Of a stretch of DNA of 64,000 nucleotides, positions 1 to 64,000 are shown in pieces. The notes under the pieces were generated by a model. That model made no database searches. It was not told the origin of the DNA and was given only the letters and a program-made list of their open reading frames with translations. Numbering within the stretch: the stretch's first letter is position 1; the number at the start of each line of letters is the position of its first letter. Where the stretch lies: assembly GCA_045837725.1 (NCBI GenBank), contig JBEWZL010000238.1, forward strand, positions 310,001 to 374,000, read 5' to 3'. Made by a program: the position numbers and the translations under genes. The DNA is from Vermamoeba vermiformis (lineage: Eukaryota).

Positions 1-1052
1 GTGAAGTTCCTTACAAACCTACGAGGTTCTTTAACTTTATTTTTGGGTTTGGTGAACAATCCATAAGAACCCTTTGGCATGGCAATCTGCATGAAAAGAA
101 TAGTTAGCAAATTATTTTTTCTTTTTATTTAATAATGGGCATCCATCTGTCGTGAATTTACACATGATGCTACTCAGTAACACATTATTAATATTTTCTG
201 GAATATTATTATGCGCACAAGATTCCTCTCAGCGTACCTTCAGGATCGAAGAGCGCATCGCGCTCTTTGCCAAAGTAGCAAGTGCCTTCCTCGTTGACAT
301 TCACGTGCTGTTAAATAAACTAATCTCATGATGTTCAAACTCGGAATTTATTTACTGAATATTGTGGGGTGAGTTCAATCTTAGCTGAAATAAACAAACT
401 AATGCGCAAAGTCACAAAACCATCCCTGAGTCGCAAGAAGTGACGAATAATACGATATTCAAATAGTAGCTTCGTTCTATCGTTTTATTATCATCATCAC
501 TTAATTCTACAGAGAAAAACCGATCGTGATCCTTCCAGCAAGTTACGACCTTTAAATTATACCAAGAAAAAGCGAGCAAATGAACCCAAAATAGGAAATG
601 CCAAGGCACTTGACTAGCGTTGAGAAGGCCTTCGTCTAGATTAGGAAACAAATAAGTAAGACAAACTTAATTAATAACGCCGGGTAACGAAAAAGAGGAA
701 AAGACAATTTTGTTTTTCGGTTAATTATTAGTTTTGTCATGAAACGAAGTATAATATTGACCAATGTTCGATTTTGACTCGATGCGCATTCAGGCACGTG
801 GTACCACGTGGAAAAGATTAAAAAGCATGTGCGATCCAAATTTCGAAACAAGACTACGAGAGCACCATTAGAAAAGTTGTTGTCAGTTCTATATAGAATG
901 GATAAATGATTAGCTATACTAGACGAAAGCCAACCGGAAGATGCGCTGCTAACCGAAAACGAGGGAAATTTCGGATAAAATCCAATCTTCTCCATCAATC
1001 TCGGAATGGAGGCGTCTCCTGGTTGCCGCTTCACCGGATTCGGTATTGCCAC
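1..1052 (-). CDS. Partial multi-exon gene of unknown function, runs off the window start
   Basis: Exon-like blocks with splice signals: HVNVNEEGTCYFGKERDALFDPEG (~238-308) and IAMPKGSYGLFTKPKNKVKEPRRFVRNF (1-87). The 5' end is uncertain. Confidence 0.35.
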
Positions 1053-1256
1053 AATATTTCACATCTTTTGAGCAAAAAAAATTTAAATTATCTTTTTCCT
1101 CTTTTTCGTTATCTTTCGTTTTATGTTGCGCAACGGTGCCTACCTTAACGAGGAATAGATTTACTATCGCGCTACTTAATAGCCACATTATATCAATGAA
1201 TCGAATGTAGGAGTTCATTACGATGAAGAACTGCATCCAATGGACAAAAGAAATCG

Positions 1257-1867
1257 TCAGACACAAATAGAACGCATCTGAACCTGCAGGCAGTCGATAC
1301 TGTTGACATCTCTCGAACACTTGCTCAAATCTCTTAATAGGATTGAATTCTCTTCTCGAAGTCGTTCCCTATCAGAGCAACGGTGAGCAACAGATCCAGA
1401 AATTTAGGACTGTACTATAAGAAATCGCTTCAATTCAATTATCTAAAGCGATGGTAGCTATAATATGCTATCGCATGCAATTATATGTGGATTTAAGAAG
1501 TAAAATAGCAATTGTAAAGCATTCAAATCTAAATTGAACGGATGACGTAGTCAGTTTGAAACAAAAAAGCATTGGCCTACGTGATTTATCTCTTGGCGCA
1601 ATCGATTTATCTCCTCTTTTAGTTCCATAATCTCTTTTTCGTGTTGATCAACTCGCATATTGACCAGTTCAATTTCGTCGGGATCTGCTTGGCTTGGATT
1701 TGTCGAGATATCAATAAAGTCATCCCAAGGGTCTAATAATTATGGTAAGCCATAAAATATAGCATGTTTTATTATTGTACGTGATATTTAAGGATATAGT
1801 CCGTATCTTAAGAGCGTTACATACCACGGATGTACTCGGTGTTTGAAGTGCCATTGTCACCACCCAT
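1257..1867 (-). CDS. Small coiled-coil protein (about 3 exons)
   Basis: MGGDNGTSNTEYIR | DPWDDFIDIS...HEKEIMELKEEINRLRQEIN | RERLREENSILLRDL...MRSICV*, joined at GT-AG sites; heptad pattern. Confidence 0.5.
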
Positions 1868-2601
1868 GATTATTCTCTAGCTATAAATATGATATATAAA
1901 TACCTCCTGTGGCTTACTACGCGTGCCAAGATGAAAACACGAGACCAACAAACAAACAAGAAAAAACTACGCCGCGTGACACGTAAACTTCACTTGTTTT
2001 CCTTGCAAAATCTTGTGACGAGGCAACAATTTGCGCAACAGAAGTAATAAATCTATTTCTATGCATAGAAAGGATCTAGCATTTGATTTTCAGTAGGGCA
2101 AGATCAGATGCGAAAATAATTATTTTAAAAATCATTCAAAATTCAAACGAATTACTGGCTATCATAACTAAAATATTTACCTCGTACGCATGTTACTCTA
2201 TCAATTTGGCTCTAGGATTCTTGAAAATATTGGTATCCGATCGCAGGCTGTGAAGTTTGGCCTTCTAGGGCGGTGTCTAATTCATATATAACCGAATTAC
2301 TATTTTGAAGGGTAACCAACTGCGTTATAAACATATACATTAGCCCAGTAAATATTACAGTTGTGGTAGTACGTATAGAAAGTTGGGTAAAGTGGCTCGT
2401 GCGCGCCGATCCAAGCACCGCACGCCGTGAACTGAAAAGATTGCTCGTTCATTTAAATATTGGGAGACAATTAACTATCATGCGGTCAGCAATTTTTAAC
2501 GTTTTTTTATTTATTATTGCACAACAAGGCACCCGAATCTCCTCTGAACCATTTTTAGTTTTTAATAAGATCGGTTTTATTTGTTAGAAATGCAAGAGAT
2601 T

Positions 2602-3448
2602 TTATTTCTTAGCAGCACCACCCTTCATGATTTCCTTCTTTTTCTTGCCACGAGCGTACTTGGCCTTGTTCTTACGCTCCTTGCGTTGTTTGCGCGAAGA
2701 GGCAACCTTGGTACCAATACCGTTCTATTGATTAAATATAGTCAGTACTGTGCTCTACCAGTAATTTCTATAGTAAAGAGGCTTAGGTCGTTAATTTGAT
2801 TGCGCATAATGAAGATCTTGATCGTTAGAAAAATTATCATCAAAATTAATTCCAGTGGTACTATAATGTCTCTTATATCCGCGTTAATATTATTAAGTGT
2901 GCAATCCTCTCGATAAAATTATCCTAAGCCTGAATCTGATCGTGTTAGATTGAAAACATACTCTGAGCAAACGGAATTTAGGTTCGAAGGCCTTCAAAGC
3001 CTCCATGCTGTCGTAGACCAAGGCAAAGCCAGTAGATCTACCACCACCAAAAGCAGTCTTGAGACCGAAAACAACAACTTGCTTCTCGTCCTTGGCTTTG
3101 TACATCTTGGAGAGCTTCTCTTGCAAAACCTTCTTGGAAACGTTGGCTTGTCCTTGGTGGATGACTTCAACGATCTTTTAATGGTAGACTTGATTAATAA
3201 TCGGCCGACGAATATAATCCGTTTAAACAATAATTATTACAAAAATCAGTTCGTATGATTTTTAAACGCGCATTAAATCCACGCACAAGCGGTAAATAAT
3301 ACGTGTAATGTAATAATTATAATAATATAAATCGAATAATACAAATAATTGTTAATCCGAATCTTACCATTTGCTTTCGTTGCAAAAGTCTGTTGGACAT
3401 AAATTTACGAGTGCGAATGGTGCACTCCTTGGTAGTATTGTCACTCAT
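2602..3448 (-). CDS. rps24: 40S ribosomal protein S24 (eS24)
   Basis: [63 protein letters not shown]. Confidence 0.96.
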
Positions 3449-3810
3449 GGCTGGTGTTGCTGTGGCGTGGAACAGGAGAGGAAAATAGCGACGAGCTCGA
3501 ATAATGGAAGAGGGAGCAAAATCAGGGTCCGAAAAATTCAGGCCAAAAAATCTTGGCTGAAAATCTTTCGCAAAATAATGTTACCGTTTCCCGAACCCAC
3601 GGTCGTTCTATTGTTATTATTCCACTACTACTGTTGACTGTCATACGAGTTCATTATGGAGGGTGAGAAAGAAGTCATATGACTTGGGTGGTTGCCCGAT
3701 CAGCGCGATCGGTTTGTTTACCCTCCTCAAGGGGCAGTAATTCTGAAGTACAGTGATAAGGCTTTTTTGTATTAAATATTTCGCACTATTTACATTTATT
3801 CGACAAAATT

Positions 3811-5121
<1,311 letters not shown>

Positions 5122-5408
5122 GTTCGGAAAAGCTATTGGGCCAGCGCAAGCAAACATCCAACAAATTACTGAAGTGTGGTGTATTGGTTGGTTCACTAAT
5201 GATGATAATGCGAAAAATAAATCGAATTTTTAATAACTCAGAAAATTACCAAATAAGGTCAAACTTACAAATAAGGTTAACGATAAAAAAGTAAATTTGG
5301 ATTGCAACACCGCTGTTTCAAGCGACTTTTATTTACAAAGGAGCGTCCCTGGCGTTCGTACGTGCCAAGTTTTCTCCGCGGATCGCAAACCGCTAGATAA
5401 ATTTTATA

Positions 5409-7977
5409 TCAGACATTATCATCAGAATTTCCGTTATTAGGGCTATTTTCCACGTTATTGTTATTGGCCTTATCCTTCTTGTCTTCAATACCGTGCTTAC
5501 AATAAGGACAACTACCGCTGATCCTTAACCACTCATCAATACCTGTCAGAAAACTCGGTTAGAAACTCGCTTGAAAACACGGTGCAGTTTCATATATTTC
5601 ATGAAATATGAACCTCTTATGTAACGCGAATGATCTACTTACATTGATTATGGAAATGATGCTTCTTAGAATCGCAGGGCAAAAACCGGATGTCCTCGCC
5701 AGGTTCGTAAGCCGCCAGGCAAATGGCGCATCTATAATAATATGCGGTTAGTACTATTTTCACAGTACAACGCAGTGCTAAACAATCCGCGATTGTACTA
5801 GATCGAATAAATTATTGCAATGGAAGATCTGTCTTTTTTAGTAATTTTGTCGAGATCTCCGGGCTTGGTGGAGCCATTCCCGAGTTTTTATAAATAAAAA
5901 AAAAATCCGCTTTCAGTAACTACAAGCGAGGATTAGCTGGTTGGAGGACGCGACCAATCAGGTGTAGTTGCTTTCAGCTCTCCATACGATCGCGGTACAA
6001 CTCCGACAACTAAACAATCCTCGCTGGTCTCGATCTTACTTAAATAGAAAACATTCATATTTAAGTCATCTTGAGCGAGTAGCTGTGCGTAAGCTTAAAG
6101 GTAAATGTTTGAACATGAATCAGCTCATGCAGGCAGCTCACCGCACTACGGCAAAAGCTAGTTGCCTTATTTGTACCATTTTCAACTAGCGGACGTGGAT
6201 AACGAAATCTTTTTGATATAATTTATCTATGGAGTAACGCAATGAACCAGTTCGAAGAGATTAGTAGAAAGAAGAAAAACGATTCAAAGGCGGAAAAATG
6301 AAGGATCCTTTGTGACTTTGGGTCACAGAATTCGATTTCGCGCATAAAGAAGTAAACTCTCTAATGTTTAGGCAAAAAATTACTTACTTTGCGTCCTCCG
6401 CATCCATCATGCCAACAACGTACTTCTTGGTTTCGAGTGCGTTGATGGCTTTGTCGCTTGCACCTGCCACTGAGCTGCGTAAGAGTGATTAGTACGAATT
6501 GACCGATTTATGTAGTTGACGGTATTTAGGTAATGGAGAACCAATTTGTTAAAGTGATTCGATTTCGAAAGCAATTTTAGATCGGGCGTCGTTCACGAAA
6601 ATAAATTATTAACAAAGATGCACGTGGCAGATCGATTTAACTTTCGAAAATAGTGTCGGCCAAAGAAAGAAACCGATGCTATTGGCTAATCGGATGAATA
6701 ACCCAACGAAGATCCTAAGACTTACTTTTGCTGCGTAAATATTTCGGGATGCAACCGATAGATAACGGCGATGACAAGTAAGGCGCACCAACAGCACACA
6801 AGTACCAACCCTATAGAATAGATAATTAATACAGTGCTATTAAGTCCATAATTGACTTGCGACAGCCAAGTGTCGAGCAAGATCTTCACGCGCCATACCA
6901 AAGAATACTAAATGAATCAGCACAATAACTAACGAAAATGTGTATATTAGAGGTGAAGTAGCATCACATGTATCGGCGCTGAATGTCCAGAACGAAGCCA
7001 TGACAAGCCAGAACATCCAAAACATGTTCAGAACGCGTCTCATAAACTGGATCCAGCGACTGCATGAGAACCTAAAAATTGTTAATTATTGACCTATACA
7101 ACGATATAGAGCATCGGCTGAGCATACCTTACGGCAATCACGTCTTGGTTCGCTTGCACAGGATCGCATCCGTTATAATGATGAACGCAGATATATAGTA
7201 CAAATGCGACGGCTTGTGTTATAATCTCGACAGCAGCGTAGGTATGAAGAGGTTTGTCACATTGTTTGCCGCTGTCTTTGATGAGCGCTGCTGTAAAGAA
7301 ACTGATCACGAATAGCGTGTAGGCTGCATAAGCAACTGTTGCTCCTCTGTAAGCAAAAGTGTTAACAAATACTAATATCAATACTTATGGCGGTAAAGGA
7401 TGAATTAGGTGCACATAGGTAAAGGAGACGAGATGTGGACAAAGCAAATTGGAAATAAAATTAATTTGTATTATCTCATAATAGAGGACATTACTGCCAT
7501 AGTAAATAAAATAATTCGATAGGAATGAAAGTAATTTGCAATTCCTGCTAAGCGAATTTTTCAGATCCAACAGAAAAATAAAATTTGCACACGTATTATG
7601 ATTATTAATAATTATATACGATAATATAGAGTAATTCATAATAATTAAATTGTTACTGAAATATTCCAATTAGGACCTTGCCCGAAAAATTAATTTCTTG
7701 TTCATTTAGAATTAGAATTATAACTATACCTTTTAACCCTTCCACTTGTGGAGGTATCTGGCACTTCGCCATCATTATTGAACGCATTGCCAAGCAAACT
7801 TTGCTCAGGTTGAAAATCTGAGTCGGACTCTCCATCCAAATTTATGCTGAAGTTATCGTCTGATAAATCTTCCTCGTTTAAATATATTACATTCATGGTG
7901 TTATTGTTATTATTAACATTGTTGCTTGGCTGGATTGCTTGGGTTGGACCCTGTGAAGAGTCTGGGTCCGGTTGCAT
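5409..7977 (-). CDS. Multi-TM RING-H2 E3 ubiquitin ligase
   Basis: TM segments with CDKPLH and WTFSADTCDATSPLIY; C-terminal CAICLAAYEPGEDIRFLPC..HHFH..CIDEWL..SGSCPYCK. Confidence 0.88.
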
Positions 7978-8693
7978 TGTTACCAACTTGTCTATTTACA
8001 AATTTACAATACTATTTAAATACAAGGGTAATGGAGCATGAGATGTGTTCTTTGGGTCAGAGATGAGGCTTAAAAAAGACAAACCAACCAAAACGCGGAA
8101 ATTTGGTCAAGATTGCAACAAATACGGTCTCGGCGCACAACGGGGGTACATAACTACCCGTTAAAGATCGAAACTTCTGTATGATCGCAGCCAAATTCCC
8201 TGCAGGTCATACAAACTTTGGAGGCGCATCCGATCGAGGTCCGACTTTTCTACACCGTGCGAACGAGGTTTTTCGTACATTAATAGTTTGCCATGAATAT
8301 ATACCGCCTATGATGTCGGTTACAACCCTTTTCGTGCATGAAAAAACGTCTTCGTGTGCTTTTGCGAACAATAAACGCGTATTGCATTTTTTTCAGTTCA
8401 GCGCTTTGATATACTACAAAACAACTGTTTAATATTATTTTTGAATGTTATTGTAACAATAGATATATTTATTTCATTGTAAATACTACGATCAGGTAAG
8501 CTAGACAATTCTAATTTTTATTATTTCCGTAAATTCAACCTCTGCACAAAATATCTTATATAATAATTATTTCGTTCACGAACTAATAATATGAGCGCTT
8601 TTCAATGGAAGATTGTGGAGTAGATCGCCAATCTAAATTTTTAAATTCAATTACAACGTAATCAAATCACTAAACAGCATAATTCAGGGACAG

Positions 8694-11600
8694 ATGGGCA
8701 AATTGCAAGTAAAATTAATATCAGCTCGTAATTTGGTCCCCTATGCTTCGATGGGTAAGTGTACAATTGCTAGTTAATCTTTTTCAATCAAATTTAACCT
8801 GTATTTCCGGATGTTGCTCTATTCGCCGTTAATACAAAAAAATCAATATTAATCATAGCAATAGCATTATAATTATTCATAAATACGAGATATTTAAACC
8901 TTGAAGACTTTGTTTTCGAATTTTCTTTATTTTTCGTTCTCGTCATTGAAATTCTTTGTTATTGAATAAGCTATTTAGCGTTAAAAATGTGCTGCAACCG
9001 ATTTTATTATCATTGTTTATTAAATAATACAATTTTTGGGCTGCAAAATGGTCCTGGAGAACGGATCGTTGCCAAATCCAATTCTTTTTTCAGTATCCTT
9101 CTTTATAATCATTAAATAGTCGTATTTGCATACCACAACAATATTAATATGTTATTTCATTATTCAGGTCTCTATGAGTTATGCTGCAATGTCAGAGTTG
9201 GAACCACGACGAGCAGCGTGATCTCGACCCCAAATTCAGCACCACGTGCAAAGAACGTGCACCCGATCTTCAACCAAACACTCAACTTTGAGGTCCACGA
9301 TCCATATACAGAACAACTCTACGTACAATTTTTTGACAAGGAAGATTACTCGAGCAAAGAGCACACCATTGGCGATGTTCATATTCCACTCAATCACTTA
9401 AAGAAAGGCATAGAAGTCGTAAGTATTGCATGTTTAGCATTATATGCCACAGGGAGACTATTGCAAATGCAATTTAAGATATTTTAAAGCCGTTGAATGG
9501 AGATCTAGATCCGTTTGCAAACTCTCGCACATTTTAACAGTGTTTTTGGCGTTTACGCATCAAGGCGGCGCCGAAGTAATATAATTACAAAAATAATATG
9601 TCTATTTTTGGCGTTCCCATCAACTTGCGATATTGGGACCCGAGAAGGATTTGACACTGTTCTAGAGCCACGCAACCACTAACTTGCTTTCTATTGCAGA
9701 CTAAATGGTACAAATTGAGCAACGCCGTCTCAGAGGTTAATGTTGGCATTACTGCACTTGATTTTGAAACAGCTAAGGATTGTAAGTCCAATCAAAATAG
9801 CGAGTCGGATCTGCCTTGTCCGTGCATTGCTCAGGGCTACAAATGAGTGGTTCATATGAACGGTTGTTAACATGATCTTTTTTTTTCAGATTCATACCCA
9901 CAAGCCCCGATAGCCAATCAATTACCGTTATCACCACAATTGCCTTACGGCCCACCAATGCCGGCACCAATTGTTCCGCCCATGGCACCGCTAGGCATGC
10001 CGCACATGCCGCACTACGCAGCACCTCCACGCATGGCCCCGCCACCAATGCCCTACGGCAACAACTACAATTACTTCGGCATGCAGCCTCCAATGCCACA
10101 GCCAATGTCTAAACCAAAAGAGAAAGTTGACGAGTCAAAGTTATTGCGCACAGTGGCCGACAATAGCTCGTTGATTAATAGCACTGTTGAACGGTTCGTT
10201 GACAAGGAGACTGGCCAATCGAGAATGTTTATGCCCGACGAGCTCATGCGAGAGTTCCCTCACATTGCGAAGGTACGTAAAATCAACACGAGTAGCTGCA
10301 AACGAACGACCTTCTTAATTTAAATTCATGAATGAAAAAACTGAATTTTAAGTGGTGATTTTATAGGGAACGTTTGGTGTCGTGTTTAAAGGCAAAATCA
10401 AAGGTTACGATAAGACCGTTGTTATCAAGGACATGGAGGTTCACAACAGCAGAAACGTTGAAGATTGGAAACGCGAAATTCAGATCATGAGGTACGTGTC
10501 ATTCGCAATAACTAAGTCGCGAGAATTTGATCGAAAATTGACACGGCATTTTTTTCTGGCAGTCAAAATCGATGCCCGTACGTGGTTGATGTGCTCGGCT
10601 ATTGCGCGTCAGGAAAGATTTTGACGATTGTAATGGAGTTCATGGAGAACGGCAGTCTCTACAACGTACTGCACGTCAAACACGAGCCATTGTCGTTGTT
10701 ACAACGCATGAGAATGGCGCGACATTGCGCATTGGGCCTCGCTCACTTGCACAGCAAAGGCGTGTTGCATCGTGACGTCAAGTCCATGAACATCTTGGTG
10801 CGTTGCTATAACAATGTTTTTACTATTGTCGTGGCTGGTTGTTGTAGGACTCGGGCTGACTTTCCTTTTTAGGTATCAAGCGATTTCTCGTGCAAACTTA
10901 CTGATTTTGGATGCGCGAAATTGATCAACTCAGACCACCAAATTTTCAACACGGCGAACAGTGGCACACCGTTGTGGATGGCGCCAGAAGTCAAGCGCGG
11001 CATTTACAACTTCTCTGCGGACATTTACAGTCTTGGTTTGGTACTGTATGAGCTATTCGAGAACAAGTTGCCCTACTTTGATCAAGTCACGCAAAGTGTT
11101 GTGTTGCCACCGCGATTCCAGTCCGCATCCGTCGTGTTTCCGTGCTTGAATACGATGCGACCTGAAGCTAGACCTTCTGCGGCCCAATTAGTCAAGGTAT
11201 GTCCCAGTATTACCATATTAGTGCCAATTCCATAATCGCGTAATAATTGAAAGCTATTTTAATTATTGATCCAGCGCGAGATTGAAATTTTCCGCGTCCG
11301 ATTTTAGCGATGACGTTTCAACAACGGATTATGATCCTCGTAATAACTGTTAATAGGATTATACATATTAGTATTATTAGAATAACCATATTAATGAATT
11401 ATTACGTGACTGGCGATTGAAATTTAGCGCCGAAGATTCCTGAAAGATTTTAAGATCTGACGTTTTCGTTCATGAAAAGTTACTAATTACTGCGGTTTTT
11501 AATAGGTTTTGGATCAAATGATAAGAAACTCTGTCACTAAAGTCAAGAATTTACTGCCAGCGGACGAGCAGTTGTTCCTCAAGTCTAAAAAGGAAAGTCA

Positions 11601-13807
11601 TTTAGCAGGTCACGATCACGAGCTATTCGACGTAAGTATTATAATAGGGACTCGTATTATAGTTGTTTTCTTGAAATATACTTAACGTCATTGAGCAATT
11701 GCAAGAATTTAATCCGTCGGAAAAATTATCTTCAAATAATTCCTTGGATGGAATTGCAACAATTCGCGACAATTGACACTCTTCCACCAAAAAGATTGAC
11801 TATATCTATAAGATTCTCGTTTAATCATTAAATTTAAATTTGAATTATTGAACGGAGGATCTGGCGGTGAATCATAACTTTAATGTCGAGGATTGAATTT
11901 ATAATCCTCCATAAATCTCCGCGGCGCTTAGAATTCCGTTAGAATTCCTTTAAGGACGTGAATTCGTTTATTTTGGACTGATTCTAATTTATCCTTTTTA
12001 CAGGACGATATTGAAACGGAGTTGGTGGATCTGTATAACCACCTCTTGACTAAGGACCCGAAATACGTCGACGAGCTTATTGCCAAGGCATATGATACTA
12101 GCACCCAACTAGCGCCTACGAGCTCGACATTGGCCGGATCTACTTCCGTGTCACGACCGCCATTGTCGTCCTCTGCACCTATTGCACAGCCACCATTGAC
12201 TCCTTCGAGCTCGTACTTGGCTCCTCAACAGGTGAACAACTTGCCTAGTCACCATAGAGCTGCCTCACAGCCCGTCATTCCTGTAAGTTAAAATCTCATT
12301 GGTAATGCTAGTCGACCTTTTGTTAATCAAAATTTGTATAGACCGTGCCAATGGCGTCATCACCAACTACGCCCAATTTCATTTTGCCTCCACCGTACGG
12401 TCAACCAGCGAGCAATAACATGCCGTTGATCAACAACCCACCGCCGTACAGTGGCAACGCTCAAGTCGGCGTAAGAGTTTTTTTTATAGTTGTTACGAAC
12501 GAGTCATTCTAATCTCATTTTAGCCCCCGCCGTACAAGCCATCAAAAACAGTGAATCTTGAAGACACCATTGATTTGCTCGATGAAATCAAAGCGAGTCC
12601 ACAGGGCAATGGCAGTCCTGCTAGCAGCATCACGCACTCGGTGAACAGTAATCCTGAGCCGTTGATTGTGCTCGATGAAAGCATTGTTGGCAGTGACTTT
12701 AGTGCTCCTCGTGGCCAACAGGTAATTGTCCCTATGAATTACATTGTTACGATACAATCTTACCTTGATCCGTGCTTATATAATTTTTACATAGCTCCCT
12801 CAAGTGAAGCTTGCAAATCCGCTTATTGACGATGGAAAGGCTGGATCCAATTCATCGACGCATAGTTGGCCCGATACTGCCACTCAAAATCAGTTAATTG
12901 ATTTTGCTGGATTTACTCCACCAGCTCAAAGGCGCAACCCGAGCGTGCCAATGGATATTTCGCCAATCAAACCACGTGCGCCACAACAACCGTTCATGAA
13001 CCAAGGCTCAAATAGTGCACCGCAAAGCCTTTATCCGCAACAATTCTCGCAGAATGTTTATGCGGATAGTTTGGATAAGTCGAAGGATTTCTACGTGCCA
13101 CTTGGCCAGAACTCCAATGGTCCTGTGTCACGTGTTAGTATTTCGAGCAGTAATCCATTTTTAGATGATCACGTGAGTCAGATTATCTCAATTCTTTTTA
13201 TATTCGAAAATAAGATGAGGCACTAACGTTATTTATTCTTCAGCCTTCGAGTGACTTGACAACGGTGTTCTCACGTGATGATTTAAACAAATTGAACGAC
13301 ACGCTGAACAAAATGTCAGTTGATACCTTGAAGGGCTTGTTGGACAAGAGCCAAATTGATTACCGCAAATGTATACATAAGGATGGTACGTGGATGTGGT
13401 GGCTAAAAGTCAACGGATCACTAACTTTGTTTTAGACTTTATTGGTTACGTCAAACGCTACTGCTCGACAAAAGTGCTAGCAGATATTATTAATAACAAT
13501 CCTGAAGTAAGTTTTTAAAGTCTGAGAATTTTTGCGGTTGCTGACCACGCCTGTTTAGATGGGCAGTCTGAACGTGGAGGGAGCGAAGCAAATGTATTAT
13601 TTATATGCAGACGATGTGCAAAGAGGAATCAATCGCGAGGCAGTTGTTCTGATCTTAAGCGAGCTATTGAAGGGTCGAATGCAAGAAGTGAAGATCCGAA
13701 CGCAAGTCAACGCGTACTTCAATGAACTAGATGCGTCCCGCAGTGGTTTGTTAACCTTGGAGCCCTTTTTGAACATCTACTCAAACTTGTGGTGTGAATG
13801 TAACTAA
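8694..13807 (+). CDS. C2 domain + Pro-rich + TKL kinase + SAP-like + EF-hand protein
   Basis: MGKLQVKLISARNL and HPIFNQTLNFEV (C2); HRDVKSMN, DFG, GTPLWMAPE (kinase); MSVDTLKGLLDKSQIDYRKC; LDASRSGLLTLEPF. Confidence 0.85.
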
Positions 13808-13922
13808 CCAAAACTTGTTTTCATAACATAAAAGCTGTTTGTACATACACCGTATCGAACACAGGACAGGTACGTCTTGTTTACGAACGACATCGAAAAA
13901 AGGCCAAGACGGCGTTCAACAA

Positions 13923-13995
13923 TCCGACATGGTGTAGGGGTTCAGCATATCCGCCTGTCACGCGGGTGACCCGGGTTCGATTCCCGGTGTTGGAG
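13923..13995 (+). tRNA. tRNA-Asp (GTC)
   Basis: Acceptor stem TCCGACA/TGTTGGA, anticodon arm TCCGC-CTGTCAC-GCGGG, T arm CCGGG-TTCGATT-CCCGG; followed by an oligo-T Pol III terminator. Confidence 0.96.
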
Positions 13996-14443
13996 ATTTC
14001 TTTTTTACTTTTGGCCTTTCCTGGCTTTTACTCGTCTGAAAGCTGGCTGAGTCCAGTGTTTTTGTTAGGGAGCTCTGGTTGTTATTCTTTTTCGTTTTTC
14101 AACAGTTCAAGCTTTTGCTAAGTTACTTTAGTAAGACACGGACAACGCGAATTGATCTGTTTGGCTAGTACATCTTGTTAGCAACTAGAGCAGACTAACA
14201 AGAGCCAAACATATATGTTTGAACGTCTATTTATTTAATTTTCAAGTCGTTAATTTAAGCTTAAACTGCCGAGCGCCCTTCTTGTCAACATTATGTTGTG
14301 CCCTTAGTTTTTCATTAAGTACGATTAAACTTGTGTTCATGTTTTTATTAACTTTTTGTAGGTAAATTCGAAGTTGGAGTCAATTGCTAAATTCACAGCA
14401 CGTACGTTAAATCACATTTGTAGGTCAGAATCGTGATCTGGCG

Positions 14444-16714
14444 TTACAACGAGGCAATGAACTCTTCGGCTTGCTTAATGTTTAAATCAACAGGCCTCCA
14501 TTGATCATTAACCAACTCTTCCTTATAAAGTAGCGCCATGCCTAAGAACTTGACCGTCGAAACCAAACTGGATTACGGTAATCAAATTAGAACTAACACA
14601 ACGATCTGTTATCACTAAAAGAATACATACGTCATATTAAAATTGTATGTTGGCTTATTCTTCGCTGAGACTTTGTAGATCCGAGACAGAATTGAGTCTT
14701 CAGATCCGTCAGTCCTGTTTACACCCGGAAAATAAACGTAATTGATCCTATTGTTTACTGTTAGGTCTTTATGTATTTAACGTCTATATTACCTTTCTTT
14801 ATCGTTTAAGTGCACCATGACAGTTTTGCGAATTTGACCGTCGTGTGACTGAAGTTCTATAAAATCTCTTGAATCGTTGTACTGGTACCTCAATCCATTG
14901 ACCATATCACTAATGGTGCCTATCTTTGGCGACATAGTAGTACCATTTGTATTGAGCACTACAACTTTGACAGGTTGAGTATATGCCGGATCTGGCGTTT
15001 CAAAATTGACTACTTGAATGTGGTACTCCGTTGTGCATATGAATTTGCCATAGTCAACCTAATTAACATTATTATTAGGAATTTAAGACAGATCCAATTA
15101 GAAATATGATTTTTGACTTACACCAACAACGTGATTATAGCTGTCCCCGCCGTGAGCCTTTAATGACGATAATTTTTTACCGGAATTTATGTCCACAAAA
15201 TGTATCCTTGGGCCTTGATTAATGATCAAGAAATTCTTATAAACTGAAACGCTCCGAAAGTGCCGAGGGTACGCGCCACTTATAAAAGAGCCTTCTTTGA
15301 TTATATTTCCTCGAAAGTCCATAATCTTCCAATCCATGTTATTTCCATTGAATTCTACCAACGCGATCTGCACTGGATTAGATACGGATCCAGAAAAAGT
15401 GTTTAAACTGTAGCCAACTTTTAGGCTTACCTTATCATCCATCAAGTAATACTCTGTATGTATCGATATTTTACGCTCGAATAAGTCCTCTCTTGATTTG
15501 TAGTCATAAATTCGTAGAATCGGATTGTTGTAATCTACTTTGTACGCAATTAAAGCGCCGCACATTTGACTGTCGTAGCCATGTTTCACTTTATATATAG
15601 GCATATGTTCTCCAGTCTGTAATTCGATGAGAAGGGGATATGCACCATCAATTAGCATCGTTTCCCAATCGGATCTATTATTTAAGGTCCACCGAGCATA
15701 CTCCGGAATACCTTCTTTGTAGTAGTTAACATTATAAAGCATATAAATTTACATATGACTATATCGTACCTCCAGGCAAGCTTACAGTCATTAAACTGTC
15801 ATCGGATCTGCGCCAGATCTTCAAATTCTCATTACTTCCGTCCTTTAATTTGAAAATTAGACTAGCCTTATAATTGTTATATATATGTGTATATGTGTCC
15901 TTACAATCAGATATGAAGGCGTAATTAATGAGCAAAACTGGTCGATCTGTTTTTGTTCACCCGTTCTTGCATCGAATATATAAGCACTGCACTTAGTTTT
16001 TCTAGAGTAGGACCTATAATCATATTAGAAACACTCTTTTTATATTGTATTATTTACACTCTTACGTATCTCTATCTACATAAGTACTAATCAGAACGTC
16101 AGATCCAGCGAAGCTTGTTTCCGCGTAAGTTCCTGAAGGTATATCAACGACCTTCGTGGAAAATCTAATAAGATAAATTAATATATACAGTTTTTATTAA
16201 ATGAAGCAATTGCAGTACCTTCCATTGGTCATGTTCTCAAGAACAACTGCAGTCAGATCCATAGGTTCGAATGAAGCGCCATTCAAATAATCTGAAGAGG
16301 TCCAATCAGACATATGTTATAATGCAATCGACAGGGCTTATCTTACTATTTATTTTGGCTCGATCTGTCGCTTCAGGAAAAGGAAAATCGGTCGGATTTT
16401 TTGGCGGGAAACTACTGTGGTGTTGTTCATTGCCATTCTTTACTTTTTCTGGCTCGCTATTAAGTTTGTCTTTTTGTGTGCTAAATAATCGAGCAAGACT
16501 TGGCGGTGGGGAAGCCTTAATTGTTTAAACAATTAATAAAATAAGAATTTGATTTGTACATCATTAATTGAAGACATAAATACAAAATTGATTGGGATAA
16601 ATACTATTTTAAGGAGCCGAATGGGTTGGATTTGTTGAGTCATTTTTTTACCTTCGCGACGGAAGCCCTTGTGGCCACCTTGCTCAATTCAACGAGCACC
16701 TTTCTGGTAGACAT
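14444..16714 (-). CDS. Uncharacterised beta-rich (propeller-like) protein with a mitochondrial-presequence-like N-terminus
   Basis: Exon 1 MSTRKVLVELSKVATRASVAK | ASPPPSLARLFST; large exon ~15121-15718 with WD-like IHFVDINSGKKLSSLKAH; ends EEFIASL*. Confidence 0.55.
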
Positions 16715-17315
16715 TGATACGTGCAACTAAACATTAAATCTCGTCGCATTTTATTTCGTTGTATTTGTGTGCTCGTGAACTCAGAACTTGACATTTTTGA
16801 TGGTTGGAACTCACTGAGATGAGAATGTTCTTCGGTCCCACTGCAACTGAATCATTCATTGAAAGATCGTTGCCTAATGTAGGTTATTACGATATAACGC
16901 TGTAACCCTTTCCCCAACAGTTGGCGAAATCTTTGGCCTGTTTACACTGTGGGAGAGAGTCGGTAGTTAACAACATGGAAGTGTCTGATGTGGAGTCAGA
17001 GTCCCCTCAGTAGCGCGGACGACCGCCTCTTCCGTAAAGATCGCCGCCGAGTCTGTGTAGGCCGATGTTGAGTAGACAAAGCCAGATCCACCGCTGAAAG
17101 TGCGAAAGCTCATGTTGGTCTTATGGTGTTCTTGCGATATATGACTTTATGACGTGAATTGAGGATAAAAATTGAACTTAGGTAATTGCCTTATTGAGCA
17201 AGATTTACCTATGCTCTTAACTTTGCTTAAAAATAATTCAATTTGCGCTAAAATTAGTAATAATAATTACATTTATTTACAATGCAAATAAGTTGCGGTT
17301 TCTAATTACCACTTA

Positions 17316-22284
<4,969 letters not shown>

Positions 22285-22890
22285 CCTCTCTCGTTATTTA
22301 TTCTCGGACCTGTCCGGCGAAATTAGCTTCCGTGAGGGAAGTGAATCGCCGAGAGCACGCGCTAGCCTTAACGTTGGGGGTGAATTTATTAATGCGGCAC
22401 GTAGTTATTGCTGCAGGTTGTGGTAATCGTTATTATGCTGTTACTACGCTAATCTGATCGCGCTGAAAATGATCTTATTAAATTATTAAATTAAGTTATC
22501 TCGATATAAATTAAAAAGAGGAGTGAGCTAGGATTGTTAGTGTAAAATTATTTAACTAGGTTGGCCGGTATTGATTTTGGTTTTTGAAAACGATCCATTT
22601 TTGTTAACTGAGGCCAAATTTCTAAACAGCCAGGTAGGATAGCGGCAAAAAATTGTTTTCAAGTTCGAGCCTGCTCTTCATCTTATGGTTGTATGAATAA
22701 CACGAAGTTTAAAAAATTGATATTTATTTGTTTTTGGCTTTGCTCTTGAAACGTCTCCGAATCAACAGCAAATACGTCTATTCTACTATGCTAATGATAT
22801 ATTGCACTTTTGTACAAGAGAAAAAATACTATGAGACAAACTTTCGGATTTGAAGATTCTATTCGCGTTTTCTTTTGTTTGGGAGCTCCA

Positions 22891-23751
22891 TTAGAAACCG
22901 TGAATAACGATTTGATCCTTCTTGCAAATTCCTTCTTCAGTCAAAAATTGAGAAACATTTTGACGCTGATCACCGCTCAACTGAATAACCTTGCCGAGGT
23001 CAGGATCCGCCTGAATAGATCCGTTGCAGTGGAAGTTCTGCACGATAATAATTCGTTAGAATTGCTTGCAATGTAATAGACATTATAATTAGTATACGAG
23101 CCGTTTCGGCGGTGTTATAAATGAAAAATGGATCGGATTTCGTCAACGCATCTGACACGAAATAGGAGAAACAGTAATAATATGAGGATAATAAATAAAA
23201 TATGTAGAAGTAATATGCAAATAGTAATTGTTGAATTCATAGAGATTACGTAATCTGACAACCTACCTTCTTGAAAGCCTTCAAGAGCAACTTAAGGTCC
23301 AATTCTTTGGCCAACCCTTGCACGGTTGTCAAATAGCTGTTTGCTTTTCGCTGTTGGACGCGAATATCTGTTTAAAGTCAAGGAACAAATCCAGATATGA
23401 AAAAATTGAGAAGTCAACGACACGAATGTCGTTATAATACGTATGAAAATACATGTTAAAAAAGGATACGGACATTACCCTGATCTAAATCATTTTCAGT
23501 GGCTTCAAGGAATGGATCTGCAAGGAGTCTTGATTAGAATCTTGTTTCAAAAATTCACGAAAACGTTATAAAAATTATTTTCACGAAATATATTAATGTG
23601 CCTAATTATTAGAATGCTTATTGTAATTTTCAGCATTATTATAGCAAGAAGAAAATTTCTAAATCTGATCCTAATTTTTCACAGACTAAAAATTATCGAT
23701 AGCAAAGTACGTACCTTTTTTAGAAAGATTAAGAATTGAGCTTTGGCTCAT
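22891..23751 (-). CDS. eIF1: Translation initiation factor eIF1 (SUI1)
   Basis: DPF...VHIRVQQRK...LTTVQGL...LLKAFKK | NFHCNG...GKVIQLSGDQR...IVIHGF*. Confidence 0.95.
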
Positions 23752-24054
23752 CAACAACCGATACTGTGTTAAAAAAGTGTGGAACTGTGTTCTGTTTACT
23801 TGCGTAAAAATAAACAATGAAAGCCACGCAACCGAATGCTTTTATGGCGTCGTAGATCTCCAAAACTCTGTGAAATGTGCAAGAACTATATGCACCAACT
23901 TTCTATACACTCACCAACTATACCACAAATTTACGAATGAATTTGTGAGATCGGGATCGAGCAAGATTACGACTTTTTGAAAAAACTAGTCTAAGCCATA
24001 TATGTTATAGTTATCTATTATGTACAACAATACACCATATGCACCCAAGCAATA

Positions 24055-24986
24055 TTAATTGGCCTGGAAGTTATCACGTTTTCTCTTCGTTCTGATCAAG
24101 CCCGACGCCTTCAACGTGTGAGCTTTGCGATTCTTCCATCGCTCAAAATCGCGTATAGTCTTATATCCAGCTAAGAATAATCTGAGATAACATAAAAGTT
24201 GATTAGGACAAAGTTATCGGTGAAATAAGAAGTGGATTCAGCTGTCATTGGCAGACATTACTTACTTCTTTTCGAAATTTGACAAAGTAATAGTGAATGG
24301 TGTATAATCTTCTTCACGCCAATTTTGCGACTTGTCTAAGATCGATTTGAATCGTTTTTTCATCGCATCCAAAACTGCAGCGACCAATGCGCCATCGTTG
24401 AGCCTAATAGATGATTAATAAGCATAAAATGTGACAAGTAGAGTATTATTAGGACTAATTGCGAGCTTATTATGCTTAATAAAGATAGATCGCACGTGAT
24501 CGAACTTACAGAACGGCAAGCTTGATACCCAATTCGTAGAAAAAAGGACTGCGTTGAAAACTAACAATAGCTGCATCGGCTTGCAAATGTGCACGTTGAC
24601 TGGCGCTGTGAGTAGCGGGCAATTCAACTCGAACAATTTTGCTTTTGGCGAGTTTCTCGGCCAACCAGAATGGTAAAGTTACCTTAGTATCTTGTTTTAT
24701 CTATAATATAGTCATTAAATATCGAATATTGGTTAATTATTAGCTGAGGAATCGAAATACGGAATTAATTTATTATTATTTTAATTAATAATTACTTACG
24801 TCTTTGCCACTGCTCGGATCTAAAAATCCTAAACCAGTTGCATTTATATTAAATACTGTAGGCACTTTCTACAAGCAAATAAGTCAGCGAATCTAATCTG
24901 CTTTGGATTTGCATTTAACGAACCTCTTCCTGAGCTAATAATGCGTCAACATCATAATAGTCGTAGTTTAGCCTTAGAGCAGCCAT
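24055..24986 (-). CDS. PSF3: GINS complex subunit Psf3
   Basis: YYDVDALLAQEE | KVPTVF...GLGFLDPS...LPFWLA...HLQADA...SPFFYELG...LSNFEK...FERWK. Confidence 0.85.
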
Positions 24987-25092
24987 TTGTGCTTGACGTC
25001 GAAAGATAAAAATTCAAATCCGAAAACGGTTTTTCGGCGGGAGTTTTGCTGACGAAGTTTCTCGATTGATTTAGAATATATTTACAGCGTAG

Positions 25093-26765
25093 CTATGAAC
25101 TACGAATTATGTACGACATATTTACAAGTGTTAGGAGGATTTGAGCGCCGAAGAGAGATAGGACACCGTAAATCCACGCCTGCCAAGTCTCGAGCCGATA
25201 CAATTCATCAACAAACGTGGAAACCGTCGTCAGGCATCCTATTAATATAGGGGTTATGTTAGTAATTATTAAATCGCGAAAAAACGCTGGGTTAGGATAC
25301 CAAAATACTCGTACCTGTAAATCCGGTCGACAAAGCGGCGCGCAAGACAACGTCGTCCCTATAAGTTATGAAAATAATTAATAATGAATTATTGGCGATA
25401 CATTTTCCAGACTTACGGTGTCGTAAAAAGTATGACGAGGGATGCGATAACTGAGCCAATAATATTAACCAAGAAGGTAAACAACGGAAAATTTAGCTTA
25501 TTGTGCACTTTAGCATTCAATCGCACCATATAGTACCGCAATACAGCTCCTAGGACTAAGATCAGATCCACGCCGACGATAACTAATCTTCATACTACCA
25601 CGTACCTGTTGAGCCTACCAATGAAGCCACAGTATAAATATAGTCCAGTCCCGCTATTGCGAGTGCAATAAACAAAACTGTCACGGTGATGTACGATACG
25701 AATGCGAAGATGGTAATGTCTCGTTCTAACCACAAACCTCATTAATTATGATATCACAACGATTATATAACATATATATACTTAAATAGATATTGTGGAA
25801 TATAAGATACTGTTGCAATTTGCCAAGAACAGAGATCAAGGTGTGATCCAAGATCTCAATTTGAGTAAATGTTAAATAGTGTTCAGACGTACCCTCAGTC
25901 TTAGTAGCATGTGGTAATTGAGTTTCTTCATCCATAGATTCAATATCAAGTGACTCGTTGGGATCTCGATGGCTGTTATTGATGTTCACGTTGTTCGGGT
26001 TAGGCACTGATTTGAACGCGATCTTTTTCTGTTTTAATTTCTTCATTCGCTTGTCATGCAAATATATAATTAACTGGCCGAGGTCTCTGCCTGCAAAGTA
26101 CGCTCCATAGCTTGAAATGAATCCAAAGAACAAGGAAAAGATTCCGTTGAAGACCTTTATTCAGTAACATTAGCGTAAGATATTAACGTAGTGTAGTAAA
26201 CATATTTGTGCTAATTTCAGTATTGTTACCTTGCGTTGCTGATAGAATTTTATCGACACTTCTTCATTCCAAGATCCAAACGTAGTTAAGCTACCTAGAC
26301 CGCCGGTTCCGAGTCCAATGAATAAATTAAGATTTCTAATAAAGAGGGTAAGCGCTACGAATAAACTAGGTCACGAGCTGCCAAAATATTTCCGATGAAA
26401 TCTCATTTAATGAATTAAAATAAGTATCATTTGGCTTAGATATAGCCTAATAAATGAGGTAAATTATTATAATAATTTTCTGTAATTAATTGCAGAATAA
26501 AAATTAAATTGCCGAAGTTTTACCTCTGAAAGAATGGTGCCGGCTTAAATTGCACTAATATTCCCATCAAAAAGCATCCTAAAATATTTGCAAAGAAGGC
26601 TTGATGAAATACGCCCACATCTTCCGTAGAGAGAACAGATGGATCTCCAACACCAGCCGCGTATGTTCTTAAAAACGCCTGGCTCAAGCCTATTCTAATA
26701 CTAACGCCGATGTACGCAAAGAAGCATATTAAAAAAATAATGGTTGTTGTTTCCAACGGCGTCAT
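25093..26765 (-). CDS. FEX: Fluoride exporter FEX (two CrcB/Fluc domains)
   Basis: GVSIR, ANILGCFLMG, GLGTGGLGSLTTFGSW; second domain GAVLRY, FTFLVNIIGS, GCLTTVSTFVDE. Confidence 0.88.
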
Positions 26766-26813
26766 AGCATGAAAATGACATTTTCTAATTTTGCGAGCAA
26801 CATTCCACTTAAA

Positions 26814-28625
26814 TTATTTTATTTCCCTTAAAATTTTGAGAAATTCTTGCACATAATTCTCTATTCTGTAGTCCAACAGTTTTTTCTTGCCTTTTTCAGC
26901 CATTTCTGCTAACCTCTTCCTATCTCGCAGTAGCGGCTCTAAGTGCCTAATAAAGCTTTCCTTATCTTCGAAATCGATCAAGATCACGGCATCGTTTGTA
27001 GTCAGCTTATCAGTTATTCCTAAAAAGGAAAAATCAGATCCAACTTGTTTTGGAAGTCGTGATTATACCTATTATAGCGTCTTTGTCCAATATTGAAGGT
27101 GCACCGAATACACATGCCTCGCCTATTGTCAATCCATAGGCCTCGTAATAAGCTGGATGAACGTTCAACAATGTTTTCTTGAAGATCGTGCTTAACTGCG
27201 CTGGTGCAAGCATCTTTTCTATAATACAATCGGGATACACTGTCTTTAATCTATAATGCAATAGCGATGAGTAATTAATAAGAGGTAAGCCAAATAGTCG
27301 CTTCTCTAAGCGGAGTTAGATCTACGAGCTTACCTTTGATGAACGTTTACGGCATATTCAGGATGAGCTAATGCGCCGCAAATGAACGGCGTTATATTTA
27401 AACTCGTTAATAGTTCTTTGCACTGCTCTACCAAGTCCACAAACAGCTCAACTCGTTTTTCTGGTGCTTGTCTCATACAACACGTCAAATAACTTCTTTC
27501 TTCAACTGCTTCATTATCCTCGCTACAAAAAGAGGCATTTTTAGGTTACTTCAGTTAATTATTACGGTGTCAAGGTTGCACAAGAACTTACGTGGATGCG
27601 CTCTCGAAAAATTGCATCACGTGGTCAGGCAGCGTAGGATTAAGCACCTTACACGGTACATCTGCGACTTCTTTGAAGTATTTAGCGTCTGCACTTGATA
27701 AAACGATTGTAGTTTGAGCTGTTGTGGCGGATCTGACTTCAAGCTGTTTGTAGAAGTCGAAGTCTTCGGGAGTAGCGTTTGTACTGGCAAAAAATACTCT
27801 AAAATTCATATAAACAAACGGAATTCGAGCGATTTCGGTTCCAAATAGTGATTCATAAGCGAGTAATGAGTGCCAATCTACACCGACTACTAGATCTGGT
27901 TTGAACGCTGATACTTCGTCTTTCAGCAGCTTAATTCCCTCTGCATATTCTTGCCAAGGTCCTGTTCTTCAAAATTACACGTAAATATTACGCTAAAATG
28001 TAAAGCGCGCAATTAATTGAAATTGAACGAATCTGAATCTGCTTTTGGGTGATCAAAAAATAAAATAAAATAATTTAAGGCTTCGATATGTGCATGAAAG
28101 TAACAGAATATAATTTTGTAGCCTGGTAGAGCGTTGTTAAATCCAAAAAACGTACTTATCTAATCTCTGCCATTTTTCCGAAGGAACACAAACTGTGCGA
28201 CCAACAACGCGCTTATATATATCCTCTCTAGTATGGTCATCGAATTTAAGCCATTTTTCTTCATAAGGAAACGCTTGAGGCACGTTCTCGGGACGACCAC
28301 TAATAACAAACAGTTCCACCGCCGGATCGAGGACTAAATTTGCCAAGATGCTGTTTACAAAGGTTCCTAGTAATATTTTCCAAAGTCAGAAAAGCCAATT
28401 CATAGGTAAGCAATTAAATTAATTTGAATTTTTAAATATTTAATTTAAAGCGCAATATTGATAGATGGGGGCGTAAATAGCCAAATTACGGATCATTATT
28501 ACTAATTAATTTAATGAAGTAATTATTTCTTCCCTGGCACATGGCAGATTTCAGATTCGGATGCGCTTACCGTTACCGCTGAAATAAGGTCTTGCGCACT
28601 CGAGCGTGAGGAACAATATTTTCAT
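26814..28625 (-). CDS. GT-B glycosyltransferase, family 4-like
   Basis: MKILFLTLECARPYFSGNG; FKPDLVVGVDW; RQAPEKRVE; HPAYYEAYGLTIGEACVFGAP (E-x7-E motif). Confidence 0.85.
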
Positions 28626-28850
28626 TTTATGCAATCAATTGTGAGCTAAACTCCAGCAGTGGTGCACAACTCACAGACGATTTTTAACCTCGCACAAATG
28701 TTTTTTGACGCAGTTTATCGAAAGAATTACACGACATATGATGATTATGCAATAATGTAAGTAAATATAATCCTTCGCTTGATCAAATCGATCGTCATAG
28801 TGCTAACCTGCATTTTAGTTCCGGATTTAGCTAAACAAATTTCGTCAATC

Positions 28851-31800
28851 ATGAGCGTTACGACAAAAATTAATTTGCTATCAATAATATTAGTATTAAC
28901 AACTTATATTCAGTCGTCTCACGAGGTATGTTCAGATTTGAAAAATTAGACCCTTTGAAATAATACTGTTTGACTTGACCAAATTGCCAATTTTGAAACT
29001 AGCTTAGTGTTGATTTTTTCAATGCAAAATCTATAGCGGGTTTTTGCCCGTGACCTGGATCCACAGTGACACGCGTCAGATCTAAAATTCTTATTTTCCG
29101 TAGTACGGCTTGTTTCCGCCCGTTCAACTCTCAGCCAACGACAGTTCAATAGTGTATGGCGCCAATATCGTAGATCGCAGAATATTTTGCACTACTAAGC
29201 GTAACGATTCCTTGCATCTGGACGTTTTTGAAGTTGCCGGATCTGGTTCTGGAGCATCAGTCTCGTTAGTAGAGAGTAGTGACCTTGGTTTAAATATGAC
29301 CACTGAATTGGCTGCTCTCACTAGTGCAACAGACAACATTGTAGTGGTCACCTACGGAATGTAAGCGATTTTTTTTTTGTTCAACGCGCGAATTAATTAT
29401 AATTGTTTTTAGAGCTACAAAAACGCTTATTTTGGAACGAAATAACATCGCGTATCCATGGGAGTATATAACAGACTTTAGCATTCGAGTAAGAGGAATT
29501 ACTATTCTGAACGAGTCCAGGATATTCTATTTCGGAGTGTCAAGTCAAAGTACGTGTTAATTTGCGGCCTCATACCTTAATATCTAACATTTTCTATATA
29601 TAGATCCCTCAATGGGATTTTTTGTTAAGATAAATGGAGTTTGGGCTGTGGAAGAAATCGATGCTTTCAGCATAGGGTAAGACAAGATATTAATGATTTA
29701 TAATAATACTAAGCTACTAGGATGGCGGTTATTAAAAACGGAACGATAATGGCGTCAAACACGAATGATAAGACGTTGCGGATCTACGAAGAAATCAACG
29801 GAAATTTCACGGTAGTCCAACAATTGCCCGTTCAAGATCAAGTAGCTATTGACGCTTGGGGAACACTGCTATTCATCAACAACGATGAAGTTTACCTCGT
29901 CAATAGTGTGCAAGGAGCTTTGATTTCGATGTATATGCACCGGTTCGTGCGATTAGATAACGGCACGTGGGAAGAGCAACCGACCGTTGACTCAAAATAT
30001 TTGCTGGACTCGTGGGGAGTGCTTTATAATAACATTGTTGTCGGTGTTGGGTGAGTGAGTAATATTATGTTATGAACGTATCTTATGATCCTTTCGCAGG
30101 CTTGCTGAATCGCTAATCTCCTCAGATCGCGTCATGGTTTTATTAGACGGAGCTAATTTCAATGGCACAAACGTGTTCATCGAAAAGAGTTTTGATTATT
30201 CTATAAATTTTCCGTATGATGGAGCGATAGCTTCATCGGGTGATACGTTTTTCACTGCAATAACTGCCGACAAGAGCATTCAATTCTTCGAGATCAATCC
30301 AAGTACGTAGCAAAAAGCCAAAAAGATAGTCTTCAGTGCTTGACAAATTATCACAGGTTGTCGCGATGGAGTGAAAACGGAGGACGAACAATGTGACTCA
30401 GGTTCGCACTGCGACAGCTTTTGTTTTTGTATGACCAACTTCACACGCTCGATCGACTCCGCAATCCTCGATTGTGTTCCAAGTACGGTAGTTTTGTGTT
30501 ATAGTCCCTTAAATAACCACTTGCATTGGTAGGCTGTGGCAATGGGTACTTAGATTCGAATGAAGCGTGCGACGCCTACTTCGCTGACACGTGTCGCTCA
30601 GACTGCACGTGCCAGAATGGCTACGAGTCTATAGGAAACACTACTTGCCGAGCTAGTACGTTTAATGATTAATTAATCTTGCTACAACGTCTAACAACCG
30701 TTTGTAGTTTGTGGCAATGGAGTGCTCAACGAGGGTGAATTGTGCGATCCAGGAATGGACGAAAACTGCGACAAATCGTGCTTAGCTTGCAAAACAGGGT
30801 ACACATTAAGTAGTCATGCGTGTGCAGCCAATGAAGTCCAAGGTACGGCAACCAATAATGTGCGTGCCAGTTACTTATGACTTCGATCAGCTCCGTTTGC
30901 ATCACCGAGTGCATTACCAGATTACGTAATACCTGTAGCAGTTGTTGTCCCTGTCGTGGTGGCTGCAGGGATAACAGTACTTACTATTATGTTAGTCAAG
31001 AAACGACGTCAAAGAAACCGCAGTGGTGACAACGAGCTCAAAGGTAAACGAATATCTTTTGTACGTGTATTGATTTGTTATTATAGACTCCAAATATATC
31101 TCAATGTCAACTAGCAAAAGCTCTCCAAATGTCTCGAGTAAGTAATCGTGGGCTATTTTGATCAACACAAATCAAAGTTCACTGACCTTTTATAGGCGGG
31201 TCAAAACAAAACATATCGAACAATTCTGAGAAGAGACTCGATATTCCGTACAAAGACATCACGTTGAAGAACGAGATTGGTGCAGGTGCCTTCGGCAAAG
31301 TGTTCTTGGGAGAATGGCAAAAACTTCAAGGTATGAGGTACTATTTTGCATTCAGGCACTAACCTGATGTATCAAATAGTCGCGTTAAAGCTCAGTAGTG
31401 TCGGAGACACGAAAGAATTTCGACAAGAGGCCAAGTTGATGATGTACGAACATGATTTGACATTTTGACACGTGTCATGTTTCGCTCACTTTCTTCCTTC
31501 GCAGTGATCTTCGACCACATCCCAATGTCGTGCAGGTTCTTGGACTGTGTACCGATGCACCATTCCCAATCTTGATTCTCGAATACTGTGATGGTGGAAG
31601 TCTCGAATCAGTCATCAAAAAGAACACTCTGAGTGATGAACAGATCGTTGACTATGCATTTGGAATCGCACGAGGAATGCTTCATTTGCACTTGAACAAT
31701 ATTGTTCATCGCGATCTCGCTGCACGAAACGTTCTCGTAAGTACCATTCAGCAGCCAGCAAGCCACTTAACATTTACTGATTATTTGCGCATAGCTTGAT

Positions 31801-32371
31801 GATGGAGTGCCAAAAATCTCAGTAAGGCTTCTTCTTTTTTTTAACTGGGAAGAAACTTAAAGTTTTTTACAGGACTTTGGTATGGCGAGATTCGTCGAAG
31901 AGTACAAAGAAGGCAAGACTGGAAACACTGTTGGTCCACTCAACTGGATGGCACCCGAGTCACTTCTGCATCAAACATACAGCATCAAATCGGATATGTG
32001 GAGCTTCGGCTGTCTTCGTAAGTCAATCTGTAACGCTTCTGTTGTTCGAAGTTTCTTATCCACGGACGCTTAGTGTATGAACTGATCACTCGTGGAGAGC
32101 TGTACGAGCATCTTCAACCAGTTGACGTGTACCACGGAGTGACTCGTGGCCAACTTCATCCAGATATTCCTGACAACGCACCAACAGTGCTCAAGTTGAT
32201 CATGACAAAATGCTTCGAGTTCGATCCTGACAAGCGTCCGGTAAGTATAATAAGGACCACAAACAGTTTATCCCGGACTAACGGATCTGCCTTTCGTTCA
32301 AGACTTTTGAAGAAGTGTGCAACTGGCTTCGTGAACCGTTGCAAATTCATACACAAAACCCGATAGCGTAA
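28851..32371 (+). CDS. Receptor tyrosine-kinase-like protein, copy 1
   Basis: Signal peptide, beta-rich ectodomain, three C-x-[ND]-G..E.CD repeats, TM VIPVAVVVPVVVAAG, then GAGAFG, HRDLAARN, DFG and GPLNWMAPE. Confidence 0.9.
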
Positions 32372-32576
32372 CGTTCGTTACATCAGCCTAGGTATTTTTT
32401 GACGGAATAATGGAAGTTGATTCACAAATCATCGAAACCGCCAATAGTTTGCAACGCACGTGCATATCAATGGAGTTTTGTTTTCAATCAATAAGAGCAC
32501 TAGCGATGACAAACACTTTTTAATGACGCAAGTTGCTTATTGCTGTTGTTAAAATAAGTGCAGATCAATTGCACGG

Positions 32577-35500
32577 ATGGGAGTTACTTCTTATGTTTCA
32601 TTTATATCAATTTTGCTTTTTGCATTTTATATCCAATCAACGTTTGAGGTATGTAATCATGACAATTTTCAAGTAGCGTAATCATGGATCGGAACTCTTA
32701 CGTAGATCCAATCCTAAATATTCCAAATAATTGTTATTTTTGCCGATTATATTCCAAGTAAGCGTTACAATAATAATATTTTTCTCTCAGTACTAAAAAA
32801 AATTCTGAATTTGTGTTTAATTAATATTAATTGACATGCGATGTCAGATCGTTTCACTGACACTTTTCGCAGTACGGCTTCTATCAGCCAATTCAATTCC
32901 CTTTCAACGATAGCTCAGTTACAGTGCTTGGAACAAATATAATAGACCAAAGAGTATTCTTGACGACAAAGCGCAACGGTTGGGCACATCTGGAGATTTT
33001 CGACATCGTTGGTTCAGGACCAGACACATCCCTATCGCTCATTGAAAATGTCAACCTTGGTTTAAATGTGACTGTAGAAAATATTTATTTATCAAGTGCC
33101 ACTGATGGTGTTCTCGTGCTAGGGTACTCAATTTTGTAAGTTGGATCTGCTTTTTGTATCGCGTCTAATATTGCTTAGAGCTGGAAAGACTCTTATCTAC
33201 GAAAGAAACGCAAGTAATAGTCAATGGGAGCAAGTTGCTTCGTTTGATGTCGTATCGCGAATGGTGCAGATCATCAGCGACACCAAGATCGTGTACCACA
33301 TCAGCACAAACTGGCAATTGAATGCGGGTAAATTACTACGCCAATATATCTATATTAGTACTGACACCATTAAATAGTTTACTCCATTGGTTGTTACGCG
33401 AAGCAAAACAATTCGTGGGTCACGGAGGAGATCGCTTCTTTTAGGACGAGGTAAATAATACTACGCTACATTATACAACCAAAATGATAAAAATCACGCT
33501 TAGGGGCGTATTTTATTATAATGGTACGCTGATTGCCGCAAGCTTGGACGATCTGACAGTTCGGATCTTCGAACAAGTCAATGGAAATTTCGTTCAAGTT
33601 CAACAAACGCCAGTGATCGATGCCGGCAGTTTGGATCAATGGGGAATAAAGCTGTTCTTCTTGAACAAAGACGAATTTTACTTTGGGAACGGAAACATCG
33701 GATCTGGTGTTTCAATGTACATCCATCGATTCGTGCGACTTGATAACGGCACGTGGGCAGACACACAAATAATTGAATCTCAATATCTGTTTGACTCGAC
33801 GGTTGCTGTTAGCAGCGATCTTATTGTCAGTGCTGGGTAAATATCAACGTTATTCAGACCTCGCGAAGATGAGTACTCACCGCGATTTCTTTGTTAGGAA
33901 CTTCATGTCTTTGCCAGAACAGATTATCTTCTTAATAGACACGAACACATTCGACGGCTCAAATTCATTATCATCTTTCAGTTTCATGTATTCTCAAGGC
34001 ATTCCGCTTGACGGAGCGCTTGACTCCAACGGACAAAACATTTTCACCGTGCTCAATCCCGACAAGCAACTTGTGCTCTTTGGAATCAATCCAAGTACCT
34101 TACAATCCGCCCGTAGCCCAGTAAAAACTAATCTGGCGCAGGTTGTGGAAATGAAGTGAAAGAAGAAGACGAGCAATGTGACTCAGGCGTGTACTGCTCA
34201 GTGTTTTGTGAATGCTTGTCGAACTTCACGCGATCCATCAATCCTACCATCTTAAACTGCGTCCCAAGTATGTCAAACTTACTGATATTAATGAGCTTCT
34301 AACACATTTACAAGGTTGTGGCAATGGATATCTTGATGATAACGAAGAGTGTGACGCGTACTTCGCTGACACGTGCCGAGTGGACTGCACATGTCAGAGT
34401 GGCTACGAGCCAACAGGAAATACTAGCTGTCGGCTGAGTACGTTTCATATTAGAGGCACCAATATATAGGTCGTACTAACGACCCATAGTCTGTGGCAAT
34501 GGAGTGATCAACGAGGGTGAGTCGTGTGATCCAGGAATGGATGAGAACTGCGACGCCTCATGCCTGGCTTGCAAACCTGGATTCAATTTGGTCACTAGAA
34601 CGTGTGTAGCAGACGAGCTGCAAGGTACGTAGCACACTCTGCCACATCAAAACATGCTCGTAACGACTACTTGCAGCACCTTCCGACCAACCAAGTGCCA
34701 TGTCAGCCTACGTTATACCGGTTGCAGTTGTAGTGCCCGTCGTTGTGGTGACAGGCATTACTGTGCTTATAGTAATGCTTGTCAAGAAGCGGAATGCACG
34801 AAAGAGAGATAACGAACAAGAATTTGCTCAATTTGGTAAATGTATTTATGTCACGTGCAAAAAAATTAACTCTTACGAAAGTAGATTCGAAGTATATATC
34901 CATTTCAACTGCAAACTCACCTAATAATTCAAGTAAGGCCTGCGCCTTCGAAGTTATGCAACTAATACGTTTTAGACGGCTCCAAACAAAACATATCGAA
35001 CAGCTCGGATAAGAATTTAGATATTGCTTTTAAAGACTTGATCTTGAAGAATGAAATCGGTGCAGGAGCATTCGGCAAAGTGTTCCTCGGAGAGTGGCAG
35101 AAACTTCAAGGTATGACACTTTGACACTTTGACACGGAACCTATTGTTGACACCTCATTTGCATTAGTCGCTTTAAAGTTCAGCAGTGTGGGAGATACGA
35201 ACGAGTTTAGACAGGAGGCCAAACTGATGATGTAAGGACGACATTTTTTCTTGACACATTTGACACCTGTCATGTTTGAACTAACGAGCTTCTTCATAGT
35301 AATCTCCGATCGCATCCCAATGTCGTGCAAGTTCTTGGTCTCTCTCTCGATGGTCCATTCCCAATCTTGATTCTCGAATACTGTGATGGTGGAAGTCTCG
35401 AGTCAGTCATCAAAAAGAACACTCTGAGCGATGAACAGATCATTGATTATGCATTTGGAATTGCACGAGGAATGCTTCACTTGCACTTGAACAATATTGT

Positions 35501-36197
35501 TCATCGAGATCTCGCTGCACGAAACGTTCTCGTAAGAATTCAAGCTGTAAATTGAAACTCGGATCTAACGTCATTTTTTACTAGATCTCTGACGGAGTGC
35601 CAAAAATTTCCGTACGAATTGCTTAATACAAAAATAGATCCTATCTTAATATGGGACTGTTATTAATACCTTTGCAGGACTTTGGTATGGCGCGCTTTGT
35701 CGAAGAGTACAAAGAAGGCAAGACTGGAAATACTGTTGGTCCACTCAACTGGATGGCACCTGAGTCACTTTTACATCAAACATACAGCATCAAATCAGAT
35801 ATGTGGAGCTATGGCTGCGTTCGTAAGTAACTTGGGATAGATGACTTTGAATGGACGTCACTAATTTTCGTTGTAATTTTACGTAGTCTCCGAGCTCACC
35901 AACGACCAACAATTGTACGCAAGTTTGCAGCCAATGGACGTGTACCACGGAGTGACTCGTGGTCAACTTCATCCGACAATTCCTGACAACGCACCAACAG
36001 TGCTCAAGTTGATCATGACAAAATGCTTTGAGTTCGATCCTGACAAGCGTCCGGTATGTCGATATTTATATCCTACACAAAGCTAACAACGACATGCTAA
36101 TTTGCTTTTAAAGACTTTTGAAGAAGTGTGCAACTGGCTTCGCGAGCCGTCGCAATTTCAAACGAAAAATCCCGTGGCTCAAAGCTTGACGTCGTGA
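32577..36197 (+). CDS. Receptor tyrosine-kinase-like protein, copy 2 (tandem paralogue)
   Basis: Same exon structure and motifs as copy 1; kinase exons nearly identical. Confidence 0.9.
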
Positions 36198-36376
36198 GAT
36201 TAATGTTGCAGGTGGCTTACAATAATCTGATAAATTACTAATGTTTTTATTACTATCTGATTGCAGTTCGTTGCTGCTCGTAAAAAATTACAGGGAAAGG
36301 GGCTCTTGGTTGCATGACAAAAAGCGAGTTTATTTGCAAACTACAGCATCATTGGAGCAACTAGAATAGAAGTCAC

Positions 36377-37696
36377 TTACACGGAAATATCGGCAGTAAT
36401 TGCGAAATTTCCGGTAACAGCGATGTTCGTAATTGAAATGCCAGTATCTTGGCCAGCATACGTTCTAGTGCTAGGATTGCTAGACGGGGTTAGATTTGCG
36501 TTGTTAGAAGCGCCAGGGAACGGGTCACCAGCATCACCTCTTGAACGACTAGTTTCAAGCTCTCTCTTGCCATCAGCCTGCAAAAGAGCCACCTTGTAGT
36601 GTCGCTCATCGTTGTTGTTGGGCTGGTCTTCGTCAATACGCCAAGCAAGGAGACCATGGGACGCCAGGGCCACATCGTAGCCGAGGGCTTGTCTGTTTTC
36701 AAGTAAGAAGTATTCTTTCTTATTATGCAATTTGCCGAACGAGTAGACCAAGGTACTGGTTTCCACAGGGTTGATGGTGATGGATTGACGATTGTTGATG
36801 CGAACTTCTGAAACCCATTCTTGCTTCAACTTGCACCAAGCAGACGGATGCGAAGGCTTGTCTCCTTTGCCGTTCCAAGAACCATAACCCATCAAGCACC
36901 AGCTACCAACTCCGTATGAAGAGTTATCGGTGTCGTACAGATCTGGAAAGCCGAACAACAGGTGGCCTAATTCGTGAGCGCAAACACCAATTCTTGCATC
37001 CTCGGGGACGGTAAGATAGCCATAGACTTTTTTCTTGTTCACAACTTCAGGAGTCGTAATGTTGTACTTGTGAGACCAAATGTCGTTGGAATTCCAAGTA
37101 GTTTCGCCTCCAGGGCCAGCATGAATGACGATGAAGGCATCGACGTAGCCGTTGTTGTCGTTGTCGTACTTGGCAAAGTCCACTAGACTCTTCACCAATT
37201 GAAGTGCGTTGAATGCCAGCACGGGAGCGCGAATATCTCCGACTTGCGATCCAATCGCAACACGACCAGTGCCAAAGTTGCCATTGCCGTACCAAGCATG
37301 AGTCTGCGGAAGTTCCACGGGCCCAACTACTTGTCCAGTAATGCCGACGAGACCATTAGACACTTCGCGGTAATAATGATTGACACTATCTTTAGGAGCA
37401 AAGAATAGTTTTTCAAATTCTTCCTTTGATCGTGTGAGTTTTCTGTCGGAAAAACCGGCTAAAACCACGATAACGTTCAGATCTCCTCGTAGCTTTTGGC
37501 GAACTCGTTGCTCCTTGATAGCAGAAAACGTCCAATCCAAGGGCTCCTCTTCGGGTCTGGTCGCGACTCCGTCAGCGAACCCCAAAGTCTGGGGGACATG
37601 AACTCGGGTAGTGAACGGAATCATTTGGTGCAAAGGAGTTCCGACATGAGCGTCGATGGTCGCAGGGTCTGGGGGAATAGCGCAGAAATGAGTCAT
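36377..37696 (-). CDS. Immune inhibitor A / peptidase M6 family zinc metalloprotease, intronless
   Basis: SVNHYYREVSNG, YDNDNNGYVDAFIVIHAGPG, IWSHK, HELGHLLFGFPDLYD, WCLMGYGSW, HPSAWCK, EYFLLENR, GDAGDPFPG. Confidence 0.92.
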   Translation of the reverse strand: MTHFCAIPPDPATIDAHVGTPLHQMIPFTTRVHVPQTLGFADGVATRPEEEPLDWTFSAIKEQRVRQKLRGDLNVIVVLAGFSDRKLTRSKEEFEKLFFAPKDSVNHYYREVSNGLVGITGQVVGPVELPQTHAWYGNGNFGTGRVAIGSQVGDIRAPVLAFNALQLVKSLVDFAKYDNDNNGYVDAFIVIHAGPGGETTWNSNDIWSHKYNITTPEVVNKKKVYGYLTVPEDARIGVCAHELGHLLFGFPDLYDTDNSSYGVGSWCLMGYGSWNGKGDKPSHPSAWCKLKQEWVSEVRINNRQSITINPVETSTLVYSFGKLHNKKEYFLLENRQALGYDVALASHGLLAWRIDEDQPNNNDERHYKVALLQADGKRELETSRSRGDAGDPFPGASNNANLTPSSNPSTRTYAGQDTGISITNIAVTGNFAITADISV

Positions 37697-37825
37697 GTTC
37701 TTCTGTTGAGTGTTGACAAGTAATGAATTACAGTGAAAAACAATCCATTAAATAGATGGATTTTGTCTAAATTTAGAGCAACAAATATTCCAGATGCTTC
37801 CGAAGCTAATAGATTGGCTGAATTG

Positions 37826-38048
37826 GTTTTTGGAGTTTTCCGTTTGGTCTCCGAAATTGGCAAACTGTACCAAAACTCAATTACATAAAGAATCGTCACT
37901 CATGACTACTTTGCGTTTTGGCGCTGTTTGCCAATTTCGGTCCGCAGAGCGGAAAATCTCGAAACGTCACCAGGCAGCAAAGTACTGTAGCATTGCGTTT
38001 TGGTGCCGCGTGTCAAATTTGGATCTCAGAGCGGAAAATCTCAAAACG
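37826..38048. promoter_or_regulatory. Repeated element in a divergent promoter: two direct copies and one inverted copy
   Basis: 37911-37966 and 37993-38048 both read TTGCGTTTTGG...CAGAGCGGAAAATCTCRAAACG. The inverted copy at 37826-37865 shares GTTTGCCAATTTCGG and CGGAAAA. Confidence 0.65.
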
Positions 38049-38101
38049 GCGGGAGGATTCTAGCTTTGATTGACGATTCTTTAATTCAAACATTCTACAA
38101 C

Positions 38102-38692
38102 ATGGCACAACCACGACTCGAAAAAATTTTGGAGAGTACTACAACTGATGAACAGGTTCGCGCTGTTAATATAACAGACACCCCGACTCCGACCGTTCCA
38201 AATTTCAAGAATTGGACTGTAAGACAGATTATTGGTTATTCCTTCGTCGCAGTACTAGTAGTCGCTCTTAATGCGGCAATCGGAGCCTACAGCGACCACC
38301 CAGACGTAGTCAAGCCTATGTCAATCGTTGCTGCTGGTCTTGGCTTTATTACTGCCGTATTAAGCACTGCTTTTGCCGTCAGATCAGACACTGCCGTAAA
38401 GACCGCGAAAAATGAAGTCAACGAAGCTATCAAAGGAGTCGCACTGCAACAAAACGTAGTGAACAAAATGAGTGAAGTGGCAGAGGGTTTATTCCACGAA
38501 TTGCCAGCCAACAAAAAAGACGAATTACTTGGGGTCGCCCGGGACACGGCCGGTCGTCTCCATCAACCAATTACGGTGTTTCAAGCTGACATTCATCGTG
38601 CCGCCAGTCAATCTGCCGGGGCTGAGGCCGTCGCTCCTGCAATCAATACCAAACAAGTGATCAAGTTTCTTACATTGAATCGTATTGGATAG
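38102..38692 (+). CDS. Intronless 196-aa protein with a 2-TM hairpin and helical tail (SLATT-like topology)
   Basis: ATG in good context (AACATGG); IIGYSFVAVLVVALNAAIGAY and MSIVAAGLGFITAVLSTAFAV followed by amphipathic helices. Confidence 0.75.
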   Translation: MAQPRLEKILESTTTDEQVRAVNITDTPTPTVPNFKNWTVRQIIGYSFVAVLVVALNAAIGAYSDHPDVVKPMSIVAAGLGFITAVLSTAFAVRSDTAVKTAKNEVNEAIKGVALQQNVVNKMSEVAEGLFHELPANKKDELLGVARDTAGRLHQPITVFQADIHRAASQSAGAEAVAPAINTKQVIKFLTLNRIG

Positions 38693-38985
38693 GCTCCGAA
38701 CTTGTAACGAATTTTCTAATAAAGAGTTGTTCCGCTCTGTGTTTTTTGTACGGTCAACTGGTACACGCACGAAACGTTTCGTTTACTGTTGTGGCTTAGC
38801 GATTGATTATAAACCATTAAATAGCTTTCTGATCACGATTCGTTTTGTTACAGATTTGACGCGTCAACATGTGTAATTTACAAACTTAATGCTTTTGTTT
38901 TTAGTAGGAGCGGCGTAACTCGGTACTTAATCTATGCTTATTTATACCTAATGATTGATCTAAAGCTTATTCTAGGCACAGCACG

Positions 38986-41837
38986 TTAGATCCACAAAAT
39001 GTCGGGTAGTCCGATTTGGTTTCTCGATTCCTTTGGCTTGGTCTTGGGCGTGTACGTTGGGGTTTTTTTCGGTTTGTTCATTGCATTTGTACGAGCTCTT
39101 CGTAGCTGATTGTTCGCATTTGTAGGCAGAATTACAGTAATTGCAGAATGGCCTCGCTTTGGTTGCATTACCTGGGCCGTGGATCCTGTTGGATTAATAC
39201 CATCGCCACGACCTTTGCCAGGGCCCTTCTTGTTAGCCGGGCGCTTAATATTTGCATTGTGATTACCCGTCAAACTCCCAGGCGACGATGCTGAGCGGAT
39301 AGAAGGGTCACTAGAGTCGCTTGATTTGCTTGTGTTTTTGTCACTCCCTTTGTGTTGATGTCGAATTCTATGAGTCGGAGGACCGTCCGAGCTTTGTGTG
39401 CTATTTATGGTAAGTGAGTTATTGCTATCGAACGAGGACACAAAAAGCTCGTTAGGGTCTTTTGGTACCAAAACAAGTTTTTTCCAAACTTGAGACTTGG
39501 CTACAAAATCACTCATTTCTTCTTCGACCGTCGCCTTGGAACGTGAATCTGAGGTTGAGTCGAATTAGTTGCAGCAACTAAGTAATGAGATATCAATTAA
39601 TGCGCACCTTTGAATTTTGGTGTCGCTTCTGGCACTGTCCGAACATTCTCTTGAGCTGCTGCAATGACGTAATTAGTTATTGTTCTTATACCATCAGTTG
39701 AACAATCGTACTTTTGTCATTGCTACTAGGTGCAGAGATCTTCAAATGTTCGTAAAGTTCACGACCGAGCAATTCAACGATGCCTTTCTTCTTCAGTATG
39801 ATCAGTTCGACGTTCTCGGGAATATAAGGGCACTTTTCTCCGTTAATACATCGGACATAATCATCTTTTGAATCGATAAAGCACTTCTTCAGTCGGATTT
39901 TCTCGCAGGCGTTGGCGTGAGTAATTGCAACGTAAACAAACGTCAACTTGTAAGTAATTGTTGTTGAATCATTGTCTTCATGCACGTTTTTGAAGCTCAG
40001 TTTTCGATGGCCATATCGCTAAACGAGCGAAATTAATTATATTAAATCTGCTAGGGTAAGCCTAAACGTACCTTCTCTTCCGTTGTTACAAACGGACATT
40101 TCGCCAGTTCGTCCAGTACTTCCCAAAACGATAAATCTTGCTCTCCGTGCTGCACTTGGAAACACAACAGATGGTGCACAGGATTGCTCGGGTCACTGTC
40201 ATTTCGGAGTTTAGCAAACACGTCAGGGCCGTGAGACACGTTTCTTGTGCGAACGACGTGCGTGTCGTCCATAGCACGGAGTAAGTCCGGCCAGTTTTTC
40301 GTGTGCAAGCGGGCGAGATTAAAAATCTTTCGGTTTGTGAAGTTACGTGCTCGTGTGAAGTCATATACTCCACTATTAAGGTCCATTTTGGGTCCGAGAA
40401 GCACTTGATTGACCTTGTGCTGCAAATCCGCAACAAAAGATGTCCGAAGAAATTCAAAGCGTTGGCCGTAGGTTTGTACTGCAATGCCATGATGGTTCGA
40501 AGTAGCGATGTTCTTTGCTACAATTTCTTGCATGAATTTCCATAGCTCCTCGTCTCCGCTTGGCAACGTAAATCCTTCGAGGCAGTCGAGTTGATACAAT
40601 CCTTGCAAAGAGGAAGGCATGCACAGCAATGACGTCGTATTCGCATCGTAATCTGAGACGATCGATCCATCTGTTGAATAAACTACACTAGTTCGTATCA
40701 GCCAAAAACCGCATGCAGGAGCTAAGTACTTCAACGGCACGTTTTTGATACGCCATGTCTCTTTCAGGGCATAGGATCGTACACTCCACACGTAAAGCTT
40801 ACGAAATATCTTTCGCACACGCTTATCAATCTGCCATACTTCTAACGGTGACATGTCACTGTTCTCTTTGTCAGTTTTATCAGAGTTATATGGACCATCC
40901 CTGATAAAGATTGTTATCAAGCAAGTTCGGTGAAGTGGAATAAAGATATCACGCATCATAATAATGACCGTAAATTAATAACGGTATGAATGAAAGTCGT
41001 TTTAATGGATCGGAAAAGTTGATTTGGTACTTACCGCTCTCTATCAAACCTAGTAACGCCAAGATGGACGATTTTCTTGTTCAGACCGGAGATTGCATCA
41101 CTTTTGGACAGCGAGAGTAGTGCCGAGACGTCTCCAAGTATTAAAAAGCAAAGGTTAGGGCTCTCTGCGTACGTCTTATGCACGAATGTTATATCTTCTG
41201 CCGTTGCATTCTCCACAACAACCAAATGTTTTGTTTTAACGGCCTCGAGCTCCGTTACAAGATCCGTTACGCGATCTGCGTCGCAAAATCGAATACCAAT
41301 TGAAGATGCATCAATGGCATCGTTCAGCTCGTTTTCAATGTCGGAGAGGTGCTCCGTCGTCCAATCAAATCCCCACAAGTATTGGATGTACTGCCGCGTA
41401 ATGCCTGGTTGAAAATTCAGCTTGATATTTCCTTCGTGCTGCTTGGGAGCAAACATTGTAATTATTTCGAAGTAAGCTGTTCTCGTAAGGTCTTCAATGC
41501 ACGTTTGAATCACTAGATCACTTGTTTCATCCTTTGAATCCAATATAAGACCTGTATTTGGCAATCTGAATCTAACGCTCTTATTCTTTTTGAATAGTGC
41601 AGAGATTGAACTTGTTTTATCTCGCAGATTGTTTGTTTTTAAGCAAGATCTACGGCAAGCTAGAGATTAATGTAGACTTAACAAGGCTCCGAAACAAATC
41701 GTTAAAGCGCTTTTTATGTCGACATACCTTATAGGGCGCTTTGCAGTGGTCCGACATTCAATATGTCCCTGTATAAATGAACGATTAATATTTGGCGCGA
41801 AACCCGAATCTGTTTTGCACTTTCCAAAACCAAACAT
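38986..41837 (-). CDS. Crinkler/RHS-like protein: degenerate NTPase + REase-fold domain + disordered tail (5' end uncertain)
   Basis: ORFs 41031-41564, 40051-40959, 39686-39985 and 38986-39516 link through GT-AG introns. Walker-B-like HLVVVENA; G..FE...GPDV...LLCFQVQ...E..K pattern. Confidence 0.55.
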
Positions 41838-42511
41838 CGCGTGACTTAATTGCTAATTAAATATTGATTACAGTATTAATATTCAGACGATTATTTAGTC
41901 AGCATAAAATAATTGTTTCAAATGTAACACATGCATTGATCCGAAACTCCAGGAGTACACTGTAATCAACTTACACGAACACCAATAGCATTAATGTTAT
42001 TTTGATGCAAATTCATTATCTTCTAGTTCTCGTGTTGTGCATCGTAAAAGATAATTATAACTTTTGATACTGAGCAAAAGCCTTGTTTACAACGAAACAA
42101 AAGAACCATGTTGCCACCAAATTAAATAATTAACTCGCCAAATTGTATTATTACATGAATATGCGTGTAATTTTACGAGCAACGAAGAACTGCAACCAGA
42201 TCGTCGAATCTGAAAACAAAAATTAAATTTATTAATTCTTCGGATTATTTTACGCCACCCGCAACATAAACCTTATTGCTGATATTATTATATTTACTAA
42301 TAATATTGAATTTTAATCAGATCAAAGAAATTTTGGGGGGGCTTACCTCTCACTCGCGGATCACTCAAATAAGGATTATTTAACTACAGTTCTTAGGTAT
42401 TTAATAATCTTTTGAATATTTTGGACCCTTCTGGTACCTGGTTGGACAAAGAACTAAACAATTAAATTTTTTTATTTTTTGAGACGAGCAACATAAGCCT
42501 TATGTAAAACA

Positions 42512-43151
42512 ATGGGCAACCAAGAAAGTGCAGATGCAATTGAACCACTGACAATGATTTATAAAGATGAGTACGTGATGCTCGATGAAACAGGGCTCAC
42601 GATCAACATGTATTTCTTTCCTGGAGGCTCTAAACGAATATTATACGACGATATATTGAAAGTATCTACAGATAAAGAATTAGGACTCGGAAGCTTCGAT
42701 TATAAAACCTGGGGTAAGCGATAAAAATAAATTAAAAAATTTGCCATTTTTTTCCCGCCTTGTATTTCATAATTACACTATTTTGTCACTAAATAATTTG
42801 CAATAATGGATGGAGTCAATAATAAAAATATTCATAATTGAAATAATCCATACTGCAATTATTTGGCATTATTTTTCAACCTCTGGAAATTTAGCCGCAA
42901 TTTATGCGACGGTTCGCTGTAACTAAGCGTTTATTTGAATAGGTATGGGTACTTCTAATATATGGTGGGCATTGGACAAGCGAAGGCTTCAATTTAGCAG
43001 TAACAATCCGGATTCGATCGTGATCGAGCTGAAAACGGACTGGATCCGGAAAGGCTTTGCTGCTGAAAACGTGCCCAAGGTACTAGAAATATTAAGAAGT
43101 AAAACTGAAACACCTAACACACGAGTACGACGATTTGATGGTGACTTCTAG
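42512..43151 (+). CDS. Small, possibly myristoylated protein with a PH-like beta domain (2 exons)
   Basis: MGNQES start; YFFP..KRI..DDI..KTWG | MG..IWWALDKRR; in-frame splice. Confidence 0.75.
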
Positions 43152-43582
43152 CATCACGCGAAGACATCAAAAGAAAAACACTTGTAAAAAGCCAAATAAT
43201 GTAAATATTACCTTCCTTACACAATTTAACTATTCTATTGAATCGTATTACGGTCAATTAATATAGTGAGTCGCACAGAAGCTTCCAAATGAAACACAAC
43301 GAGATCAGCTTTTGTTTCTCCCACATTCCTTAGTCTCAATTACACCACGCTTGCAACTGCTAAACACCATGAATGATGATAGCTCCTATAGGGAATTACA
43401 GAAACAAAGATCGGTACTGAGTGTGACGACAAGATCGGATCCTGTATCACAATCGTAAAGATTAAAGTGCGGCGAATACGGTTTACTTGCTGAAGGAATG
43501 GATGGTGATAGAGCTTTGAAGTTTTCGATATTTATTAGGCGTGTGTTAAATTAGGTTTGTTTTTCTCGGCGTTTCAGTATCA

Positions 43583-44660
43583 TCAAGCATCATCAATATT
43601 ATTATTATTATTATCAGCCAGCTCTTTATCGCGTTGTATTTGCATCTTTATATCCTCTTTCGTGTTGAAATTCATTTTAGGCAGCTTTGTCCACCGACTG
43701 CAATGCTTAGCCATCAGAGCGATAAATTTCTCACCCCACACAATACCGTACCGTGTACCGTTAGTACTGGATGCCATATATACACCCCATTCACGATTAG
43801 GATGGGCCACATATTCATAGTGTGTATGCTTTGCAAGCAATCCAAATTCGCACAATCGGTTATGGATGTACTTCACCCAAGGACATAATTGAGTGCATAA
43901 TTCGTTTGCAAATAGCAAATGAGGATGAAATTTCTTTTTCACTGAATCAGCTTCGAAGTCCATCAAGCGTGTCGTTGGATTTGCCAAAAACGGATCTAAT
44001 GTCAACTCCATCACGCTTGCATAGAACGCCTTAGTAATATCCCAATCTATCTGCTCAATTGCATAAGCATAACCGTAGCCATCATCGTCGTCACCGTCAG
44101 GCAAATTAAACAAGTTGTGGTTGAACTTGAATCCGTACCGAGCAGCGGCTTCAGGAATATCTTTGAAGGGATTAGGTTCTAAGTCATTGATCATTTGCCA
44201 TCCTCCAATATCAGCTGTAATATTAATCTATTAGTTCTGGTCAAACTAAAAAAATGGATCATCTAAATCCGCTTACCGTAGTCAGTGTTCCGGATGGCTG
44301 ATACCAAAGCCATGTCGTATGTATACCTTCTAATGTATGAAATTCTCCATTCACGATTATTTTGCTCGTCAGGCGGCAGAAAGTATTTAACAAATGGATT
44401 GTCTTCATAAATATCGTACGGATCGCCAAAATCGCTGTAATATTTGCTCTTCCAATATTGATCCTAATTAAATCGGTTATTAGACAGTTAATTAGTTAAT
44501 TATCAAATAAAATATCAATTTTGATCTTTACCTACTTTGTTCAAATAGCCGTGCAAGAGCTTACATGACGCCCCGATAGCTATAATAATATTTAAGGTAT
44601 CGATAGATCTTCAGAAATAATTTTACTGAAGATCTCGGCAGGAAGGTTGTCAAACCTCAT
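43583..44660 (-). CDS. F-box-like protein (F-box interrupted by a frameshift or a 47-nt intron)
   Basis: MRFDNLPAEIF...IGASCKLL...DQYWKSKY..DFG; long final exon matches ORF 43583-44194. Confidence 0.6.
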
Positions 44661-44931
44661 CTGGAACTGTTCGTAATACGTTGGTTCTGTTCACTAGCGA
44701 CGATTATTTATATTCAATCTCGTCTTCACGCGAGCGCAAACGTAAAGATGCGTCAGCAGACAGAACCATTTTTTCAACCGCCAGATCTGCTCACCACGAT
44801 CCTTCTATCTTCTTAGTACTTGTGCCATTGTTAAAAACACACCTTATTTAACCTCTACGAAAGCTTTCATAGTTAGTAAACAGTAACCAAGAAGACTTTT
44901 CTACTTTGAAGGATCAAGAGAACCTCGCTAG

Positions 44932-45497
44932 ATGGAAAATACCTTCGAAAAAGCTTTGGCAAAAGGCAGAAAAATTTACGAAAGTGAATCGAGAATTTTT
45001 TGCGCACCACAATCAATTACAAGTAAAATCCAAGGTTCGGATGAGTCCTTGTGTAAGTTTTAACTGCTAATTTAAGAGCAACACGTAAAATATTTTTTAT
45101 ACAATCAAAGATAAATATGACATACATTATTAAATACATGCTCATTGCGGGCTACATCTGACATACTGGATCTTCCGCACTAATTAATTCAGAACCATAA
45201 ATTATCCACGCCCTTATTTTTGTGCGTATTAACGTAATAATTTCTTACGAATAGCTCTACAGATCACAACGCGTCGACGTGGATCTCGCTTTGTGATTTG
45301 TAGAACTGTTCTGTCATTGTACGCGAGTACATTCCGTAATTTTATATCTTTAATTTATTATATTTATTCCTACCAGATTAATATTTATACGGGCTCTTAA
45401 AAGATTTTTGTATTGCGAATCCGTAATCAACACAAAGTATCAACAAAACTTCAGCTGCCAATCAATTCTCGATTCAACGAAAGCAGCACGCTGCTGA
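44932..45497 (+). CDS. Possible small 3-exon orphan gene
   Basis: MENTFEKALAKGRKIYESE...DESL | SLQITTRRR... | ...AARC* can be joined in frame at GT-AG sites; no recognisable motif. Confidence 0.25.
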
Positions 45498-46240
45498 ACT
45501 TTTGCCTTACAAGCACTCCTCGAAAGTTACTCGGGTTTAGGTTGTAGTGTTTGTCGGTCAATTGTTAATTTTCTAGCGGATCTCGTGCTAATATTTGTTG
45601 GCCGTGGCGCCAAAAATATGGCCGAAAATCTTTCATCGTATAATTTTATTGTCCGAGAGGAAATGTACTGGAAACACCAAAGTTATAAAAATTGAGAATC
45701 TTTCGGACATTAGCGGATACTAGGCTTGATCCACACTATTTTGCAATGCAAACCAACTTAATAAGGATATTCTCATCATCGCGATATAATATTGGGTGAT
45801 TTTACTCGGGCTGCAATGTTATTAATCAGTTCGGTTGCTTACGGACAATAACGAAAAGTTGAGTACATTGCGCTTGATTATGGTTGCGATTATTTCATGT
45901 CCCTCAATAGATTCATAATGAAGGTCTAATTTCGATGCTTTACTGGTCCACAGCTTGTCAACGATGACATTCCAAACCACATCCACCGGAGTACGCTTAA
46001 TTACCACTACTATTTTAGCAGTTGAGCTTCGCTTTGAGATTATAGCGAGGCAAAAGCTCGGATAAATAGTGTGCTGTGATTACGTTTAGTCGCAGGGAAG
46101 CTTTGCAAATCTTCGAGGCAGGTTGATCCAGTACAAAATATAGCTTAATTAAGTAATTGCCCCTATTACTTTTTAAATCATTATTAATCCATAGAGTTAG
46201 TTAATGATATGATCTACTAAGATTTGCTTTCAAGAGTGTT

Positions 46241-47667
46241 TTATTTCTTTTTATGGTGAATTTTCTTGAGTTTCATGACGACATCTCGCATGTTTGGTCG
46301 TTCTGAGGGATCTCGCTTTGTACATTCGCGCATGAGCTCAATTAACTCGTAATCGGCATCAATGCTTTCTAATAATATGGGCATCTCGCCTTCGCAAATC
46401 TTTCCAAGCACTTCAAACTTGGCACATCCTTCGTAAGGGGTTCGATCCGTCAAAAGTTCGTAGAGCAACATGCCAAATGAATATACATCAGTTCTATCGT
46501 TGTTGATGACGGCGTCCATTAAGATTTCAGGTGCCAACCAGCTCATAGTACCGTTGATAGCGGAGGTAGGATCAGAGCGGCGTCTGGCGGTACCAAAGTC
46601 ACAAAGCTTGGCGGACAAATCGCGGTCCAAGAGGACGTTGAGACTCTTAATATCACCGTGGTAGATAGGATCCTCGCGGGTGTGCAGATATAACTGAAAA
46701 GAAATAGATTCGTTAGATTTAAAATTCCGATGTGAAATAATATCTGGCTGCAAGATATAAAGCCGCGATTCTTACCAAAGCCTTAGCAATATCGAGTGCA
46801 ATGCTAATCTTGTTCTTCCAAGATAATTGTTTAGTGCGAAGAGCTTTGTGCAGGTTGCCTAGCGGAGAATAATTATGTGAGTCAACTAGATCAAACGACA
46901 TTGCAAGCTTGACGAGCTGTATTAGAGCTTTATAGATGGGTAACTTACCATTCTCGGCGAATTCCATAACAACATAAGGTTCAACACCAGCAGCGTCGAA
47001 TCCACCGAATGATTTAATAATGTGAGGGTGTGCGATCTCGCTGTTTATAAACTTGCATTAGCTATCTATAGCATCGTAATGAAAAGTATTGGATGATTTA
47101 AAGTTGTTGAACTGCCGATTCCCAATTTAGAAAAAACAAGATTCAGTTTTCTTACCTCAACAGGCGCATTTCGTTTCGGATCGCAAGAATGCTTTCGGGA
47201 GATGAAACATCGTTATCAACACGCTTAATAGCAACTGTTTTATTCTTTAACAAGCCCTAACGAAGTATTGTCAGTATCGGATCGTTCCAAAAAGTTTAAT
47301 TAATTGAGACAAGTTTGACGTTCGTACTCAAAGAACCGGTATCTCTTTTACATACCTTGTAAATGCTACCATAACCTCCTTCCTCGATTTTGTTCAACAC
47401 AATAAGTTGCTCATGTAATTTGTGGGCGCTCTTTGGTGATCGAGGAGATGGTGCTGATTTTGAGTTCTTGTTACGCTTGCCCTTGTTAAGCTTGAGTGAG
47501 GGAACAGCTTCCGAAGCATAATTCTTTCGCTTGGCGAGCTCTGCTTCGCAGTGGTGTAAAAGTGATCGAGAGGGTTTAAAATCTGAACCAGCAGCTTGGT
47601 TGACATATGCCCAGTTGGAATAAAAATCCGCCATGTGCATCATATTAGAAGACACTAACGCAGCCAT
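46241..47667 (-). CDS. TKL-type protein kinase (non-RD)
   Basis: EEGGYGSIY, VAIK, HPHII, MEFAENGNL, HGDIKSLN, CDFG, GTMSWLAPE, DVYSFG. Confidence 0.9.
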
Positions 47668-49240
47668 GTTGATTTGGTAAGAGAATTCAACACCAGGTTA
47701 GTTTGATCGAGTTGAGAAAGGAATCACAAAGTAAAAATCTTTCTGGTACTCGACGCGTGGCCTTCCACTCTATCTTGAAATTACGAATGAGAGAAAATTG
47801 TGTGAACACCGACATAAATTTATGGTTCACAACACCTCGCCGGAAAATTCAAAATCGAAAAAAGCACGTGGTCGGCTTAATTATTTCCCACGACTTTCCC
47901 TTCCTTGGCTTGAAGATGAGGTTAAGTTGTTCCTATTAAATTTACCACGCTGAAATCCAGCGCAATACTTGCCTCATGGTTTGTACGAACTTGCCAAACT
48001 TGTTGGCAAACTCACATCTGCTTTACACGTGCTTCATGTACCAGCAAAGTACAATAGTGTACGATAGTGTGCGTACACAGGTCCAATCCGATTTTCGTGA
48101 AATATGAGTCGTATTTTTATGGAACGGAAAGTTCTGCTACGCGCAAGATCGGGACAATGCAGAAAACTCGCTCGACAAACCGAACGAAATGCTCCAAACA
48201 CGTAAAGTACGTGCTAAACTATAGCCATAATAGTTCCGTTTTTGCCCTGAAGCGGTATGGCAAACAGTTTATCGTTCTAAAATTCTAAATGACTGCAATT
48301 TTCAACTTTAAGATTATTTAACGACCGTGTGTTGGCTATCGAACAAACATATCGGTATAATTATCAATCTCTTAACGTAAGGCGACCGAATTTCTCATGA
48401 AATAAACTAAATTCTACTGAACTCATTCGAGATCTTGCAAACACAGAGCACATCCGCGTACTTCTCAATTACGTATTTAGTGAAAGGTCGTATCGTAACG
48501 TACTCAGATATTCTAATATTAATTTGTGTGCATACGTTTTGTGTTATCTATTGCACTATTCTGATACCGTTATTGAATTCTACCAACATTTGTACTGGTG
48601 CAGCTGGATGAGCTGTGATTTCACGTGAAACTCATTATTGAATACATAGGCCGTAGAGCCGTATATTTTCTGAACTAAAAAACGCAAGGTCGATTTCGCA
48701 TCTGGTACAGGCCTTGAAGTATAATTCCGTGCACAATATAATTTACATTATTTGCTAGACTTATCATGAAATAAGTTGCGTAACGGCACAATGCATATTC
48801 TGTCATACTAATAACTATGTAGGGACAAATCGTACGATTTTACGAAATTAATGACAGGCGTCATTCTGGATTTAACGACAGTAGGTAGTTTCCCGATCGT
48901 GCCAATTTTGGTGTTCCTTTCATTGAATTACATTTCAATTTCTTGCGATGGAATTATTGGACAAATATGTGGAATTAGGGACCCGTCTCATTATGTGACT
49001 AGTGTACGTTCAATTGAACATCCACCTTTTGTCTCATTAACGAAACGACGGATCCAAATGTGCTACGCATGCAAACGTAGCAGTATTTCGTAAGTATAGT
49101 ATATGTATAATAACATTCGACGATTGTGTAAACTAATTTGCAAACTTGAACAAAATTTTATCGCAGATCCTGGTGTAGATCACGCACTTTGTACGTGGGT
49201 TCTTCACCATAGAACATCAATTTAACACTACCACTACGTC

Positions 49241-49880
49241 TTACTCGTCATCCTCGTCATTTCCTCCGGCTCTACGCGGTGCTCCGTTATATCGCAGCTC
49301 CTGTTGCTTCGCCTGCGTGAGCTCCTTCAAAAAGTCAACATCTTCCTCTTCGTCGTGCACAGGTGTCTCTAACGATTCAACGACAGCTCTATCGCCCCTA
49401 ATGCGCGCCGTTAAGTTCTCGAACCAGGTACGAGTGTTGTAGATGGTCTCGATAACGTATTCTTTCGTATCCTTGATCTCCTGCACTAACGGCACGGTTT
49501 GAATGCGGTTGTAGTAATAGACGAAGAAAGGTATAGATATTAGTGAGAAGTATCGAGGACCAACGTATTTAGGGCGATAGATCGGGGCGAGATCTCTTCG
49601 TGGGGATGTGGTTGAAACCGACGTTAGGAACGCAGCGGCAGTAGCAGCTAGAAATAATTAATTAATGCCAGTTCGCCTATCGGAACTACTTCGTAAAATC
49701 TGCGCAAATCTAAACAAGACAGCAATTTAAATCTCGGATCCAGATCTAAATTTTCCTTAAATAGAAAAACCGGAACAAAACGGCATATTAAATCCAATTG
49801 AATACGCAGTTGATTATAAGTAGTCATTATAAGTTACCTGCAGCCCATCTATATCCATTCATTTCATTGTTATTGATCAT
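49241..49880 (-). CDS. Small uncharacterised protein with one hydrophobic segment
   Basis: MINNNEMNGYRWAA spliced in frame to AATAAAFLTS...YFSLISIPFFVYYY... and an acidic tail. Confidence 0.6.
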
Positions 49881-49973
49881 TTTACTAAGCAACGAATCCG
49901 TTAATATTCCATTTGATATGCATTGTCAATATACGTGAATGCACTTACGCTGATTTGTAGAATACGTATGACA

Positions 49974-50947
49974 TTAAGACGCCTATAAAGCAAATTAAAA
50001 AGAGTTAGTAAGAGATCAGATCTTGCGGATCATTTCGCCATTGACGCGTGGAGATCTCGAAATGATAATTATAGATCGCGATCATGCCAATCTTGGCACT
50101 CTATTTTCGATGTTGTTATTCAAAAACTATTCCGTGGGGAGGCGGGAATTAAATTACCGCAAGCAATGGTAAATTTAGACGGGCGCTAAAACCACGCAAA
50201 AAAAACTTCCGCCCGCGAGGTCACTTTAAGATATAATTTAAGATATGATATGAAAGTACTTACTATTGACCTTATGTCCAAAGCTTCGGTAAATATTGTA
50301 ACTTGCGCCAACATAGACGAGCGAAAGGCCCATGAGCCAGTACGGCGATGTAAGGACTTTGACGGGCAAAGGTTCATTTGCAATTTCCTATAAATAGTAC
50401 AATTCCATTAGTACGATTTATCGGAGACCACGAATAATTTTATTATAACAGTTCACATTCGAATTGAATTATGTTTTTGTACAGGAATAAAAAAACGAGG
50501 CAGGATAGGACGGAAATTTTAGTATTGTTGGACAAGAATACTATCATATTTGAATAATAGCGCTAAGTATCATAGGTATTGACTTTATCTTGAGCGAATC
50601 TTGCCAATAAATCATTGTAAATTTGGGATAAACTTTTTTGTGACTCGAATTTAAAGCACTATTTTTAGCGTGCCCGTTCATTTTATCTCGCAGCGCAAGT
50701 AAGAATTTAAAGTAGCCGGGAGGTGCAAACAAAATTTAGCAAAGTTATTTTTAGACTATTTCATAGAGTGTAGATCTGAGCGATGCAGGATCCACGATCG
50801 CGCGAATCCAAAAAAACTTAAACATTGTTATTTGCAACTTACTTCAGGTGTTTTCTTTGCTATGCTTAATGTCGGCCTTAGTGTAGACTTCCAATAACTC
50901 GCAATTTGTGATCCAACATTTTTAAATACATTAGCAACTCGCGCCAT
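49974..50947 (-). CDS. About 76-aa single-TM microprotein (3 exons)
   Basis: MARVANVFKNVGSQIASYWKSTLRPTLSIAKKTPE | EIANEPLPVKVLTSPYWLMGLSLVYVGASYNIYRSFGHK | AS*; all joins phase 0. Confidence 0.65.
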
Positions 50948-51108
50948 CCCTCGATCAATGTGGAGAGGATCTGTTTTTTCTATCCATTCTAAAAATATTG
51001 TGCATTAATATTGTATTAATTATAGAGTAACGCAAAAAAGCTCTTGTCGCGGAAATGAACTCATCTCGAAAATTGACAAAATAATGCAAAAATATTCTCT
51101 AAAAAAAT

Positions 51109-51441
51109 TCAAATAATATAATTACCTGCTTCTTCGCGTTTTTCACGTTCTTCATCGGGTTCTTCATCTTCATCTTTTGGTTTTAAAAATCGTTTGTATG
51201 GTTCGAGATTTGGCACTCCATCCAGTCCGTTAGGGAACCAAAAATCTTTAATTTCGCCTACTTCTTCGTCTTCTATTTGTTCGAGGTATCCAATTAATCG
51301 CTTTTTACGTTCCAATTCTTCGATCATCCACTCATCGAGATGATCTATGCCTGGAATGGTTCTAATCACAGGCGGCTCTTGTTCTTCCATATTTTCATCC
51401 ATATTAGGATCTTGCATCAAATTAATTTTGCTCGTCGCCAT
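51109..51441 (-). CDS. Small acidic protein (3' end uncertain)
   Basis: ORF MATSKINLMQDPN...LDEWMIEELERKK...DFWFPNG... with an acidic tail. Confidence 0.5.
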   Translation of the reverse strand: MATSKINLMQDPNMDENMEEQEPPVIRTIPGIDHLDEWMIEELERKKRLIGYLEQIEDEEVGEIKDFWFPNGLDGVPNLEPYKRFLKPKDEDEEPDEEREKREEAGNYII

Positions 51442-51953
51442 ATTTGATGTGGTTGTCAATGTGCAACAAATAAATAAATGAAACATGAATTTCTTGAGTC
51501 CAGATCGCGCAACAAAAACTGAAACACATGGCTTTATATTTAATATGATACTGTACATAAGTAGACCGCAACGTTAGGCGAAAATGAAACGAAGGCTTTC
51601 AGGGTCAGATTCGATCCCTAAAGGAGTAAGATACCCACCGGATTATTTAACTATCCAACGCGCTAAATTATTACTAAAATTACCAATTAAAATATTATTT
51701 GTATTTGTAAATTAATTGCAACGAGGTTTCGGATTTGCAGACAGAATTATTAATTCAGATCAAAATATCCTTTCTCAAAGCAACTAAACGGCAAATTAAA
51801 CATATAATATCATGCAATATATCTAAAAAGATACTTTTTAAGGGCGCCAATGACAAACCCCTGAACTTGCTTGATTTTGTAAGTATTCAGCTCGATCGCC
51901 TTTACCTTTTACTACTACCGCTTTGTTTAACTTACTTTTGCACTCAGTATCAA

Positions 51954-54900
51954 ATGATTAAGCTTAAGATGTTCGAGCAGTGCCTTAAATGTAAGACTAG
52001 AAGATGCCCTAGGTTTCAACCCCACGCGGATGCACTTGACGACTGGCACCACGAGGTCTTAAACTATAATTGCCAATACTGCAAGTGCCATTGTTCATAT
52101 CACTTTTATGACTGGTTTAAAGCGGTCAGCAAGCACATGGTAAGCACTTTCAGAAAAATTGGCCGATCAGCTAACATTTTTCCAGTACAAACAAACGCCA
52201 GAACTTTATGACAACCTCAGCGTAAGTATAGGTAATATAATTAATATTATTTATATTAATAGCAATATTATTAGGCCCCACTTGAAGGAGCAAATAAACA
52301 GCCATGGGACTCTGTAGCTCGTGCATTTTTGAATCTCGACGAGGACAACGACGATGGCGTTCTTAATAATAACAGTATCAATAGCGAGCCAATTAGCGTA
52401 GCTAGCAGCAACAGTAATAGCAGCAAAATCTCGAGGAGCAATAGTTTCAATAATAGTCCTAGTTTAAATAACAACAATTCACCTCCCATGAACGGCTTTG
52501 GATTTGGCTCGCCAGTGCCGAACGGACACTACAATAATAATAATACTACGAGTACACCTCCGACGATGTATTCAATGTCATCACCATTTTCAGCAAAGCC
52601 GTCGAGACAAATTTCGCAACCGAACAATTCTCCGACGAAATTTCACGTAATCAGTGACGACGAATCCAGCGACAGTGAACTAATTCCAGTTCAGGGACCA
52701 AGTGCGCCTATTAATTTCCCTAATTTCAATGCACAAATGATGCCGATGATGAACGGCTCATTCATGGCACCTCAACTTGCCAGTAGCCCGCCAAATCACA
52801 CTAATAGCACTGCCAATGGCTTGTCAAACTCGGCTAGTGTCACTCCAACATCAAAAAAGAATTCTGAAGCGGAAAATAAGACCTCCGAACCGCCGTTAAA
52901 GAAGCAGAAGACAAAAGAAAAAAGTACCCGAGAAATATCTTATTGGGCTTCAAAATCAGTTCCAAAGGAAAAAGAAGCCGTACTTAAGAACGTTTCAACC
53001 GATGCTCAATTCAAATTGGTGCGAGATATCACCAAGTCGAAAATTAGTTGGGCGGATGTGGATTCGAAGTTGGTCAAGACGTACGAGCAGAAAGTAAAAG
53101 AGAAAGAGGAAAAATTGCTAGAAGTAACATCAGGCAGTCGTTGGTTCTGGATCAAAGAGTGCAAGCTTTATTTCATGAGAAATAAGGACGGAGAACTCGT
53201 TGGATGGGTTGAACTCACTTCGCCGCAACCAAAGATCGAGAATAGGTAATAATATTCTATTACATAAATTCCATACTTAATGATGTATCAAGGTTCTTAC
53301 GAGAATACGGATCCGAAGACTTTTTGATGGTCAAGATCAACAAAGCTTTTCCAGATCTAGCCAGAAAGTAAGAATAATTTTCTTTATGTTGGCTAAGCCA
53401 TTATATTTATACTATTGCTTAATAGGGGTGATTATGACCGTCGTACCGGCATTGTAAGAAACTTCTTTGACAAAGGAATTTGGATTGGCACCGTACATTA
53501 TCAATTTTGTTTCGCATCTGCAACTCACATCAGAAGCGAAAAAGGTACGCTGTATTAATATAGCCGAGACCTAATAGCCTATACTAATGTTTAATATAGT
53601 TTTCTTTCACACCAATCCGAAGAAACTTATCGCAAAGTTGGGTGACTTCAGCGAGATCAGAAATCCAACCAAGTATTTAGCGAGATTAGGGCAGCCGTGG
53701 TCTTCGACTAAGGCTACAATAGAAGTAAGTGATAATATGGTCGTATTGTATTAACGAACTTAGTTGCCTCTGGATAAAGTGGAGATCGCGCCAGATGCGA
53801 TTTCGGAAAGCGGCAAAGAATTCACCGATGGATGCGGCGAGATGGCACCGGATATTATAACAAGTATATATGCCACACCTGCCTTTGCTCATGTGGATAA
53901 AAGCAAACCATTGCCCTCTGCGATCCAGGTACGTACTTTTTTTGACAATTTGACACCTGTCTAAATAACACAGCCCATAATGTTGAATCAAAACGAATAC
54001 AATACCTATGCATATTACCATTAGTGCGTTAATTTTTGTTAATTATTATGACAGATCCGATGGGGTCCTTGTAAAGGTGTGCTAATGGTCAATCCCGAGC
54101 TGCCTCCCGGTCACGTGAGATTCAGAAAATCGATGCAAAAATACAAAATCGACAACCCAACGCTGTATCAACGTCAAATTGAAGTCTGTCAAGAGTCCAA
54201 ACGATACTCGAGCAGATTGAACAAGGAGTTCATCCCGCTATTGCACGGTAATATTCTCATGACCTTATAATCCACGTGACTTTTTAATGACATTTTTAAT
54301 TAGCCCTTGGCGTGCCTGACAGTGTATTCACAAATCTTGTACAAAAGCAGTTGGACAAAATTAAGAAATTAGGCGACAACCCCGACTACATCAAAATTTC
54401 ATTAGGTAGGCTAGACAAATCAATACTAGTATTATCTACTAATATTATCATTAATAGATGACAGTCGATCGTATTTTATGACTAAACTCAAGCTGTTTTT
54501 GACTTCAAACTTCTCTACGCAAGATCCATATTATGCGGGTCTGATATGGGTACGAAAACTATGAGTACCTATTTAGACATATCATATTAATATATTGTTG
54601 TAGAAAGACAAGCAAAAGATGTTGAAAGAGCTGAAAGGCCTTCGTCTTGAAGTCGAGCGGAGTTGTCGTTTGTTAGGTGTTTGGGACCAGTCCGGCAAAC
54701 TCAAAGCGAATCAATGTTACGTCACTTATCGCTTGTCTAATGACAGTGTGCAGCTCAAGGGCAAAGTCGTTGTGATGAAGAACCCGACTGTGCACTTGGG
54801 AGGCGAGTCTAATAGTGACACCTGTCAAAAGTGACACGTGTCAAACTGCTGAAAGGCTACGTCCTAACGTTTATCGTTTTAGATGTGCGAGTCTTAGAGG

Positions 54901-56220
54901 CCGTCGACTGTCCTGATTTAAATCATCTCGAGAACGTGATTGTATTTCCTGTTACGGGCAAGCGACCCATTGCTGACACGGTACGTGTAAACCATTACCA
55001 TTTATGGAAATTGACCTGTCACTGGCCCATGTACATCAACTTGTTTGCACTGTCATTAACGCGTATGCTAGATTGGAGGCGGAGATTTAGACGGAGATAT
55101 GTTCTGGGTGACAGCGTGCCCAGACATCGTTGACAATGTCAAAGAAGAGCCGCCAGCTGATTACCCGAGACCGAAACAGTTCGCGGTGAGGCCTGGCGAG
55201 GACATGCTCGAGCGAGTAAGTATACCCCAATGTCACGTATACTATTGTATACTTACTGTCCTATAATAGGCTAAAGACGCGTACATTATTCAAGTGTTTG
55301 AAGGCGCGTCACTGGGCAAGATTTCGAACACGTACTATACACTAGCAGATCACTTTGAAGACGGTCCAAGGAACAACTATTGTCTAGAACTGTCCAGGTA
55401 TGCATTGCACATGGTGTCAATTAATTTGCGATTACCATAAAAGGAAATAACTGACACTAATCACGCAGGTTGCATTCTCTGAAAGTTGATTCGGCCAAAA
55501 CAGGCGATATCGTTAGACTTACGAAAGAATTAAATGATGTATGTAATTATATTATGATGGAATAATATAGTATCGTTAGACTAACGTTCTTTTTGCCAGC
55601 TGTCGAAACAAATTGGATCCGCTAAGTTTTTGGAACAATCTTTCGGCAAAGTTGTTGATACGAAAGGAATAGTAGGAAAACTATATAATATGATATCAGA
55701 TGCGATTAAAGATATCAAAGAGCCGAAATACGATTACGCATACTTGGATTCGGATCTGCTCGTGGAAGGCCGCGAAAAGTATACTAAGGAAGCCAAAGAG
55801 CTACTTAAACAATACAACGAGCGAGTGTGTGAAATTATGGCGAAAAATAAGTTTGAAGATGACGAGGACCGCAAGAGAATTCATTTTGATATGTTGGAAG
55901 AAGACTTCAAACAGCTGTTCTGGGAAGAACTTGGCAATTCGCATGACGAGGCCTATAAGAAGGCATCGGCGTGGTATGAAGTCTGCTATAAAGGTACCCA
56001 AAACTTATTGTTATGTGCCAGCCAAACTGGATCCAGCTTTAAAACCGTTACGAAAATTCGCAGAAATTATTGCTAATTTAATTGTGTCGCTACAGATAAA
56101 AAGTCTAAACAAAGATCGTTCCCGTGGGTCAACATCGATGTGCTGACGCGAATCAAAAACGATCGAATGACTATGGGCCAGAAGTCTCGCAAGCGAATGG
56201 CGATGAGCATTCCTAAATAA
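51954..56220 (+). CDS. Cellular RNA-dependent RNA polymerase (RNAi type)
   Basis: KYLARLGQ, FTDGCG, PSAIQ | IRWGPCKG, RLLGVWD, KNPTVHLGDVRVL, NVIVFP..GKRP, catalytic GGDLDGD, LGKISN, VDSAKTG, KASAWY, FPW. Confidence 0.93.
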
Positions 56221-56388
56221 GGCAATGGAACTGAACTGTTGCGTTGGCTTGCCATACCGTTCTACCAAAATACATCAAAATGTAAATATGAACTTGTACC
56301 AGTAGCCATTCTTCGCAGTAAATACTCCTTATTTTTCGACCTTTGTAAGCCGTTTTTCAATTGAGACATTGGCCTATTTCTAACGCCA

Positions 56389-58930
56389 CTAAGTGTAATC
56401 TGTAAATAACTTGTATTAAAAGCACTAAAAAAGGTAACCCGTAGAACTTATTCATAATCCCGATTCATCATGCAAACTGGACGTACCCGAAATTTTCAAA
56501 CGCTTCAGAACAGCTAGTAACTCAACGTTATCGACCAAGAGCATCAGTTGCTAACAAGTGAGATTTATTAAGGACGCGTGGCGTGCAAGGCAGGAAATCC
56601 TTCGACACCTTTGTACAAGAACAAAATGTCGTTGTCTTTGATGAGCACTTTGAAGGCCTTCAGCGGCATCTTGTTCGGTCCTTCTTTGTCAATATGACCC
56701 TTCTTTAGCTCGTCAGTGGCAACGACGATCCATTCTTTAGCTGATTGCATTGATAGCACTGCGTAGTCTTTTTCCGCAATGAACTCAACTGCCTTCAGAT
56801 CCGCTGAAACTTTTTGCGAGTTCATGCACGGTGTGAATTCGATCAGTTCGTTATTATGTTTCATTTCTATATTAGTCTTCAATATCGATACTGTCGCTAG
56901 ATTATCTCCGTTCTGAGATTTCTCAACCAGGGCAACAAACAGCGTGAATTTTTCATTGACATTTGTGACTCGCAATCCTTGCACGATAGAATTCTCCGGA
57001 CCTTCCAAATATGGTTAAAGATTAGATATACTAGTATATGAATATTTCTGTACGCACCTTTGAAAATCACGTGACTTTTTTTCGTGGCAAAGTCAAATCT
57101 GAAGACTTGATTGACCTGATTGAAAAACAAACTTGGCACTAATTTTCCGCTGTCATTTTTAAACCACGTGACAGCAGTGAACTCTGGAATAGTTGCAACG
57201 CCTAACAATTTAAACTCCGAAATTTCTCGTTCTTGTTCTTCTTTGCTACTTTCATCGCTATTATCCTCATCATTATCATTATTATCACTATCACTATTAT
57301 TATTTTCATCATCGCTAGTGCCCTCCTCTTCGTATTCTTGTTCACCGTCTTTATCAATGTTAATCAGAGTGGCTACTGGCAATTTTGTTCGAGGTCCACG
57401 GCCGATTAAAATCGCTGAAAGGCCTAAATACGATAATAATATTATTCTATTTTGCTTATTGAAGGCGTGTAATAAGCTGCTAACTGCGGATCCAGCTCGG
57501 TTCAACAAAGTGAATTTCTAATCTAGGCTAAACTAGATATTATTGATGAATATTTATGATAAAAACTTAATTTTTGCCATATTAGGACATTTCAGCCAAA
57601 TGGAATTGTTCACGGTTGGATCTGGATCTAACCAATTTGTTTAACTTACCACCGTCCTCTCGTTGATAAGACTCGACTATAGTACTAAGCTCTAGTGTGT
57701 TGAATATAGATGATACGGAGCAATCAGGGCTCAGTTTGATTTTAGCCCAGCAAAAGGAAGTGGATTCGAGCCACGTGATGTACCGAAAATCACGTGATTT
57801 TGTTCCGTTGATTGCCAGGCGAGGCGGAACAATACTTTTTACGGTAATTAAGCTGTTAATATCGAGATTGACTGCTCGTAATGGTATGGTAGGGTTATTC
57901 CGCGGCGATGAAAAAGTTTGGTAGATCCAATGAATCTTTGAGCCCTTGGTTTGATTGACTGTTAATAGTGCTTCCAAATCTTGAAGATCCTTTGACCACA
58001 TGAAATCTGCCGTCGCAACCTGCAAATGAAAAATAAAATTAATAAAAAAACTAAAAACTTAATTTTCAAACGTGTCACTTTCAACCTCTAAATCTTTTCT
58101 TGTTATTATTTTTTATCAATTTTATTATTGTTCATGAATAGTAGGTGCCTTACCTTGCACGGAACAACTTCAATATCAATAAAATTCGACTTTGCAGTCT
58201 CTTCATCAGTGTCGCCGTATCGGTACATGACCATCACTGTATATTTGCCTGGTGGCAATGGCCGCACGAAAGTTGATAAATTAATGTAACTAATACGTTG
58301 TGTATTTTCAACGACATCATGTGCAAAGCCTACGGACTTAATCGTGGTTTTTCCTAAAAAGGAAGATCAGATCTGGACTCAAAAAACCTACAATAAATTA
58401 TCCATGATTGATAATACTATTGCATTATGATATATTACCTCCTGTATTAACACCCTATATATTACGTTAGAACGGAGTTCATGAAAAGTTAGATCCGAGC
58501 GAAGAACTTACGTGCAATTCTACGTAACTATTTCCGCTTAATAATGTTCTTACGACATTACTAAACAATAATATATGTGTTCTTTCGGGGTTTAGTTCAA
58601 TAGACTCCATTCTGAATGATTTTAAAAATAGCTGTTTGACTTCGAGAACGATCTCTTCCATTGGAACATAAGTAGCCTCGGGTTTGACTTAAAAAAATAT
58701 TAGTATTATTTTTAGTGAATATTACCGACATTAAATATTTAGTAAAATGAAAAAGATTACGAAATTGATTCTGATATTATTGAAATAATATTCACGTCGT
58801 TTATTTTGAATTCCGATCATAAATAATGCCTCTAAATATATTAACGATATTTACCAACAGTAATATTAATTGCTAAGGGTGCGGGTTCCAGATTTGATTG
58901 CACGGGGTTTTCTTCTTCGTGTTGCTCCAT
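56389..58930 (-). CDS. Uncharacterised multi-exon protein (ends uncertain)
   Basis: ORFs 56568-57008, 56897-57508, 57582-58025 and 58479-58661 lie on the same strand with splice signals; acidic linker; no family recognised. Confidence 0.5.
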
Positions 58931-59130
58931 AGTATCGCTTCAATAGTGATTATTGCTATGTATTACCCCTATGTAGTGTTCACAATTTGATAAAGTGATG
59001 CTGATCTTGCTCTCACAAAGAACTGAAAAACAAAAAAATTCAAATTTACGATGTCAAGGCGCCATAATGTAAACAATACGTTTATTATCACTATAATGCT
59101 CACATTAAAATATATGGAACATTACACGCC

Positions 59131-62100
59131 TTATTTCTTGGCTTGAGTCTCAGCGTGAACGACCTTGGTGGACAAGAGCGAAGGGTTGGATTTGTGGCCG
59201 TCAGGGATCTTGAACAAGACCAAAGGAGTGTCATGGCCGAGGATCTTATCGCATCTGAAGTATCCTCTTCGCTCCAATTGGAAGATATCACCCTGTTGAA
59301 TGTTTCGGAGATTCGGATCACCGATGGCGGCAGTGACGAACTTGCTTTGAGCACGAACGACATTCTCCAACTTGTCAGTATCCTCCAATTTAGGCTTGCT
59401 AATCAAGGTATCAAATTCAACCAATTCAACGTTGACGAGGTGCTCGGGGAGATCCGGGATCCAGGTCAACTTGTTCTTAGTGGTACGGAAGTCACCGGTA
59501 GGGTTAGTGACGGCCTCGATGTGAGTGACGGTGCCGTTGGCATCCTTAGTGATCTTCTTGAGGATAATGTTACCCCAGTCCATAAGAGTCAACTGTACAA
59601 AACGTTAGATCCACGTCAACACGGCGATGAAAAAAATTTACTGCGCGAGCACAGAGAGTTCTGAAACTATGTATATGGTGTATTATAATAAACACTTACC
59701 TCTTCGTTGTCAACAAGGCGCTTAGCGTCGTCTTGCTCAATCATGATCTTGTGGAAGTGGAAGACGATCTTCTTGCCCAACTCAGGGTTCTTCTTGTGAC
59801 GAAGAACGGAGATGGCCTCAGGAGTTTGAGGAGCATCAGTCAAAGTAACAGGGCAGCTATAATCAAGCAAACAATTAGTTTCGATTGCCAAGCAACGATC
59901 GAGATCGAAAAAAAAGAAAATCAAAAAGTACATCAGTTGCCAGTAATCAAGTAAAGATCAACATGGGTCTAGTTCTGGACTTGTTCTATCATCAACTGTA
60001 CTTTGTTTAAAACAAATTTCTATTGATAAAAGATCCGCTTTGTACGTATCGTAATTTGCAATAAATTTCTATTGTGGGACGATGTAGGTCGGTCCGCATG
60101 TCTTATAAACACCCCCAATAATTTACTGAAGCGAAAAAGAGGGTTCTATCGTTGATTTGCCAAATAAAGGTAATAAATGTAAAACAGCATGGATCGAGCA
60201 ACTTACGCGTTCTCGCGGGAGATAGCAGTGTAACGAGGGATGATGGGATCAATGTGTTGCTTGTTAAGAGCCCACAACTTGTCCATATCCATCAAGTTGA
60301 CGGCCTTGCTGAAACCTTGGTCGATGATAAAGTCGGTCAAAGCCTTGATGGTAAGACCACGTCTGTTCAAGCCTTGAACGGTGGGGAAGCGAGGATCGTC
60401 CCAACCATCGACAAACTTTTGGTCGACGAACCATTGGAGCTTTCTCTTAGACAAGAGAGTGAAGCTGAAGTTCAAGCGACTGTAATCTTGGATCTTGACA
60501 GGGCGCAACTTCATTGCCTTTTGGAGCTGGTTAAATAAATCATAATTAGTAACATACTCAACGCCTATTAGAGTCACTAATATATATAATCCTCGTCAAT
60601 ATTTCGTTAATTTCAAGCCAAGGGAGCCAGATGCAGATCGCGTAGTTTACATACCCACTTGTATTGCTCATCACGATCGTGGTACTCAGTGGTACGAAGG
60701 GCGTGAGTAACACCTTCAATGCTATCGACGATGGGGCAAGCCATATCATAAGTAGGATAGAGCTTGTACTTGCGACCAGTGCGGTGGTGAGCCTCATCCA
60801 CGCAGCGGTACAAGACAGGGTCACGAAGAGTACCGTTCTTGGACTTCATATCAATCTTGGCACGCAAGCAGTAAGTCTTGCCCTAATAAAGAAGAATAGG
60901 TCAGTCAAAGTCACCGAGAAAAATCGTTTCAAAGTCAGTCGTGCGAATCAGATCCAATTTCGAAAGATTAAAAGCCTTAATCATTGGCTCATATCACTTA
61001 AACATATAATGATCCTTACCAAGGCAGTGCCTTCTTTCATTTCCTTCCACATCTTCTCGTTCTCGTCGAGAGTGTTGTTGCGGTACTTGGACTCGATCAT
61101 GGCCATACGTTGTTTCTTCATTTCTTCGGCCTCAGTAGCATCGCAGTAAGCCAAGCCGTCCTTAATCATTTGCTCGGCGTATTTAAGGATTTCTTCGAAG
61201 AAATCAGAAGTGTGACTGACGACATCAGGCTCAACACCAAGAGTCTTCAAGTCACGCTTAATGTTCTCGACGTACTCAACCTAGATATGATTAATGGTCG
61301 TTAGATATTGTTACAATCATTCAATGTGTCTATTGTAAGTAAAATAAGGTAATTTAAGATAAATGGGTATGTTTCTCGAAAATAAGCTCGATGTAATGCA
61401 CAGTTCAATAAGAATATTGAGCATTAAATCTGTGGGATCGAGAATGTGTTTAATGTTCCGCTCCTTCTTGGTTAAAATGAAAAATATTGTTTTCGTTTCA
61501 TCACCAATGGGTGGTAGCGGGTGAGTGGGTCAGATCCGAGCGCGTTTCCAAAAAAGTAAAATCTCTGCTTACCTTCTCCTTAGCGGGGTTGGTATCGTCG
61601 AAACGGACGATAAGTTTGCCGTTGTATTTGCGGGCATAAAAGTTGTTAAGCAAAGCAGCCTTGCAGTGACCAATGTGCAAGAAACCTGAAGGCTCAGGAG
61701 GAAATCTGGTAACGACTTTGCCCATCTCAGCGCCTTCGAGCTCAACGAAGACACCTTGACCAGCCTTGTCGGTTCCCTTCTTAGCAGCGGCAGCGGTAGG
61801 AGCAGCCTTGTTAATGAAAAAAAATGTTAGCATTTGATCTGATCGGTCTAAAAATATTTTTGTGCGGCTTAGCAAGAACACAATAAGACTCTTTCTTCGT
61901 GCAATCGATGCACACCATGTCTTAGTATAACAACATACCTTTGCGACGGCAGCGAAAGCAGGGATAGATTCCAAATAAGCAAACCAACGAACGACGTTAG
62001 AGCACTTGATCTTCTTGTTCGTGGTGTAGACGCTCTGCCAGAGGGCGCTCTCTGATGAAAATAATTAGTCATGGGTAAGGCAATATTAATGGCGAAAAAA

Positions 62101-62920
62101 GGGTCTTGAGATGCTTTGCATTGGCGAGATCCACGAGGTCGATCGCAAAAATTTGATCGTTGCAAAATTCGACCTCGCCAGCTAAAGCGAGAATAACTAA
62201 ATTTATGCCAAATTATCGTTATATAAATTAATTTATAGTATAATTTAAAATATTGAAATGAATTGAGGTGTTTTATCGTACCTTGCAAGAAAGCCCAGAT
62301 GAAGATGTCAGCGATGGTCAAACTGTAACCAGCGAAGTAAGTTCTCATTTGCAAGTGAGTATTCAAATCCTCCATGCATGCCAAGAACTTCTCTTCGGCA
62401 TGGTGTGTAATCAACTCAGTGAAAACGAACTCCAACCATTGATCAACCTATATCCGAGATCAGCTTCGTGTTTTATGAATGTAAATAGCATAATAGTGTA
62501 ATACTCACCTCAGAGGCTGCCAATGCGCCGTTTCCATAGAGTCCGTGATCGGGGAAAGCACGGGCTAAGTATCTAGCAACGACCAATTCTCCCTTAAGGA
62601 CGTCGCTGTCGGAATAAATAGCAGTTAGTATATCTAATATTTATATGGCGAAATAGAGCATTTGTAATTTGTTTGGAATTTTTTGGACAATAATTGATTT
62701 TCAGATTCTGAAGCCTATTTTAATTTGACAACCGCAACTGCTAATAATTGTATAAATATTCTAATAATTACCCAGAGGGGAAAAACTCGAGTTCAGGGCA
62801 GGCAACTTTATTCTCGGCTCTCCATCTGAGGCCAGGAGCCTTGATCAGATCGGCTAAGATTTGCAAGGCAAGATGTGTTTTGCCTGCTTGGTGTCGTGCA
62901 ACGAATTTAGTGTTCTCCAT
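59131..62920 (-). CDS. Cytosolic glutamyl-tRNA synthetase with an N-terminal GST-like domain
   Basis: [66 protein letters not shown]. Confidence 0.96.
59925..60004 (-). ncRNA. Intronic box C/D snoRNA candidate
   Basis: Terminal stem AAAGTACA/TGTACTTT, C box TGATGA, D box CTGA, C'-like TGTTGA; guide TGATTACTGGCA is antisense to the conserved SSU rRNA 5' end. Confidence 0.8.
61367..61521 (-). ncRNA. Intronic box H/ACA snoRNA candidate
   Basis: Hairpin 1 (CCGCT/AGCGG, TTGGT/ACCAA, ATGAAA/TTTCAT), H box ACATTA, hairpin 2 (TTCTCGA/TCGAGAA, TAATGC/GCATTA, TCAAT/ATTGA), then ACA+3 nt. Confidence 0.65.
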
Positions 62921-63431
62921 CTAGTACAATTAATTGCGTAAGTGACTGCTAATTGATCCAGAGTTGAAAGATTTCGCATCAAATATTTAATAGATAGAAC
63001 TGATAGCCACTAGAGCTGATCCTAGTGAAAGTTGTTTAAGTGTCAGTTGTGGCTTACCTTTTGACAGATCTCGACGACTATTTATACGAGAGGGAGCCAA
63101 ATTTTGGTTCTCACAAATTTAACAGAACCTGAGCGGCACCAAGCGGCATTCGCAGATTAATCACATAATTCTAGAACAACAATGTACTGGACAGGTAAGG
63201 TTTCTAGAAGGTTATTAATGCAAGGGTAGCAGTAACGAATTTTTATTAGTTTGTCGAGATCCGGATCGAAAAGAAGGAACACAGTTCTCCGTGTCGTGGC
63301 ATTTGCATACTGCATATTCTTGCACGTACTGTTAATGTTATATAGGGTTACATAGTGCAAGGAAGCAAAGAGTTCTTCGCCGGCCAGGGAGAAAAATATC
63401 TTGACACGAGTCCATTGTCTTTTCAGCGAAA

Positions 63432-64000
63432 TTACTTCTTCCAGTGCTCAAACGCGTATTTAATCTGTTCGTAGAGCGTGAAACCAAGGGCTGTTTGCGC
63501 GATAGCTTTCATGATGGACGGCGCCGTGCCTTTGTAGAACGCACGAAGACCCTCAGTTTGGATGATGTGTTTTGTCATGTGCACGACCTTGGCTTGGACT
63601 GGTGGTTTGTGATCGGGCTTTAGTCCGTGGATCTACACAATAGGAAGTATTAGGCGACATTATAAGGTATACTAAGCGTTCTGACATACCTGCAATCGCT
63701 TCTTCAACACGTCTAATGGCAACACCGCTAATTTTCCTGCGAGACCTGCAATGCCTCCAGAGAGCATTTGCTGCGTTACTCCTTCGTGCTATTGATACAT
63801 AATTAGTCATGTGCATCGATTTATAACTTACAATTATAAGGATTATTGTTGATACGACACTTACTGTAAAAAGAGTTTTCAATTTATTGTATGTTGCAAA
63901 TTGTATTGCGGTAGTGGGGACGATTTGAGCGAGTGATGGGGACATTCCTTTATAAAATCCACGAATGCCTTCTTTGTGCAAAATCTTTCGATACGCCTCT
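63432..64000 (-). CDS. Mitochondrial carrier (SLC25), 3' part; resembles the thiamine pyrophosphate carrier
   Basis: EGIRGFYKGMSPSL..IVP...QFATY; PLDVLKKRLQ; EGLRAFYKG..PSIMKA. Confidence 0.85.

Follow-up and report, generated by a model that had tools for sequence, protein, structure and literature searches.

The two divergent genes described here, which encode an M6 zinc metalloprotease (ORF1) and a small protein with two transmembrane (TM) helices (ORF2), are best explained, with a probability of about 0.65, as genes that arose separately and have a short promoter region, but no pathway, in common. They lie in a 64-kb stretch of the Vermamoeba vermiformis genome (the window), for which the initial annotation had proposed a co-regulated, possibly horizontally acquired defence or toxin module. 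The arrangement it described is confirmed, with two uninterrupted open frames diverging from ATGs 405 nt apart (Table 1); nothing shows that the M6 and two-TM proteins cooperate in defence or as a toxin.

Table 1 Features of the M6/two-TM locus and its surroundings, in window coordinates
Feature	Position	Strand	Remarks
Inverted-repeat left arm	36203..36292	+	between kinase gene and 3' end of M6 transcript
M6 (thuringilysin-like) zinc metalloprotease, ORF1	36377..37696	-	439 aa, intronless, signal-less; open frame, profiles, RNA contig
Divergent spacer, 405 nt	37697..38101	.	three related ~55-nt units; candidate bidirectional promoter
Lineage-restricted two-TM protein, ORF2	38102..38692	+	196 aa; conserved N-half with TM hairpin, fast-changing helical tail
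Crinkler/RHS-like NTPase-plus-nuclease gene	38989..41666	-	long exons, introns; Atlas lead, weak
Inverted-repeat right arm	42165..42267	-	past Crinkler/RHS-like gene

The M6 protease gene is intact, expressed, under selection and single-copy in the genome. No stop-free frame of the window is longer than the one that contains ORF1 (456 codons; the runner-up has 324), and the ORF1 product matches PF05547 (E 2e-22, 80 bits, cut-off 22) and TIGR03296 (223 bits, cut-off 110.8), bearing out its earlier assignment to M6. The HExxH site is intact: the zinc motif reads H241-E242-x-x-H245-x-x-x-G249-x-x-D252, Met269 occupies the expected Met-turn position, and H241, E242, H245, D252 and M269 are invariant in 51/51 aligned sequences. 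The C-terminal part is a beta domain, and a VEG domain reaches only E 0.17 in Pfam. The structural model has a pLDDT of 79, with residues 1–41 unplaced (pLDDT <50); of 500 Foldseek matches, the four listed at E≤0.001 are all to InhA2, and the best solved relative by fold is InhA-type (E 5e-17, TM 0.64). Codon changes between strains are 24 silent to 6 replacement (pN/pS 0.075, p 6e-11), and another assembly holds a 439-aa ortholog with nine substitutions. The GC content is 0.49, compared with about 0.40 across the window, and GC3 is 0.50 (host range 0.39–0.63). Because the site is intact and selection is purifying, ORF1 is probably proteolytically active; its substrate and location we infer.

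In a root metatranscriptome (RNA run X19), a gap-free 1373-nt contig runs over the M6 gene (36319–37690) with no intron, and a 161-nt contig (38241–38401) lies on ORF2, while the remainder of 34.5–43.5 kb yields no high-identity contigs in this run. The earlier description of an intronless pair therefore holds for ORF1 at the RNA level and for ORF2 as far as its open frame goes, with RNA over only 161 nt. In run X4, M6 is present and ORF2 absent. Runs X21 and X23, which carry the same species label, have no reads on either ORF; reads alike at 99% number just 1/54 and 0/114, and because these runs stem from a divergent organism, the lack of M6 and ORF2 reads is no evidence. Fifteen further runs with 0.21–0.36 of the words were left out of the counts.

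ORF1 is a domesticated horizontal acquisition from the bacterial signal-less M6 subfamily, probably of soil bacteria, as its single copy, intronless transcript, purifying selection and nesting among bacterial M6 proteins indicate, and the phylogeny asked for at the outset upholds the suggested transfer. All named top homologs are bacterial, with 48–56% identity over the whole length. In a quick tree, ORF1 falls within a clade of 45 rows (SH-aLRT 96) in which each of the 17 named non-protist members is bacterial, and a second, 35-row quick tree likewise places it within the bacterial clade (SH-aLRT 99). A contig scan with a single M6 protein query returned just 10 distant loci (24–30%), plasmid matches to the protein are at most 39%, and viral contigs gave one 29-residue match. 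The protease might instead have come from a fungus or from an early transfer shared among eukaryotes, with the rest of the history unchanged, and we regard this as quite unlikely. The M6 proteins of Penicillium and Talaromyces have the same Cys motif and are likewise tail-less, and an AU test does not reject a grouping of ORF1 with fungal M6 (p 0.16), but the constrained tree is 20 log units worse, ORF1 shares the segment YGNGNFG-x-GR with bacteria, and both trees put the fungal sequences in a clade of their own, apart from ORF1, so that the fungal M6 probably represent a separate transfer. Since the branch of ORF1 is long and the fungal grouping survives the AU test, the donor of the gene is not fixed. 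Bacterial contamination or misassembly, which an intronless gene with bacterial best hits and raised GC could bring to mind, is largely refuted and scarcely credible: no bacterial protein exceeds 56% identity to ORF1, near-identical copies occur in other strains and in RNA runs, the transcript contig is confined to the M6 gene, and the pair is flanked on both sides by intron-bearing eukaryotic genes, with short GT-AG introns in the flanking kinase genes.

In bacteria, the M6 gene usually heads an operon whose next genes encode a truncated ATP-grasp, a graspetide-type ATP-grasp ligase and a beta protein of ~100 aa; among the closest loci that extend 2 kb or more downstream (n=13), both ATP-grasp genes are found in 9/13 and the beta protein in 12/13. 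For the small ORFs, alignment A5 was made by removing 8/16 candidates of alignment A4 as not clearly homologous. The bacterial proteases usually end in a K/E/D-repeat tail, about half Lys/Glu/Asp, which is absent from ORF1; the eukaryotic protein ends where this tail starts. At the window locus the adjoining ATP-grasp ligase and truncated ATP-grasp are absent, the ligase profile TIGR04187 found nothing in this genome (it responded in 8/14 controls), and the beta protein was not found in the genome with one query, run without a positive control. After the transfer, only the protease would have been kept, released from its peptide-modification operon.

ORF1 starts with MTHFCAIPP, in which Cys5 lies within C-A-I-P-P-x-P and is kept in at least 90% of the 51 aligned M6 sequences, and no hydrophobic leader was found in its first 40 residues (maximum 19-residue hydropathy 0.49), in agreement with what had been noted at first sight. 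A Cys directly ahead of the PP motif is present in 20/32 signal-less versus 1/53 signal-bearing M6 representatives, and its position is that of the signal-cleavage site in secreted relatives. The N-terminal Cys and the absent signal peptide are traits of the bacterial subfamily and nothing particular to this locus. We somewhat favour a model in which the newly made protease is a latent cytosolic proenzyme, with a pro-segment of ~70 residues over the cleft and Cys5 on the catalytic zinc; cutting of the pro-segment would activate it. The chances are about even that the active protease would then be a stand-alone endopeptidase acting on prey or competitor proteins, via non-classical release or food vacuoles; the alternative role would be regulated intracellular proteolysis.

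ORF2 appears to be a member of a small, lineage-specific family that joins a conserved membrane hairpin to a variable cytosolic helical tail; a role in recognition or as an adaptor is the most likely. The hairpin seen in the initial annotation is confirmed by hydropathy peaks of 2.18 (from residue 43) and 2.15 (from residue 75), which place the TM helices at about 43–61 and 73–93; the helical tail comes from a low-confidence model (pLDDT 38 from three sequences, of a quality too low for a fold search). Strain divergence is concentrated in the tail, with 17/80 residues changed against 2/116 elsewhere (p 6e-6). A paralog on another contig (G000:C208:129551-130144) likewise has the hairpin and is neighboured by LRR, DUF4291 and NTPase genes, a P-loop NTPase gene lying about 2 kb off; frames scanned over 26 kb around it gave no peptidase hit. 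A fragment of the C-half is found at G000:C64:415725-415991. Among 1195 candidates (lengths 107–343, fused forms left out), one relative was found, a 91% strain variant, and there was none in metagenome or viral contigs. Atlas matches were all <0.9. The likeness to SLATT effectors that had been suggested did not materialise: ORF2 matches no SLATT family (E≤1) and nothing in Pfam, PADLOC, PHROG or bacteria, and neither its paralog nor the strain variant matches a SLATT profile at E≤0.1. A genome search with SLATT_fungal PF18142 carries no information, as its control did not respond.

The spacer contains one unit facing M6 (37826–37880) and two facing ORF2 (37911–37966 and 37993–38048), with a direct-repeat score of 34 (shuffles ≤17) and an inverted-repeat score of 23 (≤15) in 60 shuffles; no further copy was found in the genome. 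Because of these repeats and of both transcripts in X19, a shared promoter is plausible. On the proposed co-regulation the runs differ, X19 having both transcripts and X4 that of M6 without ORF2. Co-transcription of ORF2 from the shared spacer, if it occurs, may simply reflect the position of both genes in a rearranged patch of lineage-specific genes. The divergent layout itself is not shown to be unusual, since for roughly half of all genes the upstream neighbour would be expected to be divergent.

Our preferred reading of two genes of separate origin has evidence against it, namely spacer repeats far above chance that face both genes, X19 contigs for both genes and none for the rest of the region, and a second strain in which ORF2 is retained and the spacer is the same at least as far as 37891; the bracketing inverted repeat described below also hints that both genes moved as a unit. 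A protease–effector module assembled within the eukaryote, in which the latent M6 would cut the two-TM tail so that the freed hairpin could oligomerise to form a pore and switch on cell death or defence, is nevertheless unlikely. The divergent pair with its repeats, the occurrence of M6 and ORF2 in one RNA library and the fast-changing tail, as in recognition proteins, would suit such a switch, and since both proteins lack signal peptides, they could meet in the cytosol. Against this, M6 occurs without ORF2 in X4, ORF2 has no hit to SLATT or defence families, no relatives were found outside this lineage, the ORF2 paralog shares the hairpin and has no M6 in its vicinity, and a search of neighbourhoods in other genomes found a two-TM homolog in 0/90 prokaryotic M6 loci. 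With the paralog unlinked and a single M6 in the genome, this count also leaves unsupported the ideas that the genes arrived jointly and that the protease processes its partner.

A diverged inverted repeat brackets the M6, two-TM and Crinkler/RHS-like genes over 5.9 kb. Its ~90-nt arms consist of two collinear matches (31 nt at 87% and 39 nt at 82%) and lie in the intergenic gaps on either side of precisely this trio, with a score of 19 against ≤17 in 300 shuffles. The right arm resembles the 3' terminus of a small gene with introns; another partial arm copy, the third, is found at 42472–42503. With no Rfam match in 36000–43500, the repeat was no longer considered a snoRNA candidate. The Crinkler/RHS-like gene, which lies outside the pair first described, with splice donors read from the sequence at 41034 and 40071, has 18 related places in the genome, no Pfam hit and, among 979 candidates, no longer homolog of its Crinkler-like exon.

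We consider it improbable that this 5.9-kb block is an old mobile or conflict cassette, with the arms as decayed termini, the NTPase-nuclease as former mobiliser and the other two genes as cargo. The extent and score of the arms would agree with such an origin, CR proteins are described as associated with transposons (PMC5289972), and the ORF2 paralog, too, lies near a P-loop NTPase gene. However, the arms have each other as sole match in the genome, where a DNA search with each arm recovered itself alone and missed its partner, and is too insensitive to prove uniqueness; no convincing target-site duplication was seen (TAA at most, in one register), and neither a recognisable transposase in the block (Pfam, PHROG) nor another copy of it was found. 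Six paralogous CR-like loci with wide flanks include none with this repeat, an M6 or a two-TM gene, and in 1/10 CR-like locus pairs an unrelated inverted repeat reaches an equal score. Local duplication at inversion breakpoints fits the right-arm gene end and the third partial copy. Little probability also attaches to the block as a once-mobile eukaryotic conflict cassette that united a bacterial cysteine-switch M6, a two-TM protein born in this lineage with a hypervariable tail, and a Crinkler/RHS-type NTPase-nuclease, with M6 as trigger and the two-TM protein as pore under one bidirectional promoter, in a cell-death or self/non-self system. Fungal protease–gasdermin pairs are a known system for comparison, of which such a cassette would be the metalloprotease counterpart. 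Module or cassette, if true, would be the first case of a membrane effector gated by a metalloprotease in a free-living protist, on evidence that is thin.

Among known systems, ORF1 has the fold and HExxH...D site of the MEROPS M6 peptidases or thuringilysins (Bacillus immune inhibitor A; PF05547, TIGR03296; PDB 4YU5/4YU6), and the InhA structure is its only solved relative, by sequence (E 4e-11) and by fold. It differs from immune inhibitor A in being signal-less, in its length of 439 aa versus ~750, in its N-terminal Cys and in a zinc motif one residue longer, and from secreted InhA/PrtV-type virulence proteases in being without a Sec signal peptide and large accessory domains. The HExxHxxxGxxD spacing is reported for IgAse, with Asp as the third zinc ligand of thuringilysin (PMC12237041). 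Eukaryotic M6 proteins are already known, and ORF1 is a further member of the family: they exist in the fungi Penicillium, Talaromyces and Thozetella, the Penicillium type being likewise signal-less and tail-less, and are described in Alternaria (PMC9533452) and the moss Physcomitrium (10.1101/2022.10.21.513210); our comparison covered fungal sequences. With SLATT effectors, whose families are predicted to be pore-forming (PMC7159879), ORF2 shares a generic topology only, two adjacent TM helices and a helical tail, and unlike them it is without a profile match, bacterial relatives, or nucleotide-signalling or GTPase neighbours.

Cysteine-switch metzincin zymogens (mirolysin, myroilysin, MMPs; PMC6949598) are described with a short pro-segment and a conserved Cys before the metzincin domain; they are secreted, whereas the Cys of the M6 subfamily occurs almost exclusively in signal-less proteins and is a candidate switch. 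As a small tail-less M6, ORF1 is suited to testing such a switch in a family known structurally from a single member, a secreted Bacillus enzyme. The loci of its bacterial relatives, judged by the branch description, fit the peptidase plus ATP-grasp loci of branch 8 (Makarova et al. 2022, PMC8939145), given there as peptidases of unrelated families with a truncated ATP-grasp and an undetectable precursor. The K/E/D tail, fused to the protease, is an obvious candidate substrate where that description has no precursor, and as a side result it may matter more than the protease transfer itself. Compared with the signal-less bacterial M6 subfamily, ORF1 has the same Cys motif and lacks the tail and three partner genes, and it would be a clear example of a protist that has domesticated a single gene of a bacterial peptide-modification operon, with tail and partners dropped, in parallel to the Penicillium-type fungi.

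ORF1 and ORF2 lie in a eukaryotic assembly (43.3 Mb, 309 contigs), in a window whose genes have short GT-AG introns and include receptor-like kinases. The gene content, together with near-identical root metatranscriptome sequence, suggests that the assembly is that of a free-living protist. Frames and coordinates bear out the initial annotation's head-to-head pair of uninterrupted ORFs, which are divergent and 405 nt apart. Nearby, two tandem receptor-like kinase genes (29700-36200, plus strand) have extracellular parts rich in beta structure, and their kinase exons (31461-32363 and 35280-36200) are nearly identical. To the right of the 5.9-kb block between the inverted-repeat arms, the only gene on which reads of the divergent runs X21 and X23 fall is a small two-intron one (42514-43152, plus strand; N-terminus MGNQES, possibly myristoylated). 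Two minus-strand ORFs with long exons (43586-44460 and 15101-15748) lack a Pfam match and are lineage-specific.

Features of the pair, its surroundings and a related fragment (window positions unless a contig of the source assembly, G000, or a locus is named; L004 is the C64 locus)
Feature	Position	Strand	Remarks
ORF1 (M6 protease)	36377-37696	minus	439 aa, uninterrupted frame
ORF2 (2-TM protein)	38102-38692	plus	196 aa, uninterrupted frame
Third gene	about 41666 to 38989	minus	introns, long exons, degenerate-looking P-loop
Inverted match 1	36255-36285 with 42171-42201		87%
Inverted match 2	36203-36241 with 42229-42267		82%
Repeat arms	36203-36292 and 42165-42267		third partial copy 42472-42503
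C64 C-half fragment of ORF2	L004:1441-2297, about G000:C64 415700-416500		C-terminal half match only

Profile searches identify ORF1 as an M6 protease (PF05547, E 2e-22; TIGR03296, 223 bits), and residues H241, E242, H245, D252 and M269 are invariant in 51/51 aligned sequences. It begins MTHFCAIPP without a hydrophobic leader, confirming the signal-less start and N-terminal Cys noted earlier. Cys5 is kept in at least 90% of this alignment of 51 sequences, and 102 of the 119 top homologs listed carry a C-x-[VIL]-x-[PA] motif. Among 150 distant representatives (85 with a recognisable PP motif, 58 without, 7 non-Met starts skipped), Cys precedes the PP motif in 20/32 signal-less versus 1/53 signal-bearing proteins (p 3e-10, with kin not independent and signal peptides called by hydropathy only), so that the Cys occupies the cleavage-site position of secreted relatives.

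The M6 gene is a real, domesticated gene. Four runs were compared with the window. X19, a root metagenome RNA library, yielded one gap-free 1373-nt contig (36319-37690) with 33 differences; of the 31 listed, in 30 M6 codons, 24 are silent and 6 replacement (pN/pS 0.075, p 6e-11). X4, taken as RNA by guess only, covers M6 with two contigs that match the window exactly and has no contig on ORF2. The organism behind X21 and X23 is divergent (1/54 and 0/114 reads at 99%), and both runs are uninformative on the pair. Contamination is very unlikely to lie behind M6, and an artefact of any kind, misassembly included, is barely credible: against it stand a single copy in the assembly, the X19 and X4 contigs, GC3 of 0.50 (nine host exons span 0.39-0.63), and a 439-aa ortholog with 9 substitutions in another assembly. 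Separately, 17 runs (X4-X20) from 8 studies contain 0.21-0.39 of the words of 36000-39000, mainly from the M6 gene in the two runs examined; the transcript may be a strongly expressed one, from an organism that is either a widespread contaminant or a soil protist.

Leaving aside the strain variant, the first 119 homologs listed share 48-56% identity, and all organism-named ones are bacterial. A 91-row quick tree sets the M6 protein inside a 45-row clade (SH-aLRT 96); the 17 members of that clade that are named and not protists belong to Actinomycetota and Pseudomonadota. A 35-row tree agrees (support 99); the proposed horizontal acquisition of the protease is thus supported by both trees. Gain by a fungal route appears unlikely: an AU test does not reject joining M6 to the fungal group (p 0.16), but four named fungi fall in a separate 7-row clade of the 91-row tree. 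Because the M6 branch is also long (1.7-1.9), its origin stays short of certain. A eukaryotic M6 as such is not new, since M6 proteins are described in fungi (PMC9533452), which also occur among our homologs, and moss (10.1101/2022.10.21.513210). The literature matches listed include no publication on a protist M6, a weak negative. One eukaryotic-looking contig (L047, Ga0247765_1000420) encodes an M6 of 738 aa that has a long extension at its C-terminus, and proteins of this length group with the fungal clade.

We examined 90 prokaryotic M6 loci: the 80 best of 512 metagenomic ones, together with 10 genomic loci. Thirteen of the 26 best-scoring loci extend 2 kb or more downstream. In 9 of the 13, a RimK/graspetide-type ATP-grasp (115-138 bits with TIGR04187, which is below cut-off) accompanies a truncated ATP-grasp-like protein of ~260 aa, and 12 encode a ~100-aa beta protein; query sources match by construction (3 of the 9 and 6 of the 12). 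This operon of signal-less M6 with a K/E/D-repeat tail, both ATP-grasps and the beta protein recurs across loci L020-L046 (for example L029:4863-8804 and L021:2566-6430). Of the partners, the beta protein is the most constant and also turns up where the ligases are missing; its consensus starts MVQVVEN, and it matches no Pfam, NCBIfam or PHROG family significantly. The top homologs listed exceed 590 aa in 88/119 cases, with tails of median 52% Lys/Glu/Asp, and ORF1 ends at the alignment column where the bacterial tail begins. The assembly gave 0 TIGR04187 matches in a search that detected 8/14 controls.

ORF2 has two hydropathy-predicted TM peaks, no significant match in Pfam, NCBIfam, PADLOC or PHROGs, and a predicted structure too poor for fold comparison (pLDDT 38). 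The relatives found outside the window are a strain variant (91% identity), a complete paralog on contig C208 (35% across residues 1-90, tail unrelated) beside LRR, DUF4291 and P-loop NTPase genes, and the C64 fragment, possibly a pseudogene or insertion. That fragment lies directly downstream of the stop codon of a divergent gene like V-ATPase subunit B that has few introns, if any, and is convergent with FAM91. Strains differ at 2/116 first versus 17/80 last residues of ORF2 (p 6e-6); the hairpin is constrained and the tail either relaxed or diversifying. At 38492-38557 (residues 131-152), 10/22 residues differ between two strains, with the TM half almost unchanged.

Three units of ~55 nt lie in the spacer; one is turned towards M6 and the other two towards ORF2 (scores 34 vs <=17 and 23 vs <=15 in 60 shuffles). 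They include TTTGGCGC and GCGGAAAA, both similar to E2F sites; the window has 7 occurrences of GCGGAAAA, where 2.9 are expected. A second strain keeps ORF2 and the spacer up to at least 37891. X19 has a 161-nt contig within ORF2 and none on the spacer or 38.4-43.5 kb. Of the suggested co-regulation, a shared promoter is plausible from these units and the presence of both transcripts in X19, whereas X4 has M6 only; a shared promoter is in any case not an enzyme-substrate pair. A protease-effector module, to which the same units and transcripts would lend themselves, is rather unlikely: the expected linkage is absent from the prokaryotic M6 loci, 0/90 of which matched ORF2 or its relatives (best tblastn E 1.4; no profile match at E<=10 in the 80 metagenomic loci). 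Likewise, 60 frames with a length of 85 codons or more around its relatives (43 from 26 kb around the C208 paralog, 17 around the C64 fragment; short exons may escape) include no peptidase match, and HExxH occurs in 0/70 such frames near ORF2 relatives.

That the block is a mobile cassette is a little less probable still, and a cassette carrying a module no more so. The collinear inverted matches enclose M6, ORF2 and the third gene, their core scores 19 vs <=17 in 300 shuffles (other 7-kb tiles, n=17, 12-18), and searching the genome for a 31-letter pattern, 3 mismatches allowed, recovers these two arms only. The third gene looks Crinkler/RHS-like, presumably with a nuclease-like motif; the genome contains 18 places related to it (G000:C84:231028-231885 being the closest, at 45%), and it has Atlas matches of low recognition (first 0.96, a eukaryotic cluster; RHSP cluster 0.86). 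CR proteins are tied to transposons (PMC5289972) and occur in free-living eukaryotes (PMC12957317). Against a cassette, a target-site duplication is not clear, 0/6 paralogous loci with wide flanks have the repeat, M6 or a 2-TM gene, 1/10 locus pairs has an equal-scoring unrelated repeat, and the right arm, with a third partial copy nearby, resembles a small spliced gene's 3' end. Of the two readings of this diverged repeat, as decayed termini or as inversion breakpoints, the latter is the simpler.

We favour, at a probability of roughly 0.65, a protease that would have come from a bacterial protease/ATP-grasp operon, lost its tail and partner genes after transfer, and served alone as a latent, signal-less zinc endopeptidase; ORF2 would be an unrelated, lineage-specific membrane protein beside it that may share its promoter.

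Among known systems, the proposed SLATT-type identity of ORF2 fails for want of a profile match. InhA2 is the sole fold match of ORF1 at E<=0.001 (predicted structure, pLDDT 79), but the ORF1 zinc motif, HExxHxxxGxxD, is one residue longer, a spacing also reported for IgAse (PMC12237041). By likeness to the cysteine switch of mirolysin and myroilysin (PMC6949598), Cys5 may be read as a candidate switch, in a segment (residues 1-41) that the predicted structure omits. The bacterial M6 loci appear to fit ATP-grasp branch 8, with which they share a peptidase and a truncated ATP-grasp and for which Makarova et al. 2022 (PMC8939145) report no detectable precursor; their Lys/Glu/Asp tail, a putative ligase substrate, is a candidate for the precursor missing from such loci.
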